A stretch of 62,222 nt of DNA from positions 1 to 62,222 of the forward strand of contig CAZHHW010000005.1 in NCBI GenBank assembly GCA_964532385.1. The letters are read 5' to 3'. The position numbers and the translations under genes were made by a program. The notes beneath the pieces were generated by a model. It searched no databases, had not been told where the DNA came from, and worked only from the letters and a program-made list of their open reading frames with translations. The DNA is from an uncultured Gammaproteobacteria bacterium. GTDB lineage: Bacteria; Pseudomonadota; Gammaproteobacteria; SG8-11. Positions 1-62,222 of the stretch are shown here, one piece after another; the stretch's first letter is position 1, and each line of letters opens with the position of its first letter.

Positions 1-454
1 CTCTTCTGACTATTTTTACAGGGAGAAAAGAGGCTTTTCAGGGGCGACTAGCTACCTCCTCGAGCTCGTGCGGTACGTTCATTTGAATCCGGTGCGCGCG
101 AAGCTCGTGCGCCAGGCACACCATTACCCGTGGTGCGGGCACCGCGCCTATTTGGGCCGCGAGACCCTGCCGTGGCTCACCACCGAGTGGGTGCTTAGCC
201 AATTCGGAACGCGACTGGGTACAAGCCGAAATCGCTATGAAGCTTTTGTACGCGAAGGCTACCGCGAAGGGCGACGCGATGATTTTCATTCCGGCGGCGA
301 TGACGATGGACGCGTGCTGGGCGATGATCGATTCACACGGCGTACCCTAAACAAGGCGATCACCTTGCCCAAAACAGTCACCCTGGAACAGGGTCAGGCT
401 TGCATAATTGCATTATCTGATATTATTCCGCGCCAGCGCGATGTCGCTGATTGA
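1..454 (+). pseudogene. Internal fragment of a Y1 (IS200/IS605-like, RAYT-like) transposase gene; frame is open from the window edge
   Basis: nt 49-387 align with nt 812-1150 of the intact copy (offset 763). nt 62-318 are identical, then 5 mismatches. Encodes ...ELVRYVHLNPVRAKLV... but lacks the HUH part; diverges after KTVTL and stops at 454. Confidence 0.6.
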
Positions 455-482
455 TTCACATACTGAAGGAGAACACCTGCCG

Positions 483-1424
483 ATGGCCCGCAAACCGCGA
501 CTACATGTGGACGAAGGAATCTACCACGTCATGCTGCGCGGTAACGGCGGGCAGGCTATTTACTTCGATGACGATGATCGTCTCCATTTTTATCTGTTGA
601 TGCAGGAAGGCATCGCACGTTATGGGCACCGCATCCATGGTTTCTGCCTGATGAGTAACCACGTGCATCTGGTCGTGGAAGTCGGCGCGCAACCGCTGGC
701 GAAGATCATGCAGAATCTGTCGTTCCGCTATACCCGCTGGGTGAACAAGAAACAAAAGCGTATCGGCCACCTGTTTCAAGGTCGCTACAAAGCAGTACTT
801 GTTGATCGCGATAGCTACCTGCTTGAGCTCGTGCGGTACGTTCATTTGAATCCGGTGCGCGCGAAGCTCGTGCGCCAGGCACACCATTACCCGTGGTGCG
901 GGCACCGCGCCTATTTGGGCCGCGAGACCCTGCCGTGGCTCACCACCGAGTGGGTGCTTAGCCAATTCGGAACGCGACTGGGTACAAGCCGAAATCGCTA
1001 TGAAGCTTTTGTACGCGAAGGCTACCGCGAAGGGCGACGCGATGATTTTCATTCCGGCGGCGATGACGATGGACGCGTGCTAGGCGATGAACGATTCACA
1101 CGACGTACCCTAAACAAGGCGATCACCTCACCCAAAACAGTCACCCTGGATCAGCTGATTCAAATGGTATGCGAGAAGTACAACGTGACCGAGAAAACGC
1201 TCGCATCTGTGGGACGCGAGCGTGCAACGTCCGAGGCGCGATCCGTGGTTGGATGGCTGGCACAGCAGTGCGCGCAAATAACCCTGACGGAAGTTGCAAA
1301 TCGTTTTAGGCGCGACGTGGCGACGCTGAGTCACGGAGTTAGACAATTGAGTTTGAAGGCGCAAACTTCCAAACCGTTAGCGACAAAATTGGCGAAGCTC
1401 AACAATACAATTAGGCAAGCCTGA
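483..1424 (+). CDS. Y1/HUH tyrosine transposase-like protein (IS200/IS605 or REP-associated RAYT type) with C-terminal DnaA-domain-IV-like HTH
   Basis: ATG 483 preceded by GAAGGAG. Motifs YHVMLRGN, MSNHVHLVVE (HUH), GHLFQGRYK, RYVHLNPVRA. C-terminal ...ATSEARSVVGWLAQQCAQITLTEVANRFRRDVATLSHGV resembles Bac_DnaA_C. Confidence 0.8.
   Translation: MARKPRLHVDEGIYHVMLRGNGGQAIYFDDDDRLHFYLLMQEGIARYGHRIHGFCLMSNHVHLVVEVGAQPLAKIMQNLSFRYTRWVNKKQKRIGHLFQGRYKAVLVDRDSYLLELVRYVHLNPVRAKLVRQAHHYPWCGHRAYLGRETLPWLTTEWVLSQFGTRLGTSRNRYEAFVREGYREGRRDDFHSGGDDDGRVLGDERFTRRTLNKAITSPKTVTLDQLIQMVCEKYNVTEKTLASVGRERATSEARSVVGWLAQQCAQITLTEVANRFRRDVATLSHGVRQLSLKAQTSKPLATKLAKLNNTIRQA
812..1150 (+). repeat. Direct repeat partner of nt 49-387 (339 nt, 7 mismatches in total)
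   Basis: Base-by-base comparison of the two stretches. Mismatches at copy-A positions 58, 61, 319, 328, 340, 366, 367. Confidence 0.9.
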
Positions 1425-1490
1425 CCCTATGTTCTATGTTCACTATGTTCATGACCCTATGTTCTTCTATGATTCCTCTATGTTTATGTT
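1422..1490 (+). repeat. Array of CTATGTT heptamers (5 perfect, 2 degenerate); the 13-mer TGACCCTATGTTC occurs twice
   Basis: CTATGTT at 1427, 1434, 1443, 1457, 1478; CTATGAT at 1467; TATGTT at 1485. The 13-mer sits at 1422-1434 and 1452-1464. The array starts at the transposase stop codon. Confidence 0.85.
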
Positions 1491-1502
1491 TTGAGAGGTT
1501 TC

Positions 1503-1745
1503 ATGAAACGAGCAGGTGACATGGTGGTGACAAAAGGCATGCTGTGGGGCACGTTTTTTTTTGTCCTATTCGCTCTATTGCCGCAGATTTTAAAAACGTT
1601 CTATAAAAATTCTGTACTTGATGTGATAACAATAGGTATTGCTTGGTACGCATATTTAATTATTCTCGGATTTGTTGTGAGTTTCGTTGTTGGTGTAATT
1701 GGACATGGAAAGAAAATTTCAGGTTGGTTTTCTCGGACGGAATAG
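1503..1745 (+). CDS. Small hypothetical membrane protein (80 aa, two hydrophobic segments)
   Basis: ATG 1503 after GAGAGG. GMLWGTFFFVLFALLP and IGIAWYAYLIILGFVVSFVVGVIG look like TM helices. AT-rich codons; no recognised family. Confidence 0.5.
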   Translation: MKRAGDMVVTKGMLWGTFFFVLFALLPQILKTFYKNSVLDVITIGIAWYAYLIILGFVVSFVVGVIGHGKKISGWFSRTE

Positions 1746-1762
1746 ACTTTTCAAAAAAGGGC

Positions 1763-1786
1763 AAAAAAGGGGACGGTTCACTTTTT
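1763..1786. repeat. Copy 1 of the AAAA-GGGGACGGTTC-CTTTT motif
   Basis: aaaaaaGGGGACGGTTCacttttt. The 11-mer GGGGACGGTTC recurs at 1941-1951 with similar A-run and T-run flanks. Confidence 0.6.
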
Positions 1787-1935
1787 CGGCGGGAACGGGC
1801 AAGTCCAAGCAGTTCATCCCCCGGCTACTACTCATGCATACATGCAAATTTGGGGTAGTCGAACGCGCAAATCGACACGCACACCAAGGTCGATTAGGTT
1901 TTTATCACTCAAAATGAGACAGGACTTGGATGACC

Positions 1936-1957
1936 AAAATGGGGACGGTTCCCTTTT
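1936..1957. repeat. Copy 2 of the AAAA-GGGGACGGTTC-CTTTT motif (small imperfect hairpin)
   Basis: aaaatGGGGACGGTTCccttttaa. AAAA(T)GGG can pair with CCCTTTT. Confidence 0.6.
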
Positions 1958-2303
1958 AATCACTAACGGCTGTCGACACCATCAACGGGCACGCGACCGA
2001 CGTCAATGACGTGATCACCTTCACGCACGATGAACGCGGCCAACTGACCCAAATTAACTAGACCAATACCCGGAACGACAACTGTAGGGTGTGACGCTGG
2101 ATTGGGGCTTTACCGATTAAGCTTCGGGCAAGATGTGAATCGTCCGCAACTGGAAACCTTGATGGCGTTCGGGGTCAAGAACGGGGTCACGGCTCGTCCG
2201 ACGAATATTCGAGTCTCATCGCCAGTAGACGACTTTATTTTTCGGTGACACAACATAAATTTTATAGAAGCAGGGGACATCGACTGCCGATGCCCCCTGT
2301 AAA

Positions 2304-2834
2304 TCACCGCGCCGACAAGACGCTGGCTTGTGGTCCTTGCTCTCCTTGCGCTTCTGCGTAGTGCACCTGGGTGCCGACGCGTAGTTGTTTGAAATTCCCA
2401 TGCGTAACGCTGTTTTCGTGGAAATAAATTTCGCGTCCTTCCGCTGTGGTAATAAATCCGTAACCGGCCTGTTCAAAAACTTGGCTGACGCGGGCGGGAG
2501 TATGCATGTCATGGGTCTTGACTTCATTGCGATGGCGGCGCGCATAACTTTGCAATTGACGCCGCGCAGCATCGAAAGCATCGCGGATTGCGACATATAA
2601 ATCTTCACGCGGCTCGCGTTTTACTATCAGCTCTGCGCCTGGGACATGTATGTCGATGTCGACGTGATACGACTTGCCCTTATGCTGATGTCGATGTGGT
2701 GCGTGAATAACGACGCGGCAACTGGTAATGCGGTCGAAGAATTGGGTGAGTTTGTCTGCCTTGGCATGAATGGCGGTTTCAATCGCCTCTGTCAATGGCA
2801 TATCGCGAGCGGTGATCTGTAAAGCAAGCTTCAT
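2304..2834 (-). CDS. Fusion protein: N-terminal HPF/RaiA/YfiA-type ribosome-associated domain plus C-terminal cold-shock domain (176 aa)
   Basis: ATG 2834 with GGAGG 8 nt upstream. N-terminal MKLALQITARDMPLTEAIETAIHAKADKL... parallels the canonical hpf in this window. C-terminal GYGFITTAEGREIYFHENSV...FKQLRVGTQVHY..GEQGPQA carries CSD RNP1/RNP2-like motifs. Confidence 0.75.
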   Translation of the reverse strand: MKLALQITARDMPLTEAIETAIHAKADKLTQFFDRITSCRVVIHAPHRHQHKGKSYHVDIDIHVPGAELIVKREPREDLYVAIRDAFDAARRQLQSYARRHRNEVKTHDMHTPARVSQVFEQAGYGFITTAEGREIYFHENSVTHGNFKQLRVGTQVHYAEAQGEQGPQASVLSAR

Positions 2835-3079
2835 TTCACTGTCCTCCACTTTTTGTTAAAAGCGATACGACGTGCGTCGACGAACGTGCAACGAATATTT
2901 AGGCGCGGATCGGATCTCCATAGATAAGCTTGATTGTGTTGCGCAGCGTCGCGAGCGCGGCGTCTGCCGTGGCATGAAGAGCCCACGTTTTAATCCTAGC
3001 ACGAAGAACATTCACCACGGCGAGCGGGTGCTGGCAAGAACTGTACGCGACGAGATCAGGAAGGGCGGCGGTCTTGCGA

Positions 3080-3562
3080 CTAGCCGATATAAGCCCAGAT
3101 GGTAATTTCGTAAGTAAGAAGTGCGATGTAAAGCCAGGCATAGCCGTAAATGATGTGGCGAACTTGGAGGATATTAAATATTCGGAATTGATGATGAATA
3201 ACCAAAAACACGACACTGGTCGCGGTCATGGCATATTTTGTTACCAGGAAGATGATCACGCCTTTTTCGATAGCGAGCCTCATGACGATATTCAGCTCAG
3301 TGGCTCCCATCGCAAGCAGTTTGAGGGTGATATGCGCGTCGATCATGCACAACACCAGAATGATCAGGCTGGGGATGAATAACCGCGCATCGTAGTGATC
3401 CAGATAATGATGATGGGCCATTGTCGAGTCACCGATGCTGCGACGCACGCTTCGACGGCGGCCATTGGCACGGAAAACACTAAAAAATGAGGGGCGATTT
3501 TGGCGCCGATCCAGTTGTGACTGACGCATACAATACTGATAAGTCGTTGTTGGGTAAGTCAT
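3080..3562 (-). CDS. Membrane protein, DUF5658-like, with Arg-rich N-terminal segment
   Basis: Three to four hydrophobic helices (LFIPSLIILVLCMIDAHITL..., VIIFLVTKYAMTATSVVFLV, YGYAWLYIALLTYEITIWAYI) after LDRRQNR...GRRRSVRRSIG. Start uncertain (3562 or 3628). Confidence 0.55.
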   Translation of the reverse strand: MTYPTTTYQYCMRQSQLDRRQNRPSFFSVFRANGRRRSVRRSIGDSTMAHHHYLDHYDARLFIPSLIILVLCMIDAHITLKLLAMGATELNIVMRLAIEKGVIIFLVTKYAMTATSVVFLVIHHQFRIFNILQVRHIIYGYAWLYIALLTYEITIWAYIG

Positions 3563-3944
3563 TGTATTTCCAGTGTTACCGATAGGTGTACGAAAATCTG
3601 AACGAAGTATAGTCCGGCAGGGATGCAAAGTTTAAATGAGAAAACGGAATAACCGTTCGCCCAGGTTATACCAACCCGTCGAATGCAAAGGCAGCGCTTG
3701 GGTTAATTTGCGTCTTCCGTATACGCGAGTGAGAACGGATGCACGAATGTTGAGAGTCTTGAAATATTCGGTGGTAGAGCAGCTATATTTAATGAAGGTG
3801 TCAATGAGTGGACAAAACCTTCCTGTGCAGTGACGCAATCTTGACGATTTAGGAAGAACGGGATGCCCTTCGCATCTGTCAGAAAGTTAATTCTCACCCC
3901 TCATTTGCAATGGATTAGTGCAGCCCGAAATTAAATTTTCGTGT

Positions 3945-3960
3945 TGGCACCAATTCTGTA
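3945..3960 (+). promoter_or_regulatory. Weak sigma-54-like -24/-12 element upstream of the PilZ gene
   Basis: TGGCAC-caatt-CTGTA. The GG-N10 spacing is right, but -12 reads GT instead of GC. Lies 78 nt upstream of ATG 4038. Confidence 0.15.
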
Positions 3961-4037
3961 CACAAATCATGTTTATTCGTTCCCACGTAGTCGACTTGGG
4001 TGGGCTCTTCATACTTCAATAAATTCAGGAGCACATT

Positions 4038-4412
4038 ATGTTGGCGGAATCGCGTGAAACCATTCGGCAAAATATCCGGCTTGATGAAGTAAACGGATCA
4101 TTTAGTTTGCAGGTGAAAGATAAGAGTTACGACCCTGCAATGATCTGCGATGTGTCTGTTTCAGGAGCAGGTATTCAACTCATTGAACCCCTGGAAGTCG
4201 GCACTTCGGTCGATATGATTTTCAGCGCGGGAGATTGGAAGATCGCTGTAGAAGGACGCGTGGTGTGGTGCGCGGTTGCGGTGGCTCGCGACGAGCCTGG
4301 CGCCAAGCGGACGGAAGCTTATCGCATGGGTATTAAATTCAATCCGCGCAATGCCAATAACAATGTCATTTTTTTCATGGCATCGCGCTCCGTGGTCCAC
4401 TCACACGCATAA
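4038..4412 (+). CDS. PilZ domain protein (putative c-di-GMP receptor)
   Basis: RETIRQNIR (RxxxR) followed ~30 aa later by DVSVSGAG (DxSxxG). AGGAG 7 nt before the ATG. Confidence 0.8.
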   Translation: MLAESRETIRQNIRLDEVNGSFSLQVKDKSYDPAMICDVSVSGAGIQLIEPLEVGTSVDMIFSAGDWKIAVEGRVVWCAVAVARDEPGAKRTEAYRMGIKFNPRNANNNVIFFMASRSVVHSHA

Positions 4413-4483
4413 TCGAAAACATGGATTCGCAGGTTAAATTCTCTTGGACGTTGAACGCCGGCCATCATTCGTGCTGTGGATTT

Positions 4484-5122
4484 CTAGTGCGGCATGCTGC
4501 GTTTGCTGTTTAACCATTTGATCAGCGGTTGCCACTGTTCCAGGTCGAATTCCACGGCCGAAGGCGCCATTTCAAAAATCCCCAATCCCCGTTCGGCGGC
4601 GCGAATGTAGTTTTGTGTATCACGCAGCGTTGCGATGAAAGGAATATCCAGCGCCTTCAGAAACGTTTCGAGATGTTGATAGATCAGCGTGTGTTCGCGT
4701 ACGCGGTTGGCGATCACCGCCAGCTTCACTTCGTCGCGCGAGACGCGGCCCATGGTGAGAATATCCTGGATGAAATGCGCACAAGCGCGCATATCGATGG
4801 GCGAGGGTAATACTGGGATAAGCGCTGTTTGCACGCGTCTGAGTGCAGGCGTCAGGTCTTTGCCATGGGTGCCGGCCGGGGCGTCGTAGATGACCACATC
4901 GCTATCTTTGGGAATTTTAATTTCATCTTTCCAGCCGCGAATGCCATGAATTACAGGCCGGTCCTGCGGACGCGCCTTGAGCCATTCCAGGCTGCAACCT
5001 TGCGGATCGAGATCGACCACCGTAACCGACTTGCCGTTGGCTGCATAGTAGCTGGCGAGATTGCTCGCAATCGTGCTTTTACCACAACCGCCTTTCTGGT
5101 TCAGGGTTAAGATGCTGCGCAT
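4484..5122 (-). CDS. ParA/MinD-family ATPase (orphan ParA-like, 212 aa)
   Basis: Deviant Walker A LNQKGGCGKST; VVDLDPQG; DVVIYDAPAG (Walker B-like). Confidence 0.85.
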   Translation of the reverse strand: MRSILTLNQKGGCGKSTIASNLASYYAANGKSVTVVDLDPQGCSLEWLKARPQDRPVIHGIRGWKDEIKIPKDSDVVIYDAPAGTHGKDLTPALRRVQTALIPVLPSPIDMRACAHFIQDILTMGRVSRDEVKLAVIANRVREHTLIYQHLETFLKALDIPFIATLRDTQNYIRAAERGLGIFEMAPSAVEFDLEQWQPLIKWLNSKRSMPH

Positions 5123-5184
5123 GATCGCTCCTCGTGGGGGACATGGTTACTGTAGTCGAGATGCGGAACTCCGCCAATGCGAAG

Positions 5185-5955
5185 TTAAAGATCAAACTCG
5201 GCAATGACCGGTGCATGGTCCGAGGGGCGCTCACATTTGCGCGGCGTTTTATCGATGCGGCAACCCGTGCAGGCCTTATACAATGCTGGGCTCGCCAGGA
5301 TGTGATCAATACGCAGGCCCAAATTGCGGCGGAACGCAGCCATGCGGTAATCCCACCAGGTGTAATGACCGCTTTCCTGAGAATGCAGCCGAAACGTATC
5401 GCACAGGCCGGCGTCTATCTGCGCCTGGAAAAATTCACGCACGGCAGCGCTGAAGAGGACAGTGTCTTTCCAGAGTTCAGGATCGTGAACATCGCGTTCA
5501 TCGGGAGCGATGTTGAAGTCTCCGGTGACGACAACATACTCATGCGCTGCCAATTCATTTTTGAGCCAGCCTGTGAGCGCGTCTAACCAGCGGAGTTTGA
5601 AGTCGTATTTGTCCGAGCCCAACGTGCTGCCATTCGGCACATACAGATTGATCATGCGGATCTTGCCAAACGTCGCGGCCAGCACGCGCCGTTCGGGCGT
5701 GGTAAAGCCGGGAATATCGACCAGCACATCTGTTCCGGCCTGGCGGCTCAAGATTGCCACCCCGTTGTAGCTTTTCTGCCCGGCAAAGGTCACCTGGTAG
5801 CCCAGGTTTTCAACGTCCGCGCGCGGAAAATCGATGTCGGTCACCTTGGTTTCCTGCAAGCCCAGCAAATCGGGCTGCTCCACTGCCAGCCAGTCGTGGA
5901 GTTGCGGCAAGCGTATGCGCAGCGAATTAACGTTCCAGGTAGCGACTTTAAACAT
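5185..5955 (-). CDS. xthA: Exodeoxyribonuclease III
   Basis: MFKVATWNVNSLR..., GLQETK, SDHAPVIAEF. Alternative upstream start at 5976. Confidence 0.9.
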   Translation of the reverse strand: MFKVATWNVNSLRIRLPQLHDWLAVEQPDLLGLQETKVTDIDFPRADVENLGYQVTFAGQKSYNGVAILSRQAGTDVLVDIPGFTTPERRVLAATFGKIRMINLYVPNGSTLGSDKYDFKLRWLDALTGWLKNELAAHEYVVVTGDFNIAPDERDVHDPELWKDTVLFSAAVREFFQAQIDAGLCDTFRLHSQESGHYTWWDYRMAAFRRNLGLRIDHILASPALYKACTGCRIDKTPRKCERPSDHAPVIAEFDL

Positions 5956-6694
5956 GTGGGTTGGCCTGACTTTCACCGAGTTTTTTGCGTGCGCGGCGGC
6001 TCATCATCCACCATCCCGCGATGACGCCCAGTATTAATCCCAGCCCCAGGCCCATGAATGACATCAGCCGTGCTGAGAAGCTAGGTGCCATGGGCAGCGT
6101 TCCGGAGGGAAAGAAGTTACCTGCTTCCCGCGGTGCCGGTGTCACGTTGGGTTTGGCTTCAAGCTGAGCCCTCAACCCCGCATTTTCCACTTCCAGCTCG
6201 CGTAAGCGAATCGTGGATTCATAGGATTGCTTGCCGTTATCGCGAATATCGCGGATGTGCTTCTCGAGTTCAACCGCATGCTCAAGCGTATTTTTAACTT
6301 CGGCGCGCAAATCAGAAACAATTTTGCTTTCGTCGCGAGGCGCGACGCTTGTGCCAGGATGTTGCTCAAGGGATTTGAGTGTTTCCTGCGCTTTGGCGAA
6401 ACGTTCGGTGACGTCAAGATACAGTACATGCATGGGCGTATCAGTGGTGACAAATTCAGGCTCTACCCAACCGACGCTGCCGTCATCGGTACGGATTTTT
6501 ACTAACGCGCCATCGCGCGACAGAACTTTGATGGGCAGGCCGCCGACCACTTGTTTAATGACCGGCGCATCAATCGCATTTGCGCCATGCAAAGGAACGC
6601 TCAGCCGATCGCTGATGTAGGTCGGCGGTGGCGGAGGTGTGGCTGGCGGAGCATTAGCAACTAAGGTGGCGAAGAAAAGCCATTGGTAGAACAT
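5948..6694 (-). CDS. SH3-domain protein with coiled coil and C-terminal membrane anchor (TIGR04211/YgiM-like)
   Basis: Signal-like N-terminus, then SH3-like LPIKVLSRDGALVKIRTDDGSVGWVE, then a coiled coil, then the C-terminal TM FMGLGLGLILGVIAGWWM. Confidence 0.7.
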   Translation of the reverse strand: MFYQWLFFATLVANAPPATPPPPPTYISDRLSVPLHGANAIDAPVIKQVVGGLPIKVLSRDGALVKIRTDDGSVGWVEPEFVTTDTPMHVLYLDVTERFAKAQETLKSLEQHPGTSVAPRDESKIVSDLRAEVKNTLEHAVELEKHIRDIRDNGKQSYESTIRLRELEVENAGLRAQLEAKPNVTPAPREAGNFFPSGTLPMAPSFSARLMSFMGLGLGLILGVIAGWWMMSRRARKKLGESQANPHV

Positions 6695-8760
6695 GCTTGA
6701 CTGTCCTTCAATCCGGTGATGCCGTTGTGGCGTAGCAAGGCATCAACCGTGGGTGGGCGCCCGCGAAAGTCAGTAAACAATTCCATTGGTTCACGCGAAC
6801 CGCCCTGCTCCAGAATGGCATTGAGAAATTTTTTGCCGGCAACGGCATTGAATACACCCTGTTCTTCAAATAATGAAAAGGCATCTGCGGATAACACTTC
6901 AGCCCACTTATAGCTGTAATAACCCGCCGCATAACCACCCGCAAAAATATGTGTAAAGCTGTGCTGGAAGCGATTAAATGCGGGAGGAATAAGCACCGAC
7001 ACTTCACGCCGCACATCATCCAGAGTTTCCTGCACACGTGCGCCGCGCGCCGGTTCGTAGTGCAAATGCATGCGAAAATCAAACAGTGAAAATTCCAGTT
7101 GGCGCAGCATTATCATCGCCGACTGAAAGTTTTTTGCCGCAAGCATCTTGTCGAATAACTCTTCCGGCAAAGGCGCGCCAGTCTGGTAATGCCCTGCGAT
7201 TACATTCAGCGCCTCGCGCTCCCAGCACCAATTTTCCATGAATTGGCTGGGCAACTCCACCGCGTCCCATGCCACACCATTGATGCCCGACACACTAATA
7301 TAGTCGACGCGCGTGAGCATGTGATGCAAACCGTGACCGAATTCATGAAATAGGGTTTCGACTTCCTGATGCGTGAGCAACACCGGTGTGTCGCCGACCG
7401 GCGGCGTAAAATTGCAGGTGAGATAGGCCACGGGCGACTGCATACCGGCCGGATGTTTGCGGCGGCCGATGCAATCGTCCATCCACGCGCCGCCGCGTTT
7501 CCCCGCGCGCGCGTACAAATCCAGATAAAACTGTCCGCGCAGCTCACCCAGCGCATCGCGAATTTCAAAGAAGCGCACATCCGGGTGCCAGGTTTCGACC
7601 GATCCGGTTTCAGTGATGCCGATGCCGAACAGGCGGCGCACCACGTCAAACATCCCTTGTAATACCCGATTCACCGGAAAATACGGCTTGAGGTCTTCTT
7701 GCGAGAATGCGAAACGCTGCTCGCGCAATTTCTCGCCGTAGTAGGGCACGTCCCATGCTTCGAGCTTGGCCAGGCCGTGCATTTCGCGGGCATAGGCTTT
7801 TAATTCCTCGACCTCTTGTTGCGCCATGGGTTTGGAACGCTGTGCAAGATCGCCTAAAAATTGCAGCACCTGCGCCGGGTCCTGCGCCATTTTGGTGGCC
7901 AGCGAATAAATCGCGTAATTGTCAAAACCCAGCAACTGCGCCTGTTCATGGCGCAAGGCGAGAATGCGTTCCATCAGCGGGCTGTTGTCCCACGTGCCTG
8001 CATTGGGTCCTTGATCGGAAGCGCGCGTGGCATAGGCTGAATAAATTTCGCGGCGCAACTCGCGGTTGTCGGCATGCGTGATGACCGCGTAATACGATGG
8101 AAAATCCAGCGTAAACATCCAGCCGTCTTTGTCCTCCTGTTGCGCGGTTTGCTGCGCCAGTGCACGCGCCGATTCGGGCAGGCCGCTCAACAGTGCTGGA
8201 TCGGTGACGTGTTTATGCCAGGCGCGCGTGGCGTCGAGCACGTTTTCTTCGAACTTGGTGGTGACTTGCGACAGCTCTTGCTTGATCTCTTTGTAACGCG
8301 CTTTTTTCTCTGGCGGCAAGTCCACACCCACCAAGCGAAAGTCGCGCAGTGCGTTATCGATTACCTTTTTCTGCGCGCGATCCAGGCGTGCGTATTCAGG
8401 GCCGTCGGCGATGTGCTGAAAGGCGCGGAATAATGTTTCGTCCTGACCCAGCTCGGTGTAATACGCCGTGAGCTTGGGCAGTCCGGCGTTATACGCGGCG
8501 CGCAGCTCTTCGGAATTCACCACCGAATTCATGTGCCCCACCGGCGACCACAGCCGCCCGAGCTTGTCATTTAGCGCTTCGAGCGGTTCGACAAAATTGT
8601 CCCAGGTGTAGTCGTGCGTGCTGTCGACCAGCGCGCGCAGCGCGGCGCGGTTATGCGCAAGCCGCCGATCCAGCGCGGGCTCCACATGCTCAGCACGGAT
8701 TTTTGCAAATGGCGGCAAGCCGTCAAAGTCTATTAATGGATTGATTTGAGTAGAGTCCAT
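6661..8760 (-). CDS. prlC: Oligopeptidase A (M3 metallopeptidase)
   Basis: HEFGHGLHH zinc motif, ~700 aa, N-terminal NPLIDFDGLPPF typical of OpdA/PrlC. Confidence 0.9.
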   Translation of the reverse strand: MDSTQINPLIDFDGLPPFAKIRAEHVEPALDRRLAHNRAALRALVDSTHDYTWDNFVEPLEALNDKLGRLWSPVGHMNSVVNSEELRAAYNAGLPKLTAYYTELGQDETLFRAFQHIADGPEYARLDRAQKKVIDNALRDFRLVGVDLPPEKKARYKEIKQELSQVTTKFEENVLDATRAWHKHVTDPALLSGLPESARALAQQTAQQEDKDGWMFTLDFPSYYAVITHADNRELRREIYSAYATRASDQGPNAGTWDNSPLMERILALRHEQAQLLGFDNYAIYSLATKMAQDPAQVLQFLGDLAQRSKPMAQQEVEELKAYAREMHGLAKLEAWDVPYYGEKLREQRFAFSQEDLKPYFPVNRVLQGMFDVVRRLFGIGITETGSVETWHPDVRFFEIRDALGELRGQFYLDLYARAGKRGGAWMDDCIGRRKHPAGMQSPVAYLTCNFTPPVGDTPVLLTHQEVETLFHEFGHGLHHMLTRVDYISVSGINGVAWDAVELPSQFMENWCWEREALNVIAGHYQTGAPLPEELFDKMLAAKNFQSAMIMLRQLEFSLFDFRMHLHYEPARGARVQETLDDVRREVSVLIPPAFNRFQHSFTHIFAGGYAAGYYSYKWAEVLSADAFSLFEEQGVFNAVAGKKFLNAILEQGGSREPMELFTDFRGRPPTVDALLRHNGITGLKDSQACSTNGFSSPP

Positions 8761-8828
8761 GGGCAGTTGTGAAGAATGTTATGATGCAAGCCGGGCCACA
8801 GTTTAATGTAATGGGCGGTGCACACCAA

Positions 8829-9830
8829 ATGTTAACGGACCCGCTGGAATCTGAAACCCCTTACGCCGGTCTGTCGCCGGATCTGGTGCTTAACGCCATC
8901 GAGGCGCAGGGCTACGTGTGCAGCGGCCATTTGCTTGCGCTCAACAGCTATGAAAACCGTGTCTATCGGATCGGCATCGAACAAGGCCGTCCACTGATCG
9001 CCAAATTTTATCGTCCGGCGCGCTGGAGCGACGCCGCGATTCTCGAAGAACACGCCTTCACCGCCGAACTGGTCGAGCAGGAAATCCCCATCGTTCCTCC
9101 GCTCGTCGATACCGAAGGCCGCACCCTGCACGAGTTCAACGGCTATCGTTTCGCACTATTTCCAAGCCAAGGCGGACGCTGGCCGGATCTGGACAAGCGC
9201 GAAAATCTCACCTGGCTGGGCCGCTTCATGGGTCGCATCCACGCGCTGGGCGCGGCCAAGCCGTTTGCACAGCGCCCGAGCTTGACACCCACAACCTTCG
9301 GCGTGGATTCCTATCAATATTTGCTCGAACACAATTTCGTGCCCGCGCATCTGGTGAGCGAATACCGCGAAGTGGTCGAAGACCTGCTGCGCGAAGTCGA
9401 CGCCGCTTACGCGCGCGCCGCGCCCGCGCAACTGATCCGCGTGCACGGCGATTGTCATCCCGGCAATATTTTATGGACCGAAGACGGCCCGCACTTCGTC
9501 GACATGGACGACTGCCGCATGGCGCCCGCCGTGCAGGACATCTGGATGCTGGTGTCCGGCTCGCGCGAAGAGATGAGCCGCATGCTGTCGGCGTTCCTCG
9601 ATGGCTATTACGACTTCCACGAATTCGATCCGCGCGAACTGCATCTGGTCGAATCGCTGCGCACCCTGCGTATGATCCACTACGCCGCCTGGCTCGCCCG
9701 CCGCTGGAAAGACCCCGCCTTTCCGCTCAACTTCCCGTGGTTCGGCGCGCCGAGTTATTGGGATGAGCACCTCAATACATTACGCCAACAACGGCTGGTG
9801 ATTGGTGATCCGCCGTTGGAATCACGTTGA
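8829..9830 (+). CDS. srkA: Stress-response Ser/Thr protein kinase SrkA (YihE/RdoA family)
   Basis: LNSYENRVY, KFYRPARW, catalytic loop HGDCHPGNILW, FVDMDD. Start ambiguous (8769-8829). Confidence 0.85.
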   Translation: MLTDPLESETPYAGLSPDLVLNAIEAQGYVCSGHLLALNSYENRVYRIGIEQGRPLIAKFYRPARWSDAAILEEHAFTAELVEQEIPIVPPLVDTEGRTLHEFNGYRFALFPSQGGRWPDLDKRENLTWLGRFMGRIHALGAAKPFAQRPSLTPTTFGVDSYQYLLEHNFVPAHLVSEYREVVEDLLREVDAAYARAAPAQLIRVHGDCHPGNILWTEDGPHFVDMDDCRMAPAVQDIWMLVSGSREEMSRMLSAFLDGYYDFHEFDPRELHLVESLRTLRMIHYAAWLARRWKDPAFPLNFPWFGAPSYWDEHLNTLRQQRLVIGDPPLESR

Positions 9831-10235
9831 GGTTGCTTGGGCTCGCACAGCAGTAACAGGTACTGAGTCCCACGATGCTACATCGTGACCTATTAGAAAC
9901 GGCTGCGCACTCCCCTTGCAAAAAGAATCGAGGGAAGCGCAGGAGCGCGGGCATCTTGCCCGCAAAACAGCGAGCGGGACGCACGCGCTCCAGTAATAGA
10001 TAAATCCTGACGGGTGCGATAAGCGAACGCAAAGCGCGGACATCACACGTGCATTCGAGATTGCAAGATACTGCTGGAAGGCGTGGACTTCATGCCAGGC
10101 GGCGATGGTCGATGGCAACGCACCGAGCGGCTGTCGAGCGTGCCACGCGCAGCCCAATCCTTTCCTATACTTACCACAAGAAACTTTCGCGTCTGCCGAT
10201 ACTCAGATGGGCGTGACTTCGATATAAAAACCGCT

Positions 10236-13058
10236 ATGGCCATGGACATTATTTTGCGTGATGAGTTGATGCAGAAGCTGGCGGACAACAGTTATTTGTT
10301 CGCCGGGAATGCGGCGTTTATTGAAGATTTATACGCGCGGTTTCTGAAAGATCCCGCTTCTGTTGGCGATGACTGGCGGCAGACTTTCGAAGCCTTGCAG
10401 CGCACCAATCCGACGGCTCCGGCGGATGCCGACCATGCGGCGATTCGCATCGCGTTCTCGCGGCTGTCGCCGCAGGCGGTTGCGCCGGCCGCGGCGGCGG
10501 GCGACGACAAGCAGGTCGCGGTATTGCAGTTGATCAATGCGTATCGATTCCGGGGTTACCAGAACGCGGACACCGATCCGATCCGTTTGCGCGACAAACC
10601 GGTGGTGCCGGAGCTTGATCCTGCGTTTCACAAATTCATCGATGCCGATCTGGATACCGTATTCAACACCGGCTCGCTGGTGGGTCCAGCACAGGCGCCG
10701 CTGCGTGAAATTCTGAATCTGCTGAAAGAGACTTACGGCGGGCATGTCGGCGCCGAGTACATGCACATCAACACCACGCAGGAGAAGCGCTGGATTCAAA
10801 ACCGTCTCGAAGGCGCACGCGGGCGCGGCGAATTCCGCAACGCGCAGAAACAGGCCATTCTGCAACGCCTGCTCGCAGCCGAAGGGTTGGAAAAATTCCT
10901 GCACGTGAAATACGTCGGACAAAAACGTTTTTCGCTGGAAGGCGCGGAAAGCCTGATTCCGCTGCTGGACGAGCTGGTGCAGCGCGCGGGTGAGCACGAC
11001 ATTAAAGAAATCGTCATGGGCATGGCGCATCGCGGCCGGCTCAATGTGCTGGTGAATATTCTCGGCAAATCGCCGCGCGTATTGTTCCGTGAATTCGAAG
11101 GCATGTTCGACCAGCAAACCAATCAGGGGTCGGGTGATGTCAAATATCATCTGGGCTTTGGTTGCGACGTGAGCACCGTGCGCGGCAACATGCACATCAC
11201 GCTGGCGTTTAATCCGTCGCATCTGGAAATCGTAAGCCCGGTGGTGCAGGGCGCGGTGCGCGCGCGTCAGCATGCGCGCCGCGACCTGGAGGGCGCGCAG
11301 GTGATGCCGGTGCTGATTCATGGCGACGCCGCGTTTGCCGGCCAGGGCGTGGTCATGGAAACCTTGCAAATGTCGCAGGCGCGCGGCTACACCACCGGCG
11401 GCACGGTGCACATTGTTATCAATAACCAGATCGGTTTCACCACCAGCCATCCGCTCGATGTGCGTTCTTCGGCAACCTGCACCGAGGTTGCGAAAATTGT
11501 GCAGGCGCCGATTTTTCATGTGAACGCAGATGATCCCGAAGCGGTGTTGTTTATTACACAGCTCGCGCTCGATTATCGCGTGGAGTTTCACAAAGATGTG
11601 GTGATCGATCTGATCTGTTATCGCCGCCATGGTCACAACGAAGCGGATGAACCTAAAGTCACGCAGCCGATGATGTATCGCAAAATCGGTGAGCGCCCCA
11701 CGATTACCGAACTGTATGGCAAGCAGTTGGCCGGCGAGCAGGTGATCTTGGCGGATGCGATCGATGCGATGAAAAACGCCTATCGGCGCGCACTGGAGCA
11801 AGGCCAGACGGTCGCGCCGCATATCGCGATTGTGGAACGCGCCGCCACCACCGATTGGGCGCCCTACAAAAAAACCCACTGGAGCCAACCGGCCAACACC
11901 GGCTTGCCGGTGGAGAACATCGCCCGCCTGGCCGCGTTGTTTTGCAAGGTGCCGGAGGATGTCGAAGTGCATGCGAGCGTCGCGCGCATTCTCGACACGC
12001 GGCGCAAAATGGCGGCGGGAGAAGTGCCGTTCGATTGGGGTTTCGCCGAGCTCGCCGCATATGCGTCGTTGCTCACCGACGGTTACGCGGTGCGTATTTC
12101 GGGACAGGACAGCGGCCGCGGCACGTTCTTTCACCGTCATGCGGTGGTGCATAACCAGGCGACCGGCGACTCATGTATCCCGTTGCAGCATTTATCGGCG
12201 GATCAGCCCGGTTTCGTGGTGATCGATTCGTTGTTGTCCGAGGAAGCGGTGCTTGGCTTTGAGTACGGCTATGCCACCAGCGATCCGCGCACGCTGGTGA
12301 TTTGGGAAGCGCAATTCGGCGATTTCGCCAACGGCGCGCAAGTGGTGATCGACCAGTTCATCAGTTCCGGCGAAGCCAAGTGGGGGCGCCTGTGCGGGCT
12401 CACCTTGTTGTTGCCGCACGGTTACGATGGTCAAGGTCCGGAACATTCCTCGGCGCGGCTGGAACGCTATCTGCTGATGTGCGCCGAAGATAACATGCAG
12501 GTGTGCATGCCCAGCACCCCGGCGCAGATGTTTCACCTGCTGCGCCGTCAAATGCTGCGACCGTATCGCAAGCCGCTGATCGTGATGACACCCAAGAGCC
12601 TGTTACGCCACAAGCTGTCGACGTCGCCGCTGACCGAGATGGTGAATGGGAAATTCCATAACATCATCGGCGAGCACGAAGCGTTCGATCCTAAAAAAGT
12701 CAAGCACGCGCTGGTGTGCAGCGGCAAGGTTTACTTTGAACTGTTGCAGGCGCGCAAGGAGCGTGCGATCGAATCCTTGCCCATTATCCGGATCGAGCAG
12801 TTGTATCCGTTCGACGCCGGGGAGCTGGCGGTGGAATTAGCGCGTTATCCTAAACTCGAAGTAGTAAAGTGGTGTCAGGAAGAGCCGAAGAATCAGGGTG
12901 CCTGGCATAGCATCAGGCATGATCTGCAAGAGGCTTTAACGGCGAAACAAACGCTGGCCTATGCGGGACGCCCGGCCGCCGCGTCTCCGGCGGTGGGATA
13001 TTTGCAGCGGCATCTGGAACAACAGTTGGCGCTGATCGATGATGCATTCAAATTTTAA
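10236..13058 (+). CDS. sucA: 2-oxoglutarate dehydrogenase E1 component
   Basis: ~940 aa. SYLFAGNAAFIEDLY N-terminus, FNPSHLE, LLPHGYDGQGPEHSSARLER. Start is one of ATG 10236/10242/10269; no clear SD. Confidence 0.92.
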   Translation: MAMDIILRDELMQKLADNSYLFAGNAAFIEDLYARFLKDPASVGDDWRQTFEALQRTNPTAPADADHAAIRIAFSRLSPQAVAPAAAAGDDKQVAVLQLINAYRFRGYQNADTDPIRLRDKPVVPELDPAFHKFIDADLDTVFNTGSLVGPAQAPLREILNLLKETYGGHVGAEYMHINTTQEKRWIQNRLEGARGRGEFRNAQKQAILQRLLAAEGLEKFLHVKYVGQKRFSLEGAESLIPLLDELVQRAGEHDIKEIVMGMAHRGRLNVLVNILGKSPRVLFREFEGMFDQQTNQGSGDVKYHLGFGCDVSTVRGNMHITLAFNPSHLEIVSPVVQGAVRARQHARRDLEGAQVMPVLIHGDAAFAGQGVVMETLQMSQARGYTTGGTVHIVINNQIGFTTSHPLDVRSSATCTEVAKIVQAPIFHVNADDPEAVLFITQLALDYRVEFHKDVVIDLICYRRHGHNEADEPKVTQPMMYRKIGERPTITELYGKQLAGEQVILADAIDAMKNAYRRALEQGQTVAPHIAIVERAATTDWAPYKKTHWSQPANTGLPVENIARLAALFCKVPEDVEVHASVARILDTRRKMAAGEVPFDWGFAELAAYASLLTDGYAVRISGQDSGRGTFFHRHAVVHNQATGDSCIPLQHLSADQPGFVVIDSLLSEEAVLGFEYGYATSDPRTLVIWEAQFGDFANGAQVVIDQFISSGEAKWGRLCGLTLLLPHGYDGQGPEHSSARLERYLLMCAEDNMQVCMPSTPAQMFHLLRRQMLRPYRKPLIVMTPKSLLRHKLSTSPLTEMVNGKFHNIIGEHEAFDPKKVKHALVCSGKVYFELLQARKERAIESLPIIRIEQLYPFDAGELAVELARYPKLEVVKWCQEEPKNQGAWHSIRHDLQEALTAKQTLAYAGRPAAASPAVGYLQRHLEQQLALIDDAFKF

Positions 13059-13073
13059 CAACGAGCTTATGCC

Positions 13074-14243
13074 ATGATCATTGAAGTCAAGGTCCCCGCC
13101 CTCGCGGAATCCATCGCCGACGCCACCGTTGTCACGTGGCTGAAGAACGTCGGCGACTACGTCGGCCGCGAGGAACATCTCACCGACCTTGAAACCGACA
13201 AGGTGACCTTGGAAGTCACCGCGCCTGAAGCCGGCGTGCTCAAGGAGATCAAACAGGCGAACGGCAACACCGTGCACAGCAATGAAGTGCTGGCAGTGAT
13301 CGACACCGAGGCCAAAGGGGTCGTCGCGGCAGCCAAGCCGGCAGAGCCCAAGCCTGCCGCACCGCCGCAGGTCGAAACTAAAATGGGGCCGGCCGCACGT
13401 AAAATTGCGCATGAAAAAAATGTCGATACCGCCGTACTCAACGGCAGTGGCCGCGGCGGCCGTGTGACTAAAGAAGATGTGCTCAAGGCGGTGAATGCGC
13501 CCGTCTCGTCTGCCCGCCTAGAATTCACGCCGGCCCCCGGTGCTCGCCCTGAAGAACGTGTGCCGATGACGCGCTTGCGTGCGCGCATCGCCGAACGCCT
13601 GAAACAAGCGCAAAACACCGCCGCCATGCTGACCACTTTCAATGAAGTCAACATGCAGCCGGTCATGGCCTTGCGCGACAAATACAAAGAGCGTTTTCAA
13701 AAAGAGTTCGGCGTGAAGCTTGGCTTCATGTCGTTTTTCAGCAAGGCATGCATCGAGGCGCTGCGTAAATTTCCGGTGGTTAATGCGTCGGTCGACGGCA
13801 ACGACATTGTGTATCACGGCTATTTCGATATCGGTATCGCGGTCGGTACCGAGCGCGGGCTGGTGGTGCCGGTAATTCATGACGCGGATCGCTACAGCTT
13901 CGCGCAACTCGAATCCAAAGTGGTGGAATTCGGCCAAAAAGCGCGCGACGGCAAACTGTCGCTGGAAGAGTTAAGCGGCGGCACCTTCACCATCACCAAC
14001 GGCGGTGTGTTCGGCTCGCTGCTGTCCACGCCGATTTTGAATCCGCCGCAAAGCGCGATTCTCGGCATGCACAAAATTCAGGACCGGCCGGTGGTGGAAA
14101 ACGGCCAGATCGTCGCGCGTCCGATGATGTACATCGCGCTGTCCTACGATCACCGCATTATCGACGGTCAGGAAGCGGTGCAGTTTTTGGTCGCGGTGAA
14201 AGAAGCGCTGGAAGATCCGGCGCGGATGTTGTTGCAGATTTAG
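13074..14243 (+). CDS. sucB: Dihydrolipoyllysine-residue succinyltransferase (E2o)
   Basis: N-terminal lipoyl domain [11 protein letters not shown]3-binding region, catalytic SYDHRIIDG. Confidence 0.93.
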
Positions 14244-14253
14244 GATGGGCATC

Positions 14254-14287
14254 CTCCCCTCCTCGAAAATGAGGAGGGGAGTAATTT
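14254..14287 (+). terminator. 11-bp perfect hairpin with weak T tract between sucB and lpdA (attenuator or partial terminator)
   Basis: CTCCCCTCCTC-gaaaat-GAGGAGGGGAG followed by TAATTT. An adjacent small palindrome AGGATG-gg-CATCCT lies at 14242-14255. Confidence 0.35.
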
Positions 14288-14308
14288 CGCTGACGTGGAA
14301 AATAAATC

Positions 14309-15724
14309 ATGAAAAAATTCGACGTCGCAGTCATCGGTGGCGGTCCCGGCGGATACGTCGCTGCAATCCGCTGCGCGCAATTGGGCCTGAAAACCGTCTG
14401 CATCGACCAGTTCCTCACCGCCTCCGGCAAACCCGCGCTGGGCGGCGTGTGCCTTAATGTCGGCTGCATTCCATCCAAAGCCTTGCTGGATTCATCCGAA
14501 CGCTATTACCACGTGCAGCATCAGATTGCCGAGCACGGCATCCGTGTGGGTAACGTGGAGCTTGATCTTGACATGATGATGGCGCGTAAAGAACGCGTCG
14601 TGTCCGGTCTCACCGGCGGCATTGCCATGCTGTTCGTCAAACATAAAGTGACCTGGCTGCAAGGGCAGGGACGCTTGCAGTCCCGCAATCAGGTCGAAGT
14701 GATCATGCACGACCAGAGCATTGAAATTGTCGAAACCGATAATGTGATCATTGCCACCGGTTCGACGCCGCAAGCGACCCCCGATGTTGATTTCGACGGT
14801 GAGCGCATTATCGACTCGACCGGTGCGCTGGCATTAAAAGAGGTTCCCGCGCGCTTCGGTGTGCTGGGTGCGGGGGCCGTCGGGCTGGAATTAGGTAGCG
14901 TGTGGAGCCGTCTGGGCTCCAATGTTGTCATTTTACAGCGCCGCGACATTTTCCTGCCCAGCGTCGACCGGAAAATCGCCGAAGAAGCGTATGCGCTGTT
15001 TCAGTCGCAGGGTCTCGACATTCGTATGAACACGCGCGTCAAATCGGTGAAGGCCACCGCCAAACACGTTAATGTTGTGTACGAAGACGGCGGCGGCGAG
15101 CACAAGTTACAACTGGATTACCTGTTGATCGCCACCGGCCGCAAGCCCAATACGCAAGGGCTCAACGCCGAAGCCGCGGGTTTAAAAATGGATCAACGCG
15201 GATTTATCGAGGTGGACGAACATTGCCGTACCAATCTGCCCGGCGTATGGGCAATCGGCGACGTGGTGCGCGGGCCGATGCTGGCGCACAAAGCTTCCGA
15301 AGAAGGAGTGATGGTGGCCGAGCGCATCACCGGACAGTTGAGCGATGTGAATTACGCCGTGATCCCGTTTGTGATTTACACCGCTCCGGAAATCGCCTGG
15401 GCGGGCAAGACCCAGGAAGAACTCGCCGCCGCCGGAACTCAAGTGCGCACCGGTGTGTTCCCATTCAAAGCCAACGGCCGCGCCCAAGCGTCAGGCGAGC
15501 ACGCCGGCATGGTCAAGATCATCGCCGACGCGCAATACGACCGGGTGCTGGGTGTGCACATTTTAGGTCCGCATGCGTCGGAAATGATCGCACAGGCGGT
15601 TACCGCGATGGAGTTCGGCGCGAGCAGTGAAGACATCGCGCGCACCGTGCATGCGCACCCGACCTTGTCGGAAGCATTTCACGAAGCCGCATTGGTGGTG
15701 GACAAGCGCGCGGTGCACATTTAA
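14309..15724 (+). CDS. lpdA: Dihydrolipoyl dehydrogenase (E3)
   Basis: GGGPGGY FAD motif, redox-active GGVCLNVGCIPSK, C-terminal HAHPTLSE. Confidence 0.93.
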   Translation: MKKFDVAVIGGGPGGYVAAIRCAQLGLKTVCIDQFLTASGKPALGGVCLNVGCIPSKALLDSSERYYHVQHQIAEHGIRVGNVELDLDMMMARKERVVSGLTGGIAMLFVKHKVTWLQGQGRLQSRNQVEVIMHDQSIEIVETDNVIIATGSTPQATPDVDFDGERIIDSTGALALKEVPARFGVLGAGAVGLELGSVWSRLGSNVVILQRRDIFLPSVDRKIAEEAYALFQSQGLDIRMNTRVKSVKATAKHVNVVYEDGGGEHKLQLDYLLIATGRKPNTQGLNAEAAGLKMDQRGFIEVDEHCRTNLPGVWAIGDVVRGPMLAHKASEEGVMVAERITGQLSDVNYAVIPFVIYTAPEIAWAGKTQEELAAAGTQVRTGVFPFKANGRAQASGEHAGMVKIIADAQYDRVLGVHILGPHASEMIAQAVTAMEFGASSEDIARTVHAHPTLSEAFHEAALVVDKRAVHI

Positions 15725-15743
15725 CTGGGCCCGATGTTGTCAT

Positions 15744-16655
15744 TTAGAAACGTGCGCTGACGTCAAATCCAAAGGTACGCGAAGCGCCGCTATCGCGATT
15801 CTGCAATGAAATGCCGGCTCGATATTCCGGCGTGATGAACGTACTGATTGTTATGTGGCGCTCGATGCTAATCGGGTCGACTGCGTCATCATCTTTCAAT
15901 TTCACAACCCGCGCGCCGACACTCGTCGCGCGAGTGAAATAATATTCCAAGGCCGCCGTTAGCGTTCTGTTTGTTGATGACCATGGCGCGTCATAAACCG
16001 TCCGCTGCACATCCGCACTGATGCTCAAAGATTGAGTTTCTGAAATCGTTGCCAGATGCTTGCCGGACAGTTGCCAAGTGTGTGCGGCAATCATGTTAAC
16101 GGAGTCGGGCTCGAGCCGTGTGTAGTCGATGCCCATGTGCGAACTGTCGGTTACATACGCGCCGATGCCACCGTGAAATATGTTCACCTCGGTTTTTTGC
16201 CAGCGCGAACCCAGTGTGCCGGAAACACCCTCATAGTCAGGATTGGCGTTATGCCCAGCCCCGGAAGCAAAAGAATTCTGAGATTTATCGTTGACTCTGA
16301 GCATGCCAATCGCAGCCGTCAGCGGCGTTTGCATCGATGCAAATCTTGCTTCGAAACCGTATCGCCATTGTGTGGCCGAACCCTCTCCGCTATCTGCTGA
16401 CAGATGCGTTAAGTTCAGTCCTAAAGCAGGAACTCGCGCCAAGAAAACCGCTTCACCCAGCGCTCCGGAATCGGTTGTTACCGCACTGAGAAACCGAGTC
16501 GCAACCAAACCATAGTCGTGGCTCGTAATGTCGTACTTGCTGTGATGAGTTCTGGAATAATCAAAGCCAATTTCATTTTCAAATGAATCTGCGGCAACTG
16601 AAAGTGAACAGGTCAGGCAAGACACAACAACAACCGCAGAAAAATTTCTACGCAT
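15744..16655 (-). CDS. Putative outer-membrane beta-barrel protein
   Basis: Signal peptide MRRNFSAVVVVSCLTCSLSVAA, alternating aromatic/polar beta-strand pattern, C-terminal ...FDVSARF. Confidence 0.6.
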   Translation of the reverse strand: MRRNFSAVVVVSCLTCSLSVAADSFENEIGFDYSRTHHSKYDITSHDYGLVATRFLSAVTTDSGALGEAVFLARVPALGLNLTHLSADSGEGSATQWRYGFEARFASMQTPLTAAIGMLRVNDKSQNSFASGAGHNANPDYEGVSGTLGSRWQKTEVNIFHGGIGAYVTDSSHMGIDYTRLEPDSVNMIAAHTWQLSGKHLATISETQSLSISADVQRTVYDAPWSSTNRTLTAALEYYFTRATSVGARVVKLKDDDAVDPISIERHITISTFITPEYRAGISLQNRDSGASRTFGFDVSARF

Positions 16656-17001
16656 AATGCACCCCCCAAGGTATGAACTTAATCAGTTAGTATCACAGCC
16701 GCAGAGTATAACTTTGCGTCGTCTTCCTCGCCTTATTTAAGGTTACTCGGGAGTCAAAACCGTACCCGATACAATCGGGAAACAACGTATATCCATGCGC
16801 TGCGGGGCGTGTTGCAATGAAGTGTCGATTCAAGCGGCGTTGTCAGTCAGTTTTCTGATCGACAAGTCTGATGCCGGTCCTCACTCGCGACTCTCGGATC
16901 TCCCTCCACGCGATTTGTCACGAACAGGTCCTGTTGCAGGCAGGTACCGTTCCCGTGTAACGGGCGTTATGCGGGCCCCTCATTTTTAGTGGGAGCGAAT
17001 C

Positions 17002-17304
17002 ATGAGCAGCACCTTAATAGTTCTTGCATTTACCACGTTAACGGCGGTATCTATTGCGCCCTTCGACAGCAATGATACGGCTTGTCCGAGCGGGCTGCCG
17101 GCGCAACTGTTTCTCGATTGTGTGGTTGCGGACAGTTCGGCTCGCAGTGTGGAAAATGGTCCGGCGCATATCGGAGCGGCGGAATACTACAACGTAAGCG
17201 AGCAGTTGCAGGCTTGGGCAGACACTCAAATGCGGCGCGATGCCGCACGCGAGCTTACCCTGTCCACGGACAGTGATATTGCACAACAGGTGGACTTACA
17301 CTGA
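17002..17304 (+). CDS. Hypothetical secreted protein (100 aa)
   Basis: GGGAG 6 nt before the ATG; signal-like MSSTLIVLAFTTLTAVSIA; no recognised domain. Confidence 0.4.
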   Translation: MSSTLIVLAFTTLTAVSIAPFDSNDTACPSGLPAQLFLDCVVADSSARSVENGPAHIGAAEYYNVSEQLQAWADTQMRRDAARELTLSTDSDIAQQVDLH

Positions 17305-17393
17305 TGTGGACGGTTGTGGTATGGATGCGGATAAAAAATCGCTGCGCCGGCTGGATTATGTTTGCAGGACGCGTGCTGAAGTTGACGCGGATT

Positions 17394-17651
17394 TCACTGT
17401 TCGACCAGCCCGTCCAGTTCCCCGTCCATATGTAACTCGGTCAGGTCATCGAGACCGCCGATCGCTTTGCCGTCGACGACAATTTGCGGCACGGTGCGGG
17501 CGTTATTGGTGACGATCTGCATTTCACGCAGGCCGGCGTCGTCCTGGTCGATGCGCACTTCATCGAATGGAATGCGCCACTTTTTCAGCAGTGCTTTGGC
17601 TTTGTCGCAAAACGGACAGGTGCCGGTGCTATAGATTTTAACGCGCGCCAT
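17394..17651 (-). CDS. grxC: Glutaredoxin 3
   Basis: VKIYSTGTCPFCDKAK active site CPFC; TVPQIVVDGKAIGG; AGGAG before ATG 17651. Confidence 0.9.
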   Translation of the reverse strand: MARVKIYSTGTCPFCDKAKALLKKWRIPFDEVRIDQDDAGLREMQIVTNNARTVPQIVVDGKAIGGLDDLTELHMDGELDGLVEQ

Positions 17652-17726
17652 GGGCGTACTCCTGAACAAAATATTAAACGGATCGTAGCCCGCACCGCGG
17701 GCCGGAACAACGGTTACTTCCGCGGA

Positions 17727-19028
17727 TTATTTTGTGTTGCGGGCACGCACAGGATAATCCCGTTGCTCCGCACCCACATACACTTGGCGCGGGCGGCCGA
17801 TTTTCTGTTCGCTGTCGTCCATCATTTCCAGCCACTGCGAAATCCAGCCGACCGTGCGCGCCATCGCGAAAATTACCGTGAACATGTTCAGCGGTATGCC
17901 CATCGCGCGCAGGATCAACCCGGAATAGAAATCCACGTTGGGATAAAGGTGGCGGGAGACGAAGTATTCGTCTTTCAGTGCGATTTCTTCCAGACGCATC
18001 GCAATCTCGAATAATGGCGTATGTTCCGCGTTGAGTTTATGTAGCAGGTCATGACAGGCCGTGCGGATGATCTTGGCGCGCGGGTCGTAATTTTTGTAGA
18101 CACGGTGGCCGAAACCCATCAGGCGGAAACTGTCGCTTTTGTCTTTGGCGCGCGCGACGAATTTGGCGATGTTATCCGGTGATTCGATTTCTTCCAGCAT
18201 GTGAATGACGGCTTCGTTCGCGCCGCCGTGCGCCGGGCCCCACAGTGACGCAATGCCGGCCGCGACGCTGGCGAACGGGTTGGCGCGCGAGCTGGAGGCC
18301 AGCCGCACCGTGGAGGTGCTGGCATTTTGTTCGTGGTCGGCGTGCAGGATTAATATCAACTCCAGCGCCTTCGCGCTGACCGGGTCGATTTCAAACTCTT
18401 CCGCCGGCAGGGCGAACATCATGCGCAGGTAATTTTCCACGTAACCCAGTTTGTTATTGGGATACACGAACGGCTGGCCGCGCGAATATTTGTAACTGGC
18501 CGCGGCGATGGTCGGCATTTTGGCGATCAGGCGATGCGCGGAAATTTCACGGTGGCGCGGATCGTTCACGTCGGTCGAGTCGTGATAGAACGCCGACAGC
18601 GCGCCGACCACGCCGACCATGATCGCCATGGGGTGCGCATCATGGCGAAAGCCGCTATAAAAACGCAGCAAACCTTCGTGCACCATGGTATGGCGCATGA
18701 TGATTTTTTGAAAATCCGCCATCTGCGTTGCGTCGGGCAATTCTCCGTATAACAGCAGATAACAAACTTCCACGTAGCTGCTGTGTTCCGCCAGTTGCTC
18801 GATGGGGTAGCCGCGATACAACAACACGCCTTTTTCGCCGTCGATGTAGGTGATGGCGCTGCGGCAACTGCCGGTGCTCATGAAACCGGGGTCGTAGGTG
18901 AAAATACCAAGATTTGTGTACAGGGAGCGGATATCGACGCCCGGCGGACCGAGCGAGCCATGCATGATGGGCAACTCGATTTCCTTGCCGGTGCGGTTGT
19001 CGATGATGGTGACCGTGTCTTTCGCCAT
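17727..19028 (-). CDS. gltA: Citrate synthase (type II)
   Basis: [13 protein letters not shown] signature, [11 protein letters not shown], 433 aa. Confidence 0.95.
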
Positions 19029-19135
19029 GCGTACACTCCTCTGAGCTACTGGTAGTTATCGGCCGGCGTGCAGGCTCATTGAACGAGTTTAACCGCTGCG
19101 GCACAATGCGCCGTCTGCTTCCCCTCAGGAATCAT

Positions 19136-19498
19136 ATGAAAACCTTGTTTCGATTTGTGTTGTTTCCCCTGCTGATCATTATTTTGCTCGGCGCGGGTTA
19201 CGTGTGGGCCATGGTGAACTGGAGCTATTCCGCCGGGGAACGCGCGGGCTGGGTGCAAAAGCTGTCGAAAAAAGGCTGGGTATGCAAAACCTGGGAAGGC
19301 GAGCTATCGATGGTCGCCATGCCTGGCGCCATGCCGGAGAAATTTCTGTTTACCGTGCATGACGATGTGGTCGCCGGCAAAATCAATCATGCCATGGGCA
19401 AGCGCGTGTCATTGACTTACGAACAGCATATTGGAATTCCCGGCACCTGTTTTGGCGACACCCCGTATTTCGTCACGGCGATACAAATCGTCGAGTAA
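19136..19498 (+). CDS. Conserved hypothetical membrane-anchored protein
   Basis: N-terminal TM MKTLFRFVLFPLLIIILLGAGYVW, then NWSYSAGERAGWVQKLSKKGWVCKTWEGEL. I recall this pattern from uncharacterised proteobacterial proteins. Confidence 0.55.
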   Translation: MKTLFRFVLFPLLIIILLGAGYVWAMVNWSYSAGERAGWVQKLSKKGWVCKTWEGELSMVAMPGAMPEKFLFTVHDDVVAGKINHAMGKRVSLTYEQHIGIPGTCFGDTPYFVTAIQIVE

Positions 19499-19536
19499 GT
19501 CGCGGGCGCGGGGCAGGTTGGTTATACTCTGGCACC

Positions 19537-20070
19537 ATGACCATACGCGATTTCTCGGGCGTCTCGCCCATTGTTTCTGCTTCGGCCTATGTGGACGATG
19601 CCGCACTGGTGGTGGGTAACGTCACCTTGGGTGACGATGTTTCCATCTGGCCCATGACGGTGCTGCGCGGCGATGTTAACGCGATTCGCATCGGCGCAGG
19701 CACCAACGTGCAAGACGGTTCGGTGCTGCATGTCACGCACGAGCATCCGGATATTCCGGGCGGCTACGCGTTACGCATCGGCGAACATGTCACCATCGGA
19801 CATAAAGTCATTTTGCATGGATGCAGCGTCGGCGATTACTGCCTGATCGGCATGGGCGCCATCGTCATGGACGGTGCGGTGCTCGAACCCAAAGTATTGC
19901 TGGGCGCGGGCAGTCTGGTGCCGCCCGGCAAAACCTTAACCGCAGGCCACCTCTGGCTGGGCTCGCCCGCGCGTAAAGTGCGCGCCTTGACACAGAAAGA
20001 ACTCGACTGGCTCACGTATTCTGCTTCTCATTACATCGAACTAAAAAACAAATACCTGCGCCACCCATAG
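19537..20070 (+). CDS. Gamma-class carbonic anhydrase family protein (hexapeptide repeat, YrdA/PaaY-like)
   Basis: Left-handed beta-helix repeats: GNVTLGDDVSIWPMTVLRGD, IRIGAGTNVQDGSVLH, IGHKVILHGC. Confidence 0.85.
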   Translation: MTIRDFSGVSPIVSASAYVDDAALVVGNVTLGDDVSIWPMTVLRGDVNAIRIGAGTNVQDGSVLHVTHEHPDIPGGYALRIGEHVTIGHKVILHGCSVGDYCLIGMGAIVMDGAVLEPKVLLGAGSLVPPGKTLTAGHLWLGSPARKVRALTQKELDWLTYSASHYIELKNKYLRHP

Positions 20071-20097
20071 CGCGGGCCGATTTTTCGGGAGGCGGGT

Positions 20098-20526
20098 GTG
20101 AGGGTGTTCATCGGAAATATTCCCTGCGGCACGAACAGCGCCGAGTTGCGTTTCATTCTATACAAGTGTTTGACCCGCTCCATCTGGCGTCAATTTAAAT
20201 TGGCGGTGGTTTACCACTTTGATGTGCGTCGCGATGTGCGATTAAAAATCGTGCAAAAGAAACAGCAGGATCAAAAGGTTTGTTACGCGGTGGCGGAATT
20301 CATCCAACCGGTGGTCGGCATTTTGAGCATCGGTCTGCTGCGAAAATATGTCCTGCGCGGCAAACGGCTGGCCGCGCACGAATTCGTGGATCGAGCCTAT
20401 ACCAATGAACGGCGTGCTGTGGGTTCGGGTGACAAGTTGCATCGGGGCGGCGAGCGCCGCCGCAGCGATCGGCGAAGTTTGGGGCAACTTAGGGGCTTGC
20501 CCGCTCGACGTTTAGCGGCAAGATAA
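20098..20526 (+). CDS. Hypothetical small protein, tentatively RRM-like RNA-binding fold with Arg-rich C-terminal tail
   Basis: GTG 20098 with GGGAGG 7 nt upstream. N-terminal RVFIGNIPCGTNSAELRFIL resembles RNP2; CYAVAEF resembles a degenerate RNP1. Tail is HRGGERRRSDRRSLGQLRGLPARR. The 3' end overlaps the convergent transporter gene by 38 nt. Confidence 0.4.
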   Translation: MRVFIGNIPCGTNSAELRFILYKCLTRSIWRQFKLAVVYHFDVRRDVRLKIVQKKQQDQKVCYAVAEFIQPVVGILSIGLLRKYVLRGKRLAAHEFVDRAYTNERRAVGSGDKLHRGGERRRSDRRSLGQLRGLPARRLAAR

Positions 20527-22480
20527 TCATTTGCATACCGCGCAGGTGCAAGCGACGCTGCATGGCCAGCGCGGTTTGGTTATGCAGCAAGCGTGTAAGC
20601 CAGTTCTCGTATTTGAAAATCAATTTGCTGGTGAAGAAAATCGCATTGGGATGTTCTTGCACGATCTTTTCCGCCAGCCGGGTTAATTCTTGCAGGGGAT
20701 CGGTGCCGAAGCTGCGGTAGGATTTCGCCGCCAAGCCTTGACTGTTGCAAAACTCCACGTCGTGTATGAGATCGGCATCCACAGCATATTGCAGTGTGGT
20801 CAGCGCGGTTTTGCCGTGGTAGGAGTGCGAGTCGATTTCGCCCGCGCACAGAAAAATAAAATTCTTGAAATGGCCGGGAAACAGGCGCTGCACCCACAGT
20901 AGCGTATGCATGACGGCGCCACGGCTGCGCCCCACCAAAAACACCGCGGTCGGTAGTTCAGGATTAAGCGGCAGCGTGGGCGTGTCCGGGCTGGTGGGCC
21001 CGCTGGCGAATATTTTGTCGACCACGCGCAGTTGCTCGTCGACATGATTGTAATGGTGTTTTATGTACGCACAGGCAGCGACCACCCCCGCCGTGACCGC
21101 CAGCGTGATCCAGCCGCCTTCGCGGAATTTTTCGATCAAGGTCACCAGCAGGATACCGGTCGTGACAATAAAGCCGAGCAGCGAAAGCGCGATGCGCGCC
21201 TTCCAGTTTTTCACGTCGAGCCGGCTTTGCCACCAGTGCACGCACAACCCATAGAGCGATAACGAAAACGTGATGAACACGTTGATGCTGTACAGCACCA
21301 CCAGCCAACTCACATCACCACGGCTGAGCAATAAAATGGCCAGCGCGCCCAGACCCATCAATAAAATGCCGTTTTGCGTCACCAGGCGGCTGGAAAGGTG
21401 GCGAAACTGGCGTGGCACCCAGGAATCCGCCGCCATGTTCGCCAGCACCGCCGGGCCGCCGAGAAAGCCGGTGTTCGCCGCCACCGCCAACAGGCCCGCT
21501 TCAAAACCCATCACCACGATGAGCAGCGTATGGTCGATCTGTACATTGCCCCAATGCCATCCCTGCATGATGGATGCAAACGTGACGGCATTGAGGGTTT
21601 GGCCTTCGACAGGTTTTGCGTCCCATAGCAAATACAGGACGATGATGCCGCCTGCGGTGAACGCCAGCGACAGCGCCATGTACAGCATGGTGAACTTGCC
21701 GGTGCGCACGCGCGGTTCGGCCAGGGTGTTGACATTATTGGACACGGCCTCGATACCCGTGTAGGTGCCGCCGCCCAATGAATAGGCGCGTAAAAACAAA
21801 GCGGCCACAAACACCCAGCCCAGTTCTTGACTTAAACTTGCGGTCTCTTTGAAGGTGTCGGGCAACAACATGGGCAGGCGCTCCGCATGTGCCTGGATGC
21901 CGTACACGATCAATAATGTGTGGGTCAGGATGAAGCCTAAAAATAAGGGCAGCAGAACTTTAATCGATTCCTTCATGCCACGCAGATTCAATGCGATCAG
22001 CACGATGATCGACACGACCTCGACGGGAATTTTGTACTCTTGTGCAGTGACCGGCAGCAGACTGAATAAAGCATCCACGCCGCTGGCCACCGAGATCGTA
22101 ATGGTGAGCACGTAATCCACCATCAATGCGGCGCCCGAGGTCAAGCCTGCGTACGGGCCGATGAGTTGCGAGGCGAGTTTGTAACCGCCGCCGCCGGAAG
22201 GAAACAGTTCGATCACTTGCGTGTACGCCGCGGCGATTACGAATACTGTCAACGCCGTGGCGATCGCCAGATACAAACCCAGATGGGTGTGTCCGTCCAG
22301 CGCGATGAAACTTTGTTCCGGTCCATAGGCCGACGAAGACAGACCATCCGCGCCCAGACCCACCCAGGCGAGAAATGCTATTAACACAATATGCTGACGT
22401 GTCTGCGGGGCAAGCGGATTGAGCGGTGCGCCGAACAGGGCTTGGCGGAGCCTGGCGAAGAATGTAGGTGATGGATTCAA
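20489..22480 (-). CDS. APC-superfamily permease with ~200-aa C-terminal cytoplasmic domain
   Basis: About 12 hydrophobic helices in the first ~460 aa (GADGLSSSAYGPE motif), then a soluble tail. Confidence 0.75.
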   Translation of the reverse strand: MNPSPTFFARLRQALFGAPLNPLAPQTRQHIVLIAFLAWVGLGADGLSSSAYGPEQSFIALDGHTHLGLYLAIATALTVFVIAAAYTQVIELFPSGGGGYKLASQLIGPYAGLTSGAALMVDYVLTITISVASGVDALFSLLPVTAQEYKIPVEVVSIIVLIALNLRGMKESIKVLLPLFLGFILTHTLLIVYGIQAHAERLPMLLPDTFKETASLSQELGWVFVAALFLRAYSLGGGTYTGIEAVSNNVNTLAEPRVRTGKFTMLYMALSLAFTAGGIIVLYLLWDAKPVEGQTLNAVTFASIMQGWHWGNVQIDHTLLIVVMGFEAGLLAVAANTGFLGGPAVLANMAADSWVPRQFRHLSSRLVTQNGILLMGLGALAILLLSRGDVSWLVVLYSINVFITFSLSLYGLCVHWWQSRLDVKNWKARIALSLLGFIVTTGILLVTLIEKFREGGWITLAVTAGVVAACAYIKHHYNHVDEQLRVVDKIFASGPTSPDTPTLPLNPELPTAVFLVGRSRGAVMHTLLWVQRLFPGHFKNFIFLCAGEIDSHSYHGKTALTTLQYAVDADLIHDVEFCNSQGLAAKSYRSFGTDPLQELTRLAEKIVQEHPNAIFFTSKLIFKYENWLTRLLHNQTALAMQRRLHLRGMQMIILPLNVERASP

Positions 22481-22543
22481 CGATTAGGTCCACACGGGAA
22501 CGACTGCGCGGCATTATGCACCCGCTGCGCAGCCTAAGCCAAG

Positions 22544-23404
22544 TTACAAGGTTTTGCTTGTTTCCGCGCGCAATTGGTTTATCACCGGCGTGGTGTGCGG
22601 ACGTACGCCGCGCCAGATGAAAAAGGCTTCCGCCGCCTGTTCCACCAGCATGCCCAAGCCATCCTGTACGGTGGCTGCACCGTGTTGATGCGCCCAATGC
22701 ATGAAGGCCGTGGGCACGGCGCCGTACATCAGGTCGTAGCAGGTAGCGCCGGGTGTAATCAAATTGCCCGGCAACGGCGGCAGTTCACCTTGCAAGCTGG
22801 CCGAAGTGCCATTAATCACCATATCAAATTGTTTGTCGGGCAGCTCGGCATAACCGCAGCCGGATACCGGTCCGAGCGAAGCGAATTCCAGAGCAAGCTC
22901 AGTCGCGCGATCCGTCGTACGGTTGGCGATGACCAAGAGCACCGGACGTTCTTCAAGCAGCGGACCCAGAATGCCGCGCACTGCGCCTCCGGCACCCAGA
23001 ATCAACACCCGCTTACCGGTCAGGTTTGCGCCGATATTGTGGCGCAGATCGCGTAGCAGTCCGATGCCGTCGGTATTGTCGCCCAACAACATGCCGCCGC
23101 TGCGTATTGCGATGGTATTTACCGCGCCCGCGCGTTGCGCCCGCGCGCTGCGTTCATTCACCAGCTCCCACGCCTCGCGCTTGAACGGAACAGTCACGTT
23201 CAGGCCCTTGCCGCCGCTGGCCTGAAAATTTCCCACGGCCTGTTTGAAGCCGCCGTGATCCACCTGTATCGCCGTGTACACAATGCGCTGCCTGGTTTGC
23301 TGTGCGAACAACGCATGAATACGCGGCGATTTACTGTGCGCGACGGGATTGCCCAGCACGGCGTATTGCTCGGGGGGCGCATCGAAGTCAAAAAGAGTGT
23401 TCAT
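22544..23404 (-). CDS. aroE: Shikimate dehydrogenase
   Basis: YAVLGNPVAHSKSPRIH, LNVTVPFK, GAGGAVRG NADP site. Confidence 0.92.
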   Translation of the reverse strand: MNTLFDFDAPPEQYAVLGNPVAHSKSPRIHALFAQQTRQRIVYTAIQVDHGGFKQAVGNFQASGGKGLNVTVPFKREAWELVNERSARAQRAGAVNTIAIRSGGMLLGDNTDGIGLLRDLRHNIGANLTGKRVLILGAGGAVRGILGPLLEERPVLLVIANRTTDRATELALEFASLGPVSGCGYAELPDKQFDMVINGTSASLQGELPPLPGNLITPGATCYDLMYGAVPTAFMHWAHQHGAATVQDGLGMLVEQAAEAFFIWRGVRPHTTPVINQLRAETSKTL

Positions 23405-23470
23405 AGGTTATGCGGTTCATCGCAGTCAGGTGAAAGCATTAGTAATGCTGAGCTTTGCCTGTGCGCTTGG

Positions 23471-24502
<1,032 letters not shown>

Positions 24503-24589
24503 TCATGCATAGGACCTGGAGGCATCATAAACGAGGGAGCGCCAAACCCGAAGGTCCGGCGCTCCCCGTTTCTCCCTGCAAACGTGGCT

Positions 24590-25681
24590 TTATTTGCGTT
24601 TTTTCTTGCTTGCGGCTTTTTTCGGCGCGGGTTTCTTTTTCGTAACGGCTTTCTTTTTTGCGACCGGTTTTTTGCTGACTTTTTTTGGCGCGGCTTTTTT
24701 CTTGAGAGCCACTTTCTTTTTTAGGGTCTTTTTCGCCGCCTTTTTCAGCGCGGCTTTTTTCTTCACGGCAGCCTTCTTGGCCGGAGCTTTTTTCAGGGCG
24801 GCTTTCTTCTTGGGCACCGCTTTCTTTTTTACCTTCGCGGCTTTTACCGGCGGCTTGACTGCGGGTTTTTTCACCACCGCCGGTGCGGGCGGCCGTTTGG
24901 GTACCGGTTTGGCGGCAAAAACCGCCGCCGCCGTGCGTGCGATTTCCGCCTGCCGTTCGGCGGTTTTCACCACTTTTTCGGGAGGCACATCGATGTCGTG
25001 CTGGACAAACATGTTTTCGATGACGCCTTGTTCCGGCAGCTCGTCGATAATTTTGCAGACGTCACTGAAAATATCTTGAATTTCACCCACGCCCTGCACC
25101 GTGCGCAGTTTGTTCTGATTGCGGTAATAGGCGATCAGCGGAGTGGTTTGCGCTTCGTAGACGCGCAACCGGTTGCCGATGGTTTCTTCGTTGTCGTCGG
25201 AGCGATGGTGCAGGTTGCCGCCGCAGCGGTCGCAACGATCCGCCAGACGCGACGGTGAGCTGTAAATGTTGAATAAAGTACCGCAGGAAACGCAAGTGCG
25301 TCGCCCGGTGATGCGCTGAATCAAGATGTCGAAGTCGACCGCAATCAGGATGGCTGCGTCCAGCGGACGTTTGATTTTCGCCAGCATCGCGTCCAAAGCC
25401 TGGGCTTGCATCATATTGCGCGGAAAGCCGTCGAGGATGAAGCCGTCCTGGGTATCCGGTTTAGACATCCGGTCACGGATCATCTCGAGCACGACTTGGT
25501 CGGGGACCAGTTGTCCAGCATCGAGTGCGGACTTGGCCAGCACGCCCGTGGGAGTTTTTGCATCCACCGCCGCACGTAATAAATCACCGGTGGAAATTTG
25601 CGGAATTTTGTATTTTTCAGCGAGACGTTTGGCTTGGGTTCCTTTGCCGGAACCGGGCGCACCAAGCAGTACGATTCTCAT
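24590..25681 (-). CDS. adk: Adenylate kinase fused in frame to a Lys/Ala/Pro-rich histone-H1-like C-terminal tail (363 aa)
   Basis: MRIVLLGAPGSGKGTQ P-loop; LID with CVSCG...CDRCGG. The protein then runs through a ~38-aa linker into 106 aa of KPAV repeats ending KKAASKKKRK. GGAG lies before ATG 25681. Confidence 0.85.
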   Translation of the reverse strand: MRIVLLGAPGSGKGTQAKRLAEKYKIPQISTGDLLRAAVDAKTPTGVLAKSALDAGQLVPDQVVLEMIRDRMSKPDTQDGFILDGFPRNMMQAQALDAMLAKIKRPLDAAILIAVDFDILIQRITGRRTCVSCGTLFNIYSSPSRLADRCDRCGGNLHHRSDDNEETIGNRLRVYEAQTTPLIAYYRNQNKLRTVQGVGEIQDIFSDVCKIIDELPEQGVIENMFVQHDIDVPPEKVVKTAERQAEIARTAAAVFAAKPVPKRPPAPAVVKKPAVKPPVKAAKVKKKAVPKKKAALKKAPAKKAAVKKKAALKKAAKKTLKKKVALKKKAAPKKVSKKPVAKKKAVTKKKPAPKKAASKKKRK

Positions 25682-25840
25682 TGTCGTGATCCACTCCCAT
25701 GGCTTGATTTTGACTGCCGAACTATGCATCGAACCTTAGGTCCGGTCAATGCCGTCATCAGCGATTTCAGCTTCTCGCCGGCGGCGAGCTAGAGTAGATA
25801 GTAGTCGGTTTCTTGATTAGCACAATTACGGGAGCAAGAC

Positions 25841-27106
25841 ATGGCAAAGAAGAATGCTTTTTACGCGCAGTCGGGTGGGGTTACCGCAGTCATCAATGCA
25901 TCGGCCTGCGGAGTGATCGAAACCGCGCGCAAACATAAAGACAAGATCGGCAAGGTCTACGCCGGGCGCAATGGCATCATCGGCGCGCTGACCGAAGACC
26001 TGATCGACACCAGCAAGGAATCGGCGGCATTTATCAAGGCACTGCGCCATACGCCGTCCGGCGCGTTCGGTTCATGCCGTTACAAATTGAAAAGCCTGGA
26101 GCAAAACCGGCGCGAGTACGAGCGCCTGATCGAAGTGTTCAAGGCACACAACATCGGCTACTTTTTTTACAACGGCGGCGGCGACTCGGCCGACACCTGT
26201 TTGAAAGTGTCACAGCTTGCCGAAACCATGGGCTACCCGATTCAGGCAGTGCATGTGCCCAAGACCGTCGACAACGATTTGCCGATCACCGACAACTGTC
26301 CCGGCTTCGGCTCGGTGGCCAAGTACATCGCGGTGTCGACGCGCGAAGCAAGCTTCGACGTGGCGAGCATGGCCAAGACCTCAACCAAAGTGTTCGTGCT
26401 TGAAGTCATGGGCCGGCACGCCGGATGGATCGCGGCGGCGGGCGGCATGGCGTCAAGTAAAGACACTGAAATCCCGATCGTCATTCTGTTTCCAGAAATC
26501 GCGTTCGAGCGCGCCAAGTTCATCGCCAAAGTGGATGGGTTAGTGAAGAAGCACGGCTATTGCTCGGTGGTGGTGTCGGAAGGCGTGCATGGGGCCGACG
26601 GCAAATTTCTTTCCGACCAAGGCCTGCGCGACGCGTTCGGTCATGCGCAACTGGGCGGTGCCGCGCCGGTGATCGCGGCGATGATCAAGGAAGATTTAAA
26701 TTTGAAATACCACTGGGCGGTGGCCGATTATTTACAGCGCGCCGCGCGTCATGTCGCGTCCAAGTCCGACGTCGAGCAAGCGTACGCGACCGGCAAAGCT
26801 GCCGTGGAATTCGCACTCAAAGGCCACAACGCCGTGATGCCCGCCATCACGCGCGTGTCGAACAAGCCGTACAAGTGGAAAATCGAAATGGCGCCGCTGG
26901 CCAAAGTCGCCAATGTTGAAAAAATGATGCCACGCGATTTCATTACCGAAGACGGCTTCGGTATCACGCCGAAGTGCCGCGACTATCTGGCGCCTCTGAT
27001 CAAGGGCGAAGATTATCCACCGTACAAAGATGGCCTGCCGCAATACGTGCGCTTGAAGAATGTGGCGGTGGCGAAGAAGCTGGCGGAGTTTGTGATGAGC
27101 AAATAG
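25841..27106 (+). CDS. pfp: 6-phosphofructokinase family enzyme, probably pyrophosphate-dependent
   Basis: MAKKNAFYAQSGGVTAVINAS, YNGGGDSADT, PKTVDNDL, EVMGRHAGW. The ~420-aa form resembles methanotroph-type PPi-PFK from memory; PPi dependence is inferred. Confidence 0.75.
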   Translation: MAKKNAFYAQSGGVTAVINASACGVIETARKHKDKIGKVYAGRNGIIGALTEDLIDTSKESAAFIKALRHTPSGAFGSCRYKLKSLEQNRREYERLIEVFKAHNIGYFFYNGGGDSADTCLKVSQLAETMGYPIQAVHVPKTVDNDLPITDNCPGFGSVAKYIAVSTREASFDVASMAKTSTKVFVLEVMGRHAGWIAAAGGMASSKDTEIPIVILFPEIAFERAKFIAKVDGLVKKHGYCSVVVSEGVHGADGKFLSDQGLRDAFGHAQLGGAAPVIAAMIKEDLNLKYHWAVADYLQRAARHVASKSDVEQAYATGKAAVEFALKGHNAVMPAITRVSNKPYKWKIEMAPLAKVANVEKMMPRDFITEDGFGITPKCRDYLAPLIKGEDYPPYKDGLPQYVRLKNVAVAKKLAEFVMSK

Positions 27107-27324
27107 TCACGTGCCACGTTCTGTGGCCATTACCTGTGCTTAAAACAACATTAAGTGGCGCTGGAAAAAATTGTCATGCCGGCAGGCATGAGGGGTGGGT
27201 GTGGTTATTTTGTGCGTGATAGCATCGCCAATGCTGCATACCTCCGGCCTGTTTGCTTTCATGCAGGGGCGCTGTGCACATCAAGACAAACATGGAAACT
27301 TAAAATTCAGACGAGGGACAGAGC

Positions 27325-28281
27325 ATGACATCATATTATGGGAGATCTATTCTAGGCGCCGCGAGTGTAAGTCTGGCCGTGCTTCTTACGGCGAATTTGA
27401 CGGGATGTAATGACCCGGAGAAACAGGCTAAGGAAGTCGATACAACTGCGCCGGTCACGGAGATTGCCGACACGACCAATTATGCCACCCTGGCCGCCGA
27501 CGAAGTTCAGCACGCACTGAGTTATGCCGATTTACAGGGTGTAGCCGTGACCACGGTGTTTTACTGTAGCAGCCCGGCTCCACGCACGACCGATACCGGT
27601 AATGGCAGTATTTCCGTCACCGTCGATGATGTCGATCCGCCCGGGCATTCCGCCGGGGACAGCTACACGACCACTTACGATATGTGCGTTCAGTTTGGCC
27701 GTACGCTCGATGGCAGCAGCAAGTTCACGATTGATGCGTTGTCGGGTGAGCTGTTTTCACCGGCACCGGCGATCTGGAATATCGCAACCACCGCGGTGTC
27801 GGATATGACGATTACCACCGCCACCTCAAGCCGTACCGAGCAAAGCAGTTATGCGTTCACCGCAGGTACGACCGACGGGGTGATTTATTCCAAGATCGCG
27901 GAGGGTACTTCCAGCGGGAGCGTTACACGAGCGAGCGTGACGACCACCCAGTCCAGCAACTTTAAAATGACCATGGACGAAAATCACAGCACCAATTTGT
28001 ATACGCACACCATGCTGGTGGACAGGAAAGGCGGTGCGCGTGGCGATCTGTTGATTGAAACCCCGGAAGCATTGGAAGGTCCATTGGGCACCTTCGGCAC
28101 TGCGCCGACCAGCGGCTCGATCAAGGTGACGCGTATTACTGCGGCGGCCACGTCCATTACCACCATAACCGCACTGGGTGGAGGTGATGCGCGTGTCGAT
28201 GTCGACAGTAACGGCGACGGCACCATCGATACGACTTCTACTGTGCCTTGGCGGCGCGCAATTCTTGGTCTGTTGTTTTAA
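27325..28281 (+). CDS. Hypothetical Thr/Ser-rich lipoprotein
   Basis: Lipobox LLTANLTGC after a signal peptide; GAGGGA before the ATG; no recognised domain; strong terminator downstream. Confidence 0.6.
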   Translation: MTSYYGRSILGAASVSLAVLLTANLTGCNDPEKQAKEVDTTAPVTEIADTTNYATLAADEVQHALSYADLQGVAVTTVFYCSSPAPRTTDTGNGSISVTVDDVDPPGHSAGDSYTTTYDMCVQFGRTLDGSSKFTIDALSGELFSPAPAIWNIATTAVSDMTITTATSSRTEQSSYAFTAGTTDGVIYSKIAEGTSSGSVTRASVTTTQSSNFKMTMDENHSTNLYTHTMLVDRKGGARGDLLIETPEALEGPLGTFGTAPTSGSIKVTRITAAATSITTITALGGGDARVDVDSNGDGTIDTTSTVPWRRAILGLLF

Positions 28282-28340
28282 GGCCACATCCGCAGGTGAA
28301 CTCGTACTGATTTCTTCTGCTTAAAGTTGTGTAAAGTGAA

Positions 28341-28372
28341 AGAGGGACGATGAGTCGTCCCTCTTTTATTTT
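28341..28372 (+). terminator. Rho-independent terminator
   Basis: AGAGGGACGA-tgag-TCGTCCCTCT (10-bp perfect stem) followed by TTTATTTTT. Confidence 0.85.
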
Positions 28373-28503
28373 TAAAACGAGGGTGACGTTTTAACGAGGA
28401 TATTTTTTAAAGACGAAACGGGTTTTACCGATAAATGAGCCGTTGAATCCAACTAAGTGATTCGCATCCAGTACGGGCCACGACAATAAATTGGGATCAA
28501 AAC

Positions 28504-29343
28504 ATGAACAAATCCCCGCGCGCCTGGTTTAGGCAGGGTTTATTGTGGGCCGGGTTATGGTTTTCGTTCATACCGGGCGCGGTCTATGCTGATCTCATTC
28601 TGTCTGCGCCGCCGCGTGAAAGTGCCGAACAAGGCAAACGCATGTATGAGCCGCTCGCCCAATATATCGGCGACCTGGTGGGCGAACCGGTGACCTACGC
28701 GCAGCCGCTCGACTGGCTGCAATACGCTTCTGAAATGCGCAGCGGGAAATACGACATCGTATTCGACGGCCCGCATTTCGCTGCGTGGCGGATCAAACAT
28801 CTGAACCACACGCCCCTGGTTAAATTGCCTGGAACGCTGGATTTTGTCGTTATTGCGCGCTGGGGCGACAAGCGCATCAATAAATTGCGCGATCTGGTCG
28901 CCTTGCCGGTGTGCGGGTTGCCGTCGCCTAATTTGGGCACCACGATGGTGATGGCGCAATTTGTTAATCCGGTCACGCAACCCGACATCCATGAGGCCAA
29001 GGGAGGATTCGACGATGTGGTGGCTACGTTTGCTTCCGGTAAATGCCGTGCCGCAATTATTCGGGATTCGGTGTTTAAAAAACTGAACGACATTGATAAA
29101 AAGCAATTTAAAGTCATATTCAAAAGTCCATCGTTTCCAAATCAAACCGTCACCGTGAGTGATCGCATCCAGCCGAAGTTGTACGCAAAATTAATTGCCG
29201 GATTGACAGTAAAGAAAGGCTTCGCCCCAGGGGAGAACCTGTTTGCGGAGCTGAGCAAAAATGCCCGCTTCTTTATCCCCGCTCAGAGCGCTGAGTACAA
29301 AGGCATGGAAACATTGCTGGAAGGCGTGGTGTGGGGTTGGTGA
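28504..29343 (+). CDS. Periplasmic substrate-binding protein, PhnD/phosphonate-ABC-like family (orphan)
   Basis: Signal peptide, then ILSAPPRES....Y.PLAQYI, YDIVFDGPHF pattern typical of PhnD-like SBPs. Confidence 0.6.
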   Translation: MNKSPRAWFRQGLLWAGLWFSFIPGAVYADLILSAPPRESAEQGKRMYEPLAQYIGDLVGEPVTYAQPLDWLQYASEMRSGKYDIVFDGPHFAAWRIKHLNHTPLVKLPGTLDFVVIARWGDKRINKLRDLVALPVCGLPSPNLGTTMVMAQFVNPVTQPDIHEAKGGFDDVVATFASGKCRAAIIRDSVFKKLNDIDKKQFKVIFKSPSFPNQTVTVSDRIQPKLYAKLIAGLTVKKGFAPGENLFAELSKNARFFIPAQSAEYKGMETLLEGVVWGW

Positions 29344-29439
29344 GTACTGCGGAAAATTTTGGGTATATAATGCGCCCCCAAGATTTTTCAATGACTGCGC
29401 TAACGCGGCCGACAGCTAACAGTATTCTAGGAGTGAGCA

Positions 29440-29988
29440 ATGAATCTGGACCGTGTTACATCCGGTAAAGACATACCGCATGACATTAACGTCATCATCG
29501 AAATTCCCGCGCATAGCGATCCAATCAAATACGAAGTCGACAAGCTCACAGGTGCCATGTTCGTTGACCGCTTCATGGCCACGGCCATGCACTATCCGGT
29601 GAATTATGGCTATGTTCCGCACACCTTGTCGGAAGACGGGGACCCGGTCGATGTGCTGGTGGTCACTCCATTCCCGCTGCGTACCGGTATTGTGATCCGT
29701 TGCCGTCCCGTGGGCATGCTGAATATGACGGACGAATCCGGCGTGGACGCGAAAATTATCGCCGTGCCGGTAAAAAAGCTCACATCCTTGTATGACCGGG
29801 TCAATACCTATTTGGATTTACCGCAGCAGCTTCTTGACCAGGTGGCGCACTTTTTCGAACATTACAAAGACCTGGAACCTGGTAAATGGGTCAAGGTGGA
29901 AAGCTGGGTCGGTGCGGAAGATGCGAAAGCGGAAATCCTCGCCGGCCTCAAGCGTTACGAAGCCTTGCCGGAAAAACCCTACTTCTAA
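29440..29988 (+). CDS. ppa: Inorganic pyrophosphatase (family I)
   Basis: [37 protein letters not shown]; AGGAG before the ATG. Confidence 0.93.
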
Positions 29989-30218
29989 CCTCCTGTCACC
30001 GGCGGAAAAAAAGCCACTTCGTCGCCGTCGCTCACGCGGTCTTCGAGCTTTGCATATTCCATGTTCACTGCCATCAGCACGTTGGGCGGAAGTTCCGCGT
30101 CGCGTGTGGCGACACGCCAGACGTCGGCGACGGTTGCAACATCCTGGGCGGAAATTTCGTCCTGCGCGCGCGCCAGGCGTTCGCGCAGACTTGCGAAGTA
30201 TTTTACGGTAATGGTCAT
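29985..30218 (-). CDS. moaD: Molybdopterin synthase sulfur-carrier subunit
   Basis: 77 aa, [13 protein letters not shown]..., ends FFPPVTGG. Confidence 0.88.
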
Positions 30219-30313
30219 GGCTCTCGTCCAGTTTTGGGCTAGTAGCTAATTTTCCAGCGCACAGTTGAACGCCTATACTTACCGGGACAGCCCCAATATA
30301 CAAGGATCACAGT

Positions 30314-30790
30314 GTGCCTGATCTAACCCATTTTAACAGTGCAGGCGACGCGCACATGGTGGATGTCGGCGCCAAACCTGAAACCGAACGGCGCGCGGTC
30401 GCGCAGGGCCGTATCGTAATGCAAGCCGACACCCTCAAGCGCATTCTTGCCGGCACCCAAGCGAAAGGCGATGTGTTGGGGATTGCCCGCATCGCCGGCA
30501 TCATGGCCGCAAAAAAAACCGCCGATTTAATTCCGCTGTGCCATCCCATTCCACTGACGCGCGTGCAGATCGATTTTACGGCGCAACCGGACGAATCCGC
30601 GATCTTATGTCTGGCCAGCGCCGAAACCTGCGGCCGCACCGGCGTGGAAATGGAAGCCCTCGCGGCCGTGAATATCGCGCTGTTGACGATCTACGACATG
30701 TGCAAGGCCGTGGACCGCGGCATGACCATGCAGGATATTGGTCTGCTGGAAAAATCCGGCGGCAAGTCTGGCACATGGCGGCGCGGCTAG
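30314..30790 (+). CDS. moaC: Cyclic pyranopterin monophosphate synthase
   Basis: [52 protein letters not shown]. Confidence 0.92.
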
Positions 30791-30842
30791 CGCATACCCG
30801 CACCGGTCGATTGTTGCCTTAAGGTGAGCCAGGTAAGTCACA

Positions 30843-31763
30843 GTGCATTCACACCACGATCACCACCACCATCATCATGCCCACCCGAAATCAGGCGGAG
30901 GTTCGCTCGCTTGGGCGCTAATCTTGACATTTGGCTTTGCCATCGTGGAAGCGCTCACGGGATGGTGGTCCGGTTCCCTGGCCTTGCTGGGCGATGCGGG
31001 CCACATGGTGTCGGACAGCACCGCATTGGGATTGGCGTTGCTGGCGGCCTGGATCGCGCATCGCCCTCCTTCGGCCAAACACACGTACGGTCTTGGCCGG
31101 CTCGAAACGCTGACCGCGTTCGCCAATAGCGTATTGATGATCGCGATCGTCGCCGCCATCGTGGTCTCGGCGATCGGACGTCTGCAATATCCGCAACCGG
31201 TGCAGGGCGGCGCGGTCATGGGCGTTGCGAGTCTGGGGTTGCTGATTAATATCGCGGTGTTGTTCGTGCTCAGACGCGGCGAGCAGACCTTGAATACCCG
31301 CGGTGCGTTATTGCATGTCATGGGCGACATGCTGGGATCGCTTGCGGCCATCGTGTCGGGAGCGGTTATTTTCTATACCGGCTGGCTGCCGATCGACCCG
31401 ATCCTGTCGATGGTGATTTGCGCCTTGATTCTGGTTTCCAGCATCAACTTGCTGCGCGAGTCGTTGCACGTGATTCTCGAAGGCGTGCCCGATCACCTGC
31501 TGTTGCGCGATGTCGGTGTGGCGATGGCCAGGGTGCCGGGTGTTGTCTCGGTGCACGACCTGCACATCTGGACCATGGGTAACGGTCAGCCGGGCTTGTC
31601 GGCGCATATGATTGTTCGCGACATGATGCAGTGGCCGGAGATTCTGGTGCAGCAACGGCAAGTATTGGCGGACAACTACCGCATCACGCATGTCACTCTG
31701 CAACCGGAATTGATCGCCCATACCCAGCCGCTGGTGCAGATGAGCGGCGAACGGCATTCTTGA
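30843..31763 (+). CDS. Cation diffusion facilitator family metal efflux transporter (CzcD/ZitB-like)
   Basis: His-rich N-terminus HSHHDHHHHHHAH, six TM helices, HMVSD and HVMGD metal-site motifs, C-terminal cytoplasmic domain. Confidence 0.88.
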   Translation: MHSHHDHHHHHHAHPKSGGGSLAWALILTFGFAIVEALTGWWSGSLALLGDAGHMVSDSTALGLALLAAWIAHRPPSAKHTYGLGRLETLTAFANSVLMIAIVAAIVVSAIGRLQYPQPVQGGAVMGVASLGLLINIAVLFVLRRGEQTLNTRGALLHVMGDMLGSLAAIVSGAVIFYTGWLPIDPILSMVICALILVSSINLLRESLHVILEGVPDHLLLRDVGVAMARVPGVVSVHDLHIWTMGNGQPGLSAHMIVRDMMQWPEILVQQRQVLADNYRITHVTLQPELIAHTQPLVQMSGERHS

Positions 31764-31853
31764 TGGAGCCCGTGAATCCGGCGGTAGTTAACACCCCGGG
31801 AACGCCGGAGCAGCGCTTCGATCCAACAGTATTCATACCCGGGTATCGCACCG

Positions 31854-32783
31854 ATGGGCACTATTTACATTGGGATCTCAGGATGGCGTTACGCGCCGTG
31901 GCGCGGCGTGTTTTATCCCCAAGGCCTGACTCAAAAGCGCGAGCTGGAATACGCGGCGCGCGCCTTGCCGACGATTGAAATCAACGGCTCCTTCTATGCG
32001 CTGCAACGTCCGGAAAGTTACGCGGCGTGGTATGACGCAACCCCGCCGGGCTTTATTTTCAGTGTTAAAGGCAACCGCTACATCACCCACATCCTGCGGC
32101 TGCGGGATATAGAAAAACCGCTCGCCAATGTGTTTGCGTCCGGGGTATTCAACTTGCGCGAAAAATTGGGGCCGTGTTTATGGCAATTTCCACCCAGCTT
32201 TGCGTATCACCCGGAACGTGTCGAACATTTCCTGAGTTTGTTACCGCACGACACGCAAACCGCCTTGGAGTTTGCACGTAAGCGCGAGCCCCATATGAAA
32301 GGCCGCAGCCGGCTTGCGATCGACACGAATCGCAAACTGCGTCATGCGATGGAAATCCGTCATCACAGTTTTGTCGATGCGTCCTTCGTGGCGCTGCTGC
32401 GCAAATATCAGGTCGCCTTGGTGGTGGCGGATACCGCCGGGAAATGGCCGTATCGAGAGGACGTGACGGCGGACTTTATGTATTTGCGCTTGCACGGCGA
32501 GGAAGAGCTCTACGCCAGTGGTTATACCGAAGCCGCGCTGGATCGCTGGGCGGCACGCATTCGCACCTGGAGTGCGGGCGGCGAACCGGACGATGCCCGA
32601 CATATCTCGAGTGTGCCTGTGCCGCAACGCGCGCGTCGCGATGTGTACTGTTACTTCGATAATGACGTAAAAGTAAAAGCGCCGTTCGACGCCCGGCGCT
32701 TGCTTGAGAAACTTGGGCTGGGCAAGAATTTACAGCCCTTCATGGAGCAAGCCCGGCTGCCCCTACCCAATGACCTTCAATGA
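31854..32783 (+). CDS. DUF72 (YecE-like) protein
   Basis: [32 protein letters not shown] pattern typical of DUF72. Confidence 0.8.
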
Positions 32784-32799
32784 CGTTAACCTTCCCGCC

Positions 32800-33630
32800 A
32801 TGCTTCTGAAATTTACAAAAATGCACGGCTTGTGCAACGACTTCGTCGTGATCGACGCGGTGCGTCAAGACGTGACGCTCAATGCCGCGCAAATTCGTTT
32901 TCTGGCGGATCGCCATTTTGGCGTGGGCTGTGATCAGGTGCTGCTGGTCGAGCCGCCGCAAAGTCAGGACGCCGAATTTCGCTACCGTATTTTTAACGCC
33001 GACGGCGGCGAGGTTGAGCAGTGCGGTAATGGCGCGCGCTGCTTCGCGCTGTTTGTGCGTGCACAGGGGCTCAGCGATGAAGATACCCTCGTGGTGGAAA
33101 CCAAGGCTGGGTTGATCCGCCTGACCATCGAACCCGATGGCCAAGTTACGGTGAATATGGGCGTGCCCTGTTTCGCCCCGCCCGACATCCCTTTTACAGC
33201 TGAGCGCGAAGCGATGTTCTATGCTTTGCAGGTGGAGGGCGCGTCAGTGCAAATCGGTGCGGTATCGATGGGCAACCCGCACGCGATCCTCGTCGTGGAC
33301 GACGTGCAGACGGCTCCGGTCTCGACAATGGGCGCGTTGATCGAGCGTCACCCGCGCTTCTCCAGGCGGGTAAATGTGGGATTCATGCGCATCGTGAATG
33401 AGCGTCATATCCAGTTGCGCGTGTTCGAGCGCGGCGTGGGAGAAACCCTGGCCTGCGGCACAGGTGCTTGCGCGGCGATGGCGGTGGGCAGGCGGCGCGG
33501 TGTGCTTGCCGAACAGGTGCAGGTGGATTTACCGGGCGGTAGTTTAAACATTGCATGGCAGGGCGGCGACAGTCCGGTGTGGATGACGGGCCCCGCAACA
33601 ACGGTATTTGCAGGAGAGATCGACCTATGA
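32800..33630 (+). CDS. dapF: Diaminopimelate epimerase
   Basis: [16 protein letters not shown], active-site QCGNGARC and ACGTGACA. Alternative start at 32770. Confidence 0.92.
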
Positions 33631-34322
33631 GTTCGACACAGCAAGAGTTACCCCGCATTTCTGAAACGGACGTGATGAGTTTCTTGCAGTTAAATCCGGA
33701 TTTTTTTGACGCGAATCCCCAGGCGCTTGCCGATATCAAGCTGCAACACGACAGCGGCAAGGCGGTCTCGCTGATTGAGCGGCAAGTCACGGTGCTGCGC
33801 GAGCAGCGCAAGAAACTCAAACGCCAGTTGCAGGATCTGATCGACATCGCGCGCCAGAACGACGACCTGAACCGGCGGCTGCATCAGCTCACCTTGCGCT
33901 TGATCAATTGCCGCCGCTTGAGCGAGGTACTGGATACGCTCAAGCACCATTTGCAACGCGACTTCAACGCCGACGCTGTGACCTTGCGGTTGCGCGCCAT
34001 TCCAAACCGTCCCGATCTTGCCGCGTTCGCGGAGTTCAACGCCGATGCTGAAACGATATTCGACGGTTTCACGCGCCTGGTGAATGAGCAGAAACCGGTC
34101 TGCGGCCGTTTCCGGCCCGAGCAAATGCGTCAGCTCTTTCCCGCCAGCACGGTCAACCTCGGCTCGGCGGCGTTGATTCCGCTGCATGATCTGCCGGTGT
34201 TCGGCATGCTGGCCGTGGGCGCGTTGGATGCGCAGCGGTTTCATCCTGAACAGGGCACGGTCTTCCTCGCCCAATTGGGCGAGCTGGTCAGCCATGTGCT
34301 GCGCGGTTGTCTGGCGGAATGA
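33627..34322 (+). CDS. DUF484 (YigA-like) protein
   Basis: Lies between dapF and xerC as in many gammaproteobacteria. [26 protein letters not shown] overlap with the dapF stop. Confidence 0.8.
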
Positions 34323-34329
34323 CGACGCG

Positions 34330-35265
34330 ATGCTGAATAGTCGGCACGCAGTGATGCAACCGGCCGCGCTGGAGTGGGTGAGCCGTTATGTCGCGCACTT
34401 GCGCGACGAACGCCGCATGTCGCCGCATACCGTGGCCAGTTATGAGCGCGACTTGCAGCGCGTGATGGAATTTTGCGCCACGAAAAATGTGCCCGGCTGG
34501 GATGAGCTTAACGCGCACGCCGTGCGCGGCTATGCCAGTTGGCGCCACCGCACCGGCATCGGCGGGCGCAGCATTCAGCGTGAATTATCGGCGCTGCGCA
34601 TGTTCTATAAATACCTCGGCCGGGAAAATATCACGCTCAGCAACCCGGCTTTGGGCGTGCGCGCGCCCAAAGCCACGCGCCTGTTGCCCCAAGTGCTTGA
34701 TGCCGATCAGGTCAGCCGGTTGCTGCTGATCGATCCCGCCAACCTGCTGGCGGTACGCGATTACGCCATGATGGAGCTCATGTATTCATCCGGCCTGCGT
34801 CTGGCCGAGCTGGTGGGTCTTGACATCAATGATCTGGACTTGAAGGACGCGACGGTGCGGGTGACCGGCAAGGGTTCCAAAGGGCGCATGGTACCGGTGG
34901 GCCGTAAAGCCCTCGGCGCCTTGCAGGACTGGTTGACGCGCCGCGGTTGCCTGGTATCCGGCAATGATCCCGCCGTATTCGTCAGCAATCGCGGCAAACG
35001 TATTTCACCGCGCGCGGTGCAATTGCGGCTGCGCGCATGGGGCGTCAAACAGGGTATCCACAGCCCTTTGCACCCGCACAAGCTGCGCCATTCGTTTGCC
35101 AGTCATCTGCTGGAATCCAGCGGCAATCTGCGCGCCGTGCAAGAACTGCTCGGTCACGCCGATATTTCCACGACCCAGGTGTATACCCATCTCGACTTTC
35201 AACATCTCGCCAAGGTTTACGATCAGGCGCATCCGCGCGCGAAGAAAAAAGCTAAGGGTTTGTAA
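34330..35265 (+). CDS. xerC: Tyrosine recombinase XerC
   Basis: MSPHTVASYERDL, LRLAELVGL, HKLRHSFASHLL, LGHADISTTQVYTHL (R-H-R-Y set). Confidence 0.9.
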   Translation: MLNSRHAVMQPAALEWVSRYVAHLRDERRMSPHTVASYERDLQRVMEFCATKNVPGWDELNAHAVRGYASWRHRTGIGGRSIQRELSALRMFYKYLGRENITLSNPALGVRAPKATRLLPQVLDADQVSRLLLIDPANLLAVRDYAMMELMYSSGLRLAELVGLDINDLDLKDATVRVTGKGSKGRMVPVGRKALGALQDWLTRRGCLVSGNDPAVFVSNRGKRISPRAVQLRLRAWGVKQGIHSPLHPHKLRHSFASHLLESSGNLRAVQELLGHADISTTQVYTHLDFQHLAKVYDQAHPRAKKKAKGL

Positions 35266-35328
35266 ACTACCCGCTGCTCTTGCACCTCAATGTGCGCGGG
35301 ATGGACGTTGGTCTGGCCTGTCAATGAT

Positions 35329-35838
35329 CTACACAACCTCCTTTACAACCTTCCATTGCTCCAGCTTCTGGTCCTGAGCCATACCCGCATGCGCGGGACT
35401 GGTCGACGGCAGCCGCAGATAATGCAGCGGTGCATAACCGTTGCATAACGCGGGCAGCACATGTTTTTTATACGCCGCTTCGGCTTTTGCACCGTTGAAA
35501 AATACAAAGCGCAGCTGCGGATGCAGGGCATAGAACGCGGCGAAATCATTGGCGATGATGGACGCTTCCTGGATGTTCGAATCCAGGCTGCCGCGGCGTT
35601 CGCAACACTTCAGCACATCCCATAAGGCGACGTGTTTTGAACGCAGTATTTGCAACCGCTGCGGATAATCAAGCTGTGGCACGGCACCGAAGAGTGCTCC
35701 CATGATGGGCCAAAATGCATTGCGTGGATGTGCGTAGTATTCGGCGCGTTTAAGCGACAGTTCGCCCGGCATTGAGCCGAGCACCAGCGCTTTCGCATCG
35801 GGCCGGCACACCGGTTCGAAACTGTGGATCACCGTCAT
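35329..35838 (-). CDS. DNA-deoxyinosine (hypoxanthine) glycosylase, UDG family 6
   Basis: LVLGSMPGELSL...EYYAHPRNAFW, PSTSPA motif. Confidence 0.75.
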   Translation of the reverse strand: MTVIHSFEPVCRPDAKALVLGSMPGELSLKRAEYYAHPRNAFWPIMGALFGAVPQLDYPQRLQILRSKHVALWDVLKCCERRGSLDSNIQEASIIANDFAAFYALHPQLRFVFFNGAKAEAAYKKHVLPALCNGYAPLHYLRLPSTSPAHAGMAQDQKLEQWKVVKEVV

Positions 35839-35853
35839 GGCCGCGCCGCCGAG

Positions 35854-36399
35854 TCAGGTTCGCAGGATTTCGGTCGGCTTGCCGTCCAGGCTGAGTTGAT
35901 TTTTTTCTTCCCAATATTGCCGAACGCCTTGCGGGCCTTTTTTTTCGGCCCACTTTTCCAATTGATCGCGCTGCGCTTTAAAGTCAAGAAAAGGCACGCC
36001 CATGCCGCAGGAGGTTTGCACCAGATCGATCGTAACGTCCACGATCTGGCGCGACCCGCGCATCTCCGGAAAAAGCGGCAGCAGCGTATTCCATTCTGCA
36101 TCGCGCGGGTGCAGCGCGCGACCTTGGCCGTACAAGCGCAGGATCAAGGGATCGCCTTCGAACGCGCAGAACATCAGCGTAATGCGCGGCTGCTCGCGCA
36201 GATGCGCGGCGGTTTCGTTGCCGCTGCCGGTGAGATTGAGCCACAGCACGCGGTCGGGCGCGGCCACGCGCAGCGTATCCATGCCTTTGGGCGACACATT
36301 CACGCGCCCGTCAGCCGCGGCGGTGCCGACGAAAAACATTTTCTGCCGGTTAATGAAGTCGGTCAGATGCTCGGTCAACTGTGTGTACTGTTTGCCCAT
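35854..36399 (-). CDS. Pyridoxamine 5'-phosphate oxidase-family (FMN-binding split barrel) protein
   Basis: FFVGTAAADGRVNVSPKG..., NLTGSGNETAAHL pattern. Confidence 0.7.
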   Translation of the reverse strand: MGKQYTQLTEHLTDFINRQKMFFVGTAAADGRVNVSPKGMDTLRVAAPDRVLWLNLTGSGNETAAHLREQPRITLMFCAFEGDPLILRLYGQGRALHPRDAEWNTLLPLFPEMRGSRQIVDVTIDLVQTSCGMGVPFLDFKAQRDQLEKWAEKKGPQGVRQYWEEKNQLSLDGKPTEILRT

Positions 36400-36493
36400 G
36401 GGTAGTTACCTGCTGCGGAAGAGCTCCACATAAATCATATAACACGCGCGACATTCCAGAAATCACGGTAAGGCCGTGCGACGGGAGAACGAA

Positions 36494-37396
36494 TCAGTTA
36501 GCGGGTTTCGCAGTGGGTTGTGGCGTCGGCGCGCTGTCGCTCGCGGGCTTGAGCGTGAACAGGCGCTGACGTATTTCGGAAGTGAACTGGTACATCACGC
36601 CGGCGTCTTTGCGGCCCAGGAGCAAGTCGTTGTCCTTGCTGCTCATCACATCGAATGACAGCGGTGGTGTGGTGCCGGAAAAATTTAGGGTGACATGCTC
36701 GCCGGTGGGCGTGCCGTTGTAGGCGCTGACTTGCAAGGCTTGCGCATGGCGCCACTCGTCGACAAATTTGTTGATGTCGTCGGTGGCAAGGTTGGCGACC
36801 GCCGGAGTTGTAATCCACTTGCCGCTGCTGTCCTTGTCGCGCTGCACGGTCAGCTGCGGGAGTTTAATTTCGGTCAGTTCCTGCGCATGTTCGGGCAGCA
36901 AGGCGGTGCTGACGAATCCGGCCGCATCGCCATTGGCGCGCAGGAAAACCTCGTCGGCGATCAGATGAATAGTGTCGCCCACGCGCACATAACGGCGGCT
37001 GTCGAGCGGGTTCACGCCGCCGAACTCAATCAGTTGGCCGTCCAGCGTCAGTTTGATTTTGGGCGTATCGAGTTCATATTGTTTGAGATCACGACCCGCT
37101 TGCGGGAAGCGCGCATGGCTGGTTGCTTGCGCCGCGTGGGTAATTCCCGAGACCCGGAATTCATTGGCCTGCAACTGCAATGGCTGGGTGATGCGCCATC
37201 CGCCGGCTTGTTTTTCGAATACCAAGGTGTCGCGGCCGGTGCGTTCGATGGTCACGTGCTCGATTTTATCAGCCGGCAAAGACGTGAGTTTGGGCAGTTC
37301 AGGGGCCTTGGCTTTACCAGGTTCGAAAATCACCAGCAGCGCCAGCACGATGATGACGGCGGCGAGGGAAAGATTAAGGAGCAGGCGTTTGTCCAT
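36494..37396 (-). CDS. DUF4340-like protein (accessory to the GldG-type ABC system)
   Basis: N-terminal TM MDKRLLLNLSLAAVIIVLALLVIF. Sits directly downstream of the GldG-like gene, as is typical for DUF4340. Confidence 0.6.
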   Translation of the reverse strand: MDKRLLLNLSLAAVIIVLALLVIFEPGKAKAPELPKLTSLPADKIEHVTIERTGRDTLVFEKQAGGWRITQPLQLQANEFRVSGITHAAQATSHARFPQAGRDLKQYELDTPKIKLTLDGQLIEFGGVNPLDSRRYVRVGDTIHLIADEVFLRANGDAAGFVSTALLPEHAQELTEIKLPQLTVQRDKDSSGKWITTPAVANLATDDINKFVDEWRHAQALQVSAYNGTPTGEHVTLNFSGTTPPLSFDVMSSKDNDLLLGRKDAGVMYQFTSEIRQRLFTLKPASDSAPTPQPTAKPAN

Positions 37397-37528
37397 GGTG
37401 GCATCGTCTTTAAAGGTAGTGAGACAAGGTAACGGGAAAATTTCTTCCCCCCGCAAGGGGAAAGGAGTGCTTCACGTCAAGCCGTAGCTACAGTTTTGAG
37501 TTTCAATAGCTGCATGACAACATCAGGA

Positions 37529-38899
37529 TCACCGCTTCCGCCGTTTCATCCAGATCATCACGCCGCTGCCGACCAGCAACGCGGGCAGCAACAGCAGGAA
37601 GCCAAAGCCGATCACGATCTGCACGGGTTTCGACAACTCCAGAGTGCGATCCAATGCGGTTTTCGCCGGGACCGACACCAGGGTGTCGTCGTGGCTTAGC
37701 CAGTTGAGCATGTTCATGCCCAAATCCAGATTTCCGCCATTTCCCAAAAAACTGTTGGAAATGAAATCGCCGTCGCCGACCACAATCACGCGTTGTTCAT
37801 GCTTATTAGCGGAGTTTTCCGGAGCAGGATTTTTCAGTTCGCGGTTCATGGCAACGGCCACGGTGAGTGGGCCGGGCATGTCTTTGCCTTTATCGAAAGC
37901 GATATCGCCGCTCAATTTTCCGGTTTCCGACCAGGTGCGTGCGACAGTTTGCAGAATCGGTTCGCCTTCCCAGCCTTCCGGTTTTTTGAAGTCAATACCC
38001 GCAGCTTGCGGGAACAGGGTCATGGATTTGAAGCCGCGCGTGACCGGATGAAATGAATATTCCGCGACGATGGCGAAACGCGGATCATTGATGCCGAACA
38101 ATTGCGTGGTCGGATCCACGATCACGCCGGGATAAAATTCGATGCCCAGCATTTCGGCCAGGGGTTGCAGACCATGCAACGATCCCGGATCGGCCAGCCA
38201 TAATACGTCGCCGCCGTGTTCAATGTAGTCGCGCAGAATTTTCACTTCGCCGGGCAAATAGTCAACCTGCGGCCCGGCGATGACCAGCACGCTGGTGTTG
38301 TTCGGTATCGCCGGGGTGTTGGCCAGGTTGACCGATTGTACTTTTATGCCCTTGCCGGTGAGTTGGCGTACCCAGCCGCTTAAATCATGATTGGCCGCGC
38401 CTTGCGCTGCCCGCTCGCCGTGGCCTTCCAGAAAAACCAGCCAGCGATCGCCGGACCGTACCAGACGTTGCAGCGTATTGGTCAGGGTTTGTTCGTTAAA
38501 TTCCTTCACATGCTCGGAGCGCCCGGCGTAGGTGAAAATCAGTTCGCCATTCAAAGTGATGTTGAGCTGGCGTACCAGTTCTGGATCGGTTTCGGGATTG
38601 ACGAAACTCAATTGCAGATCAGGTTTGACGCGCTGATAGCGTTTGATCAGATCGGTGATGCCGCGGCGGATATTCTCGTCTTCGCTGGCATAGGCGGTGA
38701 CCGTGACCGGACCTTCAATGACTTTCAGCGCGGCGATGCTGGCTTCGGATAACGAGTTGCGCTGGTTGGCGGTCCAGTCCGCTTCGAAGGTATAACGCGT
38801 CGACAACCAGGCGAGCAAGCCGATCGCGCCCAGAAACAGCAGCACGAACGAGGTGGTTTGCCAGCGGATTTGAAACCGGGATTTTTTGGTGACTAACAT
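37529..38899 (-). CDS. GldG-like ABC transporter auxiliary protein
   Basis: N- and C-terminal TM anchors, large periplasmic domain, FLEGHGE motif. Lies downstream of the ABC-2 permease. Confidence 0.75.
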   Translation of the reverse strand: MLVTKKSRFQIRWQTTSFVLLFLGAIGLLAWLSTRYTFEADWTANQRNSLSEASIAALKVIEGPVTVTAYASEDENIRRGITDLIKRYQRVKPDLQLSFVNPETDPELVRQLNITLNGELIFTYAGRSEHVKEFNEQTLTNTLQRLVRSGDRWLVFLEGHGERAAQGAANHDLSGWVRQLTGKGIKVQSVNLANTPAIPNNTSVLVIAGPQVDYLPGEVKILRDYIEHGGDVLWLADPGSLHGLQPLAEMLGIEFYPGVIVDPTTQLFGINDPRFAIVAEYSFHPVTRGFKSMTLFPQAAGIDFKKPEGWEGEPILQTVARTWSETGKLSGDIAFDKGKDMPGPLTVAVAMNRELKNPAPENSANKHEQRVIVVGDGDFISNSFLGNGGNLDLGMNMLNWLSHDDTLVSVPAKTALDRTLELSKPVQIVIGFGFLLLLPALLVGSGVMIWMKRRKR

Positions 38900-38912
38900 T
38901 GAAGCGAGTTCC

Positions 38913-39674
38913 TCAGTGCTGCAAACGGTAAGAGTCGAGCCGCCGGATGCTCAACACGATGAAGGTGCCGATGAACAGCAGGTAGTACACCACGTCGACA
39001 CTTTTGAATGCGCCTTTGAGCAGCGGTTGGTAGTGGCGCAGGATCGACAAATAAGCCAGTACGCTGCCGCCTTTATCGCCGCCGGTGGTCGCGGCCGCAT
39101 CCAGAATCCACAGCAGCAGCAACACGCCGAACGTGCTGATGGCCGCCACGGTGGGTTGCGCGGTCAGCGACGACATGAACAAACCGATCGCGGCGATGCT
39201 CGCGAGCAGCAGGCCCAGGCCCATGAACCCCGACAACACCATGCCGGTGTCGAGCGAGGTGCCGGAGTACAACGACAACGGCATCAATGCGGTGAGCAGT
39301 AGAATCAGCATGAAGAAGCCGAGCATGCCCAGGTATTTGCCCAGAATAATTTCAGTCATCGACACCGGCGCGGAGAACAGCAGCGGCAAGGTTTGATTAC
39401 GCAGTTCTTCGCTGAGCAGGCGCATGGTGAGCATCGGAGCGATCAGCAACAGCACGATGCCCGCTGTGTCAAGCAGCGGCGCCACAACCGCTTCGGTGAC
39501 GCCGGGCGGATTTTCCATTTGCGCCAGTTGCGGCTGCGCCATCACGAATTGATCCAGCAGCAGTAAAAAGAAATACGCCATGACCAGCTGCACCACGGCG
39601 AGGATGGTCCACGCCAGCGGCGACAAAAACAGGCTGCGTAATTCACGTGCGGCGATGGTGATAATGCTGTTCAT
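38913..39674 (-). CDS. ABC-2 type transporter permease (GldF-like)
   Basis: MNSIITIAARELRSLFLSPLAW, six TM helices. ATGA overlap with the ATPase stop. Confidence 0.8.
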   Translation of the reverse strand: MNSIITIAARELRSLFLSPLAWTILAVVQLVMAYFFLLLLDQFVMAQPQLAQMENPPGVTEAVVAPLLDTAGIVLLLIAPMLTMRLLSEELRNQTLPLLFSAPVSMTEIILGKYLGMLGFFMLILLLTALMPLSLYSGTSLDTGMVLSGFMGLGLLLASIAAIGLFMSSLTAQPTVAAISTFGVLLLLWILDAAATTGGDKGGSVLAYLSILRHYQPLLKGAFKSVDVVYYLLFIGTFIVLSIRRLDSYRLQH

Positions 39675-40630
39675 GCGGCGGCCTCCGTGGGGGTTGCGGC
39701 GGGCGCCTCGGTGCGCGTGATGTTGACAAACACTTCTTCCAAAGACATGCGCTCGGGGGTCAGTTCGTACAGGCCCCAACCTTGCTGCACGGATTTTTCC
39801 ACCAGGGCTTCGGCGGGGTTTTGGTTTTCCGCGAAATGCAGGCGGTAACGATTGTCGCCCAGTGCTTCGACGTTCAGTACGCCGGGCACGGCGTGTAACA
39901 CCCCGGGCTCAACATTTTTACGCAGGGCAATCAGTAAGCCCGAGCCCAACATGCGCTGCGTCAAGCCCGCAATGGTGTCGCTCATCACCAGGCTGCCTTT
40001 GTTGATGATCTGCACGCGGTCGCAGGTGGCTTGCACCTCGGGAAGAATGTGGGTGGATAAAATCACGCTGTGCGTGCCACCCAGCTCGCGAATCAAGGCG
40101 CGGATTTCGCGAATTTGAATCGGATCGAGACCGACGGTCGGCTCGTCGAGAATCACCACGGCGGGCGAATGAATAATCGCCTGCGCGATGCCGACGCGTT
40201 GTTGATAGCCCTTGGACAGGTTGCCGATCAGGCGTTGATTCACTTGCGTAAGACCGCAGCGTTGTTTGGCATTGTCCAGCGCACCGGCGATTTTTGCGGC
40301 GGGCACGCGGTTCAGCCGTGCGCAGTAGGTGAGGTATTCATCGACGGTTAGCTCGCGGTACAGCGGCGGCTGCTCGGGCAGAAAACCGATTTCAGCCTTG
40401 GCGCGTTTGGGTTCGTCGAGAATGTCGATGCCGTGAATTTTGATCTGCCCGGCGCTGGGTGCGAGATTGCCGGTGATCATCTGCATGGTGGTGGTTTTAC
40501 CGGCGCCGTTGGGGCCGAGAAAACCCAGCACCTCGCCGCGCCGCACTTCGAAGCTGACTGAATTGACCGCGCGCAGCGGGCCATAAAATCGTGAGACTTG
40601 GTCAACACTGACCAGCACGTCATTGTTCAT
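39671..40630 (-). CDS. ABC transporter ATP-binding protein (GldA-like)
   Basis: Walker [10 protein letters not shown], signature LSKGYQQR, Walker B VILDEPT. Confidence 0.9.
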   Translation of the reverse strand: MNNDVLVSVDQVSRFYGPLRAVNSVSFEVRRGEVLGFLGPNGAGKTTTMQMITGNLAPSAGQIKIHGIDILDEPKRAKAEIGFLPEQPPLYRELTVDEYLTYCARLNRVPAAKIAGALDNAKQRCGLTQVNQRLIGNLSKGYQQRVGIAQAIIHSPAVVILDEPTVGLDPIQIREIRALIRELGGTHSVILSTHILPEVQATCDRVQIINKGSLVMSDTIAGLTQRMLGSGLLIALRKNVEPGVLHAVPGVLNVEALGDNRYRLHFAENQNPAEALVEKSVQQGWGLYELTPERMSLEEVFVNITRTEAPAATPTEAAA

Positions 40631-40817
40631 GGTGTTTTCCGTTGTGTGCCAGGAATGAGACTGGCGACTATGATAGTGGCAACTTTAAAAAGTTCAACGC
40701 GGCGTGGGTTGAAGCGCGCCACCGCAACGCGGGATGATTGTACCGGAGTTGGAATAAATCACAGCGGCGTTTTCCGATAATGATGACGGTTGATTGCGCC
40801 GCTACGCTTCAACACGG

Positions 40818-42023
40818 TTAATACAGCCAATAGTCGCGAACCGTTTCTTGCCATTGTGTTTCATCGGCGGCCAGGCGCTGCTCCAAGTCTGGTGCGTCGG
40901 CATTGAGGTTATCCACCCACTCGCGAATGAAAGTTCCGCCATTGATCACATCGAAAGCAAGACGTCCGGTTTCGTATTCATAAGCGAAGTCGCGCCACAA
41001 GGAGTAATCAGGAGCACAAAGGCGTACCGCCTTGAGGAACAGCAGCGTCAAGCGGAACGGTGTGAACTCATGGTGGCGATAGCCGGGAAAATCGGTGTGA
41101 ATCTGAAACCCCTGGCACAATTTACCCGCATGTTTATGGAAGGTGGGTTGGAAGAAGCATGGACGCAGCCGCGCGCCGCGCATCCAATGCGGCGCGAATA
41201 CGGTCATTTTTTTCAGCACGGCGGCCATGTCGATATCGGGCGCCCCCATGATTTCCAACGGCACGCTGGTGCCGCGCCCTTCGGATAATTCCGTGCCTTC
41301 GATCAACACCGAGCCCGCATAGCAGCGGGCCATGTTGAGACTTGACGCGTTGGGGCTGGGGTTGACCCAGGACAGTTGTGTGCACGGCCAGCCGTAGCCG
41401 GGCGCGGCATTGGGGTCGTAACCCGACATTTTAATCACATCGAGTTCAAGGTCGAGGTTGAAATGATCGACGAACCATTTCGCAAGCTCGCCCACCGTCA
41501 GCCCATGACGCATGGGAAGCGGTCCGGCGCCGACGAAACTTTCCCATCCCGCTTGCAGCAGGTTGCCTTCGACCGGGCGGCCGGCAGGATTGGGCCGGTC
41601 CAATACACACAGTGCTTTCTGGTGCGCAGCGCAAGCCTCAAGTAAATAGAGCAGGGTCGTGATGTAGGTGTAAATCCGGCAGCCCAGGTCCTGGATATCG
41701 AATAGCAGCACATCGAACGTATCCATCATGGCGTCCGTCGGGCGGCGCACCGTGCCATACAGGCTGAAGACCGGCACGCCGTGCACGGGGTCCAGATAAT
41801 CTTCCGACTCGACCATATTGTCCTGCTTGTCGCCGCGCATGCCGTGTTGCGGACCAAATGCGGCGGTGATGTTCAGCGCGGTGTGCTGCCTGAGCGCATC
41901 GATACTGTGTTGCAGTTCGGCATTCACCGACGCGGGATGGGCGGCGATGGCGATGCGCTTCCCGGCCAGTTTGCGTTGCAGCGTGGGCTCGCGAATCAGA
42001 CGGTCAATGCCAAGGGTGATCAT
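40818..42023 (-). CDS. namZ: DUF1343 protein / exo-beta-N-acetylmuramidase NamZ family
   Basis: GIDRL......L.GKRIAIAAHPASV, FGPQHGMRGD, LFDIQDLGCRIYTY typical of DUF1343. Confidence 0.8.
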   Translation of the reverse strand: MITLGIDRLIREPTLQRKLAGKRIAIAAHPASVNAELQHSIDALRQHTALNITAAFGPQHGMRGDKQDNMVESEDYLDPVHGVPVFSLYGTVRRPTDAMMDTFDVLLFDIQDLGCRIYTYITTLLYLLEACAAHQKALCVLDRPNPAGRPVEGNLLQAGWESFVGAGPLPMRHGLTVGELAKWFVDHFNLDLELDVIKMSGYDPNAAPGYGWPCTQLSWVNPSPNASSLNMARCYAGSVLIEGTELSEGRGTSVPLEIMGAPDIDMAAVLKKMTVFAPHWMRGARLRPCFFQPTFHKHAGKLCQGFQIHTDFPGYRHHEFTPFRLTLLFLKAVRLCAPDYSLWRDFAYEYETGRLAFDVINGGTFIREWVDNLNADAPDLEQRLAADETQWQETVRDYWLY

Positions 42024-42649
42024 GGTGAGTTTTTTCCTGAGGACGTAAAATCCTGCGGAGCCGGATCCAGATTAATGTCGAATCCTGCGGGATCGTGAAA
42101 ATCCGGTTTATCGGCAGCGTGCCGCAAAGCAAAATAATGCAGACGACCGTCGCGATCTTCGATCACGGCGCTAATCCCTACGGCGAGTTTTTTGCCCAGC
42201 AAGGGCGCGGGTAGTGGCAGTTTCGCCCGTAAGCCGGCGATACCCGTCTGCGCAATCTCGGGGTCAAGTTTGATAGCGGTGATTTCCAGCTCCGGTTGCA
42301 ACGCGCTGCGGTAGCCGGTGAAGCGGTAAACATTCCAGCCGCCGCCATCAGGAGCAAGGTTATATTCCCAATACGCTGCATCCGCGGGCAATTTCATGAA
42401 CACTTCAAAACAGGTGGTGCGCCACAATTCGTTTTTGCGCACGGACTGTGCTTCGCCGCCGGTGCTGGCGTATTTGATCTGTCCAGTCGCACCGCTAAGG
42501 CGATAGGTCACATTGACCGTGGAATCCTCCAGCGTAATTGTGCCCATAATCCCGATCGCAGGCGGCGGAATGGATTCGCTCTTGGATCGGTTGGGTGTGG
42601 TGAACGGTACGAGGCGGAAAAAATGGGAATGCATATTTTTATCTTTCAA
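42020..42649 (-). CDS. Hypothetical protein, possibly DOMON/CBM9-like
   Basis: 4-nt overlap with namZ. ELWRTTCFEVF...YWEYNLAPDGGWNVYRF resembles DOMON-like proteins from memory. Start is 42649 or 42634. Confidence 0.45.
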   Translation of the reverse strand: MKDKNMHSHFFRLVPFTTPNRSKSESIPPPAIGIMGTITLEDSTVNVTYRLSGATGQIKYASTGGEAQSVRKNELWRTTCFEVFMKLPADAAYWEYNLAPDGGGWNVYRFTGYRSALQPELEITAIKLDPEIAQTGIAGLRAKLPLPAPLLGKKLAVGISAVIEDRDGRLHYFALRHAADKPDFHDPAGFDINLDPAPQDFTSSGKNSP

Positions 42650-42675
42650 TGATGCGTGCTGTGCGAGTAAATCAT

Positions 42676-43113
42676 TTATTTTCCCGGCAGCGGCCGTTCG
42701 CCGCCGCTGCGGAAGCGCAGATAGTCATCCAGAATCAGCCGATGATCAAATGCGAGCAGCTCTGGAAACTCGCCGGGGGCGAAGACCGCGGCGTTTTTGG
42801 CGTCGTCAAGCGCACGCGGCGTGCCGAGGGCGGTCGCTACGTATACGGCGCTTACGGTGTGGCCGCGCGTGTCGCGGTGCGGATCGGAGTAGCAACCCAG
42901 CAGCGCGGTGAGCGTGACATCCAGCGCCGTTTCCTCGAGCGCCTCGCGCCGCGCCGCATGTTCGAGCGTCTCGCCCACATCGACAAAGCCGCCCGGAATC
43001 GCCCAGCCATAGGGAGGATAACGCCGCTCGATCAATACCACCGGCCGCCCTGGACGATCGGCTAATTCGATGATGATGTCGGCCGCGAGCAGCGGAGTGA
43101 CGGGTCTTGTCAT
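42676..43113 (-). CDS. NUDIX hydrolase
   Basis: Nudix box GGFVDVGETLEHAARREALEETAL. 4-nt overlap with the ptsI stop. Confidence 0.88.
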   Translation of the reverse strand: MTRPVTPLLAADIIIELADRPGRPVVLIERRYPPYGWAIPGGFVDVGETLEHAARREALEETALDVTLTALLGCYSDPHRDTRGHTVSAVYVATALGTPRALDDAKNAAVFAPGEFPELLAFDHRLILDDYLRFRSGGERPLPGK

Positions 43114-44840
43114 TTATTGATGCGCCCCAGCAGAGTGATCGCTTCTTGCGGGGTATGGCTGGCGAGCAGACGGCCGACACGGCCGCGTAGCTGGCTAATG
43201 TCGCTGTTTTGAATCAGGCTTTTTACTTCCAGCAGCGACGCGGCGTTCATGCTGAACTCACGCAGACCCAAACCCAGCAACAGACGGGTGTAACGTAGAT
43301 CGCCGGCCATTTCCCCGCACAGCATGACCGGCACGCCGGCTTCCGCGCCGGCGCGGATAATATCGCGTATCAACATCAGCACCGCCGGATGCAGCGGATC
43401 GTACAAATGGGCCACATCGTTATCGCCGCGATCCACCGCCAGAGTGTATTGCACCAGATCGTTGGTGCCGATGGAAAGGAAGTCCACGCAACGTGCCAGA
43501 CGCTTTGCCAACAATGCGGCCGCCGGTGTTTCAATCACGCAACCCAGCGGAATGCGCGCATTAAAACGCTGTTTGCGCAGCACGAGTTCCGCCTTGGATT
43601 CTTCCAGCAACTGCGCCACCTGCACGAGTTCCTGCATGCCTGTCAACATCGGGAACATGATGCGCACCGCGCCGTGCGCAGAAGCACGCAATATCGCACG
43701 TAGCTGATTTTTAAAATGGTGCGGATCGCGCAGGCTGTAACGCACGCCGCGCAGACCCAGTGCGGGATTGGCGGCATGTCCTTGAGAGCCATGTTGTGAC
43801 TGTTTGTCGCCGCCCAGGTCCAGGGTGCGGATAACGACCGGGGCGCCTTTGAGCGCTTTTACGATACGTGCATAGGCGTGGTGCTGCTCATCTTCGCCGG
43901 GCGGCGTGTCGCGATCCATGAACAGGAATTCGGTGCGATACAAGCCCACGCCCGCCGCGCCATTTTTTTTTGCAGTGACGATATCCGCAGGCAGTTCGAT
44001 ATTCGCGTACAGGGTGACTTCCTGCTGATCGGCGGTGACCGCCGCCGTGCCGCGCAGTTGCGAAAGCGAGGAGCGATAGCGTTTGAGTTCGCGCTGGCGG
44101 CGCTGAAAAAAATTGATCGTGTTAACGTCGGCGCCGGCGAGCAGAACACCGCTTTGCCCGTCGATCACCAGAATTTCGTCATCGGATAACACGCGCCGCA
44201 CGTGCGCCACCCCGACCAGTGCGGGAATCCCCAGGCTGCGCGCCAGAATCGCGGTATGCGAGGTCAGGCCGCCGCGTTCGGCGACGATGCCGGCAATATC
44301 ATGATGTTGAAAAAATAAAGTGTCCGCCGGGCTTACGTCTTCGGCGACGATGATGCGGCCGCGCAGATGGTCGGCGGACGGTGCGGGATTGTCCTGTTCA
44401 GGCTGCACCAAGGCGCGCTGGATACGTTGCACCACGTGGTCGACATCGTCTTTGCGGGTGCGCAAATAGGCGTCGTCCATTTCATCGAAAATATCCACCA
44501 GTGCATCGCGTTGCATCTGAAGTGCCCACTCGGCATTGCAGCGTTGGGATTTGATCAGCTTGAGCGGACCCTCGGTGAGGGTCGGATCGTTGAGCATCAG
44601 CAGATGGGTATCGATGAAAGCAGCAATGTCGGGCGGCGTGTGCTTGGGAATCTGCTGGCGGATGGAGTGTAACTGCTCCATGGCCTGGCCGACCGCGCTG
44701 CGATAGCGCTCGATTTCGCTGTGCAATTGCCCGGTGTCGATTTCGTATTGCGGAATTTCTACCCGTTCCCGGCGTAAAATCCGCGCCTTGCCGACCGCGT
44801 AGCCCTTGGAAACACTGATGCCTTGCAGCGAGAGAGCCAT
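43110..44840 (-). CDS. ptsI: Phosphoenolpyruvate-protein phosphotransferase (Enzyme I, no GAF domain)
   Basis: 576 aa. Phospho-His region GGLTSHTAILARSLGIPA, GLYRTEFLFM, SIGTNDLVQY. Confidence 0.92.
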   Translation of the reverse strand: MALSLQGISVSKGYAVGKARILRRERVEIPQYEIDTGQLHSEIERYRSAVGQAMEQLHSIRQQIPKHTPPDIAAFIDTHLLMLNDPTLTEGPLKLIKSQRCNAEWALQMQRDALVDIFDEMDDAYLRTRKDDVDHVVQRIQRALVQPEQDNPAPSADHLRGRIIVAEDVSPADTLFFQHHDIAGIVAERGGLTSHTAILARSLGIPALVGVAHVRRVLSDDEILVIDGQSGVLLAGADVNTINFFQRRQRELKRYRSSLSQLRGTAAVTADQQEVTLYANIELPADIVTAKKNGAAGVGLYRTEFLFMDRDTPPGEDEQHHAYARIVKALKGAPVVIRTLDLGGDKQSQHGSQGHAANPALGLRGVRYSLRDPHHFKNQLRAILRASAHGAVRIMFPMLTGMQELVQVAQLLEESKAELVLRKQRFNARIPLGCVIETPAAALLAKRLARCVDFLSIGTNDLVQYTLAVDRGDNDVAHLYDPLHPAVLMLIRDIIRAGAEAGVPVMLCGEMAGDLRYTRLLLGLGLREFSMNAASLLEVKSLIQNSDISQLRGRVGRLLASHTPQEAITLLGRINK

Positions 44841-45025
44841 GAGATCGATCTCGCGCTAGCCGTGGGATCGGTTAAAGGAAACCAATACGGCGGAAATTAT
44901 TTTTTTTTGCCCGGCAAGAATCAACACCGCCGCATGCATCAGAGAGTGAGGGTGTGGATTGATATACGGCGAAAGAAAACGCGCTTTCATGTCAGTCTTT
45001 GCCCGGACAGACCGCTAGGATTTAG

Positions 45026-45295
45026 TTACTCGGATTCGCCGAACCGGTTGTTGACTAATTCCGTTAGATTATCCAGTGCTTCCTGCTCGCCGATTCCATT
45101 GGCGATGATTTTGACGGTACTGCCTTTGGCGGCCGCGAGCATCATCACTCCCATGATGCTTTTGCCGTTGACCGCACGCTCATTGCGCGCCAGTTGAATG
45201 TCGCAACTGTAGGTAGAGGCGAGGGTCACAAACTTGGCCGCGGCACGCGCATGCAGGCCCAGCTTGTTAATAATGGATACGTTGCGTTCGACCAT
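45026..45295 (-). CDS. ptsH: HPr/NPr-family phosphocarrier protein
   Basis: IINKLGLHARAAAKF (His-15 region), NGKSIMGVMML (Ser-46 region), 89 aa. Confidence 0.9.
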   Translation of the reverse strand: MVERNVSIINKLGLHARAAAKFVTLASTYSCDIQLARNERAVNGKSIMGVMMLAAAKGSTVKIIANGIGEQEALDNLTELVNNRFGESE

Positions 45296-45360
45296 CGGTA
45301 CTCCGTACTCGATCTTGCCAAAAGTATTGACTGCGGGTGATTTTGTAAAGCTGGTAAAGT

Positions 45361-45774
45361 TTATAGCTGCGATGGATCCTTGCGCAGGTCCTTGCACACA
45401 AGGACGCCATCGTGCCCGCCGCTCAGTGCTTTTTCAGCCAGCTCGTTGAGGCTTAGCTTGGGATAGTTCATCACCCGCAACAGCATCGGCAGGTTGATGC
45501 CCGCAATCACCCGCACGTGATGATTACCCTGCAACGCGGACGCAACATTGCTGGGTGTGCTGCCGAACAAATCAGTCAAGACCAGCACTCCGTCGCCGTC
45601 GTCGACTTCGCACACCAGCTTGTGGGCGTGGTCGAGCATGGCATCGGGATCTTTATCCGAAGTTATACCCAGCAATGCGACCGGAATCGGCTGTGTGCCG
45701 AGCATGCCGACGGTCGCGTCGAGCAGCGCACGGCCCAAGTCATTGTGGGTAATGATCAATAATCCGACGCTCAT
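45361..45774 (-). CDS. PTS EIIA component, mannose/fructose family
   Basis: VGLLIITHNDLG (active His), VLVLTDLFGSTPSN. ATGA overlap with the rapZ stop. Confidence 0.85.
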   Translation of the reverse strand: MSVGLLIITHNDLGRALLDATVGMLGTQPIPVALLGITSDKDPDAMLDHAHKLVCEVDDGDGVLVLTDLFGSTPSNVASALQGNHHVRVIAGINLPMLLRVMNYPKLSLNELAEKALSGGHDGVLVCKDLRKDPSQL

Positions 45775-46628
45775 GCTAACTCCCTGTGTCGCGCCAGTAC
45801 TCCGCTGCGGGTTTTTGCAAAATGGTCCGCCAGGCGCCGGGCGAAGTAGACCGAGCGGTGTTGTCCGCCGGTGCAACCGATGGCAACGGTAACGTAACTG
45901 CGGTTATCGGCTTCAAATTGCGGCAGCCATTGTTCCAGGAAATTGCGGATATCGCCAAACATCTGGATAGCATGCGGATCGCGTTCCAGAAATTCGGCGA
46001 CATCGCTGTCCAGGCCGGTTTTATCGCGCAGGGTGGGTACCCAATGGGGATTCGCCAGGCAGCGCACATCGAAAACGAAGTCGGCATCCGTGGGCACTCC
46101 GCGCTTGAAGGCGAACGATTCAAATAATAATGACAGCGTTTGCTGCGGTTTTTCCAGTACTCGTATGCGGATGGCATCGCGTAATTGATGAATGTTGTAA
46201 TGGCTGGTGTCGACGAAAAGATCGGCGCACCCGGCGATGGGCTCCAGTACCTTGCGTTCGCGTTGCATGGCTTCCGCCAGCGGAATGGCGACATCCGACA
46301 GGGGATGTTTGCGGCGCGTTTCGCTGAAGCGCTTGAGCAACACATTGTCGTCGGCATAGAGGAACAAGGTTTCGCAGACGATCCCGCCTGCCTTGAGTTC
46401 GGCCAGTATTTTCGGGAAATTCTCGATATCGTCGGGCACATTACGCGCATCGATGCCGATCGCCGCGCCGATCGGACAAGTCTCCGTGCTCATCGACATG
46501 CGTTGTGCGAACGCAGGCAAAAGACCGGCCGGCAAATTGTCGATGCAGTAGAAACCCAAATCTTCGAAAACATTGAGCGCGGTACTTTTTCCGGAACCCG
46601 ATACACCGCTCACGACATACAACTTCAT
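45771..46628 (-). CDS. rapZ: RNase adapter protein RapZ
   Basis: P-loop SGVSGSGKSTA, FVFDVR, AIGCTGGQHRSV. Confidence 0.92.
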   Translation of the reverse strand: MKLYVVSGVSGSGKSTALNVFEDLGFYCIDNLPAGLLPAFAQRMSMSTETCPIGAAIGIDARNVPDDIENFPKILAELKAGGIVCETLFLYADDNVLLKRFSETRRKHPLSDVAIPLAEAMQRERKVLEPIAGCADLFVDTSHYNIHQLRDAIRIRVLEKPQQTLSLLFESFAFKRGVPTDADFVFDVRCLANPHWVPTLRDKTGLDSDVAEFLERDPHAIQMFGDIRNFLEQWLPQFEADNRSYVTVAIGCTGGQHRSVYFARRLADHFAKTRSGVLARHRELA

Positions 46629-47581
46629 GGGGGCGGTTGCTCCATATGGTCGTGTTGCTGGGCAGAGAAAGCATCGAAGGCATCATAGCCCTGATTGAGT
46701 AATATCTGGTTGCGCGCGGCGCATTCTACCACCACGGCCAAGTGGCGTCCGGGGGTTACGGGCAAGGTCACTTTATGGATGGAAACGCCCAGTACGTCGT
46801 AGGTTTGCCGCGCCGTGGTCAGGCGCTGAGTACGGTTAAGTTGTTCATCGCCCATTTTTATCAATTCTACCGCCAATTGAAGCCGTTCAGTCTGTTTGAC
46901 AGCGCTCTCCCCGAACATGGTGCGGATGTTCAGCACGCCCAGTCCACGCACTTCGAGGAAGTCACGTAATACCGGTGGACAGCTGCCCACGATGACATCG
47001 CCGTCCGCACGGTGAAATTCCGGTGCGTCGTCGGCGATCAAACGGTGTCCGCGGCTCAGTAAATCCAGGGCCAGTTCGCTTTTTCCGATGCCGCTTTCGC
47101 CGGTTAACAAAATGCCGATGCCGACGATTTCCATGAATACGCCGTGCGTGGTGATGTGTTTGGTAAATGTGGTTTTGAGATGGTAAGTAATACGCTCGAT
47201 CACGTCCTGTGCTTTGGCGCGTGCGCTCCATAGCGGGGTGCCGGTATCTTCGGCGAGACGTTTTAAACCGGCCGGGGGTTTCAGCCCGTCAGTGACGATA
47301 ATGGCGGCGGGATCGTTGTCGAACAAATGCACGATGACATCGGCATGCGCGTTTTTACCCAGCTTATTCAAATACTCGAGTTCTTTGCTTCCCAGTACCT
47401 GAATACGCGGAGCGTGGATACAGTTCATGTATCCCGCCAGCACTCGGTCGGCTTCAGCTGCGTGCAGGTTATCCGGGTGTTGCAGTACGCGGTGCTTGCC
47501 GGAATGTCCCGCAACCCATTCCAGGCCCGAGGTTAATTCGTGCGTAGTGAACAAGGTTGCGACTGAAACGTTTTGCGTCAT
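46625..47581 (-). CDS. hprK: HPr kinase/phosphorylase (full length)
   Basis: HGVFMEIVGIGILLTGESGIGKSELALDL, ADD, LEVRGLG. Confidence 0.9.
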   Translation of the reverse strand: MTQNVSVATLFTTHELTSGLEWVAGHSGKHRVLQHPDNLHAAEADRVLAGYMNCIHAPRIQVLGSKELEYLNKLGKNAHADVIVHLFDNDPAAIIVTDGLKPPAGLKRLAEDTGTPLWSARAKAQDVIERITYHLKTTFTKHITTHGVFMEIVGIGILLTGESGIGKSELALDLLSRGHRLIADDAPEFHRADGDVIVGSCPPVLRDFLEVRGLGVLNIRTMFGESAVKQTERLQLAVELIKMGDEQLNRTQRLTTARQTYDVLGVSIHKVTLPVTPGRHLAVVVECAARNQILLNQGYDAFDAFSAQQHDHMEQPPP

Positions 47582-48042
47582 GGCGCGTGGTGTGGATTCC
47601 AGTGCGTAAGCGCCGCGAGCAGCGCGTCGGTATCCTTGGCTTGACGCAATTGATTGCGGATCGCTTCGTTGCTGAACAATTCTGCGATTTGCGCCACCAG
47701 TTGCAGATGTTCTTCAGTGCAATGTTCCGGCACCACGATGGCGAATAATAAGTCCACCGGGCCACGGTCGGCAGCATCGAAATCAACGCCCTGAACCAGT
47801 TGCACGAAGGCGCCGCGCGTGCCGGAAATTTTTTTCATGCGGCCGTGCGGCAATGCCACGCCGTAACCCAGCGCCGTACTGCCCAAACGCTCGCGCGCAG
47901 TCAGGCTCTCAAAAATTTCCTGCGAGGTTGTATCGGCTTTTTCGGCCAGGAGCAGGCTTAATAATTCCAGCGCGCGCTTTTTGCTGCTGGCTTGTGCGCC
48001 TGCAAGCACGCGTTGTGGGGCCAAAATATCGCTTAATTGCAT
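47578..48042 (-). CDS. ptsN: PTS IIA-Ntr (nitrogen regulatory EIIA)
   Basis: MQLSDIL..., RERLGSTALGYGVALPHGR (active His). Alternative starts at 48075/48153. Confidence 0.88.
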   Translation of the reverse strand: MQLSDILAPQRVLAGAQASSKKRALELLSLLLAEKADTTSQEIFESLTARERLGSTALGYGVALPHGRMKKISGTRGAFVQLVQGVDFDAADRGPVDLLFAIVVPEHCTEEHLQLVAQIAELFSNEAIRNQLRQAKDTDALLAALTHWNPHHAP

Positions 48043-48236
48043 AAGATCGTCGGCTCTATGGGCGGCAGCGGTCATTAATAATCCATTGCGCCAAAAGACG
48101 GATATGAAACCGTTGGTTTTTTTGCAGGGCTCCCTTGCGGGACGCCGCGGCATGCCGCATGCGGCTGCGTAGCTGTGCCTCGCCTGGCAAAAAAATCCAT
48201 CGGCTTCATTTCATATTCCTTTGACGAAACGAACAT

Positions 48237-48530
48237 CTAGCGGTGTTGGTCAATGCGTTTTTCTTTAAGCTTGTTGGCCTGCCGGTCAAGCTTGTCGATC
48301 AACGAATCGATCGCAGCGTACATGTCTTGTTCTTCCGCGTTTGCGAACAGGTTATCACCATTTGCAGACACGGTGGCTTCGGCTCGGTGGCGTAACTTCT
48401 CTACTCCCAGGATAACGTGCACCTTTGAAACCTTATCGAAATGGCGTTCCAGGCGTGCCATTTTTTCAGTGGTGTAATCACGCAGCGCAGTGGTGATTTC
48501 AACATGGTGACCGGTGATGTCGATTTGCAT
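48237..48530 (-). CDS. hpf: Ribosome hibernation promoting factor (short HPF)
   Basis: MQIDITGHHVEITTALRDYTTEKMARLERHF; lies immediately downstream of rpoN. Confidence 0.92.
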   Translation of the reverse strand: MQIDITGHHVEITTALRDYTTEKMARLERHFDKVSKVHVILGVEKLRHRAEATVSANGDNLFANAEEQDMYAAIDSLIDKLDRQANKLKEKRIDQHR

Positions 48531-48582
48531 GAGGCTGCTCCTTTAATTGTAATTGTGATTTAAATGTAAAGACTTGGCTTGT

Positions 48583-50061
48583 CTAGGCGAGCCGTTTGCG
48601 TTCGTTGGAAGGAGGAATGGTCATGGCTTCGCGATATTTTGCGACCGTGCGGCGCGCGACCTTGATGCCTTGGTCGGATAACAGGCTCGCAAGTTTGCTA
48701 TCACTCAGCGGCTTGTTGCGTTCCTCGGCGGAGATCAGTTTTTTCAGCATGGCGCGAATCGCGGTGGAGGAGCATTCGCCGCCATCTTCGGTGGCTACAT
48801 GGCTGCTGAAGAAATATTTCAATTCGTAAATGCCGCGCGGTGTGTGCATGTATTTTTTGGTGGTGACGCGCGAAATGGTGGATTCGTGCATGCCGACTTC
48901 TTGTGCAATGACCGACATCACCAGCGGCTGCATGGCCTCATCGCCGTACTCAAGGAAACCACGTTGCCGTTCGACGATGCAGGTTGCGACTTTAAGCAAG
49001 GTTTCGTTGCGGCTTTGCAGGCTTTTCAGCAGCCAGCGTGCTTCCTGCAACTGATTTTTTAAATAAGTGGAATCGGCGGAATTGCGTGAATGCTGCGCCA
49101 TGCCGGAATACAGGGAGTTGATTCGCAGTTTAGGCGAGGTGTCCGGATTCAATTCCACCTTCCAGAGATTGTTGCGTTTGCGTACGTAAACATCAGGCAC
49201 TACATATTCGGTTTGCTGATCGGTGATCTGCCCGCCGGGCCGCGGATTGACGGTTTGCAGCAGTGCAATCACCTGTTGTAAATCGGCTTCAGGTAATTTC
49301 ATGCGGCGCATGATCAAGCTGTAATCACGGTGTGCCAGCAAATCGAAATGCTCGCGTGCCAGGCACACGGCTTCGGCGAGCCAAGGCGTTCCGGCGGGAT
49401 ATTGTTTGAGTTGCAACAGCATGCTTTCGCGCAAGTCGCGCGCACCGATACCGGGTGGATCGAATTGCTGGATGCGATGCAGCACGGCTTCGATTTCTTC
49501 GCGTCCGATGTCTGGATCGCTGGCGAATTCCAGCTGTAATTCTTCGATCGGCGTGGTGAGATAACCGTCATGATCGATGGCGTCGATGATGGTCAGCGCG
49601 ATCGACAAATCGGTCGGCGAAAACGGTGCCATCTGCACTTGCCAGGTTAAGTGGTCGTGCAGACTTTCACCACTCTGGTTCTGGGTTTCAAACTCGCGGC
49701 CATCGTGATCCGCGCCATTGCCGGAAGCGGAGGCGCCATAGGTTTCAAATGTATCGAAGGTGTCGTCCCAGTTACTGTCCACCGGTAGATCGTCGGGGAT
49801 GGTGGATTCATTGATTTCCACATCCGCTTCGCGCGACTCAGTGGCGACCGTGATTTCGGTTTCGCGCATATGTTCCGCGGGAAGATCTTCGTCTTCGCCG
49901 CCCTCATCCTCGGTAATTTCGAGCATGGGGTTGGACTCCAGCGCTTGTTGCATTTCCTGTTGCAACTCGAGCGCGGACAATTGCAGCAACCGGATGGCCT
50001 GCTGCAATTGCGGCGTCATCGTCAGATGTTGGCCGATGCGAAGTTGTAGCGATTGTTTCAT
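48583..50061 (-). CDS. rpoN: RNA polymerase sigma-54 factor
   Basis: [25 protein letters not shown] region I, acidic region II, RpoN box [12 protein letters not shown]. Confidence 0.95.
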
Positions 50062-50204
50062 GAAATCCAGGGGCCGGTGGTCATGTAAAAAAACCTATTC
50101 TACTCTAAAAGTATTTCGTCACCGCCGAGCAAAACCCGAGGGTGATATGGGTATAACGGCAGGCCATCGCACATCATCAGTTGATTGTTTCGCCCTTACA
50201 CCAT

Positions 50205-50930
50205 TTACATGCGAAAGTCATGACCTAAGTAAACTTCCTTGACCTTTTCATTTTGCAGGATTTCATCGGGCGTACCCGCGCTCATCAGCTCCCCGGCATT
50301 CATAATGTAGGCGCGCTTGCAGATGCCCAGCGTCTCGCGCACATTGTGATCGGTGATCAAAATACCAATCCCGCGTTCGCTCAAGTGGGTGATTATTTTC
50401 TGGATATCGATGACAGACAAGGGATCGACACCGGCGAACGGTTCGTCGAGCAACATGAACTTAGGCTCGGTGGCCAACGCGCGCGCAATTTCGGTGCGGC
50501 GGCGTTCACCGCCGGAAAGACTGAGGCCTAACGTGTCGCGCACATGCGCAATATGCAACTCTTCCAGCAACTCTTCCTGCATGGCAACGCGCCGCGGTTT
50601 GCTCAGGTCGCGGCGAGTCTGCAAGATGCCCATGATGTTATCCGCCACCGACAGTTTACGGAATACCGATGCTTCTTGCGGCAAATAGCCAATACCTAAT
50701 TGCGCACGGACATGCAACGGAAAACGGCTGATGTCGTTGTCGTCGAGCAAAATCTTGCCGCGATCGCAGGGAATCAAGCCCACGATCATGTAAAACGAAG
50801 TTGTTTTGCCGGCGCCGTTCGGGCCGAGCAGTCCAACCACTTCGCCCGGCTGCACGTCCAGGGACATGGTTTTGACCACGTCGCGTCCGTGATAGCGCTT
50901 GGCGATGTCTTGAACCGATAGCGTGCTCAC
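50205..50930 (-). CDS. lptB: LPS export ABC transporter ATP-binding protein
   Basis: [25 protein letters not shown]; position between lptA and rpoN. Confidence 0.93.
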
Positions 50931-51442
50931 GGTGGGGTGGTTTTCGGTGCTTCTTTGGGATGGATGACAACGTGGACGCGTTCGCCCGGGTTGGCGCCTT
51001 TGCCGGCTTTGACGGTTTCGTTGTTGACATTGTAACGAATGAAATTGCCGGTAAATTCGTTGCTGTCCTGATGCAGTTTGGCATTGTCGTTGATGAGCAC
51101 TTCGCCGTTCAGGGCATCGTATTCCATGCGTAGACCCTCGCCGGTGATTTCTTTACTGGTGGGGCTGGCCGCTTGATGCAGATGCACCGGCGCACCGGTT
51201 GCGATTACTTTTTTCAAATCCTGCTTGTCGCGATAGACGCTCATTTTATCGGCGGTGATCGTCATGACGCCGCGGGTTAGCTTTACATTGCCGATGTAGA
51301 CGCTGATGCCTTGCTTGTCGTCGATGTCGACCTGATCCGCCTCAAGATAAATGGACGCGGCGGGCGCCGGAGGCGCGGCAGAAAAGGCGCAGGTTGAGAC
51401 TAATAGGAAGGCGGCCGGTAATAACAAATCAGCGTGACGCAT
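50927..51442 (-). CDS. lptA: LPS transport periplasmic protein LptA
   Basis: Signal peptide, OstA-like repeats; 4-nt overlap with lptB. Confidence 0.85.
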
Positions 51443-52007
51443 AAGTGCCTTTGACCTGGGAAAGTAATTGCAGGCGTCCCTCGCTCATGTTCACCCGCAT
51501 ACCAACCGAACGGGTGATATTGAGCGGATCTTGCACCGTGACGTGTTCACGGGTTTCGGCCACTTTGTCGTACGGATGGAGCAAAACATTGCGAGTGGCC
51601 AGGCGCAGTTCGGCTTGCGTTGACGACGCGGGGCGCTCGATGCTAACCGCGCCGTTTAAATGAATTTCGGTGTTATTCGCCGTTACTGTGCCTTCCTCGG
51701 CAAGCAGCGTCCACGGCACGCGTTCACGGCTGAAAAAACGCACTTGCGGTTTCATCAAATGCGCGCTGTCGTCATCGGGAAAGTGTTGCATGGATTCCGC
51801 TTGCAGGCGGTAACGGGTGGCGCCGGTAGCCTCCATTTCGGTCACGGTGAAGGTTTCCATGGTGTAGTCGGGATCATGCCGCACGGTGGGTTCGGTCAGG
51901 CTGGCGGTAGGTTCGACCAAGTGTTGCAACCACCACGTGAACGTCGCCGCCGTTGCGAGCCCAATCAGCCACAGCAGTGCTTTGAAGATGGGCGCAAAGC
52001 GGTTCAT
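51429..52007 (-). CDS. lptC: LPS export system protein LptC
   Basis: N-terminal TM anchor; position between kdsC and lptA. Confidence 0.8.
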   Translation of the reverse strand: MNRFAPIFKALLWLIGLATAATFTWWLQHLVEPTASLTEPTVRHDPDYTMETFTVTEMEATGATRYRLQAESMQHFPDDDSAHLMKPQVRFFSRERVPWTLLAEEGTVTANNTEIHLNGAVSIERPASSTQAELRLATRNVLLHPYDKVAETREHVTVQDPLNITRSVGMRVNMSEGRLQLLSQVKGTYASR

Positions 52008-52531
52008 GCGCCCAAGTATTCATTGAGTTTGGAGGCCAGTTTGTGCTGGGCTTCCATGATCAGCTCGCAGGCATCGCGTGCCGCACCGTGGCCGCCCGGT
52101 TGCGAGGTTTGCCAGTGGGCATGCTTTTTAACCCACGTGTGCGCATCGGCCACTGCGATCGCCAGCCCCACTTGCCGCATCACCGGCAGGTCCACCACGT
52201 CATCGCCGACGTATGCGATCTGTTCGGCGTGCAGCGCAAGTTTGGTTTTCAAATCCGCATAGGCGACGAGCTTGTCTTTTTGGCCTTGGTACACGTGTTC
52301 GATGCCGAGGCTTGCCATCCGATGCGTTACCACCTCGGAGCTGCGCCCGGTAATGATGCCGATGCGCACGCCGGTCTCCTGCAACATTTTCATGCCGTGT
52401 CCATCGCGCGAATGAAACGCTTTATATTCTGTGCCGCGATCATCGAGAATCAAACGGCCGTCGGTGAGCACGCCATCGACATCAAAAATCACCAGGCGGA
52501 TTTTCTGTGCGCGTTCGAGGATGTCTTGCAT
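52004..52531 (-). CDS. kdsC: 3-deoxy-D-manno-octulosonate 8-phosphate phosphatase
   Basis: IRLVIFDVDGVLTDG HAD motif, GDD..DLPVM. Confidence 0.9.
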   Translation of the reverse strand: MQDILERAQKIRLVIFDVDGVLTDGRLILDDRGTEYKAFHSRDGHGMKMLQETGVRIGIITGRSSEVVTHRMASLGIEHVYQGQKDKLVAYADLKTKLALHAEQIAYVGDDVVDLPVMRQVGLAIAVADAHTWVKKHAHWQTSQPGGHGAARDACELIMEAQHKLASKLNEYLGA

Positions 52532-52535
52532 GAGG

Positions 52536-53588
52536 TCAAACGACTCCCGCACGGAGCAGGTCGTGCATGTTGAGCGCACCGACCAGTTGGTTGTGTTCGT
52601 CGGTGACCAGAATCTGGTTGATGCGCCTTGCCTGCATTTGCTGCAATGCTTCGGCGGCCAGCAAGTGTGCCTGTGTGGTTTTCGGATGACGCGACATCAG
52701 CGTGCTAATGCGTGTGGTATGTACATCGAGCTTGTTGTTGTCGAAGACGCGCCGTAAATCGCCGTCGGTAAAAATCCCAAGCAGGGTATTTTGCGCGTCG
52801 ACAATCGCAGTCATGCCCATGCCTTTGTTGGTCATTTCGACCAGCGCGGCGCTCAAGGTGGCATCGGCATCGACGCGTGGAATTTCCGCGCCGGTATGCA
52901 TCAGATCGCTCACGTGCAGCAGCAGCCGCCGTCCCAGGCGCCCGCCCGGGTGGGAGCGCGCGAAATCCTCGGGAGTGAAGCCGCGTGCTTCGAGCAGTGC
53001 GACGGCAAGTGCATCCCCCATGGCCAAGGTGGCAGTGGTGCTGGAGGTCGGCGCAAGCCCGAGCGGGCAGGCTTCCTGCGCGACGGCGACGTTGATATGC
53101 ACACTGGCATGTTTTGCAACGCTCGATTGCGGATTGCCGGTGAGAGCGATCAAAGGCACGTTCAAGCGTTTGAGAATCGGCAGCAGGGTCAGGATTTCTT
53201 CGGTTTCACCCGAATTGGATAATGCGAGCACCACATCCTGGACGGTAATCATGCCCAGATCGCCGTGGCTGGCTTCGCCGGGGTGCACGAAAAAAGCGGG
53301 AGTGCCGGTGCTTGCCAGGGTAGCGGCGATTTTGCCGCCGATATGGCCGGACTTGCCCATGCCCAAAACCACAATGCGCCCGGTGCAATGCAACATGAGC
53401 TCGCAGGCATGCGCGAAATTATCGTCAACACCTGCAACCAGCGCGGCAACGGCGCGCGCTTCGATATCGAGTACCGCTTTGCCCAATGCGCGCATGCGGG
53501 CGCGATGTTCAGCCGGGTCGAGGGTTGTCATTTTAGCGGACTTCGATAACGGCATCGCGGGCGTAGTTGGTTTTTTTGAGATGCTCAA
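52536..53588 (-). CDS. kdsD: Arabinose-5-phosphate isomerase
   Basis: SIS domain GMGKSGHIGGKIAATLASTGTPAFF plus tandem CBS domains. Start ambiguous (53588/53555/53531). Confidence 0.9.
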   Translation of the reverse strand: MSISKKPTTPAMPLSKSAKMTTLDPAEHRARMRALGKAVLDIEARAVAALVAGVDDNFAHACELMLHCTGRIVVLGMGKSGHIGGKIAATLASTGTPAFFVHPGEASHGDLGMITVQDVVLALSNSGETEEILTLLPILKRLNVPLIALTGNPQSSVAKHASVHINVAVAQEACPLGLAPTSSTTATLAMGDALAVALLEARGFTPEDFARSHPGGRLGRRLLLHVSDLMHTGAEIPRVDADATLSAALVEMTNKGMGMTAIVDAQNTLLGIFTDGDLRRVFDNNKLDVHTTRISTLMSRHPKTTQAHLLAAEALQQMQARRINQILVTDEHNQLVGALNMHDLLRAGVV

Positions 53589-53606
53589 GGATAAGCTCGT
53601 ACGCGG

Positions 53607-54464
53607 TTATTTGAAATAATATTCCAAAGCGATGCCGGCAAAAATGGCCGCGCCCAGCCAATTGTTGTTCAGAAATGCCTTGAAATATTGTGTTTCGCTA
53701 CGGCGATACAATAAGAATTGCTGGTAAAGCGCGAAGGCGGCGGCAACGCCTAAGCCGGTGTTGTAATACAGGCCAAAGGTTAATTGCCGGCCGATCAGAA
53801 TCATGACCACCAGAAATGTCACTTGCAGGATGGCGATCATCAAGGTGTCGAAAGTGCCAAATAAAATTGCCGTGGATTTCACGCCGATGCGGATGTCGTC
53901 GGGACGATCGACCATGGCATACATGGTGTCGTAGGCTGTGGCCCACAGTACATTTGCGATCAGCAGCAGCCACGCGATTTTCGGCACGCTGCCGGTTTGC
54001 GCGGCAAACGCCATGGGAATTGCCCATCCAAAGGCCAGACCAAGAAATGCTTGCGGCAAATAAGTATGGCGCTTCATAAAGGGGTACACCGCTGCGAGCA
54101 CGGCCCCGATCACCGACAAACCGATGGTCAAAAAATTAGTGAGCACGACGAGGCCGAAGGCTGTGAGGGACAGCAGTACGAACAGTATCAAGGCTTCACC
54201 GGGTTGAACCAATCCTGCGGGAATCGGGCGCAATTGAGTGCGTGTCACTTCCGGATCGATATGGCGATCCGCATAGTCGTTGATCACGCAGCCGGCGGAA
54301 CGCATCAGCACCACGCCACTTACAAATACAGCAAGCACGAGCGGATGAGGGTCGCCTGCGCTAGCAATCCATAATGCCCACAGCATCGGCCACAACAGCA
54401 GAAAAATGCCGATTGGCTTGTTCAGGCGCATCAGTACAGCGTAATTTTTCAGACGTGCAAACAT
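53607..54464 (-). CDS. ubiA: 4-hydroxybenzoate polyprenyltransferase
   Basis: [25 protein letters not shown] Asp-rich motif, [12 protein letters not shown]. Confidence 0.9.
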
Positions 54465-54471
54465 GGCGGTT

Positions 54472-54876
54472 TTATTGGTCGTCCTGGCTGCGGCGTGTAA
54501 ATCGAATGATGGCGCGCCGGTCTTTTTTGCTGGGTCGGCCCTGATGGCCCTGATGCAGTATAGCTTGTTGACGGCGCAGCTCGGATTGTTGCGCACGCGT
54601 CAGTGCGCTGGCTGCGGTTTCTTCGTACATTCGCTGCGCACTTGTGGCCGGTCCACGCTGGCTGCGTAGTTCCATCACTTTGACTTCGAAGGTCACTTCG
54701 CCAGTACGAATCTTCAGTAACATGCCCACGCGCATGCTGCGGCTGGGTTTGGAACGTTCACCATTGATTTCCACTTTGCCGCTATTAATCGCGGCGGTGG
54801 CCAACGCGCGTGTTTTAAAAAAGCGTGCGGCCCACAGCCATTTGTCGAGACGAAGATCGGTATCGTTTTCGGACAT
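54472..54876 (-). CDS. hslR: Ribosome-associated heat shock protein Hsp15 (S4 domain)
   Basis: [25 protein letters not shown]. Confidence 0.88.
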
Positions 54877-54949
54877 GAGTGGCGCAGTAGTTTTTAAGAG
54901 CAGGAATTATGCAGGAGTACGCGCGTGCGGCAAATCGAAGGGCGAGATT

Positions 54950-55795
54950 CTAAGTCAGATCGATGTCGGGGGGCAGTGCGATTTCCATCGCGATCGGCAG
55001 ATGATCGGAAAAACGATGTCCCAACACGTGGACATCGCGAACTTCGAGGGAGGGCGTAACTAGAATGTGGTCGATGGTACGGGCAGGGCGCCAGCTGGGG
55101 AAGGTTTTCAGACTGTGGATCGGCTCGCATAGGTTGGTCTTGCGTAACAGGCTGCGCATTTCCGGACTGGAAGGCTGGCAATTCATGTCGCCCATGACGA
55201 CCACATGTTTGTAATTTTTTACGATTTCGCCGACGCTCGAAAATTGGCGAGAGCGTGCGCGCTGGCTCAGCGCGAGATGCAAAATCACCAGCACCAGCGG
55301 ATTGCGTTCACTGCCAAAGCGCACCATCAAGGCGCCGCGACCGGGGATTAAGCCGGGGAGTTTGTAGTCGATGACTTCCGCGGGCTTAAAGCGGCTCAGT
55401 AATCCATTGGCATGTTGAGCGAAGCGGCCCAAGTCGCGATTGACTTGATGATGCCAATGCGGAAAGCCGGCGTGTTCCGCCAGATATTCGGTTTGATTAA
55501 TAAAGCTGCTGCGGATGCTGCCGCCATCGGTTTCTTGCAAGGCCACCACGTCGTAGTCGCTGATCAGTTGCGCGATGCGGCGCAGATTTTCATAAATCTG
55601 CGCATGCGGAAAAATATGCTTCCAGCTCATCGTGAAATAGTCACGGAACTGGGTGGAGGCGATACCAACCTGGATGTTGTAACTGAGCAACCGCAAGACT
55701 CGTTTTTCTGCCACAGCGGATTCCGGTGCTGCGTCGTAGTACTTAAGCTGCGGCCTTATCGACATGTCCTGACCTGTGCTGTAGTTATCTCGCAA
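54950..55795 (-). CDS. Endonuclease/exonuclease/phosphatase (EEP) family protein
   Basis: LRLLSYNIQ, ALQE, GDMN, SDHLPI. Start is 55795 or 55765. Confidence 0.8.
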   Translation of the reverse strand: MRDNYSTGQDMSIRPQLKYYDAAPESAVAEKRVLRLLSYNIQVGIASTQFRDYFTMSWKHIFPHAQIYENLRRIAQLISDYDVVALQETDGGSIRSSFINQTEYLAEHAGFPHWHHQVNRDLGRFAQHANGLLSRFKPAEVIDYKLPGLIPGRGALMVRFGSERNPLVLVILHLALSQRARSRQFSSVGEIVKNYKHVVVMGDMNCQPSSPEMRSLLRKTNLCEPIHSLKTFPSWRPARTIDHILVTPSLEVRDVHVLGHRFSDHLPIAMEIALPPDIDLT

Positions 55796-56039
55796 ACTCG
55801 CTGTAGCATGAGCGCTTTCAACGGGTACTTGCGATCTTTTTGTCCCCGCGTGAACGTGTTATGTGTACTGCGTTCCGCGCTGCCAGCGTATTTCGCAATC
55901 AGGGTCGATCCCTTAACGCCGTGCAGTTTTAATATCGTTCCGTCTGGGACAAATCTACAGCAATGATATTAAAAAAGAGTGTGGTCCACGTCGTAGTTCC
56001 TAACAAACGCTTATCAGTTCACTGACTGAATTCGTGAAG

Positions 56040-56678
56040 TTATTTTTTTACTGCGCTTTCTTTCTGAATCAGATAATCCACGACCTTGAATACATTGGCA
56101 TGCGTTTGCACGCCCGGCATGGATGCGCCGACGCGGTATTTACCGTTGACAATAATGGTGGGAACTCCTTTTGCGCCATAGCGTTGACTCATTTCCTGGG
56201 CGCGGCGGACTTTGCTTTCTACCGCGAAAGAACGAAACGCTTTGCGGAAATCATCTTCCTTCACACCGTTCTCGGCAAAAAAAGCAGCCAGTTGATCTTC
56301 GGTTTCAAGTTTCCGCTTCAATTCATGGACAGCCGCAAACAGTGCATCATGAGTCTTGTCAAATACGCCTAAAGCTTCTTCCGTGTAATACGCCCGGCCA
56401 AACAGCGCCCACTCGGGACGAAAGATTCCTGGAATGCGCACGAACTCAACATTTGCGGGCTTGGTTTTCAGCCACTTTTGCACATACGGTTCAAATTGAT
56501 AGCAATGCGGACAACCGTACCAGAATAATTCCACCACCTCGACCTTGTTCCCACTGCTGGTGGGTTGCGGCGGCGTGACCAATTCATAGTGATTAGTTTC
56601 AGTGTATTCCTCTGCGAATAGCGTGGGTGCCGTCACGGCAAGCGCGACTGCCGCGAAGATGGACGCGAATGAATACAT
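56040..56678 (-). CDS. dsbA: Thiol:disulfide interchange protein DsbA
   Basis: Signal peptide; FWYGCPHCYQFEP active site; GVPTIIVNGKY. Confidence 0.92.
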   Translation of the reverse strand: MYSFASIFAAVALAVTAPTLFAEEYTETNHYELVTPPQPTSSGNKVEVVELFWYGCPHCYQFEPYVQKWLKTKPANVEFVRIPGIFRPEWALFGRAYYTEEALGVFDKTHDALFAAVHELKRKLETEDQLAAFFAENGVKEDDFRKAFRSFAVESKVRRAQEMSQRYGAKGVPTIIVNGKYRVGASMPGVQTHANVFKVVDYLIQKESAVKK

Positions 56679-56841
56679 GTTTTATCTCCTTTAAATTTTT
56701 TTGCACGCTAACGTAAACAGAATATGAACGCAACTCAATGCCGGTGCCAGGATTATCGCCGCTGAGAGCAACACTTTGACCCGTAGGGGCGATCCGATAT
56801 GCTACGCGCTGCCAACCTTCATTCTGCGCGAGTATCAAAAC

Positions 56842-57330
56842 ATGACACGGGAACAAATCGATCTGGCGAAATTTTTAAATCAGCAATACCTCTGTGAGTC
56901 ACTGACTATCAAAGAGGTTCAAACCTTGCTCGATTACACCGAGGTGGTGACCTTTAATAAAGGCGACATTATCGCGGACATTGGTCAAGTCGGCGATGCG
57001 CTTTATTTCGCAATGAAAGGCGAAGCTGTGTTGCTGTTTCAGGATGGCGAACAGGAAACCGAGGTTGGCCGGATGAAAGAGGGTGAGCTGATCGGAAACA
57101 TGTCGTTTTTCGACCGTCATCCACGCTCAGTGCGGTTACGTGCCAACAGTGACGACACGCAATTGCTCAAACTGACACGCATTATGTATAACCGCCTGCG
57201 TGTCGAGCACCCTTATATTGCGGTCAATTTTCTCGAGCACGCCATCATCAGTCTTGATCATCTGGTGCGAAGAGTCAGCTCCGATGTCGCCACTTTTACA
57301 CATTACATGTTCGCGCCGGGAAGAAAATAA
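56842..57330 (+). CDS. Stand-alone cyclic-nucleotide-binding domain protein
   Basis: FNKGDIIADIGQVGDALYFAMKGEA, GELIGNMSFFD....RSVRLRA (FGE..RSA-like phosphate-binding cassette). Confidence 0.75.
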   Translation: MTREQIDLAKFLNQQYLCESLTIKEVQTLLDYTEVVTFNKGDIIADIGQVGDALYFAMKGEAVLLFQDGEQETEVGRMKEGELIGNMSFFDRHPRSVRLRANSDDTQLLKLTRIMYNRLRVEHPYIAVNFLEHAIISLDHLVRRVSSDVATFTHYMFAPGRK

Positions 57331-57340
57331 CCAGCTTGCT

Positions 57341-57664
57341 TTACGGATTCCGATTGCTCTGAAAGAACGCCGCGAGGTCTTCCATGTCGGCATCGGTCAG
57401 TGGTTCAGCCATACCATTCATGATGGGGTCCTTGCGTAACCCCGTTTTGAATGCTTTAAGCTGTTTGACAATATACTGCGCATGTTGAGCGGCGAGTACC
57501 GGGTATAACGGATTGGTACTGCGTCCGCCCTTGCCGTGGCAAATCTGACAGGGGATGGCTTTCTCTTTGCCCGCGTCCTTATCGCCGGCAGCCTGTGCGG
57601 AAGCGGCGAAGACCGCGCTCGCGATTAATAATGCTGCCCCAAAGATATCCCCTTTATTGTTCAT
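57341..57664 (-). CDS. Monoheme class I c-type cytochrome
   Basis: Signal peptide, heme site CQICHG, distal Met in PIMNGM. Confidence 0.88.
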   Translation of the reverse strand: MNNKGDIFGAALLIASAVFAASAQAAGDKDAGKEKAIPCQICHGKGGRSTNPLYPVLAAQHAQYIVKQLKAFKTGLRKDPIMNGMAEPLTDADMEDLAAFFQSNRNP

Positions 57665-57802
57665 TCCAGCTCCCCATGATGATTGTGTACAGAATGTTTA
57701 GCGTGCGAGAAGGTTTATTGTAAAGAACGGTAGATGAATCTGTGAATATCCGTCAACCTTGTCTTGACCGCAATGGTTGTCTATCAGGCGATAAAGTTTC
57801 AT

Positions 57803-58441
57803 ATGGTTACTTCATTAAAGAATGCTCGGTTTATTGCGGGTGCGGCGCAATTGCATCAGGCGCCCGCAGACTTCGGTCACGAAGTCGCCTTTGTCGGACG
57901 CTCCAACTCCGGCAAGTCGAGCGCGATTAATGCGCTCACGCACAATGGAAAACTTGCGCGCGTAAGTAAACAACCCGGGCGCACCCAGCAAATTAATTTT
58001 TTTGAAGTCGCGGAATTACAGCGCATTGTGGATCTGCCCGGCTATGGTTTTGCCAAGGCGCCTTTAGAAGTCCGCGAGAGCTGGACTAAATTAATCGAAG
58101 CTTATATTGCTCAGCGCGAATCGTTACGTGGATTGATTTTGGTAGCGGATGCCCGCCGCGGTATCACCGAGCTGGATTGGACGCTGCTGGAATGGTGCCG
58201 CCACGTTGCCGTCCCGGTTCACGTGTTGCTTAGCAAGAGCGACAAACTCAGCCGCAGTGCCGCAGGGCAGGCTTTGTGTAATGTGCGAGATGCTTTGCAT
58301 GGCGCTCATCTGCCTGCCGAACTGCAATTATTTTCTGCCGTCACGGGAGTCGGTTTGCAGCAGGCGCAAGGCGTGGTCACTCACTGGTTGCGGGGCGAAA
58401 AAAACAGGGTCCCGGCTCACCAAGCAGAACCGGAACCCTAA
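57803..58441 (+). CDS. engB: Ribosome biogenesis GTP-binding protein YihA/EngB
   Basis: EVAFVGRSNSGKSSAINAL (G1), DLPGYG (G3), LSKSDK (G4). Confidence 0.9.
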   Translation: MVTSLKNARFIAGAAQLHQAPADFGHEVAFVGRSNSGKSSAINALTHNGKLARVSKQPGRTQQINFFEVAELQRIVDLPGYGFAKAPLEVRESWTKLIEAYIAQRESLRGLILVADARRGITELDWTLLEWCRHVAVPVHVLLSKSDKLSRSAAGQALCNVRDALHGAHLPAELQLFSAVTGVGLQQAQGVVTHWLRGEKNRVPAHQAEPEP

Positions 58442-58619
58442 ACGTCCATAACAAACTGACTGGACTGTGTTCCCGCCCAGGGAGGAGGGGGCGGAGCAGC
58501 GCTACGGATGCGCTACCCTCGATAAGAGCCACCCGGTGAAAAAAAGTTCATGACCGCAAATTGTTCGGCGAAATCGCATAATATGTTGATAGTTAAGCCG
58601 TTAATGTATTCATCGGCAG

Positions 58620-58706
58620 TTACATGGAACCGCTGCCGAAAAATAACAGCAGCATCACTACAGCAGCGAATGCAATCACAAGTTCTCTTTTGCTGGTTTC
58701 GCTCAT
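58620..58706 (-). CDS. Possible 28-aa small membrane protein (below the ORF-track cutoff)
   Basis: Translated by hand: MSETSKRELVIAFAAVVMLLLFFGSGSM. GAGG lies 9 nt upstream of the ATG. The stop is embedded in a CGGCAG/CTGCCG hairpin. Confidence 0.25.
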   Translation of the reverse strand: MSETSKRELVIAFAAVVMLLLFFGSGSM

Positions 58707-58895
58707 AAAATTTAGCCTCGTACGTAACGTAAATAGGTGAAATGACCCCGCCGCATGGGTATTTTGCTGGGGTCATATTGGAAGTTGTGTATTGTTCTAG
58801 AAAAACCATTTGGCCAACAATTCAGTAAGTCGCTTCTGAAATGTGACTTTTTACGGGAGTGTGTTGGAACGTGCTGTGCCGTGAAGAGCGCGCCT

Positions 58896-61640
58896 TTAGT
58901 GCGCTTCATCCCAATTGTTGCCAATGCCGATATCAACGACTAACGGCACAGCCAAGTCGGCCGCGCGGCTCATGTGGTTACGAATGTCTACAATCGTCTG
59001 ATCAAGAATACCCTCGCCTACTTCGAATACCAATTCATCGTGTACCTGCATGATTATACGAGCGTCAATGCTTGACTTTTGTAACCAGGCATAGGCTCCG
59101 ATCATTGCGCGTTTGATAATGTCTGCCGCCGTGCCTTGCATGGGTGCGTTAATTGCAGTGCGTTCCGCATATTGGCGCCGTTGCGCGTTGCTGGCTTTGA
59201 TATCGGGCAGGTACAGGCGGCGGCCGAAGACGGTTTCAACATGGCCGAGTTGGCGTGCGGATGCACGCGTTGAGTCCATAAACAGCTTCACCCCTGGATA
59301 GCGGGCGAAGTATAAGTCGATATACTCTTGCGCGATACCTCTTTCAATGCCCAATTGGCGCGCCAAACCAAAAGCCGACATACCGTAGATCAGACCGAAG
59401 TTGATCGCTTTGGCATTGCGGCGCTGATCGTTGCTCACCTTATCCGGCGGAACGCCAAACACTTCCGCCGCCGTGGCGCGATGTACATCGGTGCCTTCCG
59501 AAAACGCGCGCAGCAAGCCCGCGTCACCGGATAAATGCGCGAGAATCCGCAATTCAATTTGCGAATAATCCGCCGCGACAATTTTGTATCCTGGCGGTGC
59601 GATGAACGCCTGCCGGATGCGGCGGCCTTCTTCGCTGCGGATTGGGATATTCTGTAAATTCGGATCGCTCGACGACAGACGGCCGGTGCTCGCGACCGCC
59701 TGGTGATATGAGGTATGTACGCGCCCGGTGCGTGGATTGATTTGCTCCGGCAGACGGTCGGTATAAGTGGATTTGAGCTTGCTCATGCCGCGGTGATTAA
59801 GGATGCATTGCGGCAGTTGATAGTTCGCCGCCAATTCCTGCAATACCGATTCCGCCGTCGAGGGTTGCCCCGTGGGGGTTTTTTCCAGCACGGGCAACTT
59901 GAGCTTGTTGTAAAGAATTTCTTGGATTTGTTTGGGTGAACCCAGATTGAATTCCTCGCCGGCCAGTCGATACGCTTCGTGCTCCAATTGATTCATGCTT
60001 TGGGCAAGTTCCATGCTCTGGGAGTTGAGCATGGCCGCGTCAACCAGCACGCCGGTACGTTCGATATGTGACAATACCGGCACTAGAGGCATTTCGATTG
60101 ATTCGTAAAGAGACCTCAGTTTGGCGTCCTGTTCCAGGAGGGGCCACATCTTGTGATGCAGGCGCAGGGTGATATCGGCCTCTTCCGCCGCATAGTTGCT
60201 GGCGATATCCACCGCGACTTGATTGAGGGCGATCTGCTTGGCGCCTTTGCCGGCGATTTCTTCGAAGCTGATGGTTTTGTGGCCCAGATGCTTGAGGGCC
60301 AGCGTGTCGATGTCGTGGCGCGAACTGACGCTGTTCAGAACATACGATTCCAGCATGGTGTCGAAGGCTGTGCCACGCAGCGTGATGCCGTAATTGGCCA
60401 GCACGCTCATGTCGAACTTGGTGTTCTGCCCGATTTTTATTTTTTGCGGGTCTTCCAGCAGCGGCCGCAGGGAGGTCAATACGTCGGAGCATGACATTTG
60501 TGCCGGGGCGCCCGGATAGTCATGCGCCAGTGGAATATAGGCGGCTGCATGCGGCTGGATTGCAAACGATACGCCGACGATTTCGGCGTGCATGTAATCA
60601 GGGCCGGTGGTCTCGGTATCAAATGCAAACAGTTCGGCATGTTGCAATTTATTCAGCCAAGGGGCGAGCTGTTCTGCATTCAGTATCGTTTGATAATCCG
60701 TACCAGGAATCTCGTTTGGCGCCTGTGTCTGGTCGGCAGACGTTGAGTTTCCGCCCTGCGTTAAGCTCGTGTGTTGGGAGTCGTTGCGGCTGAGTAATTC
60801 TCCCAGCCAGGTTTTGAATTCCAGGTGTTGGTACAGGGTTTTGAGTTTTTCAACATCAGGTGGAGCCACGCGTAAATCTTCGGCGCGAATATCCAGGGTC
60901 ACATTGCAATGAATGGTGGCAAGCTGGTGTGATAGCGGTAACTGGCCCAGGCAGGCGCGCAGGCTGTCGCCAACTTTGCCTTTTATTTCATCGGCGTGTG
61001 CTACCAAATTATCCAGTGTCCCGTAGTTTTGCAGCCATTTTGCAGCGGTTTTCGGGCCTACGCTGGGTACGCCGGGAATGTTATCGGAGGTATCGCCGAT
61101 CAAGGTGAGATAGTCGACCATTTGTTCCGCGCGCACGCCGAATTTATCAACTACACCCTGGGTGTCGATATAACTGTCAGTCATGGTGTTCACCAGCGCG
61201 ACCTGTTCGTTCACCAGTTGAGCCATGTCTTTGTCGCTGGTCGAGATAAGCGAATGCATGCCGTGTTGCACCGCTTGTTTAGTCAAGGTACCGATGACAT
61301 CGTCGGCTTCAACACCGGGAACGCACAGCAACGGAATGCCCAGTGCCTGGATGACGGCGTGCAGTGGTTCGATCTGCGCGCGCAGTTCCTCGGGCATCGA
61401 TTCGCGATTGGCTTTGTACTGCGCGAATAGATCATCGCGAAAAGTTTTGCCCGGTGCGTCGAATACGACGGCGACATGCTCGGCCGGGTGATCGGCGAGG
61501 AGTTTGCGCAACATGTTGACGACACCGTAAATCGCACCGGTCGGTTCGCCGCGCGAGTTGCTCAACGTCGGCATGGCATGGAATGCCCGATACAGGTAGG
61601 ATGATCCGTCCACCAGGATCAGTAGCGTTTGGTTAGTCAT
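58896..61640 (-). CDS. polA: DNA polymerase I
   Basis: 914 aa. 5'-nuclease N-terminus LILVDGSSYLYRAFHA, 3'-5' exonuclease FDTETT, polymerase motifs DYSQIELR and QVHDELVFE. Confidence 0.96.
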   Translation of the reverse strand: MTNQTLLILVDGSSYLYRAFHAMPTLSNSRGEPTGAIYGVVNMLRKLLADHPAEHVAVVFDAPGKTFRDDLFAQYKANRESMPEELRAQIEPLHAVIQALGIPLLCVPGVEADDVIGTLTKQAVQHGMHSLISTSDKDMAQLVNEQVALVNTMTDSYIDTQGVVDKFGVRAEQMVDYLTLIGDTSDNIPGVPSVGPKTAAKWLQNYGTLDNLVAHADEIKGKVGDSLRACLGQLPLSHQLATIHCNVTLDIRAEDLRVAPPDVEKLKTLYQHLEFKTWLGELLSRNDSQHTSLTQGGNSTSADQTQAPNEIPGTDYQTILNAEQLAPWLNKLQHAELFAFDTETTGPDYMHAEIVGVSFAIQPHAAAYIPLAHDYPGAPAQMSCSDVLTSLRPLLEDPQKIKIGQNTKFDMSVLANYGITLRGTAFDTMLESYVLNSVSSRHDIDTLALKHLGHKTISFEEIAGKGAKQIALNQVAVDIASNYAAEEADITLRLHHKMWPLLEQDAKLRSLYESIEMPLVPVLSHIERTGVLVDAAMLNSQSMELAQSMNQLEHEAYRLAGEEFNLGSPKQIQEILYNKLKLPVLEKTPTGQPSTAESVLQELAANYQLPQCILNHRGMSKLKSTYTDRLPEQINPRTGRVHTSYHQAVASTGRLSSSDPNLQNIPIRSEEGRRIRQAFIAPPGYKIVAADYSQIELRILAHLSGDAGLLRAFSEGTDVHRATAAEVFGVPPDKVSNDQRRNAKAINFGLIYGMSAFGLARQLGIERGIAQEYIDLYFARYPGVKLFMDSTRASARQLGHVETVFGRRLYLPDIKASNAQRRQYAERTAINAPMQGTAADIIKRAMIGAYAWLQKSSIDARIIMQVHDELVFEVGEGILDQTIVDIRNHMSRAADLAVPLVVDIGIGNNWDEAH

Positions 61641-61682
61641 GGGTTTATTTGGTGGCCACCGAAAATTTCAAGAAGAGCGATT

Positions 61683-62222
61683 ATGGACGAACATACAAAA
61701 TCTTCCCATCCGGGTTTACGCCCGATCAACGACACACAGCTCACACGCGAGTCGTGGAAAATTTTCCAGATCATGGCGGAGTTCGTCGAAGGCTTCGAAA
61801 AGCTGGCGCGCATCAAACCGTCGGTGAGTATTTTCGGCTCGGCGCGTACGCCGGAGGATCATCCCTATTACGCGCTCACCGAAGACATCGCGCGGCGTTT
61901 ATCCGACGCCGGGTTCTCAGTCGTTAGCGGTGGCGGGCCGGGCGTCATGGAGGCGGCCAACAAAGGCGCATTCGCGGGCAAGTCGCCCAGCATCGGGCTG
62001 AATATTAATTTGCCGCACGAACAAAGCGCGAACCGCTATCAGAATATTTCCCTATATTTCCGCCATTTCTTCTCACGTAAAGTGATGTTTGTGAAGTACG
62101 CCGCAGCCTATGTGGTGCTGCCGGGCGGCTTTGGCACGCTCGACGAACTCGCAGAAATTCTGACCCTGGTGCAAACCGCGAAGACGCGGCGCATACCGAT
62201 CATTCTGGTACATGCGCCGTTC
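61683..62222 (+). CDS. LOG family / TIGR00730 Rossmann-fold nucleotide-binding protein (3' end beyond the window)
   Basis: Translated by hand: MDEHTKSS...SIFGSARTPEDHPYY, VVSGGGPGVMEAANKGA, LPGGFGTLDELAEIL. The frame is open to the window edge. Confidence 0.8.
   Translation, partial: MDEHTKSSHPGLRPINDTQLTRESWKIFQIMAEFVEGFEKLARIKPSVSIFGSARTPEDHPYYALTEDIARRLSDAGFSVVSGGGPGVMEAANKGAFAGKSPSIGLNINLPHEQSANRYQNISLYFRHFFSRKVMFVKYAAAYVVLPGGFGTLDELAEILTLVQTAKTRRIPIILVHAPF

Follow-up and report, generated by a model that had tools for sequence, protein, structure and literature searches.

A fusion of S30AE and cold-shock domains in an uncultured gammaproteobacterium is, by its sequence, a further member of the HPFcold family

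Near one end of the window, the 62,222-nucleotide stretch of DNA from an uncultured gammaproteobacterium that we analyzed, a single gene (2304-2834) encodes an HPF/RaiA-type S30AE domain followed by a complete cold-shock domain (CSD). Judged from its sequence, this gene is a member of the HPFcold family, homologous to CBU_0020 of Coxiella burnetii and to Lpg1206 (LhpF) of Legionella pneumophila. By analogy with the Coxiella protein, its product very probably acts as an HPFcold-type ribosome hibernation factor on the anti-Shine-Dalgarno (anti-SD) end of the 16S rRNA, beside a short HPF.

An earlier note on this DNA had described the fusion without knowing of a characterized protein with such an architecture. 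This statement is outdated by work from cryo-EM (PMC13392368), bioinformatics (bioRxiv 10.1101/2025.11.04.686544) and genetics (PMC12977618). The note had itself considered that the architecture might prove common and already characterized, and this has come true: besides the HPFcold literature, our census found S30AE-CSD fusions in at least 594 species genomes, forming about 200 clusters at 50% identity, with the metagenome-assembled genome VAR_43_metabat_102 as the closest to the window protein. The years 2025-2026 brought both the description of the HPFcold architecture and its structure on the ribosome, and the window gene is an ordinary further member.

Results

Sequence and integrity of the gene

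The coordinates of the gene and of the features discussed here are collected in Table 1. The open reading frame (ORF) runs unbroken on the minus strand from an ATG (2834-2832) to a TGA (2306-2304) and encodes 176 residues. A GGAGG (2847-2843) within the Shine-Dalgarno (SD) block AGTGGAGGA precedes the ATG by exactly 8 nt, and the block is unchanged in all five clade members. Reading of the sequence thus bore out the ORF, start and ribosome-binding site that the earlier note had given. A longer form starting from a GTG at 2849, proposed by the ORF tool, was rejected; this codon falls within the SD block and the homologues all begin at the M-K-L position.

Table 1. Features in and around the HPFcold gene
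Feature	Position	Strand	Basis and remarks
Y1_Tnp/DnaA_C 'transposase'	408-1424		Domain match
GC-rich stem-loop, 12 bp	2271..2299	(-)	Begins 5 nt past the stop; fold -23 kcal/mol, z = -4.64
HPFcold-family gene	2304..2834	(-)	176 codons and TGA stop (2304-2306); ORF, translation, PDB match, independent assembly
C-terminal cold-shock domain, residues 114-176	2307..2495	(-)	Pfam PF00313, Foldseek; five-stranded β-barrel
Inter-domain linker, residues 104-113	2496..2525	(-)	AF2 pLDDT <50 at 104-110; carries conserved K106 and H108
N-terminal S30AE (HPF/RaiA-type) domain, residues 1-103	2526..2834	(-)	Pfam, AF2, Foldseek; β-α-β-β-β-α fold
Shine-Dalgarno block AGTGGAGGA	2842..2850	(-)	GGAGG at 2843-2847; read from sequence
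GTGCTAGGATTAA, candidate extended -10 (TGnTAGGAT)	2990..3002	(-)	Conservation in five clade members
Canonical short HPF, 97 aa	48237..48530	(-)	Pfam S30AE 93.6 bits, TIGR00741 110.3 bits

That the fusion is an artefact of assembly or frameshift, or a pseudogene decaying from two neighboring genes, is almost certainly wrong. The idea arises only from the lower-GC stretch and the adjoining transposase fragment, and we found no support for it. The region 1980-4063 is 99.3% identical, over about 2 kb, to an assembly obtained independently from a different sequencing run, and the single 176-codon ORF is retained in five clade contigs, which include more distant relatives. Among the clade relatives, dN/dS is about 0.04-0.08 in the S30AE and CSD halves alike, and both domains are, on these comparisons, under purifying selection. 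The two-domain length is also kept throughout the genomes and clusters of the census, and the length of the linker is constant across the family. Assembly, relatives, census, dN/dS and linker together refute the artefact and pseudogene readings, and the junction between the two domains is genuine.

Domains, linker and predicted fold

The earlier note had proposed an hmmscan run as a check, and in it neither half falls below its curated Pfam threshold: Ribosomal_S30AE (PF02482) matches residues 5-101 with 67.9 bits (cut-off 23.7) and CSD (PF00313) matches residues 119-172 with 42.9 bits (cut-off 27). Beyond these two models, the whole protein had no Pfam match at E ≤ 1, the dimerization domain of long HPF (Ribosom_S30AE_C) included. 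In NCBIfam, the broad family model TIGR00741 is passed (49.2, cut-off 40.9), whereas the equivalogs for HPF (NF007780, 41.6 vs. 125) and RaiA (NF007654, 20.8 vs. 158) are not reached. The Csp equivalogs are all missed by far, the best being CspE (NF049933, 38.6 vs. 120).

The AlphaFold2 (AF2) model, with an overall pLDDT of 86, shows an HPF fold (pLDDT 77-96 within the N-terminal domain) joined by a disordered linker to a Csp barrel. In Foldseek searches, its N-terminal domain matched structures of HPF, RaiA and pY with TM-scores of 0.86-0.93, and its C-terminal domain matched Csp structures with TM-scores of 0.82-0.88. Relative to short HPF, the loop between β-strands 2 and 3 of the N-terminal domain (A-P-H-R-H-Q-H-K-G, residues 45-53) carries, in the alignment, a His/Arg-rich insertion of six residues, which is typical of the family and conserved in it.

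For conservation counts, we used a diverse alignment of 112 family members. The spacing of the linker is the same in 90 of these, with K106 present in 99 and H108 in 92. In the CSD, the motifs lie as the earlier note had described them: the RNP1-like GYGFI at residues 124-128, the RNP2-like IYFHE at 136-140 and GEQGPQA at 164-170. Mapped onto CspA, residues Y125, F127, Y137 and H139 are the canonical aromatic and histidine residues of RNP1 and RNP2 in Csp proteins, and the equivalent of CspA W11 is a glutamine.

Match to Coxiella CBU_0020 and its RNA contacts

A phmmer comparison with CBU_0020 of C. burnetii (PDB 9T0Z and 9TZE, chain 9) aligned residues 1-175 to 6-180 without a gap (E = 3.3e-46), and BLASTP gave 46% identity and 64% positives. 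Stuart et al. [quoted passage not shown] The linker between the two domains is described as six residues long (PMC13392368).

In the Coxiella structure, Y142 and F132 stack on the anti-SD bases U1534 and C1535, R123 pseudo-pairs with C1535, and R177 bridges G924-925 and C1530 of the 16S rRNA (PMC13392368). The two stacking residues are Y137 and F127 in the window protein and are kept in 108 (96%) and 105 (94%) of the 112 family members, respectively. The two arginines, which make up half of the four named contacts, are not retained. R123 corresponds to Q118, in a column with 63 Arg, 20 Lys and 7 Gln among the 112 (Arg/Lys 74%, Gln 6%), and close relatives of the window protein have Gln or His there. 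Glutamine at this position is a minority state and not a loss of the CSD. An alignment biased to close relatives had made R123 appear lineage-specific, a reading that we dropped in view of the Arg/Lys majority among the diverse sequences. R177 corresponds to V172, and only 16 of the 112 members (14%) have an arginine at that position, where the alignment identifies it as lineage-specific rather than family-defining.

Neighborhood, base composition and the canonical hpf

The HPFcold gene adjoins a duplicated transposase fragment in a stretch of lower GC content. The GC content is 0.44-0.52 over positions 1500-4500, 0.525 in the HPFcold gene, 0.50 in the canonical hpf and 0.558 in the whole window. 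Of the AT-richer islet beside a transposase that the earlier note had pointed out, both components are present, but the dip in GC is mild and weak as evidence, and the PilZ-DUF5658-HPFcold block is common to related species. We rejected a case for horizontal transfer from base composition; the evidence is weak, as the gene lies between the mean of the window and the value for hpf. Within this clade-conserved block, DUF5658 is a membrane protein and PilZ a protein of the c-di-GMP receptor type.

Over 80 loci, the neighbors of HPFcold genes vary and none is found in more than 11, so that no operon partner defines the family. An apparent neighbor cluster at 67 loci proved to be merely an antisense shadow ORF. 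The relatives often adjoin the stress genes Usp, CBS, Hsp20 and RtcB.

The window also holds a canonical hpf, 45 kb from the HPFcold gene. Its strand, left unstated in the earlier note, is the minus strand, and it immediately follows rpoN (48583-50061) as part of an rpoN-hpf-ptsN-hprK-rapZ cluster. With two S30AE genes present and the neighbors in the cluster identified, the fusion is indeed an extra paralogue beside a housekeeping, rpoN-linked hpf, as that note had held. The parallel it drew between the two extends to membership in the same family, but no further than 21% identity (E = 0.012) between the N-terminal domain of HPFcold and the short HPF. The combination of both genes in the window fits what Chan et al. 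describe for chimeric isoforms of HPF (HPF-Csp, HPF-SigE and HPF-CBS): the canonical HPF keeps its place in the conserved hpf operon, and the chimera lies elsewhere (bioRxiv 10.1101/2025.11.04.686544).

Searches of the 62-kb window by tblastn with RMF, CspA and RaiA of E. coli matched only the two S30AE genes. A scan of the whole window against Rfam at gathering thresholds returned no RNA family and no rRNA, and the gene for bS21 likewise lies outside the window.

Leader, candidate promoter and 3' end

Upstream of the gene, the sequence GTGCTAG[G/C]ATT is invariant in the five clade members, in an intergenic alignment that is otherwise 67% identical. The corresponding GTGCTAGGATTAA occurs once in the window. 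From this conservation, it may serve as the -10 element of a promoter, and the leader would then be about 150 nt long, with a predicted transcription start near 2986. A C immediately precedes the element and TAA immediately follows it, a context that we take to resemble sigma-S promoters. A generic scan for sigma-70 promoters over 1400-4500 gave no promoter-like match, at GTGCTAGGATTAA or elsewhere in this range.

Rfam searches of 2200-3700 at E ≤ 1 found no family in the leader, neither a cspA thermoregulator nor a riboswitch, and the single-sequence fold of the leader is no better than that of shuffled sequences (z = +0.8). The consensus of the five leaders suggests a helix that would sequester the SD, with two covarying pairs and a covariation term of 0 over few independent sequences. 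Past the stop codon, the stem-loop listed in Table 1 is probably the 3' end of the transcript or a stabilizer of it; a terminator scan did not call it, as its tail is too poor in T and forms no clean U-tract.

Discussion

Proposed mechanism

We infer ribosome binding by the window protein from its 46% identity to the solved homologue. As in Coxiella, the S30AE domain would occupy the decoding centre and tRNA cleft of the 30S subunit, excluding mRNA and A-site tRNA, the conserved linker would follow the mRNA path, and the CSD, in the mRNA exit channel, would wrap the single-stranded 3' end of the 16S rRNA over its RNP1/RNP2 face, with F127 and Y137 as stacking platforms for the anti-SD. The predicted outcome is a translationally silent ribosome with its RNase-sensitive 16S 3' end capped. 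Neither RMF nor a long-HPF dimerization domain would be required, and the protein would work alongside the housekeeping short HPF encoded beside rpoN. The hibernation role with an rRNA target, one of the options in the earlier note, agrees with the solved homologue.

By analogy with its homologues, stationary phase or starvation, and not specifically cold, most likely turns the gene on. Expression of cbu0020 rises 10.5-fold as Coxiella enters the stationary small-cell variant (PMC4766238). In Legionella, expression of lhpF (Lpg1206, Q5ZW81) is strictly RpoS-dependent, lhpF and raiA are jointly needed for survival of starvation, and lhpF contributes to regrowth (Schmid et al., mBio 2026; PMC12977618).

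Alternative readings

A role mainly in promoting 100S dimers, with the CSD replacing the long-HPF dimerization domain through CSD-CSD contacts or a recruited partner, seems rather unlikely to us. It would account for the findings in Legionella that deletion of lhpF lowers the exponential-phase 100S peak and that in late stationary phase a 100S peak arises on over-expression (PMC12977618), and it accords with the view of Chan et al. that the fusions replace a lost dimerization domain (bioRxiv 10.1101/2025.11.04.686544). However, the Coxiella particles comprised only 70S monomers and no dimers, with the CSD buried in the exit channel on the anti-SD, even if Stuart et al. allow that dimers may have been lost in sample preparation and find CSD dimerization conceivable (PMC13392368). 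Further, a Legionella lhpF raiA double mutant still makes abundant 100S (PMC12977618); therefore another factor drives dimerization. Promotion of dimers and a clamp on the anti-SD are compatible and do not exclude each other.

We find it very improbable that the protein is directed at mRNA or adapts the cell to cold, that is, that its CSD chaperones mRNAs or tethers them to silenced ribosomes, or that the gene is a cold-shock gene. The earlier note had offered both the mRNA target and cold adaptation, in view of a CSD whose residues for binding single-stranded RNA in Csp proteins are indeed kept (Y125, F127, Y137, H139), and, should the -10-like box be a promoter, the leader would be long, at about 150 nt, with a superficial likeness to that of cspA. 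Yet the CSD of the homologue holds the 16S anti-SD, while its N-terminal domain fills the mRNA path and excludes mRNA. The Legionella promoter, besides its dependence on RpoS, is shut off, not induced, at 30 °C (PMC12977618), and the induction of cbu0020 in the stationary variant likewise tells against a cold-shock gene. The absence of a cspA thermoregulator or other Rfam match, the insignificant fold of the leader, the Csp equivalog scores far under their cut-offs and the glutamine in place of CspA W11 point the same way. Neither suggestion finds support.

Within HPFcold, the window clade may represent a functional variant, although we regard this as distinctly improbable. The Gln/His in place of the family-typical Arg/Lys at position 118, the PilZ-DUF5658 block and the conserved leader of about 150 nt, which may sequester the very strong SD, could together mean that the protein grips the 16S 3' end differently, or that hibernation is switched through a second messenger or the membrane; descriptions of HPFcold so far include neither.

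Significance

Although the fusion is genuine and has biological meaning, it falls into the HPFcold class, as one more environmental gammaproteobacterial member without a new mechanism. It places the pairing of HPFcold with a short HPF, as in Coxiella, outside intracellular pathogens, with no RMF or RaiA found in the 62 kb, and its Gln118 is an instance of natural variation, from Arg to Gln, at one of the named RNA contacts. The breadth of the census and the recurrent Usp, CBS, Hsp20 and RtcB neighbors support a general role in dormancy. Re-annotation as HPFcold would be useful, because most database entries name the family proteins 'HPF/RaiA family' or 'ribosomal subunit interface protein', and many such proteins are mis-annotated as long HPF (bioRxiv 10.1101/2025.11.04.686544).

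Comparison with known systems

With short HPF/RaiA (YfiA) and long HPF, the N-terminal domain of the window protein shares its fold, a passing score with the family model and, presumably, the site in the 30S decoding centre. In place of the C-terminal tail of RaiA or the dimerization domain of long HPF, it has a CSD; from short HPF and RaiA it further differs by scores under both equivalog cut-offs and by the six-residue insertion between β-strands 2 and 3. The CSD resembles stand-alone CspA, CspB and CspE in its five-stranded OB-type barrel and in the RNP1/RNP2 aromatic residues, but is only about 30% identical to these over 48 residues and misses the Csp equivalog cut-offs by far. Whereas stand-alone Csp proteins are single domains of about 70 residues, the window protein has 176 residues, with its CSD tethered to an N-terminal HPF domain. 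The RNA bound by the CSD of the solved homologue belongs to the ribosome itself, being the 3' end of its 16S rRNA.

Like the chimeras of Chan et al., the window gene lacks the long-HPF dimerization domain, co-resides with a canonical hpf, and belongs to a family with variable loci and a patchy distribution suggestive of horizontal transfer. The chimeras often adjoin Balon and are also found on plasmids (bioRxiv 10.1101/2025.11.04.686544), whereas no Balon-sized gene adjoins the window gene and the window has no plasmid hallmarks. LhpF, the only member of the family with genetics, is likewise an additional HPF paralogue, and its gammaproteobacterial host has no RMF. Its tie to HPFcold rests on a shared accession: Stuart et al. 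list Q5ZW81 as an HPFcold orthologue (PMC13392368), while Schmid et al., who did not recognize the CSD, classed LhpF among the long HPFs and spoke of a 'distinct C-terminal domain' (PMC12977618).

CBU_0020 belongs to an obligate intracellular pathogen and has a solved structure, whereas the window protein comes from an uncultured gammaproteobacterium of free-living type and is known from sequence alone. The two also differ at R123 and R177 (Q118 and V172 here) and by the PilZ-DUF5658-HPFcold gene context of the window. They agree in architecture, length, linker, gapless alignment at 46% identity and the stacking Phe and Tyr, and in a co-resident short HPF with neither RMF nor RaiA found, an absence that for the window organism is judged from the 62-kb window.

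Architecture and family membership of the fusion

The protein encoded at 2304–2834 combines, in one uninterrupted ORF, an HPF/RaiA-type S30AE domain and a cold-shock domain (CSD), an architecture already described as HPFcold, to which the window gene adds a member. Both halves score above their Pfam cut-offs (Ribosomal_S30AE, residues 5–101, 67.9 bits with a cut-off of 23.7; CSD, residues 119–172, 42.9 bits with a cut-off of 27); an earlier note on the sequence had parsed the fusion correctly, and what it observed here holds in every part. The protein also passes the NCBIfam model of the HPF/YfiA family (TIGR00741, 49.2 vs 40.9) and none of the narrow NCBIfam HPF, RaiA and Csp equivalogs. An AlphaFold2 model (73 homologues as input, mean pLDDT 86) shows two folded domains, a β-α-β-β-β-α domain and a five-stranded barrel, joined by a disordered linker (residues 104–110). 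In Foldseek searches, the first domain matched HPF/RaiA/pY structures (TM 0.86–0.93) and the second Csp structures (TM 0.82–0.88).

As the same note had stated, the ORF has 176 codons and its ATG is preceded at 8 nt by GGAGG (2847–2843). A longer form in the ORF listing, starting at GTG 2849, was rejected: because this codon lies inside the Shine-Dalgarno (SD) sequence and every homologue starts at the M-K-L position, we consider the ATG the real start.

The junction between the two domains is genuine. L085, a contig assembled from another sequencing run with 99.3% identity to window 1980–4063, carries the same ORF, and four further contigs from more distant relatives (protein identity 74–79%) also have a single 176-codon ORF. 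In comparisons with the distant relatives, synonymous sites are close to saturated (pS 0.71–0.89) while pN is 0.09–0.21, and dN/dS is therefore ∼0.04–0.08 in both domains.

The S30AE-CSD architecture is common. A word-indexed search with the window protein yielded 1820 matches; among the best 120 of these, nearly all had 176–190 aa and both Pfam domains, and the only names were ‘HPF/RaiA family ribosome-associated protein’ and ‘ribosomal subunit interface protein’. When one genome per species was scanned, relatives turned up in at least 594 genomes, including Gammaproteobacteria (Chromatiaceae, Acidiferrobacterales), Nitrospirota, Binatia, ‘Deltaproteobacteria’, Zetaproteobacteria, Nostocales cyanobacteria, Brocadia and Planctomycetes. 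An exhaustive HMMER search of 1.84 billion representatives (E ≤ 1e-30) gave 203 clusters at 50% identity, essentially all of them full-length two-domain matches.

The canonical short hpf is found beside rpoN where it had been noted, on the minus strand, which had not been given. Its product and the HPFcold N-domain share only 21% identity; the paralogy is therefore ancient.

Features of the HPFcold gene, its flanks and the canonical hpf cluster (window positions)
Feature	Position	Strand	Remarks
HPFcold ORF	ATG 2834–2832, TGA 2306–2304	minus	176 codons, uninterrupted
His/Arg-rich loop P-H-R-H-x-H-K-G	2676–2702	minus	residues 45–53
GTGCTAG[G/C]ATT block	2992–3002	minus	extended -10-like TGnTAGGAT; five-member alignment
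Strong SD AGTGGAGGA	2842–2850	minus	invariant; five-member alignment
GC-rich hairpin, 12 bp	2271–2299	minus	-23 kcal/mol, z = -4.6; begins 5 nt past HPFcold stop
Y1_Tnp (IS200-like) + Bac_DnaA_C-HTH ‘transposase’ ORF	408–1424		downstream of HPFcold
Canonical short hpf	48237–48530	minus	in rpoN-hpf-ptsN-hprK-rapZ cluster
rpoN - short hpf - ptsN - hprK (HPr kinase/phosphorylase) - rapZ	45771–50061	minus	all genes minus

Genomic context

GC content is 0.44–0.52 over window 1500–4500, against 0.558 for the whole window; the dip falls mostly on non-coding stretches and a DUF5658 gene, and the HPFcold gene (0.525) and canonical hpf (0.50) are given for comparison. The Y1_Tnp ORF is flanked by 25-nt inverted repeats (390–414 and 1404–1428, 92% complementary). 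Ahead of it lies a partial copy of its middle (49–348 vs 812–1111, 300 nt, 98% identity), which points to a partial duplication, tandem or nested, at the edge of the window.

Upstream of HPFcold, at 3080–4412, lie the gene for the DUF5658 membrane protein, on the same strand, and after it a divergent PilZ gene. The order PilZ(-)/DUF179 (AlgH-like)/DUF5658/HPFcold is conserved in four relatives (L007, L081, L082, L083) and is clade-specific. DUF179 is missing from the window and from L085, its 99%-identical twin, which have only a 409-nt gap at 3629–4037 (GC 0.44); past PilZ, the window's flanks are unlike those of the relatives. Across 80 related loci we found no conserved HPFcold neighbour, and the most frequent ones were stress or dormancy genes: tandem Usp (11 loci), a CBS pair and Hsp20 (9 each), RtcB RNA ligase, a YbaK-type tRNA editing domain and a sigma-54 activator (8 each), and phosphoribosyltransferase (6).

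Predicted expression signals

In an alignment of the 217–245 nt intergenic region upstream of HPFcold from five clade members, three blocks stand out: the -10-like and SD blocks of the table and a small GC-rich palindrome ∼25 nt before the RBS. The first lies in an invariant extended -10-like box, GTGCTAGGATTAA (2990–3002, minus strand), with a C at -13 and, in three of the five sequences, TAA after the box, features that we take to resemble sigma-S promoters. If the GTGCTAG[G/C]ATT block is the promoter, the leader would be ∼150 nt long. No Rfam family matched the leader (2835–3002), and its fold is not significant; two covarying pairs in the five sequences hint weakly at a possible SD-sequestering helix. 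The hairpin past the stop codon was not called by the terminator scan because it is without a clean U-tract. No Rfam family reached its gathering score in the entire window (1–62222), so that matches to tRNA, rRNA, riboswitches and sRNA are all absent from the 62 kb.

Function and comparison with characterised relatives

A PDB sequence search matched window residues 1–175, without a gap and with 46% identity, to residues 6–180 of chain 9 of 9T0Z/9TZE, ‘Ribosome hibernation promoting factor’ (E = 3.3e-46). According to Stuart et al. (PMC13392368), these are Coxiella burnetii 30S and 70S structures with CBU_0020, named HPFcold, whose S30AE domain occupies the decoding centre and whose CSD sits in the mRNA exit channel, held by bS21 and uS7 and with the anti-Shine-Dalgarno 3' end of 16S rRNA wrapped around it. 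The same authors propose that the CSD caps this RNase-sensitive end, which would give the 70S monomer 100S-like protection. Expression of cbu0020 rises 10.5-fold as Coxiella passes into the stationary small-cell variant (PMC4766238). HPF-Csp chimeras had been listed independently and earlier by Chan et al. (bioRxiv 10.1101/2025.11.04.686544), as coexisting with canonical HPF, in variable loci and with horizontal spread. Legionella Q5ZW81, named HPFcold in the source data of Stuart et al., is ‘LhpF’ (Lpg1206), a protein that Schmid et al. (PMC12977618) studied by genetics and regarded as a long HPF having a ‘distinct C-terminal domain’; its promoter has a strict requirement for RpoS and shows no activity at 30 C, and the gene plays a part in surviving starvation and in regrowth and influences 100S levels. 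The available portions of the two papers draw no link between the LhpF genetics and the HPFcold structure.

The earlier note knew of no characterised protein of such architecture; with CBU_0020, LhpF and the HPF-Csp chimeras now described, that claim is out of date. Its general guess of ribosome hibernation was right, going by the solved homologue, and we found no evidence for either cold adaptation or mRNA targeting, which it had also offered. The window gene is best explained as an HPFcold-type hibernation factor whose CSD would cap the 16S anti-SD, and it is probably a stationary-phase or starvation gene.

Four CSD contacts are described for CBU_0020 (PMC13392368): Y142 and F132 stack on U1534 and C1535, respectively, R123 forms a pseudo-pair with C1535, and R177 forms a bridge between two segments of backbone. 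The gapless alignment (offset five) places these at window Y137, F127, Q118 and V172. Among 112 diverse HPFcold members from the representative search, Y137 is kept in 108 and F127 in 105, and the predicted stacking platform is thus family-defining and present in the window protein. Position 118 is R in 63, K in 20 and Q in 7 members; by this alignment a basic residue is the norm, with Gln or His instead in the window's clade. An alignment biased to close relatives had suggested free variability here, which the 112-member sample corrects. R occurs at position 172 in only 16 members, so the R177 contact is specific to the Coxiella lineage. Because 90 of the 112 share one linker length, and K106 and H108 are conserved (99 and 92), the linker is not simply a passive tether.

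Compared with short HPF, the His/Arg-rich loop is an insertion of ∼6 residues, conserved in the window's branch but less uniform in the family as a whole (P 76, H 58, R/K 81 and G 97 of 112). Stuart et al. (PMC13392368) mention a Mg-coordinating surface, to which this loop may correspond. Compared with E. coli CspA, window Y125, F127, Y137, H139 and E140 correspond to F18, F20, F31, H33 and F34.

What the first reader, a model, noticed from the sequence alone, without database searches (positions are those of the whole stretch)
24590..25030. Adenylate kinase continuing in frame into a ~106-aa Lys/Ala/Pro histone-H1-like tail
The adk ORF (24590-25681, 363 aa) contains a complete Adk: the P-loop GAPGSGKGTQ and a zinc-type LID (CVSCG...CDRCGG). 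It does not stop at ~215 aa. A ~38-aa linker (VIENMFVQHDIDVPPEKVVKTAERQAEIARTAAAVFAA) leads into 106 residues made almost only of K, A, P and V (KPVPKRPPAPAVVKKPAVKPPVKAAKVKKKAVPKKKAALKKAPAKK...KKAASKKKRK). On the plus strand the DNA is a degenerate GCGGCTTTTTTC-like low-complexity tract. Comparable tails occur in histone H1 and in the bacterial proteins AlgP, Hc1, BpH1, mycobacterial HupB and PhaF, where they bind DNA or other polyanions. A nucleoid- or polyanion-tethered adenylate kinase would be an unusual way to localise AMP/ADP/ATP equilibration. I know of no described example.
Basis: partly seen in the sequence, partly recalled or inferred. Interest (0 to 1): 0.7.

Follow-up and report, generated by a model that had tools for sequence, protein, structure and literature searches.

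The report
Adenylate kinase with histone-H1-like tail
The cell's housekeeping adenylate kinase here really does carry a 106-residue, lysine-rich, disordered tail like that of histone H1; the fusion is conserved in hundreds of uncultured Gammaproteobacteria, probably sticks the enzyme to DNA, RNA or polyphosphate, and I found no study of it.

Summary
One minus-strand ORF (24590-25681, 363 aa) encodes a complete zinc-LID adenylate kinase (aa 1-213). It is followed by a mildly acidic 44-aa linker and a 106-aa tail with 46 Lys, 2 Arg and no Asp or Glu (net +48, pI 12), predicted to be disordered.

It is not a frameshift or assembly artefact.
- The 120 best full-length hits all carry such tails.
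- A search with the kinase core alone shows that nearly all relatives at 54% identity or more are 320-550 aa.
- About 66 of 80 species-representative genomes (all MAGs) carry the tail at the same locus, next to PPi-phosphofructokinase, pyrophosphatase or hemB.
- On a core-domain tree the tailed proteins form one large clade with few losses. A second tailed subfamily exists in marine Arenicellales.
- Tail composition is conserved while its sequence and length drift.
- Lysine codons are arranged to avoid long poly(A) runs.
- In about 756 kb of window and related loci, almost the only Lys-rich tract is this tail.

The most likely function is an electrostatic tether to nucleic acid (rival: polyphosphate), by analogy with H1, AlgP, PhaF and HupB. 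This is inferred, not shown. No paper describing it was found, although databases annotate many as plain "adenylate kinase". Verdict: a real new variant of known kinds, of moderate interest.

The parts
24590..25681 (-). adk coding sequence: 363 codons plus the TAA stop at 24590-24592
   Evidence: ORF list and sequence. Pfam and NCBIfam Adk matches above their cut-offs. Most homologues start at MRIVLLG.
25043..25681 (-). Adenylate kinase catalytic core, aa 1-213 (CORE, NMP-binding and LID domains)
   Evidence: NF001380 aligns to aa 1-214 with 292.7 bits. AF2 pLDDT is about 90 or higher. PDB Adk chains align to aa 1 to about 213. P-loop, Arg and Asp catalytic positions are invariant in 60 homologues.
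25634..25663 (-). P-loop GAPGSGKGTQ (aa 7-16)
   Evidence: Read directly from the sequence. G7-Q16 are invariant in alignment A1.
25196..25303 (-). LID with four cysteines (C130, C133, C150, C153), a zinc-type LID, aa 127-162
   Evidence: Pfam ADK_lid matches aa 127-162 at E 5e-10. The four Cys are invariant in 60 homologues. The best PDB matches include PDB 1zin and 1p3j, which I recognise from my own knowledge as Bacillus-type zinc-LID Adks. Metal binding was not tested.
24911..25042 (-). Linker aa 214-257, net charge -4. It contains the conserved motif ELPEQGVIENMFVQHDIDVPPEK (24974-25042) followed by the predicted helix TAERQAEIARTAAAV.
   Evidence: Composition. The motif ELPE..[ILV][ED]xMF..[DE][IV]x[IVL]P is kept in 33 of 180 tailed Adks, down to about 60% core identity. 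AF2 predicts short helices at 220-224 and 241-255 with pLDDT of only about 50.
24593..24910 (-). Polycationic disordered tail aa 258-363: 46 K, 2 R, 0 D/E, in a KK(K)-xxx-KK(K) rhythm
   Evidence: Composition and 12 KKxxxKK matches. AF2 pLDDT is below 50 throughout. Composition is conserved but sequence and length are not. Poly(A) runs are avoided.
24534..24567 (-). Terminator-like hairpin (15 pairs, 10 G-C) followed by a T-rich stretch, 23 nt after the adk stop codon
   Evidence: Consensus scan only. The hairpin is visible in the sequence.
25721..25749 (-). Sigma-70-like promoter match (TTGACC, 17 nt spacer, CATAGT). It overlaps the upstream in-frame ATG at 25729, which argues that 25681 is the true start.
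   Evidence: Consensus scan, 9 of 12 matches. This is weak evidence.

Best explanation
This is the organism's housekeeping adenylate kinase, the orthologue of plain adk at the same chromosomal locus. It is translated as one polypeptide. A fully intact catalytic core is joined through a short acidic linker to a roughly 100-residue intrinsically disordered polycation (net +48).

Shown here:
- The fusion is real, old, retained across a large gammaproteobacterial clade and specific to Adk.
- The tail is under selection for composition (Lys about 40%, almost no acidic residues) and for error-free expression, not for exact sequence.

Inferred:
- The tail acts as a non-specific electrostatic tether to cellular polyanions.
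- The main partner is most likely nucleic acid (chromosomal DNA and/or ribosomal and messenger RNA).
- This would keep AMP-to-ADP recycling close to the places where ATP is split into AMP + PPi (aminoacyl-tRNA synthesis, nucleic-acid synthesis and ligation).
- The catalytic mechanism itself is expected to be unchanged.
For: Single ORF with an intact Adk core and invariant catalytic and zinc-ligand positions.

Independent confirmation of the frame:
- All 120 best hits are 317-510 aa with K/A-rich tails.
- A core-only search finds that nearly all single-domain relatives at 54% identity or more are 320-550 aa.
- About 66 of 80 species genomes are tailed.

Orthology: tailed and plain adk share the same neighbours. 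The PPi-PFK gene lies beside adk in 49 of 80 loci, ppa in 27 and hemB in 13.

Phylogeny: the core-domain tree shows one large tailed clade with only 3 plain members nested inside.

Composition is conserved: median tail 142 aa, K 40%, D/E 1%, net +55. Sequence is not: tails are 52-64% identical with many gaps where cores are 95-98% identical.

Codon-level selection: the longest A-run is 7 and every KKK contains an AAG. Only 0.36% of codon shuffles do as well. Across 53 loci the observed run is shorter than the shuffle mean in 47, Wilcoxon p = 3.6e-9.

Specificity: this is the only Lys-rich tract in the 62-kb window and almost the only one in 694 kb of related loci.

The tail is predicted to be disordered.

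Analogies from the literature:
- KPAA-type K/A/P tails bind DNA and localise AlgP to polyphosphate granules (PMC9239181).
- The PhaF tail binds RNA (PMC12818456).
- Lys-rich low-complexity regions are enriched in DNA- and RNA-binding proteins (PMC6821194).
- Even tail-less E. coli Adk binds ribosomes with a Kd of about 3.7 uM, which changes its kinetics (PMC6471074).
Against: - No binding, localisation or expression data exist for any member, so the partner (DNA, RNA, polyphosphate, membrane or none) is undetermined.
- All tailed examples found are from MAGs or metagenomes, and no cultured carrier was identified.
- Some lineages lost the tail without obvious consequence: Ectothiorhodospira and L051.
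- The tail matches no curated DNA-binding family above its cut-off.
- The benefit of tethering an enzyme whose substrates diffuse rapidly is not self-evident.
Confidence: 0.55

Rival explanations
1. Polyphosphate-granule tether. The tail binds polyphosphate rather than nucleic acid. This places Adk on granules beside PPK or PPK2/PAP, so that polyP + AMP gives ADP and then ATP locally, forming a polyP-driven ATP-regeneration hub.
For: - AlgP, which has a K/A/P tail, is enriched on and organises polyP granules (PMC9239181).
- Adk together with PPK gives polyP:AMP phosphotransferase activity in E. coli (PMC3163519).
- PAP plus Adk regenerates ATP from polyP, according to a title in the reference list of PMC8776046.
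- The tail has no acidic residues and a very high charge density.
- The conserved neighbours are phospho-anhydride enzymes: PPi-PFK and PPase.
Against: - There are no ppk, ppk2 or ppx genes in the window or in the matched neighbourhoods.
- Adk was not mentioned in the main text of the AlgP granule study.
- The tail lacks KPAA repeats.
- Electrostatic tails do not discriminate polyP from DNA or RNA in silico.
Confidence: 0.2
2. The tail does not tether the enzyme. It is a disordered appendage that acts as a solubility or 'entropic bristle' element, a regulator of turnover (for example a handle for polyP-Lon-type proteolysis), a condensate driver, or a local reservoir of nucleotide counter-ions.
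For: - Tail sequence and length drift rapidly while only composition is kept, which is typical of bulk-property disordered regions.
- Some homologues place an acidic block (up to 15 D/E in 20 aa) before the basic tail, an arrangement that could self-interact.
- Lysine/RNA interactions drive condensates (title and abstract of PMC6606616).
Against: - A +48 polycation in a cytoplasm full of nucleic acid will bind it unless shielded.
- Known bacterial K/A/P tails that have been tested all bind polyanions (PMC9239181, PMC12818456, PMC5676037).
- Nothing computational supports any specific alternative.
Confidence: 0.15
3. The fusion is only apparent. The tail would be made as a separate H1-like protein from an internal start (for example the conserved Met224 in IENMF), or the long ORF would be an assembly or frameshift artefact or a decaying read-through.
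For: - Met224 is conserved in the window's subclade.
- A few MAG loci have broken or over-long adk ORFs: L023, L067 and L063.
Against: - The same in-frame architecture occurs in more than 150 independent assemblies, with variable linkers that mostly lack any Met.
- No stand-alone tail gene follows plain adk genes.
- Codon arrangement indicates translation through the tail in this frame.
- Only a weak AAGG lies 13 nt upstream of the Met224 codon.
- A terminator-like hairpin follows the stop at 24590, not the core.
Confidence: 0.04

Closest known systems
Histone H1 C-terminal domain and bacterial H1-like proteins (chlamydial Hc1/Hc2, Bordetella BpH1, Burkholderia H1-like NF038053)
   Same: A long, disordered tract rich in Lys, Ala and Pro with almost no acidic residues. 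Weak compositional matches to Pfam HC2 (PF07382; many homologues carry precomputed hits) and to NF038053 (54.8 bits in P0079).
   Different: There is no winged-helix or other DNA-binding globular domain. The tract is attached to a metabolic enzyme. All family scores are below their cut-offs (13.4 against 40, and 12.3 against 80).
AlgP and PhaF of Pseudomonas (KPAA-repeat tails)
   Same: A C-terminal K/A/P-rich disordered tail of 100-200 aa on a folded N-terminal domain. Those tails bind DNA, RNA and polyP granules and position their cargo (PMC9239181, PMC12818456).
   Different: There are no KPAA tetrapeptide repeats (0 found). Lysine density is higher: 43% against the 25% implied by a pure KPAA repeat. 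The rhythm is KK(K)xxxKK(K). The N-terminal domain is Adk, not a helical or phasin domain.
Lys-rich tails on actinobacterial DNA enzymes and nucleoid proteins (mycobacterial HupB, Streptomyces TopA, M. smegmatis Ku)
   Same: An enzyme or folded protein is extended by lysine repeats that add non-specific polyanion affinity (PMC5676037, PMC7398561, PMC3553676).
   Different: Those proteins already act on DNA, whereas Adk has no known nucleic-acid substrate. They also belong to a different phylum.
Chlamydomonas ADK3 with a CP12-like C-terminal tail
   Same: An adenylate kinase carrying a disordered C-terminal extension that mediates an interaction (PMC9406205).
   Different: The ADK3 tail is a short CxxxPxxxxC redox motif that binds GAPDH. 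The tail here has no Cys and is a polycation.
NCBIfam NF010381 (PRK13808), a 335-position 'adenylate kinase' model
   Same: It is a curated model of an over-long Adk. Tailed homologue P0062 aligns to model positions 1-335.
   Different: The window protein scores 218 bits against a cut-off of 426. Only aa 1-127 align well, which suggests that the model's core has a short LID. I could not determine which organisms the model covers.

Membership tests
Adenylate kinase (EC 2.7.4.3), long-LID bacterial type | Profile match above the curated cut-off | tested here: met
   Pfam PF00406 scores 188.4 bits (cut-off 26.8). NF001380 scores 292.7 (cut-off 251). TIGR01351 scores 248 (cut-off 168).
Adenylate kinase (EC 2.7.4.3), long-LID bacterial type | P-loop GxPGxGKGT plus conserved Arg and Asp of the NMP and LID sites | tested here: met
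   G7-Q16, R36, R88, R123, R127, R160, D162, D163 and R171 are invariant across 60 homologues including the window protein.
Adenylate kinase (EC 2.7.4.3), long-LID bacterial type | Adk fold | tested here: met
   The AF2 core has pLDDT of about 90 or higher with the expected strand and helix order. aa 1 to about 213 align to many PDB Adk chains, E down to 5e-68.
Adenylate kinase (EC 2.7.4.3), long-LID bacterial type | Catalytic activity and zinc in the Cys4 LID | not testable with these tools
   The Cys4 motif is present and invariant. Enzyme assay and metal analysis are needed.
Linker histone H1/H5 | Winged-helix globular domain | tested here: not met
   The Pfam scan at E up to 1 found no linker-histone domain, only Adk and P-loop families and a weak HC2 match.
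Linker histone H1/H5 | K/A/P-rich disordered C-terminal domain | tested here: met
   K 43%, A 23%, P 13%, no D or E. pLDDT below 50.
Chlamydial Hc2 (PF07382) | Profile match above the gathering score | tested here: not met
   13.4 bits against a cut-off of 40, E 0.083.
Burkholderia-type histone H1-like protein (NF038053) | Profile match above the cut-off | tested here: not met
   12.3 bits against a cut-off of 80 for the tail alone.
AlgP/PhaF KPAA-repeat proteins | Tandem KPAA (KPVA/KTAAA) repeats | tested here: not met
   0 KPAA in the tail. The pattern is KK(K)xxxKK(K). TRF finds only weak 14-18 nt periodicity.
AlgP/PhaF KPAA-repeat proteins | Binding of DNA, RNA or polyP by the tail | not testable with these tools
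   Needs EMSA or localisation experiments.
NCBIfam NF010381 (PRK13808) long adenylate kinase | Score at or above 426 bits | tested here: not met
   218.4 bits. The best stretch covers only aa 1-127.
CP12-tailed adenylate kinase (Chlamydomonas ADK3) | C-terminal CxxxPxxxxC motif | tested here: not met
   There is no cysteine after residue 209. The motif is described in PMC9406205.

The most novel reading that the evidence does not exclude
In this clade the entire cellular pool of adenylate kinase may be a nucleoid-, ribosome- or polyP-bound polycation. It would then double as an abundant H1-like architectural or condensate-forming protein. It could organise an AMP + PPi salvage hub with the conserved neighbours PPi-phosphofructokinase and pyrophosphatase, linking adenylate energy charge to chromosome or granule organisation.
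Probability: 0.12. Interest if true: 0.8.

Novelty: new variant of a known kind. Interest (0 to 1): 0.55.

Why it matters
Adenylate kinase is usually treated as a freely diffusing cytoplasmic enzyme that sets the AMP/ADP/ATP balance. Here a whole clade of environmentally abundant, mostly sulfur-oxidiser-affiliated Gammaproteobacteria has kept a +50-charge histone-like tail on its only recognisable adk orthologue over deep divergence. This implies that where the enzyme sits, or what it sticks to, matters.

If the tail tethers Adk to nucleoid, ribosomes or polyphosphate, it would be a clear natural example of spatial organisation of core energy metabolism in bacteria by a disordered region. It would also add a metabolic enzyme to the short list of bacterial H1-like proteins. 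The system is directly testable with a synthetic gene.

Tried and rejected
- Homology search with linker plus tail alone found nothing at E <= 1e-3, because compositional correction removes low-complexity matches. Proteins with similar tails on other domains could therefore not be listed.
- Tandem Repeats Finder shows only weak 14-18 nt periodicity, so the tail is not a recent perfect repeat array.
- Rfam found no RNA family anywhere in the window.
- Two cluster look-ups to find a cultured carrier gave only unnamed or MAG entries.
- An exact look-up of the window protein's contig found nothing on record.
- Five literature searches for a Lys-rich or disordered-tail bacterial Adk found no such report. 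One search failed on syntax.
- I looked for short-LID tailed Adks that might explain NF010381 among the core-search hits and found none.
- The difference in AAA/AAG usage between core and tail is not significant (Fisher p = 0.15), and the tail matches the usage of 13 other genes in the window (66% AAA). Only the arrangement of the codons is non-random.
- The artefact or frameshift reading and the 'mirror' Phe-rich plus-strand ORF were considered and rejected.
- The upstream ATG at 25729 was rejected as the start. Most homologues begin at MRIVLLG, and a promoter-like -10 element overlaps that ATG.
Full report
**1. What is in the sequence**

On the minus strand a single ORF runs from 25729 to 24590. 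The adenylate kinase start, MRIVLLGAPGSGKGTQ, is the ATG at 25681, giving 363 aa. Most homologues start there. A sigma-70-like promoter match (-35 at 25749, -10 ending at 25721) overlaps the upstream ATG, so 25681 is the likely start.

Pfam ADK matches aa 5-190 (E 1e-55) and ADK_lid matches aa 127-162. The NCBIfam adk equivalog NF001380 matches aa 1-214 at 292.7 bits against a cut-off of 251.

In a 60-sequence alignment the following are invariant:
- the P-loop;
- R36, R88, R123, R127, R160, D162, D163 and R171;
- the four LID cysteines C130, C133, C150 and C153.

The core aligns to PDB Adk chains over aa 1 to about 213. No solved Adk is longer than 245 aa, and none covers the extension.

After the core come two further segments:
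- A 44-aa linker (aa 214-257, net charge -4).
- A 106-aa tail (aa 258-363, coordinates 24593-24910) with 46 K, 24 A, 14 P, 12 V, 2 R and no D or E. Net charge is +48 and pI is 12. It follows a KK(K)-xxx-KK(K) rhythm, with 12 KKxxxKK matches and no KPAA.

AlphaFold2 with a 60-sequence alignment gives the following:
- pLDDT of about 90 or higher for the core;
- two low-confidence helices in the linker (220-224 and 241-255, pLDDT about 50);
- pLDDT below 50 for the whole tail.

A 15-bp G+C-rich hairpin followed by a T-rich stretch (24567 to 24534) lies just after the stop codon.

**2. Is it real, or an artefact or chance?**

*Independent sequences.* The 120 best hits to the full protein are all 317-510 aa with K/A-rich tails. 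That search is biased by tail words, so I repeated it with the core only (aa 1-215) against 1.84 billion cluster representatives, a search that uses no word index. Setting aside multi-domain multi-Adk proteins (probably eukaryotic), nearly all relatives at 54% identity or more are 320-550 aa, with Adk at the N-terminus and a Lys/Ala-rich extension. Plain proteins of about 215 aa become common only at 53% identity or less.

*Species genomes.* Among 80 loci from species-representative genomes, about 66 carry the tail. All of these are MAGs labelled Gammaproteobacteria, Thiogranum, Thiohalobacter, Acidiferrobacteraceae, Ectothiorhodospiraceae, Thiotrichaceae, Chromatiales or Natronospirales. The following have plain adk of 213-220 aa:
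- cultured Ectothiorhodospira and Methylophaga;
- MAGs of Methylophaga/Methylophagaceae, Thiothrix and Thiolinea;
- three further MAGs: L051 (Gammaproteobacteria), L073 (Rhodospirillales) and L079 (Nevskiales).

*Phylogeny.* A neighbour-joining tree of core domains shows one large tailed clade in which only L051 and the two Ectothiorhodospira are plain. The simplest history is one ancient gain with rare losses.

*Second subfamily.* A second tailed subfamily has a different linker (IRPLE...TIIAGG). It is found in Arenicellales and Tara ocean data and is uniformly 300-390 aa.

*Orthology.* Tailed and plain genes sit in the same neighbourhood. The PPi-dependent phosphofructokinase gene lies divergently beside adk in 49 of 80 loci. 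Inorganic pyrophosphatase lies nearby in 27, and directly adjacent where pfp is absent, including in plain Ectothiorhodospira. hemB-aroE lies downstream in 13 and 8 loci respectively. The tailed gene is therefore the housekeeping orthologue, not an extra paralogue.

*Specificity.* The tail is the only Lys-rich tract in the 62-kb window. In 694 kb of related loci every Lys-rich tract but one is the Adk tail or an alternative frame of it. The adjacent PPi enzymes have no such tail.

*Mode of evolution.* Against the closest relatives, cores are 95-98% identical without gaps. Tails are only 52-64% identical with 13-31 gap columns. Across 120 homologues composition stays fixed: median tail 142 aa, K 40%, D/E 1%, net +55.

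*Codon arrangement.* The longest A-run in the tail is 7 nt. Every KKK triplet contains at least one AAG. Only 0.36% of shuffles of the same Lys codons among the same positions do as well. Over 53 tailed loci the observed longest A-run is below the shuffle mean in 47, Wilcoxon p = 3.6e-9. Avoiding slippery poly(A) is what one expects of a tract that must be transcribed and translated faithfully in this frame. That interpretation is my inference, drawing on the known slipperiness of poly(A) lysine runs.

Taken together, the fusion is genuine, translated as one protein and maintained by selection.

**3.

The linker is not featureless. The motif ELPE-x(1-2)-[ILV]-[ED]-x-MF-x3-[DE]-[IV]-x-[IVL]-P (aa 214-234) is retained in 33 of 180 tailed Adks. 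These are the window's subclade, reaching down to about 60% core identity. It may be a short linear interaction motif.

The following helix AERQAEIARTAAAVFAA is confined to close relatives. Other subclades use other linkers, and some insert a strongly acidic block (up to 15 D/E in 20 aa) before the basic tail.

The gene appears monocistronic, with a promoter-like site and a terminator-like hairpin. Both are consensus matches only.

**4. How it most likely works**

Shown: the catalytic core is intact, the tail is a disordered polycation, and composition and expression fidelity are under selection.

Inferred: a +48 disordered tail will bind polyanions electrostatically. Every bacterial K/A/P tail that has been tested does so:
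- AlgP binds DNA, localises to polyphosphate granules and spaces them (PMC9239181).
- PhaF's KPAA region binds mRNA and activates translation (PMC12818456).
- HupB's tail is indispensable for its nucleoid function (title of PMC5676037).
- Lys-rich low-complexity regions are enriched in DNA- and RNA-binding proteins (PMC6821194).

Even tail-less E. coli Adk binds ribosomes weakly (Kd about 3.7 uM) with altered kinetics (PMC6471074).

I therefore commit to a tether model. The tail holds the cell's Adk on nucleic acid (nucleoid and/or ribosomes). This concentrates AMP re-phosphorylation where ATP is cleaved to AMP + PPi. The conserved divergent pairing of adk with PPi-PFK and pyrophosphatase fits an AMP + PPi salvage theme, but it is shared with plain-adk relatives and so does not explain the tail. 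Confidence is about 0.55.

The main rival is a polyphosphate-granule tether that would create a polyP-to-ATP hub (about 0.2). AlgP and Adk + PPK/PAP biochemistry provide the precedent (PMC3163519 and PMC8776046), but no polyP genes lie in the window or in the matched neighbourhoods.

Non-tether bulk-property roles get about 0.15. Separate translation or an artefact gets about 0.04.

**5. Comparison with what is known**

*What it works like:* H1 C-terminal domains, AlgP/PhaF, HupB and TopA-type lysine tails.

*Membership:* it is a bona fide adenylate kinase, with all testable defining features met. It is not a member of any H1-like family:
- no winged-helix domain;
- HC2 at 13.4 bits against a cut-off of 40;
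- NF038053 at 12.3 bits against a cut-off of 80;
- no KPAA repeats.

It also falls below the cut-off of NCBIfam NF010381, a 335-position 'adenylate kinase' model (218 against 426). The full length of that model aligns to tailed homologue P0062. The existence of that model shows that over-long Adks are already present in annotation resources.

The only described Adk with a disordered C-terminal tail that I found is Chlamydomonas ADK3. Its short CP12-like Cys motif binds GAPDH and is unrelated in sequence and chemistry (PMC9406205).

Five literature searches found no report of a Lys-rich tailed bacterial Adk. The library lacks most subscription journals, so absence is not proof.

**6. Novelty and verdict**

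The parts are known kinds: Adk, and an H1-like polycationic disordered region. The combination, its breadth (dozens of species-level lineages and at least two subfamilies) and its long retention appear undescribed. I rate it a new variant of a known kind.

It is not unique to this window and not categorically new. No function has been demonstrated, and no cultured carrier has been identified. Interest is 0.55: a real, conserved and easily testable oddity in a textbook enzyme.

The most novel reading not excluded is that Adk doubles as an abundant H1-like chromatin or condensate protein that organises AMP/PPi salvage. I give that a probability of about 0.12.

Noticed in passing
window 24590-29988; loci L001-L079: adk is divergently paired with a PPi-dependent phosphofructokinase (25841-27106, NF010675 at 668.7 bits). 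An inorganic pyrophosphatase lies nearby (29440-29988). pfp is beside adk in 49 of 80 related loci and ppa in 27. ppa is directly adjacent where pfp is missing, including in plain-adk Ectothiorhodospira. This looks like a conserved AMP + PPi recycling neighbourhood that is independent of the tail.
   Followed up: partly
window 24593-24910; 53 tailed loci: Lysine codons in the tails are arranged so that A-runs rarely exceed 7-8 nt, and every KKK in the window tail contains an AAG. Observed runs are shorter than in codon shuffles (window: 0.36% of shuffles do as well; 53 loci: Wilcoxon p = 3.6e-9).
   Followed up: yes
window 24974-25042 (aa 214-236): A short conserved linker motif, ELPEQGVIENMFVQHDIDVP, lies between the core and the tail. 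It is kept in 33 of 180 tailed Adks down to about 60% core identity. It may be a linear interaction motif, or the site of an internal Met.
   Followed up: partly
homologues P0024, P0057, P0144, P0156 and others: Some tailed Adks insert a strongly acidic block (runs of D/E, up to 15 in 20 aa) between the core and the basic tail. This block-polyampholyte arrangement could self-interact or autoinhibit.
   Followed up: no
P0190 family: A second, distinct tailed-Adk subfamily has an [ED]IRPLE...TIIAGG linker. It is uniformly 300-390 aa and is found in Arenicellales MAGs and Tara ocean data.
   Followed up: partly
window 408-1424 (+): This ORF combines an IS200-like Y1 transposase domain (PF01797) with a DnaA C-terminal helix-turn-helix domain (PF08299).
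   Followed up: no
window 27325-28281 (+): A 318-aa ORF with a lipoprotein-like N-terminus (…LTGC) has no Pfam or NCBIfam match. It is conserved only in the closest locus, L001 (64% identity).
   Followed up: no
window 24594-25079 (+): A 161-aa Phe/Ala/Gly-rich ORF lies on the opposite strand of the tail. It is a mirror-image artefact of the Lys/Ala coding tract, not a gene.
   Followed up: yes
L023, L067, L063: Three MAG loci have disrupted or over-long adk ORFs: stops at 141 and 100 aa with the Lys-rich tract in another frame, and one 694-aa read-through. L063 is labelled Candidatus Aminicenantes but carries a gammaproteobacterial-type tailed adk, which suggests assembly errors or mis-binning.
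   Followed up: no
window 45771-50061 (-): A standard rpoN - PTS-EIIA(Ntr) - HPr kinase - RapZ cluster is present. The rest of the window is housekeeping chromosome (sucAB-lpd, gltA, dapF, xerC, polA). There is no Rfam RNA family hit in 62 kb.
   Followed up: partly
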